24,000 bases of DNA from Promethearchaeota archaeon (GTDB lineage Archaea; Asgardarchaeota; Lokiarchaeia; Sigyniarchaeales; SOKP01). The notes beneath the pieces were generated by a model, which searched no databases, was not told the origin of the DNA, and saw only the letters and a list, made by a program, of their open reading frames with translations. A program made the translations under genes and the position numbers. The stretch spans positions 25,285 through 49,284 of the forward strand of contig SDNY01000009.1 of assembly GCA_004524535.1 (NCBI GenBank). Direction: 5' to 3'. Below are positions 1-24,000 of the stretch, piece after piece (position 1 is the stretch's first letter; each line of letters begins with the position of its first letter).

Positions 1-731
1 TGCAATAAAACAAAGTTTACAACACTTCCAAGAGAATATCTAATTTTATCACTTCTTAAACTGTGTTCTACTGCTTCAGATATGGCAATACCTAAACTGC
101 CCGGATGCTCTGGATCCTTTTCTATAAAAACTTTTCCTGATTCAGTAAATCTCGAAGGACTTGCGTGGACTTCCGCATTATATGATCTCATTAAAATCTT
201 TCGACCTGGTTTCTGATTAAAACTTATTCTTACCATGTAAACGGTACATTTAATTCCAAATAAATTGCATCCAAAAGATAAACCAGAACCCCATTGCCCA
301 GCTCCAGTTTCTGTAACCAATTCTTCAAGTCCATCTTTTTTTGCATAATAAGCCTGTGCTATTGCTGTATTTGGTTTATGTGATCCTGTAGGTGAATAAG
401 ATTCGTTTTTATAGAAAATTTTAATATCGTTTCCTTCTATTCCCAATTCTTTTTCTAAACCCAAAGCACGATGAAGTGGAGATGGTCTATAAGTACTTGC
501 ATAAATCTCCCTTAATTCATTAGGAATAGGAATTGTCGGTTCTTGGGAAACTTCTTGGAGAACGCATTCTTTTGGAAATATTGCAAAAGCCATTTCTGGT
601 GGTGCAGGTTTTCCATCCATCGGATTGACTAAAGGCGTCATAGGAGAGGGTAAATCAGGTAAGATATTTACCCATTCCTTGGGCACTTCATTTGGTTGTA
701 ATAAAATTCTCGAATTAAAATAATTTACCAT
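1..731 (-). CDS. trpB2: TrpB-like PLP-dependent enzyme (tryptophan synthase beta chain, TrpB2 type). Only the N-terminal ~243 codons are present; the gene runs off the left edge.
   Basis: Reverse-strand translation from the ATG at 731-729 stays open to position 1: MVNYFNSRILLQPNEVPKEW...FYKNESYSPTGSHKPNTAIAQAYYAKKDGLEELVTETGAGQWGSGLSFGCNLFGIKCTVYMVRISFNQKPGRKILMRSYNAEVHASPS...YSLGSVVNFVLL. It contains the PLP-lysine block TGSHK and the ETGAGQWG block typical of TrpB2. It is absent from the ORF track, presumably because it is truncated. Confidence 0.85.
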   Translation of the reverse strand, partial: MVNYFNSRILLQPNEVPKEWVNILPDLPSPMTPLVNPMDGKPAPPEMAFAIFPKECVLQEVSQEPTIPIPNELREIYASTYRPSPLHRALGLEKELGIEGNDIKIFYKNESYSPTGSHKPNTAIAQAYYAKKDGLEELVTETGAGQWGSGLSFGCNLFGIKCTVYMVRISFNQKPGRKILMRSYNAEVHASPSRFTESGKVFIEKDPEHPGSLGIAISEAVEHSLRSDKIRYSLGSVVNFVLL

Positions 732-1014
732 TGTAATTACCAATTAATTTATTTTTTCCATATTTTAGATGTGTGTCATTATAATATTGGAAATCAATAA
801 TTATTATAGTAAAAAAGATTTAATGTAATTTAAAAATAATTAACAAAATTATTGTAAACTTCTCAACTATGAAAAAAAAATATTAAGTAAGTAAAACACA
901 ATTAGTCTAAAACATAAATGAACTTACATTACGGGCAGAAAAAAATAGTTTAAGGTGAATTAATTTAGAAGTTAACAGAATATTTGCAATATTAAATTTT
1001 AGTTTTTAATTAAT

Positions 1015-1419
1015 TTATCTTCCTTCGAATATTTTAGCGAGATTTTTCGCTGCAATTCTCGTAACTTTTACAGTCTTCATTAATGTGTCAATAACAGTTC
1101 CAGCACATACAATTACTAAGCGACCTGCGTTTGTGATAACAATATATCCATCCTCAGCTCTTACAATGACTTCACTTAAATCTTCTTCAAATAATCTTTG
1201 AATTGTTGATCTTCCTGTCATTAAGAGGGCGCTAGCAAGACCACAAAACTGATCTCCATCCACATGATATTGTGGCAGAGCAGAAAAGGCAATTTGGTAT
1301 CCCTCTTGTGACACAAGAGCAATAGCCTCAATATCTGCGTTTGAAGTTATAAATGTAATTTGAGGGCTGATTTTTTCAATATCATCGTTTGTAATTCCCA
1401 AGTCGCTACCGAACTGCAT
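1015..1419 (-). CDS. Roadblock/LC7 (MglB-like) domain protein
   Basis: 134-aa single-domain ORF. The pattern ADIEAIALVSQEGYQIAFS ... GLASALLMTGRSTIQRL ... LSEVIVRAEDGYIVITNAGRLVIVCAGTVIDTL fits the Roadblock/LC7 alpha-beta-beta-alpha-beta-beta-beta-alpha family consensus as I recall it. Not verified by search. Confidence 0.75.
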   Translation of the reverse strand: MQFGSDLGITNDDIEKISPQITFITSNADIEAIALVSQEGYQIAFSALPQYHVDGDQFCGLASALLMTGRSTIQRLFEEDLSEVIVRAEDGYIVITNAGRLVIVCAGTVIDTLMKTVKVTRIAAKNLAKIFEGR

Positions 1420-1696
1420 TTTTTCATCATATTTTTTTATTTATTTTAAAAAAAAATAAGTTAATACTGTTATAGAAATAATCATAATCTAATATAATTT
1501 TATTTTTTTTTAATTTTTACCTTTCAATTTTGTATTTTTTAAATTGTCCAAAAAAACCATTAAAATTATATAAATTTAAAATTATATTAAATCTAAAAAA
1601 GGAATGTAAAACAATTCCTAGTATTTTTTTATACCTTTTACAAAAATACTTAATTAAAATATTTTATAATTTAGAATCTGTTATAAGTAGTAAATT

Positions 1697-4003
1697 ATGA
1701 TAACAACTAGAGAATCTATTAATTATCAATTTTCTTTAATTTTTGGATATTCATCTCCAAATGATTTAATAGCAGGAGATATAATTGGTCCTGGTAAATT
1801 AACAAAAGATAGAGTAAAAGCGCTTTCAATAGAAGTTTTGAAATTTTTTAGAATGTATAATGCAATGCTAAGAGACTATACCGGATCTGAAATTTTTAGT
1901 ATCGAGTTCTCATTGCATAACATTGATGAGAAAGATGCTCAGATGAAAATATATCCTAAATCAATGATCTTTATTCCGGGTAAATATAAAGAATGTGAAA
2001 GTTTATTACTTGCTTTAAAACCTGAAACAGGAGTTTTAAATACTCATAGATCTAGAAAAGAATTAATTAAGATAAGTAATCTATTTTTTGAAGTTGAAGA
2101 ATTTATTAATCGCCCTGATTTAGAAAGAAAAGAAAAAGAACAAATAATTAACGAGTTTGCTGCTCGTTTTAGCATGAAACTTTATGGAAAATTAATTGAA
2201 GATAAATGGAATAAGAAATTAATAGGATTTAGCACATCACTTCCAACAGAGAAAGAAATGTTAGATACATTTGCTTCAATAAAGTCTAAAATGGAAATAA
2301 TATGGTATAATAGACCATATGAGATGATAATTTCAGATTCAAAATTTGAAAAAATAAAAACACCATTTAAAGAGCAAACTGCTATTGATCATCTTAAATT
2401 TTCAATATCAGCACCTAGTGCTAATTTTGTTATCGAAAAGACTTTTATACTTGGTACAAATCTTATAGATCTGGCTAATACTGGTACAATAGACGAATCT
2501 CAAGAGGAGATTATTTCTTATCTTATCGGTTATTTGGAAGATAAAATTAGTAATGTTAAAGAAAAATGGTCAGTAAAAAGTCTTATTTCAGAAATCACAA
2601 AGATTTTAAGCGATTTAAAGAGTATTTTTAATAAATTTTTCGGATACTCTAATGATTTTCTAACTACTGGAGAAATAGGTACCTTAACTGAACTTTTAGG
2701 TAAATATAAACAGTTTATTTTAGAAAAAGGAATACTAGAAAACAAAAATTTCGAGGACTTTTGTAATTTAGCAATTAATTCTATTAAGCAATCAATTATT
2801 AAAATTGAAAAGTTAAGGGTAATTGAATTAAAATCAGTAATATATTATTTTTCAGAGCGATTTAAAAATAGTATCTTGTTAATTAAGGAGGCATTACCAA
2901 AATATCTTTCTCGGAGAATGTTAAAGACATCAACTATAGAATTTATAAAAGAAATAAAAGAAATTTTACAAGAAGAACAGAACCCAGTGAAAATTTTAAG
3001 TAATAAATATTTAGAAAAATTTTACTCATATCTTCTTAATCAAATTGAAATAAACCCCTTGATTTCAAAAAAAGATTTCAAATTTAATGAGGAAAAGTTG
3101 ATAAAAGAATTTTCAGATTTAATAAAAAGAAGTTATCAAAATTTTTTTGATACAATTGATTTAAATATTACTGATTTAGTCTCGTTTGCTGAGGTTTTAA
3201 TGGAAAAAGATCGAAAAGTAATTAAATCACATATAGAAAAATTTAAAAAATATTCAGCTGAATTACATTTTTTATTAAGCTACATTTTGAGATATACAAC
3301 AATTAATCGTTATTTAAAAGAGGAATCCGATGAGGAGATATCTGATCCTGTTACTTTTGCTAATAGATTTCATCGTTTTCTGGAAAAACGAATGGGTGGA
3401 ATTGATTTAGCATGGAAATCCTACATACTTGAATGGATAAAAGATTATGCAAAAATTTTTTTTAAAACTGAAGAACAAAAAGATTGGAACTTAAAAGAAA
3501 CTTATAATAATTTTATTAACTACTTGGAGGATAAAGAATCAAGCGAACAAGAATTAGAGAAATTTTTAGAATTTTTAGATGGCTATATTGCTAAAATACC
3601 TAATGAAATAGAAAAAAGGCACTTATTAGAATTTTTTAGGCAATTCGATTTTTGTATTAAAAATAAATTAGAATTCCCTAAATACTTAAAGAATAAAATA
3701 GAAGAAAAGATAAAATCATTAGATCCTAAACTCGAAGAATTAATTCCAGTTAAATTTTTTTATATTGAAAACGATAGTTTTTTCAAGTACTTACGTGAGA
3801 GGGAGTTAAAATATCTTTCAAAACTTATCCCTCAACCTACTACGTTAATATTAAAACATAATTTAACGAATGAAGAAAAAGAATTGTTTAATGCTGATCT
3901 CTTCCATGTTTTTAATTTTAGATTTTGGGGAAAAGATAATGTTAAAATAGAATTAGCAGATAATTTTAAAGAAGTTCATCGTGAATGGGTGAAAGAATTG
4001 TGA
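1697..4003 (+). CDS. Hypothetical large protein (768 aa), predicted mostly alpha-helical, no recognisable domain
   Basis: A 2.3-kb stop-free frame in very AT-rich DNA. The start is preceded by an AT-rich TATA-like tract (ttttataa at about 1663-1670). The 3' end overlaps the next ORF by 19 nt. No Walker A motif, TM segment or Cys/His cluster seen. Confidence 0.85.
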   Translation: MITTRESINYQFSLIFGYSSPNDLIAGDIIGPGKLTKDRVKALSIEVLKFFRMYNAMLRDYTGSEIFSIEFSLHNIDEKDAQMKIYPKSMIFIPGKYKECESLLLALKPETGVLNTHRSRKELIKISNLFFEVEEFINRPDLERKEKEQIINEFAARFSMKLYGKLIEDKWNKKLIGFSTSLPTEKEMLDTFASIKSKMEIIWYNRPYEMIISDSKFEKIKTPFKEQTAIDHLKFSISAPSANFVIEKTFILGTNLIDLANTGTIDESQEEIISYLIGYLEDKISNVKEKWSVKSLISEITKILSDLKSIFNKFFGYSNDFLTTGEIGTLTELLGKYKQFILEKGILENKNFEDFCNLAINSIKQSIIKIEKLRVIELKSVIYYFSERFKNSILLIKEALPKYLSRRMLKTSTIEFIKEIKEILQEEQNPVKILSNKYLEKFYSYLLNQIEINPLISKKDFKFNEEKLIKEFSDLIKRSYQNFFDTIDLNITDLVSFAEVLMEKDRKVIKSHIEKFKKYSAELHFLLSYILRYTTINRYLKEESDEEISDPVTFANRFHRFLEKRMGGIDLAWKSYILEWIKDYAKIFFKTEEQKDWNLKETYNNFINYLEDKESSEQELEKFLEFLDGYIAKIPNEIEKRHLLEFFRQFDFCIKNKLEFPKYLKNKIEEKIKSLDPKLEELIPVKFFYIENDSFFKYLRERELKYLSKLIPQPTTLILKHNLTNEEKELFNADLFHVFNFRFWGKDNVKIELADNFKEVHREWVKEL

Positions 4004-6402
4004 TTACTGGGATAAAAAGAAAAACTACGGCTATAGAAAGTACATTTAGATTTTTTCAAACTGTTGATTTAATAATTAATCACTTTAAAAGAGAGGCGGA
4101 CAAACAGAAAATATATGAATTAACTGATTCATTTAATAAAGAAACAACTCTTAAAGATTTTTTAATTGCTACAGCCTCCATTCATTTATACCATAATATA
4201 GGTATCAGAGTTGAAGAAAGCAATGAAATAGACCAAATGACAGTTGATTCGACTAAGAATTTGGAGATTTTGGAAAAAAAAATATTATTTGACGAATTAA
4301 GTTTAATTCTAAAAGATTCCTTAAATTTAGAAATAGATCTTCTTAATAGATTAATTAATTTAGAAAATAAAGTTATATCTTTTTTAATTGAAGAAAGGAA
4401 ATCAACCTTAAAAGATCTTGAAAAAAAACGCATGATAAAAGCAATAGAAGATCGTATTGAACAAGATTTAATAGAGATTGTATTAAAATATCCTCCATTC
4501 TACTTTTACGATTTAATTGGTGATTTAATTGGTTTCACAGATAAGATCAAATTAGAGATATTAGATGAAAGTTCTGCTTTTAAAGACTTGTCTATTGAGT
4601 TAGAAAAGAAATTAAAAGGGAAAGAGAAGGAAGATAAAGTCATTGAACTATCTACTCTGAACAGATTAATTGAGAAAATTCAGACAATTTTTGAATTTAA
4701 ATCTTACAAAGAATTACAAACGCAAGCTATGCCTGTAAGGATGATTAAACGAAAAGTGATGGAGTATAATCTTAACCGTTTTCCAATTTCTATTCCCGGC
4801 TTAAATACCTTTCTAAAGGCAAATAATATAAAAAAACAACTAATTGAAAAAATTGGTATAGCTCTTAAAGAAAAAATTAATTACGAGCAATTTGAAAAAG
4901 ATACGTTATTGTTTTTAAAGTCAGAAATAATCAAACAACTCAAAACAAATCCAAATGATTTTATATACTTTCTGCAAAATTTAAATGAAAGCAGTTTCAG
5001 AGAAATAATTTATATGCTAAATAAATACGGACTCTATAATATTTTACACCTAATTAATGCGGATGATAACTTAATACAAAAAATTAAACAAAATATGATT
5101 AGGTACAATATTGACAAATTTAATATAGTTGATTTAAATAAAGAAGAGAAAAATTTAATTTTCCTAGCTAAAAACGCCATAAGTACTTTAGATGTTCCAT
5201 CCCTCAACAACATAAGAAAAAAATTTGATGATTTAGACGAGATTAATTTATTGAAATTATTAAACCAAGATTATAAGGCGCTCGATGAATTATGGAAAAT
5301 AATAGAAGAAAAAATAGGATGTTCGATTAATGATTTTCGCGAATACGTAAGAAAAAAAGAAATAATTGATCGAGTTTTTCTTCAAGATTTAAAATTAAAC
5401 TCCTATTCGCAGATTTTAACTCTCTTAAATTTTGAAGAAATTATTAATAATTTAACGAAGCAAATTTATTTTTATATCTTTTCAAAAATTGTAAGACAAA
5501 TTAGTAGAATTATTGAAATTTATTTAAAAATTTCTAATGAAAAAGCATTGTTCCTTCTTGCCTTAAAAAAAATGGATGGGACGACAGAGTCCGAAAAGTG
5601 GATTTGGATTAAACTAGAAGAGCTAATTATCGTCCGAATAATAGCAATGCAAAAAGAACTAGTTGTAATTTTTAATGCTTTAAATCAACCATTTTTAGTA
5701 AATGGGTTTATTTTTGCTAGATTGACAAACTTATCTTTAAATGAGGGCATAAATGAATTTAAAGAAAAACCAAGTCTAATTTTTGAAAAAATTAAACCAT
5801 TAAGGTTAAATGCAGATATAATTTCTCCAGTTTCTTACTGTATTGCTTATGATTTAATTAAAAAATTTGAACAGGTTGAGGAAAAACGTAAATTAAAAGT
5901 TATACAGATCATAGAATCTAAAGAAAAAGAAAAAGAAAAGAAAAAAGAAGAAATTAGAAAAAAACAAGAAATTAATACTTTAAATTGGATTGAAAGAAGA
6001 ATAACCTCTTCGCTTATGAGAATAAATAGTCCAGGTATCAATCCAAATCAGTTGTATTGGCAAGAAAAAGATACAAAAACGGCTATTGATAACATTAAAC
6101 TTCATAGCGAATTAAAAGGAAATACTCTTGATTTATTTTCTGAATTTTTTCATTTTGCTGTTGAAAAAATTAAATTATTTGCCAAAGAAATGAAATTGCC
6201 TAACTATGAGATCATAAACAATATTGTAGTTGATATTTCTGAAAAAATATTAGAGGGAAGATTGGGGCATGCTCCCTCATCTCAAGAAATAGAAACTATG
6301 CTTGAAGGGGAAAGGTTTGAAATAGCAAAACAAATTTCTATTAGAATTGGGAAGATGTTAGATAAAGCTTTATATTCCAAATTTAAAAAAAAGGGAAGAT
6401 AG
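3985..6402 (+). CDS. Hypothetical large protein (805 aa), predicted mostly alpha-helical with a poly-Lys/Glu tract, no recognisable domain
   Basis: A 2.4-kb stop-free frame. The ATG at 3985 directly follows an in-frame TGA (3982-3984) and lies inside the last codons of the upstream ORF (stop 4001-4003), which indicates translational coupling. A KEKEKEKKKEEIRKKQE low-complexity tract lies at about 5920-5970. Confidence 0.85.
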   Translation: MGERIVITGIKRKTTAIESTFRFFQTVDLIINHFKREADKQKIYELTDSFNKETTLKDFLIATASIHLYHNIGIRVEESNEIDQMTVDSTKNLEILEKKILFDELSLILKDSLNLEIDLLNRLINLENKVISFLIEERKSTLKDLEKKRMIKAIEDRIEQDLIEIVLKYPPFYFYDLIGDLIGFTDKIKLEILDESSAFKDLSIELEKKLKGKEKEDKVIELSTLNRLIEKIQTIFEFKSYKELQTQAMPVRMIKRKVMEYNLNRFPISIPGLNTFLKANNIKKQLIEKIGIALKEKINYEQFEKDTLLFLKSEIIKQLKTNPNDFIYFLQNLNESSFREIIYMLNKYGLYNILHLINADDNLIQKIKQNMIRYNIDKFNIVDLNKEEKNLIFLAKNAISTLDVPSLNNIRKKFDDLDEINLLKLLNQDYKALDELWKIIEEKIGCSINDFREYVRKKEIIDRVFLQDLKLNSYSQILTLLNFEEIINNLTKQIYFYIFSKIVRQISRIIEIYLKISNEKALFLLALKKMDGTTESEKWIWIKLEELIIVRIIAMQKELVVIFNALNQPFLVNGFIFARLTNLSLNEGINEFKEKPSLIFEKIKPLRLNADIISPVSYCIAYDLIKKFEQVEEKRKLKVIQIIESKEKEKEKKKEEIRKKQEINTLNWIERRITSSLMRINSPGINPNQLYWQEKDTKTAIDNIKLHSELKGNTLDLFSEFFHFAVEKIKLFAKEMKLPNYEIINNIVVDISEKILEGRLGHAPSSQEIETMLEGERFEIAKQISIRIGKMLDKALYSKFKKKGR

Positions 6403-6511
6403 CCATTAAGGAGTTATAATAAAAAAGAGAAAAATAATAAAGATATTAAAAATATCCAAACTTAATCTATTTACAAAATAAAGCAATTTTATACATAATC
6501 TATAATAAAAA

Positions 6512-6766
6512 ATGTCGTGGATTAAAAAGCAAATACAATATTTAATAGAATCTATATGGCAGATGATCCAAGGGTTTATTTTATTTTCCCTGGCGTTCTC
6601 TGGTTTAGGATGTGCGCTATTATTAAGGCATGTTGGATATAATGGAATCGTTATTTCTGGGGTTAGTATTGTTGTTGAGGGAATTGCATTAGTTTTATGT
6701 TATTTCTTATTTAAGCGTTATTTAAAAATAGAAGAAATTAAAGTACCTGAGTCAAAAAAAAAGTAA
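6512..6766 (+). CDS. Small membrane protein (84 aa, two predicted TM helices)
   Basis: Two hydrophobic stretches (GFILFSLAFSGLGCALLL and GIVISGVSIVVEGIALVLCYFLF) followed by a charged tail. Same strand as the two giant ORFs and 109 nt downstream of them. Confidence 0.55.
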   Translation: MSWIKKQIQYLIESIWQMIQGFILFSLAFSGLGCALLLRHVGYNGIVISGVSIVVEGIALVLCYFLFKRYLKIEEIKVPESKKK

Positions 6767-6787
6767 GATTAATATTTTTCATTTATT

Positions 6788-7522
6788 CTACACAAGATTC
6801 TCCCAATTTCTTTTTATTTTATGAGAGATTAGATAATCTTTAATATCATTCAATAGGATTTCTGGATTATATTCCCAGGCTTCGTATTTATTAAATGAAA
6901 TACATTTTAAATGTTTTATTTGGAGAATTTGTTTAATTAAAAGCCCATAAACAGCTACTTGTGGAAGTGAGACTATAAAATTACCCTCTGGCTTATAATC
7001 TATTATTTTTATCATGTTATTTTGAATTTGAATCAAATCAATATGTCCTGTAATGTTTATACCATTTTTAGTCATCCAGATTGGAACCTCAATAGCTATA
7101 GAGTCCTTATCCTTAATTAAGATATTTTTTAAAATAGGATTATGCCCCGGTTTCTTATTTAACTGATTTCTATGAAATGCATTGTATACTTTTTGAGCAT
7201 AATTTGGTAATTTGGTGTTTGAGTCAAATTTTATAATCTTCCCTGAACGAATTAAGTTCTTACTAAAACTCCTCAGAAATGCATTATTAAGACCTCTAAT
7301 CTTAAATTGAGAAACTCTAGGAAGATCCTTTCTGTTAAATAAATTATTTGGTATTACCCCTTGATAGACTTTTTTAAGATAGATTCCAAGTTTTCTATAC
7401 TCTTCTTGATTAGAATTTAATTGATTAAGTTTTTCTTTATGGTTTTTTAGATTCCAATTAAAACTATATTTAATATTTTGATGATAAAAATCACGATGCT
7501 TTAGCATTGATTTTGAAACCAT
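6788..7522 (-). CDS. PD-(D/E)xK nuclease, RecB/Cas4-like core without a Cys cluster
   Basis: The C-terminal half carries the ordered motifs E (IAIEVPIW), D (ITGHIDLIQ), D-x-K (IKIIDYKPEG) and QxxxY (LPQVAVYGLL). This is the canonical RecB-family nuclease motif set. The four Cas4 Fe-S cysteines are absent. Confidence 0.65.
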   Translation of the reverse strand: MVSKSMLKHRDFYHQNIKYSFNWNLKNHKEKLNQLNSNQEEYRKLGIYLKKVYQGVIPNNLFNRKDLPRVSQFKIRGLNNAFLRSFSKNLIRSGKIIKFDSNTKLPNYAQKVYNAFHRNQLNKKPGHNPILKNILIKDKDSIAIEVPIWMTKNGINITGHIDLIQIQNNMIKIIDYKPEGNFIVSLPQVAVYGLLIKQILQIKHLKCISFNKYEAWEYNPEILLNDIKDYLISHKIKRNWENLV

Positions 7523-7785
7523 TAAAGCTTTTAATTGATTTGAGCTTCTTGAATTAATTAATTTATTTATTTTAATAAAGGTAATATATTAACATTTTAT
7601 TAATTTCTTAAGAGATTTTAAAATCTTTTCGTTGATACTAACAATATAATTAATAATTTTAGCAGAAAATAGAATTACATTAAAAACATAATTCTAAGAT
7701 TTTTTAGCATCGTTTAAACATAATAAAATTTATAGATTTCAGTTGATTTCTAATAATAAGGAATAAATTATTGAAAAAAAGTGGT

Positions 7786-7860
7786 GGGCCTATAGCCAAG
7801 CCTGGATATGGCGTCGGACTTCTAATCCGAAGATCGCAGGTTCGAATCCTGCTAGGCCCG
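7786..7860 (+). tRNA. tRNA-Arg (anticodon UCU)
   Basis: Manual cloverleaf. Acceptor GGGCCTA/TAGGCCC. D arm GCCA-AGCCTGGATA-TGGC. Anticodon arm TCGGA-CTTCTAA-TCCGA with TCT at 7821-7823. Variable loop AGATC. T arm GCAGG-TTCGAAT-CCTGC. Discriminator G at 7860. No encoded CCA. The gene is a GC-rich island in AT-rich DNA. Confidence 0.92.
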
Positions 7861-7878
7861 CTAAAGAGATTCCAAAGA

Positions 7879-7884
7879 TTTTTT
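7879..7884 (+). terminator. Oligo-T tract (T6) 19 nt downstream of tRNA-Arg, a candidate archaeal terminator
   Basis: tttttt at 7879-7884, followed by further T-runs (7908-7920). Archaeal RNA polymerase terminates at oligo-T. Specificity is low in a genome this AT-rich. Confidence 0.3.
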
Positions 7885-8111
7885 AAATAACTTTCAATTT
7901 TTCTTTTTCTTTAATATTGATGCACCATTTCAATGGTCGTATTATATTTTAGATTAAATATATTGACATTATATATTAATTATAAAAATGCAGTAATTTA
8001 GAAAAATAGACAATAATTATAATTCTAAATTACTAATTAATTATTAATTAAAAAGAATTATTTTTTAATCATTTGAAGCAATTTTTAACTTATTGAGGTG
8101 CTTTTTGAAAC

Positions 8112-9131
8112 TTGACATATGAAAAGAAAAAAGAGTCAGATTTATTTCAGAACTTAACGATGCAAAAGAAAGAACTTAATGAAGCAAAAGAAAGAATTTC
8201 GGAGGTTACAAAAGAATTAAATGTGTATAAGAATAAAGAAACAGAATTAAATGGTAAGATTCAAGAACTTCAAGCTGGAACTCAAAAATTTCAAGCAGAA
8301 ATTCAAAAACTCCAAGCTGAAATTGAAATTTCAAAGGAAAAAGTAAAAAATTTAGATCTCTTAAATGAGAGAATTGATTCCTTAGAAAATGAAAAGAGTA
8401 ATTTAAATAAGAAATTAGAATTAAAAGAAAAAAAAATTGAAGAATTACTTCAAGATAAGGAGATTTTATTAAAAGAAAAATCTGACATATTAGAAAGTAA
8501 AAATGAAATTTTAGAGCAAGTAAAAAAAAAAGAATTAGAATTACAAGAAAAAGAGCAAAAACTTGAAGATTTAAAGGAAAAATTCAAACAATCAAGTTCA
8601 GACCTTCTTAGTAAAACTATGGAAATTGATAAGTTAAGAAAAAAAGACGAGAGTTTGAAAGTCCAAAATGATTTACAGAAATCCCAATTAAAAAAAAAGG
8701 AAGAATTGGAAAAAGAGTTAACTGGTGGCACTCGAGTGATTTCGAGTATAGAGGATTTATTTGAAATAATAAAAGAAGTTTTACCTCAAGCTAAAAGTAG
8801 TATAAGGCTAGTTGTACCTGATATTCAAGATATAAATAAATTTAATTTGATAGATACAATTAAGGAAATACCAAATAAAGTTAGACTAAATATTGCAGCA
8901 AAAATTGACGATCCATTAGGCGATGATCTTTCTAGGGAGTTAAGAAACTATTGTCAATTAACAAATTATTTCGAAAAAAGAATTATTGCGTTATTTGTAG
9001 ATTCCTCAATAATTTTGATTGGAATTTTTAAAGGTATGAATGTAATTGGTATTTATTCGGAATTATTAGAAATTATAGAAATATTAAAGCCAGCTATAAT
9101 GGAACCTTTCATAAAAGGTATTAAAATTTAA
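8112..9131 (+). CDS. Coiled-coil protein (about 200 aa of heptad-rich helix) with a C-terminal globular domain of unknown function
   Basis: The ORF track start is TTG at 8112, 11 nt after a GAGGTG Shine-Dalgarno-like site (8095-8100). The first in-frame ATG is at 8160 and has no SD. The N-terminal two-thirds are K/E/L/Q-rich with heptad periodicity. The C-terminal ~135 aa (GTRVISSIEDLFEIIKEVLPQAKSSIRLVVPDIQ...) have an alternating beta/alpha character. Confidence 0.75.
   Translation: MTYEKKKESDLFQNLTMQKKELNEAKERISEVTKELNVYKNKETELNGKIQELQAGTQKFQAEIQKLQAEIEISKEKVKNLDLLNERIDSLENEKSNLNKKLELKEKKIEELLQDKEILLKEKSDILESKNEILEQVKKKELELQEKEQKLEDLKEKFKQSSSDLLSKTMEIDKLRKKDESLKVQNDLQKSQLKKKEELEKELTGGTRVISSIEDLFEIIKEVLPQAKSSIRLVVPDIQDINKFNLIDTIKEIPNKVRLNIAAKIDDPLGDDLSRELRNYCQLTNYFEKRIIALFVDSSIILIGIFKGMNVIGIYSELLEIIEILKPAIMEPFIKGIKI
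8268..8330 (+). repeat. Three in-frame 21-bp tandem repeats inside the coiled-coil gene, encoding LQAGTQK / FQAEIQK / LQAEIEI
   Basis: cttcaagctggaactcaaaaa (8268-8288), tttcaagcagaaattcaaaaa (8289-8309) and ctccaagctgaaattgaaatt (8310-8330). Each unit is one heptad. Confidence 0.7.
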
Positions 9132-9148
9132 ACCTCTCATTCTTGATT

Positions 9149-9156
9149 AAAAAAAA
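9149..9156 (-). terminator. Oligo-T tract (T8 on the minus strand) 22 nt downstream of the Trm5-like stop, in a convergent intergenic region
   Basis: aaaaaaaa on the plus strand at 9149-9156. Candidate archaeal oligo-T terminator for the minus-strand tRNA-modification operon. Low specificity in AT-rich DNA. Confidence 0.3.
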
Positions 9157-9177
9157 TTCATTTTATGTAATTTCTTT

Positions 9178-10332
9178 TTAATTATTTGATTTTATTAATA
9201 AATCTAGTGCAATTAAATCTGATTTTGGTGAATATGATTTAACAATTTTAGCATTGAGCTCTTTCTCAACAAACCAGTTTAATTCATTTAATTTTGATTT
9301 TAGATTTTTTAGAGATTTTTCAATTTGTTTAGGTTTTTCACAAAATTGATAATTATGTAGAATTCCGCCAGTTTTCTTCATTAAAAAGCAGACTACATCT
9401 GTGTACTCTAATGATTTTTCAGGTAAATTCATAATTATTCTATCTGCTTTGCCTTTTAACGACTTTCCTAATTTATTTGAAGGATCAAGAAGGCTTTTAA
9501 TGTCTAAATTATACGGAATAACCTTACCTTTCATTTTATTTAATTTAATATTTTCCATAATATAATTAAAGGCATCCGGATTAATATCAAAAGAATAGAT
9601 AATGACATTATATTTCTTAGCAATCTGAATTGAAATAGGACCAACTCCTGCAAATAAATCAACGATAATTTCATTTGGTTTAATATTGCTTGAGGCAATT
9701 CTTCGCCTTTCAAAAATTAATCTTGGTGTAAAGAAAGTACGTTTTACATCAAGTTTAAAAATACATTTATTCTCCTTATAGATTATTTCGGACTTATTTT
9801 CACCATATAAAAGAGTTAATTCTCTTATTCTATATTTTCCTTTTATTTGGCTAGATTTTTCATAGACTGTTTTAACTCTTTTATTAGTTATCGTTATTGC
9901 TTTTGCTATTTTTTCTTTAAATGAATTAATTTCTTCTTTATCGTAGGAGCCAGATTTATCATATTCAATTATCGCTATATCGCCTAGTATATCATAAGAT
10001 TTCGGAATTAGAAAAAGATATCTATCTGGAATTTTATTTTTTAAAAAATCTTGAAGAGATTTGTATTTATATTTAGGATTTGGAATAGCTCTTTTAGAGA
10101 CTAATTGAAAATCACAGGTTTTTCCAATGGATTCAATTAATTTGTCTAAAAAATCCTTATTTTCAATTAATGGGAATAAAATGTAATCATTTTCTCTTAG
10201 AATCTTATGTTTTTTATCAATTATTTTTTGATTTTTAAAATTTTTATTTAATAACTTGATTAACGTTTGTCCATTTTCTTTTTTTATTTTAAGATACTGG
10301 ATATCTTTCGTATTATTGTCTTTAATTATCAT
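9178..10332 (-). CDS. trm5: tRNA (guanine37-N1)-methyltransferase, Trm5/Taw2 (Met-10+) family
   Basis: Family motifs: SYDILGDIAIIEY, FFTPRLIFERRRI (the FSPRL..ER.R block), the SAM-binding block VDLFAGVGPISIQIAKK, and the catalytic-loop block IIMNLPEKSLEY (NLP motif). Confidence 0.8.
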   Translation of the reverse strand: MIIKDNNTKDIQYLKIKKENGQTLIKLLNKNFKNQKIIDKKHKILRENDYILFPLIENKDFLDKLIESIGKTCDFQLVSKRAIPNPKYKYKSLQDFLKNKIPDRYLFLIPKSYDILGDIAIIEYDKSGSYDKEEINSFKEKIAKAITITNKRVKTVYEKSSQIKGKYRIRELTLLYGENKSEIIYKENKCIFKLDVKRTFFTPRLIFERRRIASSNIKPNEIIVDLFAGVGPISIQIAKKYNVIIYSFDINPDAFNYIMENIKLNKMKGKVIPYNLDIKSLLDPSNKLGKSLKGKADRIIMNLPEKSLEYTDVVCFLMKKTGGILHNYQFCEKPKQIEKSLKNLKSKLNELNWFVEKELNAKIVKSYSPKSDLIALDLLIKSNN

Positions 10333-10750
10333 CGTTTACTTCAAATATTACTGAAAATTTAATAGGAGGATTTTTTAATTTTTTAATCAATTTGCGACTT
10401 AGATCATTTGATGATTTTGAACAATTAATTAAAACAGTTCTATTACAAATATAATCACTTTTTCGGAAAACTAGATCATTTTTATCTAATAAAGTTAAAT
10501 ATTTATTTCCGAAACCGAAAAATGAATCGGTTAAATTCTCAACTTTTATTGAGACCTTAATTTTTTTTTCATTTTTAATATATTTTTTTAAATTAGGATT
10601 AAGATCTATACACGACTTTGTAGCGCTAATCCCCAAAATACAGTTCCCTCTTTTCGTAAGAGAATTCTCTTTCGTCAATTCAATAGTAGTTTTATGAGTA
10701 CAGAGAATATTTTCGTGTCCATAAGCAGAAATTTTTTCCAATATCATCAT
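10322..10750 (-). CDS. DUF371 family protein
   Basis: The N-terminus AYGHENILCTHKTTIELTKENSLTKRGNCILGISATKSC matches the DUF371 signature (GHxNIxxxHxTTxEITKxxxLTxRGDCIxGVxAD) as I recall it. A FRKSDYICNRT block follows later. It overlaps both neighbours: 4 nt with the ArcTGT gene and 11 nt with trm5. Confidence 0.75.
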   Translation of the reverse strand: MMILEKISAYGHENILCTHKTTIELTKENSLTKRGNCILGISATKSCIDLNPNLKKYIKNEKKIKVSIKVENLTDSFFGFGNKYLTLLDKNDLVFRKSDYICNRTVLINCSKSSNDLSRKLIKKLKNPPIKFSVIFEVNDDN

Positions 10751-12402
10751 TTGTTTTTATCATCTTTAAAATAATGCAATAAATCTTGTAAATTGTTAAA
10801 AATTGAAAATTTTGATTCAAATTTAGATTTTAATATGTACTCTAATCCTTGAATTGGATTATTTTTAGAAAAATCAACATTTTCACCGAACTGGTTAATA
10901 TATTTTTCCGGGATTAAAACACCACATTTTTGATAATACTCAAAATTATTTTTAATAAATTCTTCAAATTTTTCTAATGAATTCTTATATAATAAATCGT
11001 CTTTTGCAGAAGAAATGATTGATTCGCATTGTCCCATTGGATAGAGTTCGGATAATTCAAGAGGGATTACTCCGTAAAATTCTGTAATAAAAACAACATG
11101 TAAGGATTCCCTAGGAATTATTATACAATTATTTATAGTTTCCAACCACTTCTTTATAGTTGGAGAATTTTTACCTTTTACATCTAATTCTGGCAAAATT
11201 ATTAGATATTTTGCTTCTTTAGGAACACGATAATTAGTTTTAAGCTTTTTTTCATATCTATAAATAATAGGTCTATTAAGGCTTTCATTAGATGCAAATA
11301 GTCTTCCGTGCTTTTTGTAAATCTTTTCATAGATTTCAAATAAATCATTATAATCTTTGATTACTTCTGTTGCTTTTATAAGATTTGGATGGTTCCTTAT
11401 TCTTTGCTCCACGAGTTCCCATAAATTTCCATTTCTTATAGCTTGTCGGATTGTTTTTAATTCAGAAAAAGAGAGATATAAATTATGTTTTGCCAACAGT
11501 TCAACTCTTAATTTTTCATCAAATGTTTTTATTTCCTTAGGATTATATTTACAGCAAATGGGGCAATGGCAAGGAAATTCTTCTAAATCCTCAAGTCTTT
11601 TTGTTCCTGTTGCTAATGTGAAGTACCGATTTTCTTTAGCGAATAAGATATATGCCGCAGAATCCATTAAATCACATCCGCACGCAACAGCTAAGGAAAA
11701 AAATTGCGGTAATCCTAATCCAAACATATGTAAGGGTTTGTCAGATACAAGATTTTTTTTCACAGTTAATAGGATTTTAAGTGTTAAATCAAATCTGTAA
11801 TCCAAGAATGCTTTTACTAATCCTCCAATCGCATATATCCCAAAATTAAGTTTGCTCATTTCAATAGTACTTAGTTTCAATAAATCAAAATATTTTGAAC
11901 CATGTATCGGTCCAAACCAGCTACAACTTTTATTTGTTCTTCTTTTAATATTATCTTTTGCTCTGCTTATTGTCGTAAGTACTTTAGTTTTAGCTGTTTC
12001 ATAATCATCGTTTAATTGGACAGGGACATCTAAAAAAACTGGAAAATCTGAGCCAATATTTTCCTGAAATTTTTCGATTGTGTCTGGATCGATATTTAAA
12101 TTGTCATTATTATACATATACTGTTGAAATGCACCGCAATCTGTCGCGATTAATCCATCAAAATCTAAATATCGATGTATCCCCTTTTTCAAGACATCCT
12201 CTTTTATTTGAGCGTTTTGATAAATGATATAAGCGTTAGTAAATAGACATTGAGCACCAAAACTTTTTAATTCTGAAGGAGTTATTATATTTTTATAAGG
12301 GTGGACAACGGGAAAGAGATTAGGGGTAATTATCTCCCTAGAACGAAATTTAATTTTTCCAATTCTGCCGAGGGCATCTACATCTATTATTTCATAATTC
12401 AT
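10747..12402 (-). CDS. tgtA: Archaeosine tRNA-guanine transglycosylase (ArcTGT)
   Basis: N-terminus GRIGKIKFRSREIITPNLFPVVHP. Catalytic Asp block LIATDCGAFQ. Second Asp block GCDLMDSAAYILFAKENRYF. Zn site CHCPICCKY ... AKHNLY. Overall length and motif order fit ArcTGT. No obvious PUA-like Gly-rich C-terminus was seen. Confidence 0.9.
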   Translation of the reverse strand: MNYEIIDVDALGRIGKIKFRSREIITPNLFPVVHPYKNIITPSELKSFGAQCLFTNAYIIYQNAQIKEDVLKKGIHRYLDFDGLIATDCGAFQQYMYNNDNLNIDPDTIEKFQENIGSDFPVFLDVPVQLNDDYETAKTKVLTTISRAKDNIKRRTNKSCSWFGPIHGSKYFDLLKLSTIEMSKLNFGIYAIGGLVKAFLDYRFDLTLKILLTVKKNLVSDKPLHMFGLGLPQFFSLAVACGCDLMDSAAYILFAKENRYFTLATGTKRLEDLEEFPCHCPICCKYNPKEIKTFDEKLRVELLAKHNLYLSFSELKTIRQAIRNGNLWELVEQRIRNHPNLIKATEVIKDYNDLFEIYEKIYKKHGRLFASNESLNRPIIYRYEKKLKTNYRVPKEAKYLIILPELDVKGKNSPTIKKWLETINNCIIIPRESLHVVFITEFYGVIPLELSELYPMGQCESIISSAKDDLLYKNSLEKFEEFIKNNFEYYQKCGVLIPEKYINQFGENVDFSKNNPIQGLEYILKSKFESKFSIFNNLQDLLHYFKDDKNK

Positions 12403-12434
12403 ATTAATTATAATTAAAATTTTTCAGTTATTTT

Positions 12435-13028
12435 TTAGTCAAAAAATTCATCTATACGGTCGTTTTGAGAGAGAATTTCAAGCCAATCTATTTTTCCGAG
12501 GATATATTTTTCTACATTAATATTATTTACAATTAAATCTATTATAATTTTTGCTATAGAGTCTATAGTTAAATTAGTAGTCTCAATTTCATACATAGGT
12601 GATTTTATTTGTTTTTGAATTAAAAAGTTGGTACAATTTCCTAGAATTTCTGCCTGTATATTTTCTCTGATTTTTTCAATGTTATATCCTCTTATTTCTA
12701 GTCTTTTATATAATTCATCTGGATTACATCTTAAAATAATAGCATAATCAATATATTTCTCAGGGATGGCATCAGAAAAGTGGCCTTCGATTAAAAGGAA
12801 ATCTATATTTTCCTTATTATATAATTCAATTAGATTTTCTACATACGGAATTAATTTATTAAAATCTACGATATGAGTTTCTCTCTTTTTATCATATTTA
12901 ACTGTTAAATTTTCTGAAACTGTGAGTTCATTTAATGAAATGATTTTAGCATTAATTTTTTCAGAAATCTTTTTTGAAACTGAAGTCTTGCCGCATCCAG
13001 GAGTTCCAGAAATTATAATAATTTTCAT
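12435..13028 (-). CDS. Fap7/AK6-type putative adenylate kinase (P-loop NTPase involved in small-subunit rRNA maturation)
   Basis: Walker A motif MKIIIISGTPGCGKTS at the extreme N-terminus. Also LLIEGHFSD, ILRCNPDELYKRLEIRGYNIEKIRENIQAEILG (the ENxxAEIL block typical of archaeal Fap7/AK6 homologues). The size, about 190 aa, also fits. Confidence 0.8.
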   Translation of the reverse strand: MKIIIISGTPGCGKTSVSKKISEKINAKIISLNELTVSENLTVKYDKKRETHIVDFNKLIPYVENLIELYNKENIDFLLIEGHFSDAIPEKYIDYAIILRCNPDELYKRLEIRGYNIEKIRENIQAEILGNCTNFLIQKQIKSPMYEIETTNLTIDSIAKIIIDLIVNNINVEKYILGKIDWLEILSQNDRIDEFFD

Positions 13029-13206
13029 TTAACAATAATTAAAAGAGAAAATTGATTAAAAAAATAATGGTTAATTAGTGTTATTATACAATACGGAAAT
13101 CCCAGACATATTCAATGCAAAGGGAGGCTATTCACAACGAGAATAATATTTTTTCTCTCATGAGAGTAATATTTTAAGCTGAAGTTTTGCAACCAGATGT
13201 GAGCAT

Positions 13207-13310
13207 TGGTGCGGGGAGGGGGCTTCGAACCCCCGACCTCACGGTTTCCAGCCGTACTTATCAAGTTACGGTTATCAGCCGTGCGCTATACCAGGCTAAG
13301 CCATCTCCGC
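13207..13310 (-). tRNA. tRNA-Ile (anticodon GAU) with a 27-nt intron at the canonical 37/38 position and a genomically encoded CCA
   Basis: Reverse complement: GCGGAGA TG GCTT AGCCTGGTA TAGC G CACGG CTGATA[ACCGTAACTTGATAAGTACGGCTGGAA]A CCGTG AGGTC GGGGG TTCGAAG CCCCC TCCCCGC A CCA. The anticodon GAT is the complement of 13274-13276. The short variable loop and A73 are consistent with Ile. The geometry matches a bulge-helix-bulge motif: outer helix 5 bp, central helix 4 positions, two 3-nt bulges, inner helix 5 bp. Confidence 0.8.
13246..13272 (-). other. tRNA-Ile intron (27 nt, position 37/38)
   Basis: Removing ACCGTAACTTGATAAGTACGGCTGGAA restores a 5-7-5 anticodon arm, CACGG-CTGATAA-CCGTG. 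The intron forms an inner helix CCGTA/TACGG. Sequence redundancy allows the exact junction to slide by a few nt without changing the product. Confidence 0.7.
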
Positions 13311-13478
13311 ACGTCGTTTTATATGATTAAAATAGTTTGTTTGATTTTAATCAATAAATTATGGCTTAATGATTAATTCTAAGTATAAATAATTAAAAAA
13401 TTTTTTGAAGAGCTTCATACCTAAATTTTATTAGGCAAAAGGATATAAATTTAAATGTAAATAAAAAGAGTGAGTTAA

Positions 13479-13910
13479 ATGCCGAATATTTTAAATTATT
13501 CAATAATAGGATTACAAGATTTTAGTATTAGCTTTGAGAGTTATTGCCGACAGTGTGAAATTCAAAGACATTGTAAATATGGAAAAGAAGAACCATTTAC
13601 TGTAAAAATTAATTGTAATGATTTAAATAGAGCTAAGGAAAAAATAAAACTCGAGCAGCTCCAAAAGCTTCAAAAGAAGGAGGATGTTTCCGTTCCTTAT
13701 GAGGACCTTATTAAAAAAGTAAAGATCAACTTGCAAGGTATATTTTCTACAATATGGAAAGACAAAATTAAATCTCATAAGGAAGAAATTAGATGTTTAG
13801 ATTCTCGAAAAGTTGATTCAATGTTAGTAGGTCAACAGGGTCAAGATTGGTGGAGCGATTTTAACTCAACAATGAAAGTTATTAACGCAGAATGCGAAAA
13901 GATTCTTTAA
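13479..13910 (+). CDS. Hypothetical protein (143 aa) with an N-terminal CxxCx5C cysteine motif
   Basis: The ORF has coding-like composition. It contains CRQCEIQRHC near the N-terminus and a central K/E/Q-rich helix. I recognise no family. Confidence 0.5.
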   Translation: MPNILNYSIIGLQDFSISFESYCRQCEIQRHCKYGKEEPFTVKINCNDLNRAKEKIKLEQLQKLQKKEDVSVPYEDLIKKVKINLQGIFSTIWKDKIKSHKEEIRCLDSRKVDSMLVGQQGQDWWSDFNSTMKVINAECEKIL

Positions 13911-14011
13911 ATTACTATTAAAACATATTTTGGTTAATTTAAATCTTAGTTTTCTAATTTCTCTGATTCAAAATATTTGTAGACTTTTAATAGTTTATTT
14001 TAAACATTTTA

Positions 14012-14638
14012 ATGATGATTTTAAACTTCAATTTAGACAGCCATAAAAATATTGGTGTAGAAGTTTTAAGCGGATTAGAAAATTGGTGCAAGGAATTTAA
14101 TGATTTTGCCTTAACTTTTTTTATTTTTTTAAAATATATTTTTGTTTTAATATTAATAACTATAGGGATATTGACCTTATTAAAATTAAAAGGAATTTAC
14201 CTTCAAGTAAGAACTAAAGATTTGGAAAAAAAGGAAGATCGTCTAAAGTATCTTCGATTATTTATGGGTTGGACATATATTTTTTTAGGTCTTGGAATTT
14301 TATTTAACTATTTAATATATTTTTTAATATGGGTATTGGAACCATTACCAGATAGATTTATATTTAGATTTTTAAATTTTCACGGAAAAATTAATCCAGA
14401 GCATATTAATAGAATAAAAGATATTAATGCTTCGAAATATCCTCATGAAAAGTCAATTTATTATTGCATTGCTATTGCTTCTTTCATTTCCACTTTAGAT
14501 TTAATTTTAAGTGTGTGGTATCTAATAAATAATAATCGTGTTATCAGTAAACCACGAGCTGTAATTATGAATTTAGTGGGGTCTGTTATGGGAGTAATAA
14601 TGTTTGGAATAACAACTTTCCTACCTTTTTTTCTATAA
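14012..14638 (+). CDS. Hypothetical integral membrane protein (208 aa, about 4 TM helices)
   Basis: Hydrophobic segments: FALTFFIFLKYIFVLILITIGILTLL, LFMGWTYIFLGLGILFNYLIYFLIWVL, IYYCIAIASFISTLDLILSVWYL and IMNLVGSVMGVIMFGITTFLPFF. Confidence 0.6.
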   Translation: MMILNFNLDSHKNIGVEVLSGLENWCKEFNDFALTFFIFLKYIFVLILITIGILTLLKLKGIYLQVRTKDLEKKEDRLKYLRLFMGWTYIFLGLGILFNYLIYFLIWVLEPLPDRFIFRFLNFHGKINPEHINRIKDINASKYPHEKSIYYCIAIASFISTLDLILSVWYLINNNRVISKPRAVIMNLVGSVMGVIMFGITTFLPFFL

Positions 14639-14701
14639 TTAGGAAAACATAGAGAAAGAATAATATTAGTGCCTTTCCAGATTCAGTTTCAATATTTATA
14701 A

Positions 14702-16219
14702 TTAGACTAAAGTACTAATAGGTTCTTCCATTTCAATATTATTCTCATCAAGGAATTTTATTAATTCGTTTCTTTGTTTCTTAAGAATTGATGTCTTAGC
14801 TAAAAATAATCCAAATCCCTCTTTCTTATTTTTTTCATATTTGTACCGGTCAATTTCTAGATGTTTTTCCACAAATAGATTTATACTGTCTCTTAAAGAC
14901 AAATGTGAGCTTGGTCTTATTGCAAATGCCCCTAGTTTTAGTGTTCTCATATCCTTCCACCATTCTGGAAAATATACTTTAGTCCCATATCTTTGATTAA
15001 GAATCTCTAATTTTTCATAATTCGCTGTTTTTGCAAACAGGTGATATAATATTGGCACGAAATTAAATAAGTCATTATTGTCTTTCTCCGCAATGTTTGA
15101 TAGATAAGTAAATGATTCTTGAATTGTTTCTCTTGTTTCTCCTGGATGATTGGAAATTAGTCCGAATGAACATTTATATTCTAAATTTTTATGAATAGCG
15201 ATAACATTTTCAAGTTGATTTAAAAAATTAGTAGGATTATGAGTCTTATTCATTATTCCCAATATTCTTTTAGAAAAAGTTTCCACTCCATAAAATTGAA
15301 ACATCTTCTTTTTTTGAAGATTAGAAATCAATTGTTCATTGAGTATATCTATTCGGGTTTCAACAAAATGATGGATAACTTCCTCATCGACTTTATATAG
15401 ATCAAGAAATTTATTTAGCCAATTTTTATTATAGCCGAAACAGGGATCGAGAAAACCATAATATTTGATGTCTTGATTAAGTCCATAATTTATTATCGTG
15501 TTTATTTCTTGGACTGCCCTTTTGGGAGTGTATGACCTCCATCGTTTAATTTTTTTACCCTTAGCAAGACTTTCTTCAATACAATAAGAACAGTTATGAG
15601 GGCACCCACGACTAAGCGATATACTTAGTCCCCTTGCTTGTGTCCTTATGTAATCTATATATTTGTCCAATAGTGTTATATCTAAAGGAGGGAGGTCGTC
15701 TAGCCTATTAAAGGGAGTTCCTTCTATAATTGTTGGAATCCTTTTTTTCTTTCTCTCGTTGGAAATCAAATGATATAGTGCACTCTCTCCCTCGCCAATA
15801 ACGACATAATCAAAAGGAGAATTGGAATAAATAAAATCATTTGGACAGCTAGAGGCATGGTATCCTCCAGAAACTATTATTGATTCAGGAAAATTATGTT
15901 GAAGATATTCAGCAATTAATTTCATTCCCAGATAATCAAAGGATATTCCAGAAATACAAATATAAGTTTTATTATCCAAGTTAAAGTCTAGTTTTGAAAT
16001 AGCATTATCTAAAACTAAATGAATTTTTTTTAGATTATTAATTGAGAGAAAGTCGCCTGAAACATTATTTTCTGCAGGAAGATATATAACATCTGTAACA
16101 ATATTATTAATTCTTGCATTTAAGTAATTTTCTAAATATATAAACCACATAAGAAGTTCGTTAGAGAGATTTTTTTTCACAAATTGAAATGGTTGGATAA
16201 AGAGGACTTTTTTTGGCAT
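14702..16219 (-). CDS. B12-binding-domain radical SAM enzyme (class B rSAM), substrate unknown
   Basis: N-terminal cobalamin-binding-like Rossmann region (KKVLFIQP ... ICISGISFDY ... IIVSGGYHASS ... FDYVVIGEGE), followed by the radical SAM cluster motif SRGCPHNCSYC (CxxxCxxC). Paralogous to the upstream gene. Confidence 0.85.
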   Translation of the reverse strand: MPKKVLFIQPFQFVKKNLSNELLMWFIYLENYLNARINNIVTDVIYLPAENNVSGDFLSINNLKKIHLVLDNAISKLDFNLDNKTYICISGISFDYLGMKLIAEYLQHNFPESIIVSGGYHASSCPNDFIYSNSPFDYVVIGEGESALYHLISNERKKKRIPTIIEGTPFNRLDDLPPLDITLLDKYIDYIRTQARGLSISLSRGCPHNCSYCIEESLAKGKKIKRWRSYTPKRAVQEINTIINYGLNQDIKYYGFLDPCFGYNKNWLNKFLDLYKVDEEVIHHFVETRIDILNEQLISNLQKKKMFQFYGVETFSKRILGIMNKTHNPTNFLNQLENVIAIHKNLEYKCSFGLISNHPGETRETIQESFTYLSNIAEKDNNDLFNFVPILYHLFAKTANYEKLEILNQRYGTKVYFPEWWKDMRTLKLGAFAIRPSSHLSLRDSINLFVEKHLEIDRYKYEKNKKEGFGLFLAKTSILKKQRNELIKFLDENNIEMEEPISTLV

Positions 16220-16237
16220 ATACTTTTCTCACGAGAT

Positions 16238-17812
16238 TTATAGTCCTTCAGATATTTTACCTAATTTATCAAAATCTTTTTTAAATCCAATGAATTTTGG
16301 GAAGGAATAGAAAGAATTTTTCAATTTTGTCTGAGTCCTAAATACGCTTTTAACAAAATCCTTTGTTGCCTTTAGACCTTGTTTGAATGATAAATTCTCA
16401 CTTGGGTCGAGAATACATCCAAATCCAGGCTGGTCTGAATCGAATATTTTCCACCACTCTTTATAATAATATTTTGCTCCAAACATTTCTTCCCCTTTAT
16501 CATAGATCTCATTACCAGTAAAAAGTTCAAATGGAAAGAATTCTAAATTAATTTTATATTTCTCCATTAAAGGAACAGCTCCATTATTTTTCTCAAAAAA
16601 GAAAGCCCATCTTTCATTTAATGTTTTCTTGTCTGTTCCTGGTATTCCTAATAAATAAAAATATACAACTGCAATATCCATTTTATTAGAATACTTAATA
16701 ATTTCCCTTGTCTTTTTTAAATAATTTTTTCCTCCATTATCAATTTGCAAAGCATTTTTTCCAGATATCTTCCCCATTCTGGTCAATAACTTTTTGGAAA
16801 CCGATTCTAATCCAAGACCAAGAATCATATTATATTTTTTATAATTATCTAAGTCTTTCAGAGTAGTAGTTTCCACACGATCAAAAACATTAATTCTAAA
16901 GTTTATTTTTTCAGATAATTTCTCTAATTCTTCAAAAAATCTATCCCGCATACTTCTTTTAGGAAAGAACATTGAATCAATTATATGTAATTGCCTAATT
17001 TTTAGCCAATCTGTATTGATAATTGATTTTAAATCTGCAATACAATTTTCTATGGACCTAGATCTTACTTTTTTACACGCTTTAGAATAATTTTCAGAAG
17101 GGAGGCAAAACTTACAACGGAAAGCACAACCTCTTGTAAAACGAATGTAGAAGCTTCCAATTCCTTTAATAGCATTTTTATATTTTTTATACAATTCGAG
17201 ATTAAGAGGTGGAAGCTCATCTAAGTTTTCTAAGCATTCTCCTTCTAAAATAATCGGATTTTCATTTAGATTTTTTCTACGCTTTATTGTTCCGCTTAAT
17301 GAATTTTGAACAAAATTAAAAAATGGGATCTCTCCTTCATCAATTATTATATAATCGAAAGGAGAGCAATTTTTTGGGTAAAAATTATCGAAATATGAAG
17401 GGATATTTTGAGAGTAAAAGTTTTTAGGAAAAATTGATGGATGAACGCCACCTACCACAATATCACACTCTGGATTAATAAAATGCTTTATCACGCTCGC
17501 AACCTCAACAGAATTAAGATATGCGAAATCTGAATAACATGAGATAGCTGCAATATCGAATTTGAAGCGTTCATAAATATTATATAAAAGTTCTTTTAGA
17601 GCGTTTCTATATTCATCTATATTTGCCGGCCAATAATCAAGTTGAGGTTCTATCCTTAAATCAAGATATTCCTCTTGGATATCTCCATTTAATTCAGTTT
17701 TTTTTGAATTCAAATAATTTGAGAATCTTATAAAAGGTTCAGTACAAATTTGAGGTGAGAAACAGAAAAATAAATAAGGGTGTATATAAAGAATTCTTTT
17801 TGTATTAGACAT
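16238..17812 (-). CDS. B12-binding-domain radical SAM enzyme (class B rSAM), paralog of the downstream gene, substrate unknown
   Basis: Motifs KRILYIHP ... AAISCYSDF ... DIVVGGVHPS ... FDYIIIDEGE, then TRGCAFRCKFC (CxxxCxxC). I prefer the ATG at 17812 (MSNTKRILYIHP) because it aligns with the paralog N-terminus MPKKVLFIQP. The ORF track extends to an upstream ATG at 17857 (15 extra codons). An 18-nt gap to the next gene implies an operon. Confidence 0.85.
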   Translation of the reverse strand: MSNTKRILYIHPYLFFCFSPQICTEPFIRFSNYLNSKKTELNGDIQEEYLDLRIEPQLDYWPANIDEYRNALKELLYNIYERFKFDIAAISCYSDFAYLNSVEVASVIKHFINPECDIVVGGVHPSIFPKNFYSQNIPSYFDNFYPKNCSPFDYIIIDEGEIPFFNFVQNSLSGTIKRRKNLNENPIILEGECLENLDELPPLNLELYKKYKNAIKGIGSFYIRFTRGCAFRCKFCLPSENYSKACKKVRSRSIENCIADLKSIINTDWLKIRQLHIIDSMFFPKRSMRDRFFEELEKLSEKINFRINVFDRVETTTLKDLDNYKKYNMILGLGLESVSKKLLTRMGKISGKNALQIDNGGKNYLKKTREIIKYSNKMDIAVVYFYLLGIPGTDKKTLNERWAFFFEKNNGAVPLMEKYKINLEFFPFELFTGNEIYDKGEEMFGAKYYYKEWWKIFDSDQPGFGCILDPSENLSFKQGLKATKDFVKSVFRTQTKLKNSFYSFPKFIGFKKDFDKLGKISEGL

Positions 17813-18058
17813 TATAACTTCTTTCTTTTTTTTTAACTTGAATCTAAGTATGTTCATAATTTAAAATACTGATATAAAAAGTCATAGAAAAATGAAATGG
17901 AAAACTTAAAAATGGAGTAGTTTAAATGGAAAAACTAGAATATAGTAAAAATGAAATTTTTTTTTAATAAAAAATATACTTTAGGTTAAAATCATAACAA
18001 AGAAAGGAGTATTCCTTTTTTTAGTGGATTAGCTATCTATTAATAAGTAAGGATTGGG

Positions 18059-19453
18059 ATGATTAAGCTTCAAAAACCAGTTAATGGGGAATTAGTAAGT
18101 CAAATTATTAGTTATTTAAAGAAGAAAGGAGAAATAAGAGCAACACTCCTTTCTAAATTAGAAAAACGATTTTGTGAATCTAAATCAGAGTTTAAAGTCA
18201 AAAAAGAGGATTTAATTTCTTGTTTACTTTTTATGATGAATGAGAGAATAGTTGAGATTATAATTCCAGAACCTTTCCAAATTAATTGGGAGGAACGATT
18301 TTTAAAAAATCTTAAATTTTTAAAGGACAGCGATTATCTTGTGAGGCAATTTTCGAATTTAAACGAAAACATATTTGATTCATATGAAAAAAATGCCTAT
18401 TTTTTCGATTCAAGATTATTAGATTTTAAAAATCGAGACGCTTCTTCGGAGGCCATAAAAAATTTAAAAGTTATAATTAAAAAAGTTCCTAAAATTAAGA
18501 GTAAGATAATTATTTATTATCCTCCTAGTAGTAAACCATTAAATATTTATGAGACATTTGAGGGGAATTACAATATAGAATTTCTGGATTTTAAAGTAAA
18601 TCCTGAATTTAATTTAAATCCTCTCCTTAAAATTGAAATTCCTTTAGACCAGCAAAAATCAGACTTGGCTATAATTCAGAGCTATAGAAAAAACTATATG
18701 TGTATGTATATCACATTAATTGAATCGATTCATAAAGCTATTATGAATGTTCAAAAAAAAAAAGAAAAATCTAAAAATTATAATGAAATTCTAAAAGATC
18801 TAATTAGAAAATTCGGTTATTATTGTTATATGTATGTAAGGTCCGATTGGATTGATGTTAAACCTAATCCTTATAGATGGGAATCATTTTTCGAATTTTT
18901 TGACCTTCCTTTTAAAATTATTGATCTTTCATTTAATAATATTAGATTTTATGGGAGAACATTTGAATTTTGGATAAGATTCAATTATTGTATATTTATT
19001 CAAAAAAAGTTTAAAAATATTATATTAAAATTAAAAGAATTAGGATTTGAAGAGTTTGAGAAAGAGAATTACGGAGATTATATTGCAATAGGTATGGATC
19101 ATGAAATCTATGAGGTATGTCCTTCAATTGAATATTTTTACTTTTTGAATAAATATATTTTTTTTTATCATTTATTTTATTTATTTTTCCACTCTTTTCC
19201 CTATATTGAGAAATTAAAACCTCAAGTTAAGTTTTCCGAAAAAGAACAAAAACTTTACAGAATATTTTTACCAGTAATGGAATCTATGTTAAATGTTCAA
19301 GAGAAGAGAATTATTAAAAAACTGATATTTAATTATTATACTTTCAATCCTAATGAATTAGAGATAATATACCATAAATTCTTATTAGATGAAGTTAAAT
19401 TTATAGAAAAAAAAATGTTTAATTACTTTTTAATCAGATATAGTAAATGTTAA
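18059..19453 (+). CDS. Hypothetical protein (464 aa), aromatic-rich, with a possible N-terminal winged-helix-like segment
   Basis: A 1.4-kb open frame. The N-terminus LVSQIISYLKKKGEIRATLLSKLEKRF resembles a wHTH recognition region, though weakly. The remainder is F/Y/I/K-rich with no motif I recognise. It is divergent from the rSAM operon. Confidence 0.7.
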   Translation: MIKLQKPVNGELVSQIISYLKKKGEIRATLLSKLEKRFCESKSEFKVKKEDLISCLLFMMNERIVEIIIPEPFQINWEERFLKNLKFLKDSDYLVRQFSNLNENIFDSYEKNAYFFDSRLLDFKNRDASSEAIKNLKVIIKKVPKIKSKIIIYYPPSSKPLNIYETFEGNYNIEFLDFKVNPEFNLNPLLKIEIPLDQQKSDLAIIQSYRKNYMCMYITLIESIHKAIMNVQKKKEKSKNYNEILKDLIRKFGYYCYMYVRSDWIDVKPNPYRWESFFEFFDLPFKIIDLSFNNIRFYGRTFEFWIRFNYCIFIQKKFKNIILKLKELGFEEFEKENYGDYIAIGMDHEIYEVCPSIEYFYFLNKYIFFYHLFYLFFHSFPYIEKLKPQVKFSEKEQKLYRIFLPVMESMLNVQEKRIIKKLIFNYYTFNPNELEIIYHKFLLDEVKFIEKKMFNYFLIRYSKC

Positions 19454-19502
19454 AATTGAATTTATTCTGATTAAGGATTCCCACAAGATTCCCTCAATTA
19501 AT

Positions 19503-19517
19503 CGAAACATTTATATA
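19503..19517 (+). promoter_or_regulatory. Candidate BRE/TATA element (cgaaaca-TTTATATA) upstream of tfb
   Basis: tttatata at 19510-19517 is preceded by the purine-rich cgaaaca. This is a near-consensus archaeal TATA box, but it lies about 160 nt upstream of the tfb ATG. It would therefore imply a long leader or a separate short transcript. Confidence 0.3.
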
Positions 19518-19675
19518 TTCAAATTTTATAATATATTTGCTACATGGGTTATGATTAGTTTCAGTCATTTATTAGTTTTTAATTCTTAGGTTACTAGGGT
19601 TAGCTTTAAAGCATTATTTACGATGATTTGATATTATTAATAATTATTATTTGAACATTAAAAGAGGTTAATATA

Positions 19676-20563
19676 ATGGAAACAAAATCAGAAATAAATA
19701 GTTTATCAAATATATGTCCCGAATGCGGGGGCAAGATAATTTCACTTCAATCAAAGGGGGAGATTGTTTGTGGACAATGTGGTTTAGTGATAAGTGAACG
19801 ACTATTAGATATTTATCATAGTGGTAAAAGAGCGTTCACTAAACAAGAAAAAGAAAAGAGAGAAAGAACAGGATCTCCAATATCAATTTTATTACCAGAC
19901 ATGGGATTAAGTACAGTTATAGATAAAAATAATATTAAAAATCCTGATTTGAAAAGAGCGGCTAAATGGAATTCTCGAATGACATGGGATAAAAGAAATA
20001 TGTTAATTGCTACAACAGAATTAAAAAGAATTGGTAGTAATTTAAACCTTCCAGCTCACATTAAAAAGTCAGCTATACGGCTTTATAAAGAAGCATTTAA
20101 AAAGAAATTACTCAGAGGCAGATCTATTAATGGTATGGTAGCTGCGTGTTTATATTTTGCTTGTAGAGAGAAAAAAATCCCCAGAACACTTCAAGAAATT
20201 TTAGATGAAACGTCCGTAAATGCTAAAAATGTAAGAAGATGTTATAGAACTATAATTCGAGAATTAAATTTGAAAGTTCCCTCTACGGATCCAATTTCCC
20301 TTATTCCACGTTTTATAGCAGAATTAAATTTAGATGCCGAAGTTGAAAAAACAACAATAAACATTTTACAAACGTTTATATCAAATTATTCTACAAGTGG
20401 TAAAGATCCTAAAGGTTTATGTGCTGGGGCTTTATATTTAGTTTGTAAAGTTCGTAATAAGAGAATTTCTCAAAAAGAAATTGCGAATTTAGTAGGAGTT
20501 ACTGAAGTCACTCTTCGCTCTAGATATAAGGAATTAATAAAGAAACTAAATATTAGTATTTAA
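19676..20563 (+). CDS. tfb: Transcription initiation factor IIB (TFB)
   Basis: N-terminal zinc ribbon CPECGGKIISLQSKGEIVCGQCGLVI, followed by B-reader/linker and two cyclin-fold repeats (LNLPAHIKKSAIRLYKEA...GRSINGMVAACLYFACRE and ...GKDPKGLCAGALYLVCKVRNKRISQKEIANLVGVTEVTLRSRYKEL). An AGAGGT SD-like site lies 8 nt upstream of the ATG. Confidence 0.95.
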   Translation: METKSEINSLSNICPECGGKIISLQSKGEIVCGQCGLVISERLLDIYHSGKRAFTKQEKEKRERTGSPISILLPDMGLSTVIDKNNIKNPDLKRAAKWNSRMTWDKRNMLIATTELKRIGSNLNLPAHIKKSAIRLYKEAFKKKLLRGRSINGMVAACLYFACREKKIPRTLQEILDETSVNAKNVRRCYRTIIRELNLKVPSTDPISLIPRFIAELNLDAEVEKTTINILQTFISNYSTSGKDPKGLCAGALYLVCKVRNKRISQKEIANLVGVTEVTLRSRYKELIKKLNISI

Positions 20564-20582
20564 AAAATTTATCTCCCTTTCC

Positions 20583-21164
20583 TTATTTTTCTTTTTGTAT
20601 TAACAGTTTTAAAAAATCAGGAAGTGTTAATAAATAACTTTGAGCATTTGGTAGCATTTTTATGATTTTAATAAATAATTGCGTATAATGATGAGCTCTT
20701 TCTTTTTGTTCTAAAACATCATTTCGAGTTTGCTCTCGAATTGTTTCTACTGGTATACCCTTCATGACTGCTCGAGCAGGAATTATTAATCCTGGTGGAA
20801 CTTGACTCTTATTTAAAATAACGGCTCCTTCTCCAATTGAACTTTCTTCAAAAATTATACTTCCTTCCATTATTTGAACATAATCTTCTAAGAATCCACC
20901 TAAGAGAGTAACACCTGACTCCAAGATGCAGTATCTCCCTATATGTATTGAACTTTTCTGTGAGCGTGTTAATAAAATAACGCCATCAAAAATAGTTGAG
21001 TATTCTCCTATATTAATTTGAGCTTTCTCTGCTCGGAGGATTGATCCGGGCCAAACAACCACATTATCAGCAACAATGATATCTCCTATGAGCGTACTCA
21101 TTGGACTCACATACGATTGAGGACTAATTTTAGGTTTCTTTCCATTATATTCTATCAATACCAT
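20583..21164 (-). CDS. Gamma-carbonic-anhydrase-like left-handed beta-helix (hexapeptide repeat) protein, YrdA/PaaY family, with the Zn-ligand histidines replaced
   Basis: N-terminus YNGKKPKISPQSYVSPMSTLIGDIIVADNVVVWPGSILRAEKAQINIGEYSTIFDGVILL, followed by further hexapeptide turns and a C-terminal helix (ERAHHYTQLF). The positions normally holding His (..QDGxxxH, ..GHxxxxHG) read ILLT, ILESG and LLGG here. Confidence 0.8.
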   Translation of the reverse strand: MVLIEYNGKKPKISPQSYVSPMSTLIGDIIVADNVVVWPGSILRAEKAQINIGEYSTIFDGVILLTRSQKSSIHIGRYCILESGVTLLGGFLEDYVQIMEGSIIFEESSIGEGAVILNKSQVPPGLIIPARAVMKGIPVETIREQTRNDVLEQKERAHHYTQLFIKIIKMLPNAQSYLLTLPDFLKLLIQKEK

Positions 21165-21239
21165 AATTTTATCATACGTTTTAAAAATTTAAATCTTTAT
21201 TTTAAAGATCCTATTTCTATTTTTTACTCTTTTTTTAAA

Positions 21240-22061
21240 TTAACAAGTATGGAATGGATTTTTTGAGTCAAACCAAAAAAAATTATCATAAGGAAATTCT
21301 AAACTTAAATAGTTGTATAAATTTTTCATAGCAATAATTTCAGGATTATAATGTGAAATCTCTATTAAGTTTAAACCTATATCCCTTGCAAATACACCCT
21401 CACAATATTTATAATTTTCAGTAATATAACAATTACATCCCTCTTTTACGCTTTTTTTTAAATATTCAATATTTTGAACGTCCCCTCCAACTATACAAAT
21501 TTTTTTGATGATATTATTTAAATCACCTACATATGAAATATTAGGTATATTTAAATTAATTTTTATCCGTTTAATTAAATCTTTCAATTTAAAAGGGGCT
21601 TTTTGATTTGGATATTTTTGTGGTAAACAGATACGCCCTAAGGGGATTTTAATATCTTTTCCATTTTTAATATCAAAAGTTCTGTCTAATTTTAAATATA
21701 ACTTTTCCATGATTGTGTCTGAGATTCCTCCCTCTGCTGCTATAAATGAATAATCTAAAATGAAAATTGTAATTGGATATCTGGAGAGTAATGATAATTT
21801 ATTAATCAAATTACTATCAAATCTTTTTATAGTTTTATTAATTAAACCGTTATAAGAAATTATTAAATTAACTTTTTTTTTAATTGCGTAATGGATAGCC
21901 TCTAAACTTAGATCCAAAGTAATAACAACTTTTCTTATTAATTTATCTTCATTATTATCCCCGTATTGAATTCCATAAAGTTCAGGTCTTAAACTAAATG
22001 ATTTTGGAGATAATTTCTTTTCCAATAAAGCTACGATTTCTTTAAGAAACATAAGACGCAT
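21240..22061 (-). CDS. NIF3 (DUF34/YbgI) family protein, divergent
   Basis: Block order fits NIF3: ...GIQYGDNNEDKLIRKVVITLDLSLEAIHYAIKKKVNLIISYNGLI... GGISDTIMEKLYL... CIVGGDVQ...GCNCYITENYKY...GLNLIEISHYNPE. The canonical HHP pair reads S-Y-N, while the C-terminal H...E pair is retained. Confidence 0.6.
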   Translation of the reverse strand: MRLMFLKEIVALLEKKLSPKSFSLRPELYGIQYGDNNEDKLIRKVVITLDLSLEAIHYAIKKKVNLIISYNGLINKTIKRFDSNLINKLSLLSRYPITIFILDYSFIAAEGGISDTIMEKLYLKLDRTFDIKNGKDIKIPLGRICLPQKYPNQKAPFKLKDLIKRIKINLNIPNISYVGDLNNIIKKICIVGGDVQNIEYLKKSVKEGCNCYITENYKYCEGVFARDIGLNLIEISHYNPEIIAMKNLYNYLSLEFPYDNFFWFDSKNPFHTC

Positions 22062-22191
22062 TTTTTAAATAGAATAATACATATTAAATTGTTAAAATTA
22101 AATAAAGATAAAGTCTGTTTAAATTTTTAAATTTTAAATAGTAAATATTGAAAATAATCAATTGAAAAATGATTTTTTAAAGTGTTAAAAA

Positions 22192-22605
22192 ATGAATGTT
22201 GAAGATTGTATATTTTGTAAAATTGTGAAGAAAGAAATTCCATCTAAAATCCTATATGAAAATGAAAAGAATTTAGCATTCTTAGATATTTTTCCAATAA
22301 ATGATGGTCATACCGTTGTTATTCCTAAAAATCATTATCAAAATATAGAGGACGCCCCTGAAGATGAAATTGTTGAACTTTTTAAAATTGTCAAAAATTT
22401 AGCAATTATGATTCATAGCAAACTAAAGATTGATGGATATAATATACTCCAAAATAATTTTGAAGCGGCTGGCCAAGTAATAAAACATCTTCATGTTCAT
22501 ATTATTCCAAGAAACAAAACTGATGAAAAATTTAAGCTTAAAATTCCTAGAAATCAAGCATCTGAAAAAAAACTCGACAGAATTTTAAATCTTTTAAAAA
22601 CTTAG
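22192..22605 (+). CDS. HIT (histidine triad) family nucleotide hydrolase/transferase
   Basis: N-terminus CIFCKIVKKEIPSKILYENEKNLAFLDIFPINDGHTVVIPKNHY and the intact histidine triad HLHVHIIP. Confidence 0.92.
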   Translation: MNVEDCIFCKIVKKEIPSKILYENEKNLAFLDIFPINDGHTVVIPKNHYQNIEDAPEDEIVELFKIVKNLAIMIHSKLKIDGYNILQNNFEAAGQVIKHLHVHIIPRNKTDEKFKLKIPRNQASEKKLDRILNLLKT

Positions 22606-22688
22606 TTTTTAATCATTTCTGATTTTGCTTCTTTTTTACATAAAAATGATTTTAGTTTAAATATTTTAAAGTAAAAATTAGGTTAGTT

Positions 22689-22901
22689 ATGAGAATAATC
22701 GAGTTTTTAAAAAAAATCGGAAGAAAGGTCAAAGAGTTTTTCAATGACGAATCAGGAGGAAATCTTGTAGAATATGCATTATTAATTGGATTTGCTTTAT
22801 TTATTTTTTTTATTTTGGTAGGTGTAATAATTGGGATGTTAGATTGGACTATCGGCCAATCTGATAGTTTTCTTGAAGCATCTGAAGGACTAGGGGACTA
22901 A
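22689..22901 (+). CDS. Flp/Fap-type (type IVb / Tad-like) pilin precursor
   Basis: 70-aa ORF. A basic leader (MRIIEFLKKIGRKVKEFFNDESG) is followed by G-NLVEYALLIGFALFIFFILVGVIIG. This matches the Flp signature (..F..DE.G|xxxxEYxLIxxxxA) with Glu at +5 if cleavage falls between the two Gly residues. Confidence 0.7.
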   Translation: MRIIEFLKKIGRKVKEFFNDESGGNLVEYALLIGFALFIFFILVGVIIGMLDWTIGQSDSFLEASEGLGD

Positions 22902-22952
22902 ATAGGAATTAAATATATCCCTGAAATCTTTGTATTGTTTTCTTTTATTATT

Positions 22953-23369
22953 TTATCCTGATTTATTCTTTAGTTTTCTCTTTTTCCGTTTTAGATCTTT
23001 TACAATTTTATTATTATCAAATACAAAATTGTATTTTTCACCCCATTCATCAAGGTGATTCACAACATAATCCGTATCTAGATTTAAATGCTTTATAAAG
23101 ACATCAAAAGGTATATTATCAGCGTTTTTTAAATATTTTCTTATTTTTTCTTCAATTACTATCTGGTCTGGAGGTTTAATTTTTCTTTTTCTTGCTCTTA
23201 ATTTTTCTAAAAATAAATCATTTTTACTATTATTAAAGAAATGTTGAACTATATTGCTAATTACTTGAGCCTTAGTTGTTCCATAAACATCAATTAATTC
23301 CTCAACTAAATCCATATAACTCTTTTCAAGGGTTACATGTGTTCTAGCTGTTTCAGTCATGATTTCCAA
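22953..23369 (-). CDS. Putative ribbon-helix-helix (CopG-like) DNA-binding protein with a basic C-terminal tail
   Basis: The N-terminus RTHVTLEKSYMDLVEELIDVYGTTKAQVISNIVQHFF has the beta-strand/helix/helix pattern of RHH proteins. A central RARKRKIK stretch and a C-terminal KRKKRKLKNK basic tract follow. Confidence 0.5.
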   Translation of the reverse strand: MEIMTETARTHVTLEKSYMDLVEELIDVYGTTKAQVISNIVQHFFNNSKNDLFLEKLRARKRKIKPPDQIVIEEKIRKYLKNADNIPFDVFIKHLNLDTDYVVNHLDEWGEKYNFVFDNNKIVKDLKRKKRKLKNKSG

Positions 23370-23566
23370 TAGGTTAAAATTTTTGAGTCATCTTAATATA
23401 AAAAATATAGTCATATAAATCTTTGTGCTTTGATGTGATAATAATGTACAAATAAGCACATTTAAATATAAATCTTTTCAATATTAAATTAAGAACAAGA
23501 TTAAATGTTCACAAATTATAATGTCGAAAATTTGTCGATTTTAAATAATTAATGGAGGAATAAATA

Positions 23567-23818
23567 ATGGCTAATGATATAATTAGGGAGAATTATTTTA
23601 ATACAGAGGTTATAATATCCCCAACCCAAAATAATTTAATGAAGATTTTACAAATAAATGGACCAATGATACGAAGAGATTTAGTAAATCAATTGAAAAT
23701 AGCTAGGACTACTATATATGATAACTTAGTTAAATTACAAAAACGAAAAGTGATTGAAAAATTTACCAGGAATGATGGAAAAAGAGGTAGACCTTTAGTA
23801 TTTTGGAAAATAAAATAA
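23567..23818 (+). CDS. Small winged helix-turn-helix DNA-binding protein (83 aa)
   Basis: TQNNLMKILQINGPMIRRDLVNQLKIARTTIYDNLVKLQKRKVIEKFTRNDGKRGRPLVFWKI shows the H2-turn-H3 plus beta-wing (GRP..F) pattern of MarR/TrmB/ArsR-like wHTH proteins. A GGAGG SD lies 7 nt upstream (23555-23559). Confidence 0.65.
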   Translation: MANDIIRENYFNTEVIISPTQNNLMKILQINGPMIRRDLVNQLKIARTTIYDNLVKLQKRKVIEKFTRNDGKRGRPLVFWKIK

Positions 23819-24000
23819 ATATTTTTTAATTATTTCTTTTTTATTTAATTTGATAATTTTTAATTTACCTTCATCGACAAAAATATTTATAGTTATTGGA
23901 ATTTAGATTAAATCACGCTTTTCTTAAACAATAAACTTAAATTCGCCTAAATCTCTATTTTAATTAATAAACTAATTAAATTTAAAGGAGGAATGATATG

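Follow-up and report, generated by a model that had tools for sequence, protein, structure and literature searches.

What do two very large proteins, encoded by overlapping genes and devoid of any recognisable domain, do in an Asgard archaeon? No known prokaryotes are more closely related to eukaryotes than Asgard archaea, and research attention has been devoted mostly to their eukaryote-like proteins. The locus studied here lies within the window, that is, the whole 24,000-nucleotide stretch of lokiarchaeial DNA that was analysed. Its features are the following:

1015..1419, minus strand: Roadblock/LC7 gene (134 aa; Pfam Robl_LC7)
1420..1696, no strand: intergenic region (277 bp, AT-rich) from which the Roadblock gene and ORF1 diverge, presumed to hold archaeal promoters
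1697..4003, plus strand: ORF1 (768 aa, 91 kDa, pI 6.9)
3982..4003, plus strand: stop/start junction (TGA 3982-3984, ATG 3985, GGGTGA 3987-3992, GTG 4000, TGA 4001-4003)
3985..6402, plus strand: ORF2 (805 aa from ATG 3985, or 800 aa from GTG 4000)
5917..5970, plus strand: Lys/Glu-rich tract (S645-E662) within the predicted ORF2 helix 615-679
6512..6766, plus strand: two-transmembrane-helix (2-TM) protein TM84 (84 aa; hydrophobic helices at about 18-40 and 43-70)
6788..7522, minus strand: RecB/Cas4-like PD-(D/E)XK nuclease (244 aa), convergent

ORF1 and ORF2 are real genes. A preliminary description of this DNA held that such long frames do not arise by chance, and the shuffling of the window agrees with it: the longest frame obtained in 200 shuffles was 137 codons, versus 805 observed, ORF1 and ORF2 being 6-8 times as long as any open frame of the shuffled sequences. 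At the composition of the window, a random codon is a stop with a frequency of 0.087, and the probability of 768 open codons is about 3e-31. The dN/dS values of 0.16-0.19 indicate purifying selection on both genes, and the length of their products (about 95 kDa and pI 8.9, with a KRK N-terminus, in the case of ORF2) is almost constant among relatives, with 765-775 aa for ORF1 and 795-806 aa for ORF2. Mean pairwise identity over 26 species is 53.5% for ORF1 and 55.9% for ORF2, versus 48.4% for the tRNA methyltransferase Trm5. The possibility that both proteins are paralogues was discarded, BLASTP being negative and the hhalign probability 1.3%.

The frames overlap by 19 nt, as had been described, with TGA 3982-3984 in the frame of ORF2 immediately 5' of ATG 3985. 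The coupled synthesis proposed from this arrangement is upheld by the tight stop/start overlap, but the choice of ATG 3985 as the start of ORF2 is not, relatives pointing to GTG 4000. An ATGA stop/start overlap occupies the equivalent position in 45 of the 70 distinct junctions of relatives, and, since the ATG of this overlap is their conserved start, the start of ORF2 is likely shifted to GTG 4000. This codon overlaps the ORF1 stop TGA 4001-4003 as GTGA (a 4-nt overlap), and a Shine-Dalgarno-like GGGTGA (3987-3992) sits 7 nt before it. ATG 3985, which falls within the GAATGG codons for the invariant E763-W764 of ORF1, may be an alternative start. Judged from its sequence, the junction 3982..4003 is a translational-coupling signal. 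Its geometry varies by class, from overlaps of 1-19 nt to gaps of 3-4 nt, and none of the HMMER matches, the longest of which has 915 aa, is an ORF1-ORF2 fusion; a programmed frameshift or a split gene is excluded by these two observations.

When 1.84 billion representatives were searched exhaustively with HMMER, only 104 relatives were returned, and the matches bearing a name belong only to Asgard archaea (Loki, Hel, Thor, Frey and Jord lineages), with no eukaryotic homologue of either protein. For ORF2, about 110 Thor clusters were identified separately. The distribution of ORF1 and ORF2 is therefore restricted to Asgard archaea. Conservation of the pair reaches well beyond its source genome, to no fewer than 96 species genomes. 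In all of the 75 testable Lokiarchaeota species loci ORF1 immediately precedes ORF2, and the same order is found in Ca. Lokiarchaeum ossiferum, Thorarchaeota (two loci), Freyarchaeota, Jordarchaeia and one divergent group, where both genes overlap or are separated by a gap of up to 5 nt. In the case of the Helarchaeota-type ORF1 homologues, no ORF2 homologue was found within 4-8 kb. Mirror-tree analysis does not single out the pair, every gene, including the controls, correlating through phylogeny (r 0.70-0.88), with a partial correlation of 0.58 for ORF1-ORF2 versus 0.57 and 0.58 for controls.

The absence of any recognisable motif, already remarked upon in the preliminary description, was corroborated by Pfam, NCBIfam, PADLOC and PHROGs, all of them empty for both proteins. 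When Pfam was extended to 63 ORF1 and 13 ORF2 relatives, only scattered noise was obtained, with no family common to many members, and PDB sequence profile searches with close and diverse alignments gave no match below E=0.02. Foldseek searches with the AlphaFold2 models identified no fold relative in the PDB and no match with E<0.1 among the viral structures of BFVD, and a scan of the viral contigs of IMG/VR yielded no relatives. Neither profile nor structure searches led, by sequence or fold, to a characterised family. The database entries NEF87_002840 / UniRef100_A0ABY6HSR7 (L. ossiferum) and EU537_09350/09355 (Thorarchaeota) are true orthologues of ORF1/ORF2, recorded as 'hypothetical protein' with no name, domain or study, and the literature and supplements that were checked contain neither the L. 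ossiferum locus tags or accessions nor an account of such a pair. Taking into account that the genes are tightly coupled, that the pair is widely conserved and that no known family is matched, ORF1 and ORF2 most probably constitute a conserved two-subunit complex specific to Asgard archaea.

Both proteins had been described as helical. The AlphaFold2 model of ORF2 (pLDDT 82.4, pTM 0.69) is indeed all-alpha and includes a 65-residue helix (615-679), but that of ORF1 (pLDDT 76.8, pTM 0.75) departs from this description, a helical core (226-705) being placed between alpha/beta segments at both ends. Strands are predicted at 64-75, 89-93, 104-108, 190-219 and 710-755, the C-terminal module being beta-alpha-beta-beta-alpha, and in the model the long strands of both ends could form a single sheet. 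The Lys/Glu-rich tract reported in ORF2 is present, and the highly conserved motif TLNWIERRITSSLMRINSPGINPNQLYWQEKDTK comes after it. The N-termini (residues 1-33 of ORF1 and 1-22 of ORF2) have pLDDT values below 50, yet few segments are more conserved. No convincing transmembrane helix is found, in agreement with the earlier reading, the best 19-residue Kyte-Doolittle window scoring 1.02 in ORF1 and 1.69 in ORF2.

When ORF2 sequences from five Asgard classes, 18-36% identical, are compared, the charged residues E104, E116, D176, K200, E221, R508, E511, E546 and D623 are invariant, and the conserved motifs include SRI(I/V)E.Y, EEL, PSP.(Y/F) and SY..A.D(L/I). Instead of a scaffold, these residues may point to a catalytic or ligand-binding site. 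Thus, the pair might be a new helical enzyme, in which ORF2 would be catalytic by means of its invariant acidic and basic residues and ORF1 would act as a regulatory or structural partner, a proposal with which the whole-length conservation, above that of Trm5, is consistent. However, no enzyme family is matched by either protein, in sequence or fold, and invariant charges can equally be structural salt bridges, so that an enzymatic role is considered unlikely.

The surroundings of the pair offer further proposals. The 277-bp spacing between the Roadblock gene and ORF1 and the described layout of neighbours, including the small 2-TM gene and the convergent nuclease, were confirmed. In the intergenic region (1420..1696), RNAalifold finds no conserved pairs, an apparent hairpin of the window not being conserved, and the only Rfam matches of the whole window are two tRNAs, neither of them located there. 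A scan for bacterial promoters and terminators, based on bacterial models inapplicable to archaea, gave nothing above shuffles. The Roadblock protein scores 37.5 bits for PF03259 (E=1.9e-9), above the curated Pfam threshold of 23, and matches PDB 7f8m, a Robl_LC7 protein (E=8e-6). It adjoins the pair in 61 of the 62 loci of one Lokiarchaeota clade, divergently in 58 and co-directionally in 3, the latter being explained by a simple in-place inversion.

It had been suggested that the pair works with this protein, and in such a GTPase-regulatory platform the heterodimer would bind Roadblock and serve as GEF, GAP or scaffold for an Asgard small GTPase. Apart from the adjacency, the extreme conservation of the Roadblock protein (mean identity 87%) is as expected of a hub protein. 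However, the linkage is confined to that clade, the gene being absent from the pair locus in L. ossiferum, Thor and Frey and located 6.6 kb away in Jord. Moreover, since an unrelated gene, encoding a TrpB-like PALP enzyme beside Roadblock, is kept as a neighbour almost as faithfully (49 of 61 loci), the adjacency may be inherited synteny. A hidden Roadblock-like domain in ORF1 or ORF2 was also sought and rejected, hhalign of the Roadblock profile against both profiles giving probabilities below 1% and Pfam nothing, and no longin, Roadblock, DENN or TRAPP structures were retrieved by Foldseek. The cluster contains no GTPase gene, and those located 1-9 kb away in some loci may lie there by chance, such genes being numerous in Asgard genomes. 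The missing GTPase gene is in itself uninformative, because Asgard GTPase genes are generally outside operons with Roadblock genes (Tran et al. 2024, PMC10933270). Any association of Roadblock with ORF1/ORF2 is hypothetical, and we consider the platform improbable.

The nuclease accompanies the pair in 62 of 62 Lokiarchaeota loci and is duplicated beside it in L. ossiferum and L083. Its catalytic core is intact, the motifs E-x-P, TGHxDL, DYKPEG and PQVxxY (Q-x3-Y) being conserved in 26 orthologues. It has matches to Pfam PDDEXK_1 (E=2.4e-4, just under the cut-off), to a PHROG exonuclease family (5e-6) and, weakly, to Cas4-like proteins of PADLOC (E=1.6e-5); an Fe-S Cys cluster is not present (1 Cys). 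With this enzyme, the pair could be part of a nucleic-acid-associated complex, involved in DNA-end processing, repair or chromatin organisation, and the basic character of ORF2 and its KRK N-terminus would fit such a role. The earlier statement that Cys/His clusters are lacking holds for the window proteins (3 cysteines in ORF1 and 2 in ORF2), but ORF2 of other lineages has a zinc-knuckle-like CxxC-x8-CxxH insert. This motif has been lost in the window clade and is thus dispensable. Histone-fold genes lie about 1-2.5 kb away in L. ossiferum and in both Hel loci, but there are several histone genes per Asgard genome and their closeness may be chance. Against the same proposal, no DNA- or RNA-binding domain is detected in ORF1 or ORF2, the Thor, Frey and Jord loci lack the nuclease and, as it is usually convergent, it is not co-transcribed with the pair. 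A nucleic-acid function is therefore regarded as doubtful and rather unlikely. Overall, the conservation of Roadblock, 2-TM and nuclease genes as neighbours is confirmed for Lokiarchaeota, a group with high background synteny, but it does not extend to the Thor, Frey and Jord loci. Roadblock and nuclease synteny as evidence of partnership with the pair is weakened by the nearly equal conservation of the unrelated PALP gene as a neighbour.

An accessory or defence-type module had been contemplated as an alternative in the preliminary description, and the gene content (large proteins, a small membrane protein and a nuclease with weak Cas4-like matches) has a superficial likeness to defence islands. 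An anti-virus or accessory role is nonetheless very improbable, given that ORF1 and ORF2 lack PADLOC, PHROGs and viral relatives, are conserved like a tRNA-modification enzyme over so many species, and occupy, with uniform GC, the same syntenic position at every locus examined, among housekeeping genes (archaeosine TGT, Trm5/Tyw2, DUF371, Fap7-like kinase, TFB, RNase P, NFACT and PyrI).

The reading preferred here is that of an ancient, vertically inherited, Asgard-only complex of ORF1 and ORF2. Both proteins would be produced from one mRNA by termination-reinitiation at the overlapping stop and start, and this coupling would lead to roughly equal amounts of each. The subunits would be soluble and cytoplasmic, with large, mostly helical bodies carrying no recognisable enzymatic or NTPase domain, and their conserved N-terminal segments of about 35 residues, disordered in the monomer model, would fold against the partner or a further component. 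The complex would act as a housekeeping scaffold or adaptor and not as an accessory system. We infer a physical heterodimer of 1:1 stoichiometry, as well as its scaffold role and its membrane proximity. Regarding the latter, the 2-TM gene lies downstream of ORF2 and in the same direction in 61 of 62 Lokiarchaeota loci and in L. ossiferum, which might hint at work at the cytoplasmic face of the membrane. The Thor, Frey and Jord loci lack this gene, whose product has no PADLOC match, and in the window a TATA-like sequence of its own lies upstream of it, so that its co-transcription with the pair cannot be presumed. That the complex is a membrane-proximal scaffold or adaptor is proposed tentatively, and the full reading, in which an Asgard-specific two-subunit complex plays this very role, has somewhat less than an even chance. 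It is also possible, if rather speculative, that the pair is an undescribed ancient two-subunit Asgard machine with folds absent from solved structures, which may operate at the membrane, perhaps together with the ultra-conserved Roadblock protein and small GTPases, or by means of a composite helix-grip-like module in ORF1 that binds a ligand or lipid.

To our knowledge, core lineage-wide proteins of such size are rarely without any recognisable domain. Here, a pair of about 90-kDa proteins equals or exceeds a tRNA-modification enzyme in its conservation across Lokiarchaeota and Thorarchaeota. It is also present in Frey-, Jord- and Helarchaeia, and nothing can be inferred about them from homology or fold comparison. 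The function of the pair, once found, would expose a new part of Asgard cell biology, and the question is open to experiment, as Ca. Lokiarchaeum ossiferum, which is in culture, carries both genes. If the more speculative reading, that of an undescribed machine with new folds, is true, Asgard cell organisation would include a lineage-specific component that was either not inherited by eukaryotes or has diverged in them beyond recognition; a distant structural tie to some eukaryotic complex, should one come to light, would help to fill in the archaeal ancestor.

Several known systems can be set beside the pair. In SMC/Rad50/MukB-like proteins, Walker A/B ATPase heads flank long antiparallel coiled coils, whereas ORF1 and ORF2 have no Pfam or NCBIfam ATPase match and are modelled as compact helical bodies, not as a hairpin coiled coil. 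An N-terminal Gly-rich segment (G27-x3-G31-x-G33-K) is no Walker A motif, and other classes do not conserve its Lys. Unlike alpha-solenoids (HEAT/ARM/TPR), they show no repeat Pfam matches and no internal profile repeats, hhalign self-comparison giving no off-diagonal match above 2.1% probability. The likeness to RecB/Cas4-like PD-(D/E)XK nucleases belongs to the neighbour at 6788-7522, which has the E...D...(D/E)xK core and QxxxY. The Roadblock/longin GTPase platforms (Ragulator-Rag, MglB-MglA, Mon1-Ccz1, GATOR1 Nprl2/3) are multi-subunit and cytoplasmic, and resemble this locus in the Roadblock gene beside the pair in Lokiarchaeota and in the richness of Asgard genomes in small GTPases. They differ from it in that ORF1 and ORF2 have no detectable Roadblock or longin domain, the cluster has no GTPase, and in other Asgard classes the linkage to Roadblock is lost.

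The sole recurring matches of ORF1 in Foldseek, weak and local, are to Bet v1/SRPBCC (START-like) helix-grip structures (3q63, 2vne, 5n8q, 4igw, 4fpw, 2rer and 1x53), each over 40-70 columns with an rmsd of about 2.3-2.5 A and a probability of up to 0.5, at E >1, with a TM-score of about 0.05 relative to the query and no sequence signal. The Asgard START proteins of PMC12139934 are small and single-domain, a form from which ORF1 differs.

Finally, the subunits of CATCHR complexes (exocyst/GARP/COG) and the CCDC22-CCDC93 pair of Commander have 700-900 aa, are mostly helical and pair via N-terminal segments. Foldseek (at E<0.1) and Pfam give no match that would link ORF1 or ORF2 with them, and ORF1 differs in its alpha/beta modules at both ends. 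The resemblance, a general analogy, would lie in the form of large helical proteins, here with conserved N-termini that are disordered in the monomer model.

The two large proteins under study, ORF1 and ORF2, are encoded on the plus strand. The features of the window referred to here are the following:

1015-1419, minus: Roadblock/LC7 gene (Roadblock), divergent from ORF1 across 277 bp
1697-4003, plus: ORF1, 768 aa
3985-6402, plus: ORF2, 805 aa (counted from ATG 3985)
6512-6766, plus: TM84, 84-aa protein with two hydrophobic helices
6788-7522, minus: RecB/Cas4-like nuclease, 244 aa
7786-7861, plus: tRNA-Arg(TCT), just past the nuclease gene
8112-9131, plus: 339-aa ORF (TTG start as listed), N-terminal coiled coil of ~230 residues, C-terminal globular part
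13210-13310, minus: 101-nt tRNA match, reported by Rfam and missed by ARAGORN, thus probably an intron-containing archaeal tRNA
13479-13910, 14012-14638 and 18059-19453, all plus: ORFs of 143, 208 and 464 aa without a Pfam match
14702-16219 and 16238-17857, minus: two B12-binding radical-SAM enzymes of 505 and 539 aa, paralogues in tandem

The remainder of the window consists of ordinary archaeal housekeeping genes, encoding TFB, archaeosine tRNA-guanine transglycosylase, Trm5/Tyw2, DUF371, a Fap7-like AAA_18 kinase, the two B12-radical-SAM enzymes, NIF3 and HIT. The 339-aa ORF is conserved in the closest relatives only (loci L005, L007, L008, L019 and L065), and its SMC, JetC and Rad50 matches are spurious, drawn by the coiled coil.

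The preliminary description held that such long stop-free frames could not be due to chance in AT-rich DNA, and the statistics for the window (22-31% GC) bear this out. At the composition of the window the stop probability per random codon is 0.087, giving P ~3e-31 for 768 open codons; the longest open frame in 200 shuffles of the window reaches 137 codons, and comparison with the nearest relatives at species level yields a dN/dS of 0.19 (ORF1) and 0.16-0.17 (ORF2). Thus, both are real protein-coding genes.

Searched exhaustively with HMMER, 1.84 billion cluster representatives yielded 104 proteins matching the ORF1 profile, and every named match comes from an Asgard archaeon (Lokiarchaeota, Helarchaeota, Thorarchaeota, Freyarchaeota or Jordarchaeia), including NEF87_002840 of the cultured Ca. 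Lokiarchaeum ossiferum. In a look-up of 30 clusters, no Heimdall, Odin, bacterial or eukaryotic label appeared; several clusters are unlabelled. ORF2 relatives occur in 96 genomes of a scan covering one genome per GTDB species, from which 79 loci were fetched, and ~110 Thorarchaeota clusters were recovered when ORF2 sequences from Thor, Frey and Jord served as queries; IMG/VR viral contigs yielded no relative. The best relatives of both proteins are 'hypothetical proteins' from Lokiarchaeota (NCBI: Promethearchaeota) MAGs. One MAG submission batch (JBHL... accessions; L006, L007, L022-L025, L039, L049, L068, L074, L078, L080) is labelled Thor-, Hod-, Hermod- or Odinarchaeota; these labels look unreliable, since its ORF1, ORF2 and Roadblock genes share 55-97% identity with their counterparts in Lokiarchaeota genomes, the window included.

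Conservation of the pair outside this genome, on which its significance had been made to depend, is extensive. An ORF1 homologue lies immediately 5' of the ORF2 homologue in all 75 Lokiarchaeota loci for which some upstream sequence exists, and the two are at most 5 nt apart in L. ossiferum, two Thorarchaeota genomes, Freyarchaeota, Jordarchaeia and a divergent subgroup, where ORF2-profile E-values range from 1e-35 to 1e-185. Adjacency is nevertheless not universal: in Helarchaeota, two loci (L087, L091) carry a solo ORF1 homologue, and the 4-8 kb around it contain no ORF2 homologue. In both, an unknown gene of ~405 aa lies divergently upstream, and a histone-fold gene is close by. The divergent subgroup (L090, 8001-12137; proteins P0301, P0303, P0305, P0306, P0308 and P0309) has a distinct ORF1 N-terminus, HG..LVY.NKAMDL.SLS.N, and an ORF2 truncated to 602 aa, from which the KE helix and the last, C-terminal third are missing; the subgroup could represent either a lineage variant or a second complex of paralogous origin. 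Compared pairwise across 26 Lokiarchaeota species, ORF1 averages 53.5% identity and ORF2 55.9%, above Trm5 (48.4%), and lengths are nearly constant; this is the pattern of a core component passed on by vertical descent. The pair remains strictly adjacent across classes although the proteins share only 14-36% identity, and this is the strongest evidence that ORF1 and ORF2 work together.

The junction itself, cgTGAATGGGTGAAAGAATTGTGA, shows the 19-nt overlap and the in-frame TGA immediately 5' of ATG 3985 originally described, the ORF1 stop being at 4001-4003. Among relatives, 45 of 70 distinct junctions carry ATGA, in which TGA ends ORF1 and ATG begins the conserved ORF2 N-terminus M-I-S/T-G-I/V-K-R-K. 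The window equivalent is GTGA (GTG 4000), followed by ITGIKRK and preceded, 7 nt upstream, by GGGTGA (3987-3992), which, judged by the usual 3' end of 16S rRNA, resembles an archaeal Shine-Dalgarno sequence. ATG 3985 is embedded in the codons of the invariant E763-W764 of ORF1 (GA-ATG-G). In the junctions printed, relatives with GAGTGG at this site, without the upstream ATG, retain ATGA, and those without the downstream ATG possess the upstream one. The two codons thus appear to compensate across species, at least one being ATG in the inspected junctions (L001-L084), so either ORF2 start may serve; the conserved position predicts an 800-aa ORF2 and a 4-nt overlap. Whichever start is used, such an arrangement is classically associated with termination-reinitiation, and suggests coupling.

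Lokiarchaeota species genomes share the block Roadblock(-) / ORF1 ORF2 TM84 (+) / nuclease(-). The nuclease is adjacent in 62/62 loci (59 convergent downstream, 3 upstream), TM84 in 61/62 (downstream of ORF2, split alignments corrected) and Roadblock in 61/62 (58 divergent, 3 downstream); a single in-place inversion of ORF1-ORF2-TM84 explains the three 'rearranged' loci. Whether Roadblock or the nuclease is a conserved neighbour, as asked at the outset, depends on the lineage, and outside this clade the arrangement differs: none of the three genes adjoins the pair in Thor, Frey or Jord loci, and L. ossiferum retains TM84 and two nuclease copies with no Roadblock near the pair. ORF1-ORF2 is the only robust gene link; within Lokiarchaeia, linkage to TM84 and to the nuclease is suggestive. 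A nucleic-acid function linked to the nuclease, whose RecB/Cas4-type catalytic core is complete, is unlikely.

A Roadblock/GTPase platform appears similarly improbable. The Roadblock link is the weakest. Background synteny is also high (49/61 loci keep an unrelated TrpB-like PALP gene next to Roadblock), and adjacency ends outside the Lokiarchaeota clade. According to Tran et al. 2024 (PMC10933270), Asgard GTPase and Roadblock genes are generally not in operons; gene order therefore speaks neither for nor against a GTPase connection. The Roadblock protein itself has a mean pairwise identity of 86.8% among the 26 species (neighbouring proteins, 48-58%), a level typical of hub proteins that bind many partners; among solved structures the nearest relative is 7f8m, a weak match (E=8e-6). 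In the divergent intergenic region, a conserved AT-rich block with a TATA-like element (~1575-1600; AAAAGTAAATTTTAATACTTTATAAACTTAAAAA in relatives), which in L009-L013 and L020 precedes ORF1 by ~110 nt, is likely a promoter; no conserved RNA structure was found there.

The AlphaFold2 models are reasonably confident (pLDDT 76.8 and pTM 0.75 for ORF1; 82.4 and 0.69 for ORF2). ORF1 comprises 33 N-terminal residues of low confidence yet very conserved, an alpha/beta region to ~220, a helical core (226-705) and a C-terminal beta-alpha-beta-beta-alpha module, ahead of which Thor, Frey and Jord proteins carry a coiled-coil insert of ~100 residues. Of the two proteins first described as helical, ORF2 is all-alpha (35 helices) and ORF1 is not. 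The poly-KE tract reported in ORF2 was located at 5917-5970, in one 65-residue helix followed by a nearly invariant NSPGINPNQLYWQEKDTK loop. A zinc-knuckle-like CxxC-x8-CxxH insert, present in ORF2 of L083, L. ossiferum, Jord, Frey and Thor (loci compared: L083, L085, L086, L088, L089), is cleanly deleted in the window's clade (~6111-6120, residues ~709-712). Charged ORF2 residues invariant in all classes are E104, E116, D176, K200, E221, R508, E511, E546 and D623; ORF1 positions kept across classes are mainly hydrophobic and structural. That the pair is a new helical enzyme centred on ORF2 is again doubtful.

The evidence best supports a cytoplasmic complex of two subunits, ancient, confined to Asgard archaea and with coupled synthesis; the core of this reading, a conserved two-subunit Asgard-specific complex, is probable. 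ORF1 and ORF2, made in coupled fashion, would be the two subunits, and the conserved N-terminal peptides, unplaced in the monomer models, are candidates for the subunit interface or a third-partner site. Its role is tentatively taken to be that of a scaffold or adaptor, which in Lokiarchaeota might act at the membrane by way of TM84.

As first described, neither protein contains a recognisable motif: Pfam, NCBIfam, PADLOC and PHROGs gave zero matches, and profiles from close or diverse alignments found nothing among PDB sequences. Scanned singly, 63 ORF1 relatives and 13 diverse ORF2 relatives showed no common family beyond noise, and neither internal repeats nor a Roadblock-like segment were found in ORF1 or ORF2. 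Comparison also rejected a relationship between the two proteins. The pair has none of the defining features of SMC-like ATPases, Roadblock/longin platforms, solenoid repeat proteins, viral proteins or defence systems, and a defence module is highly improbable. Since, in addition, database orthologues are unnamed and the papers and supplements searched make no mention of them, the pair is rated as belonging to no known kind of system. Structure comparison of higher sensitivity might still link single domains to known folds, as is usually the case according to a recent survey of archaeal proteomes (PMC13607799).
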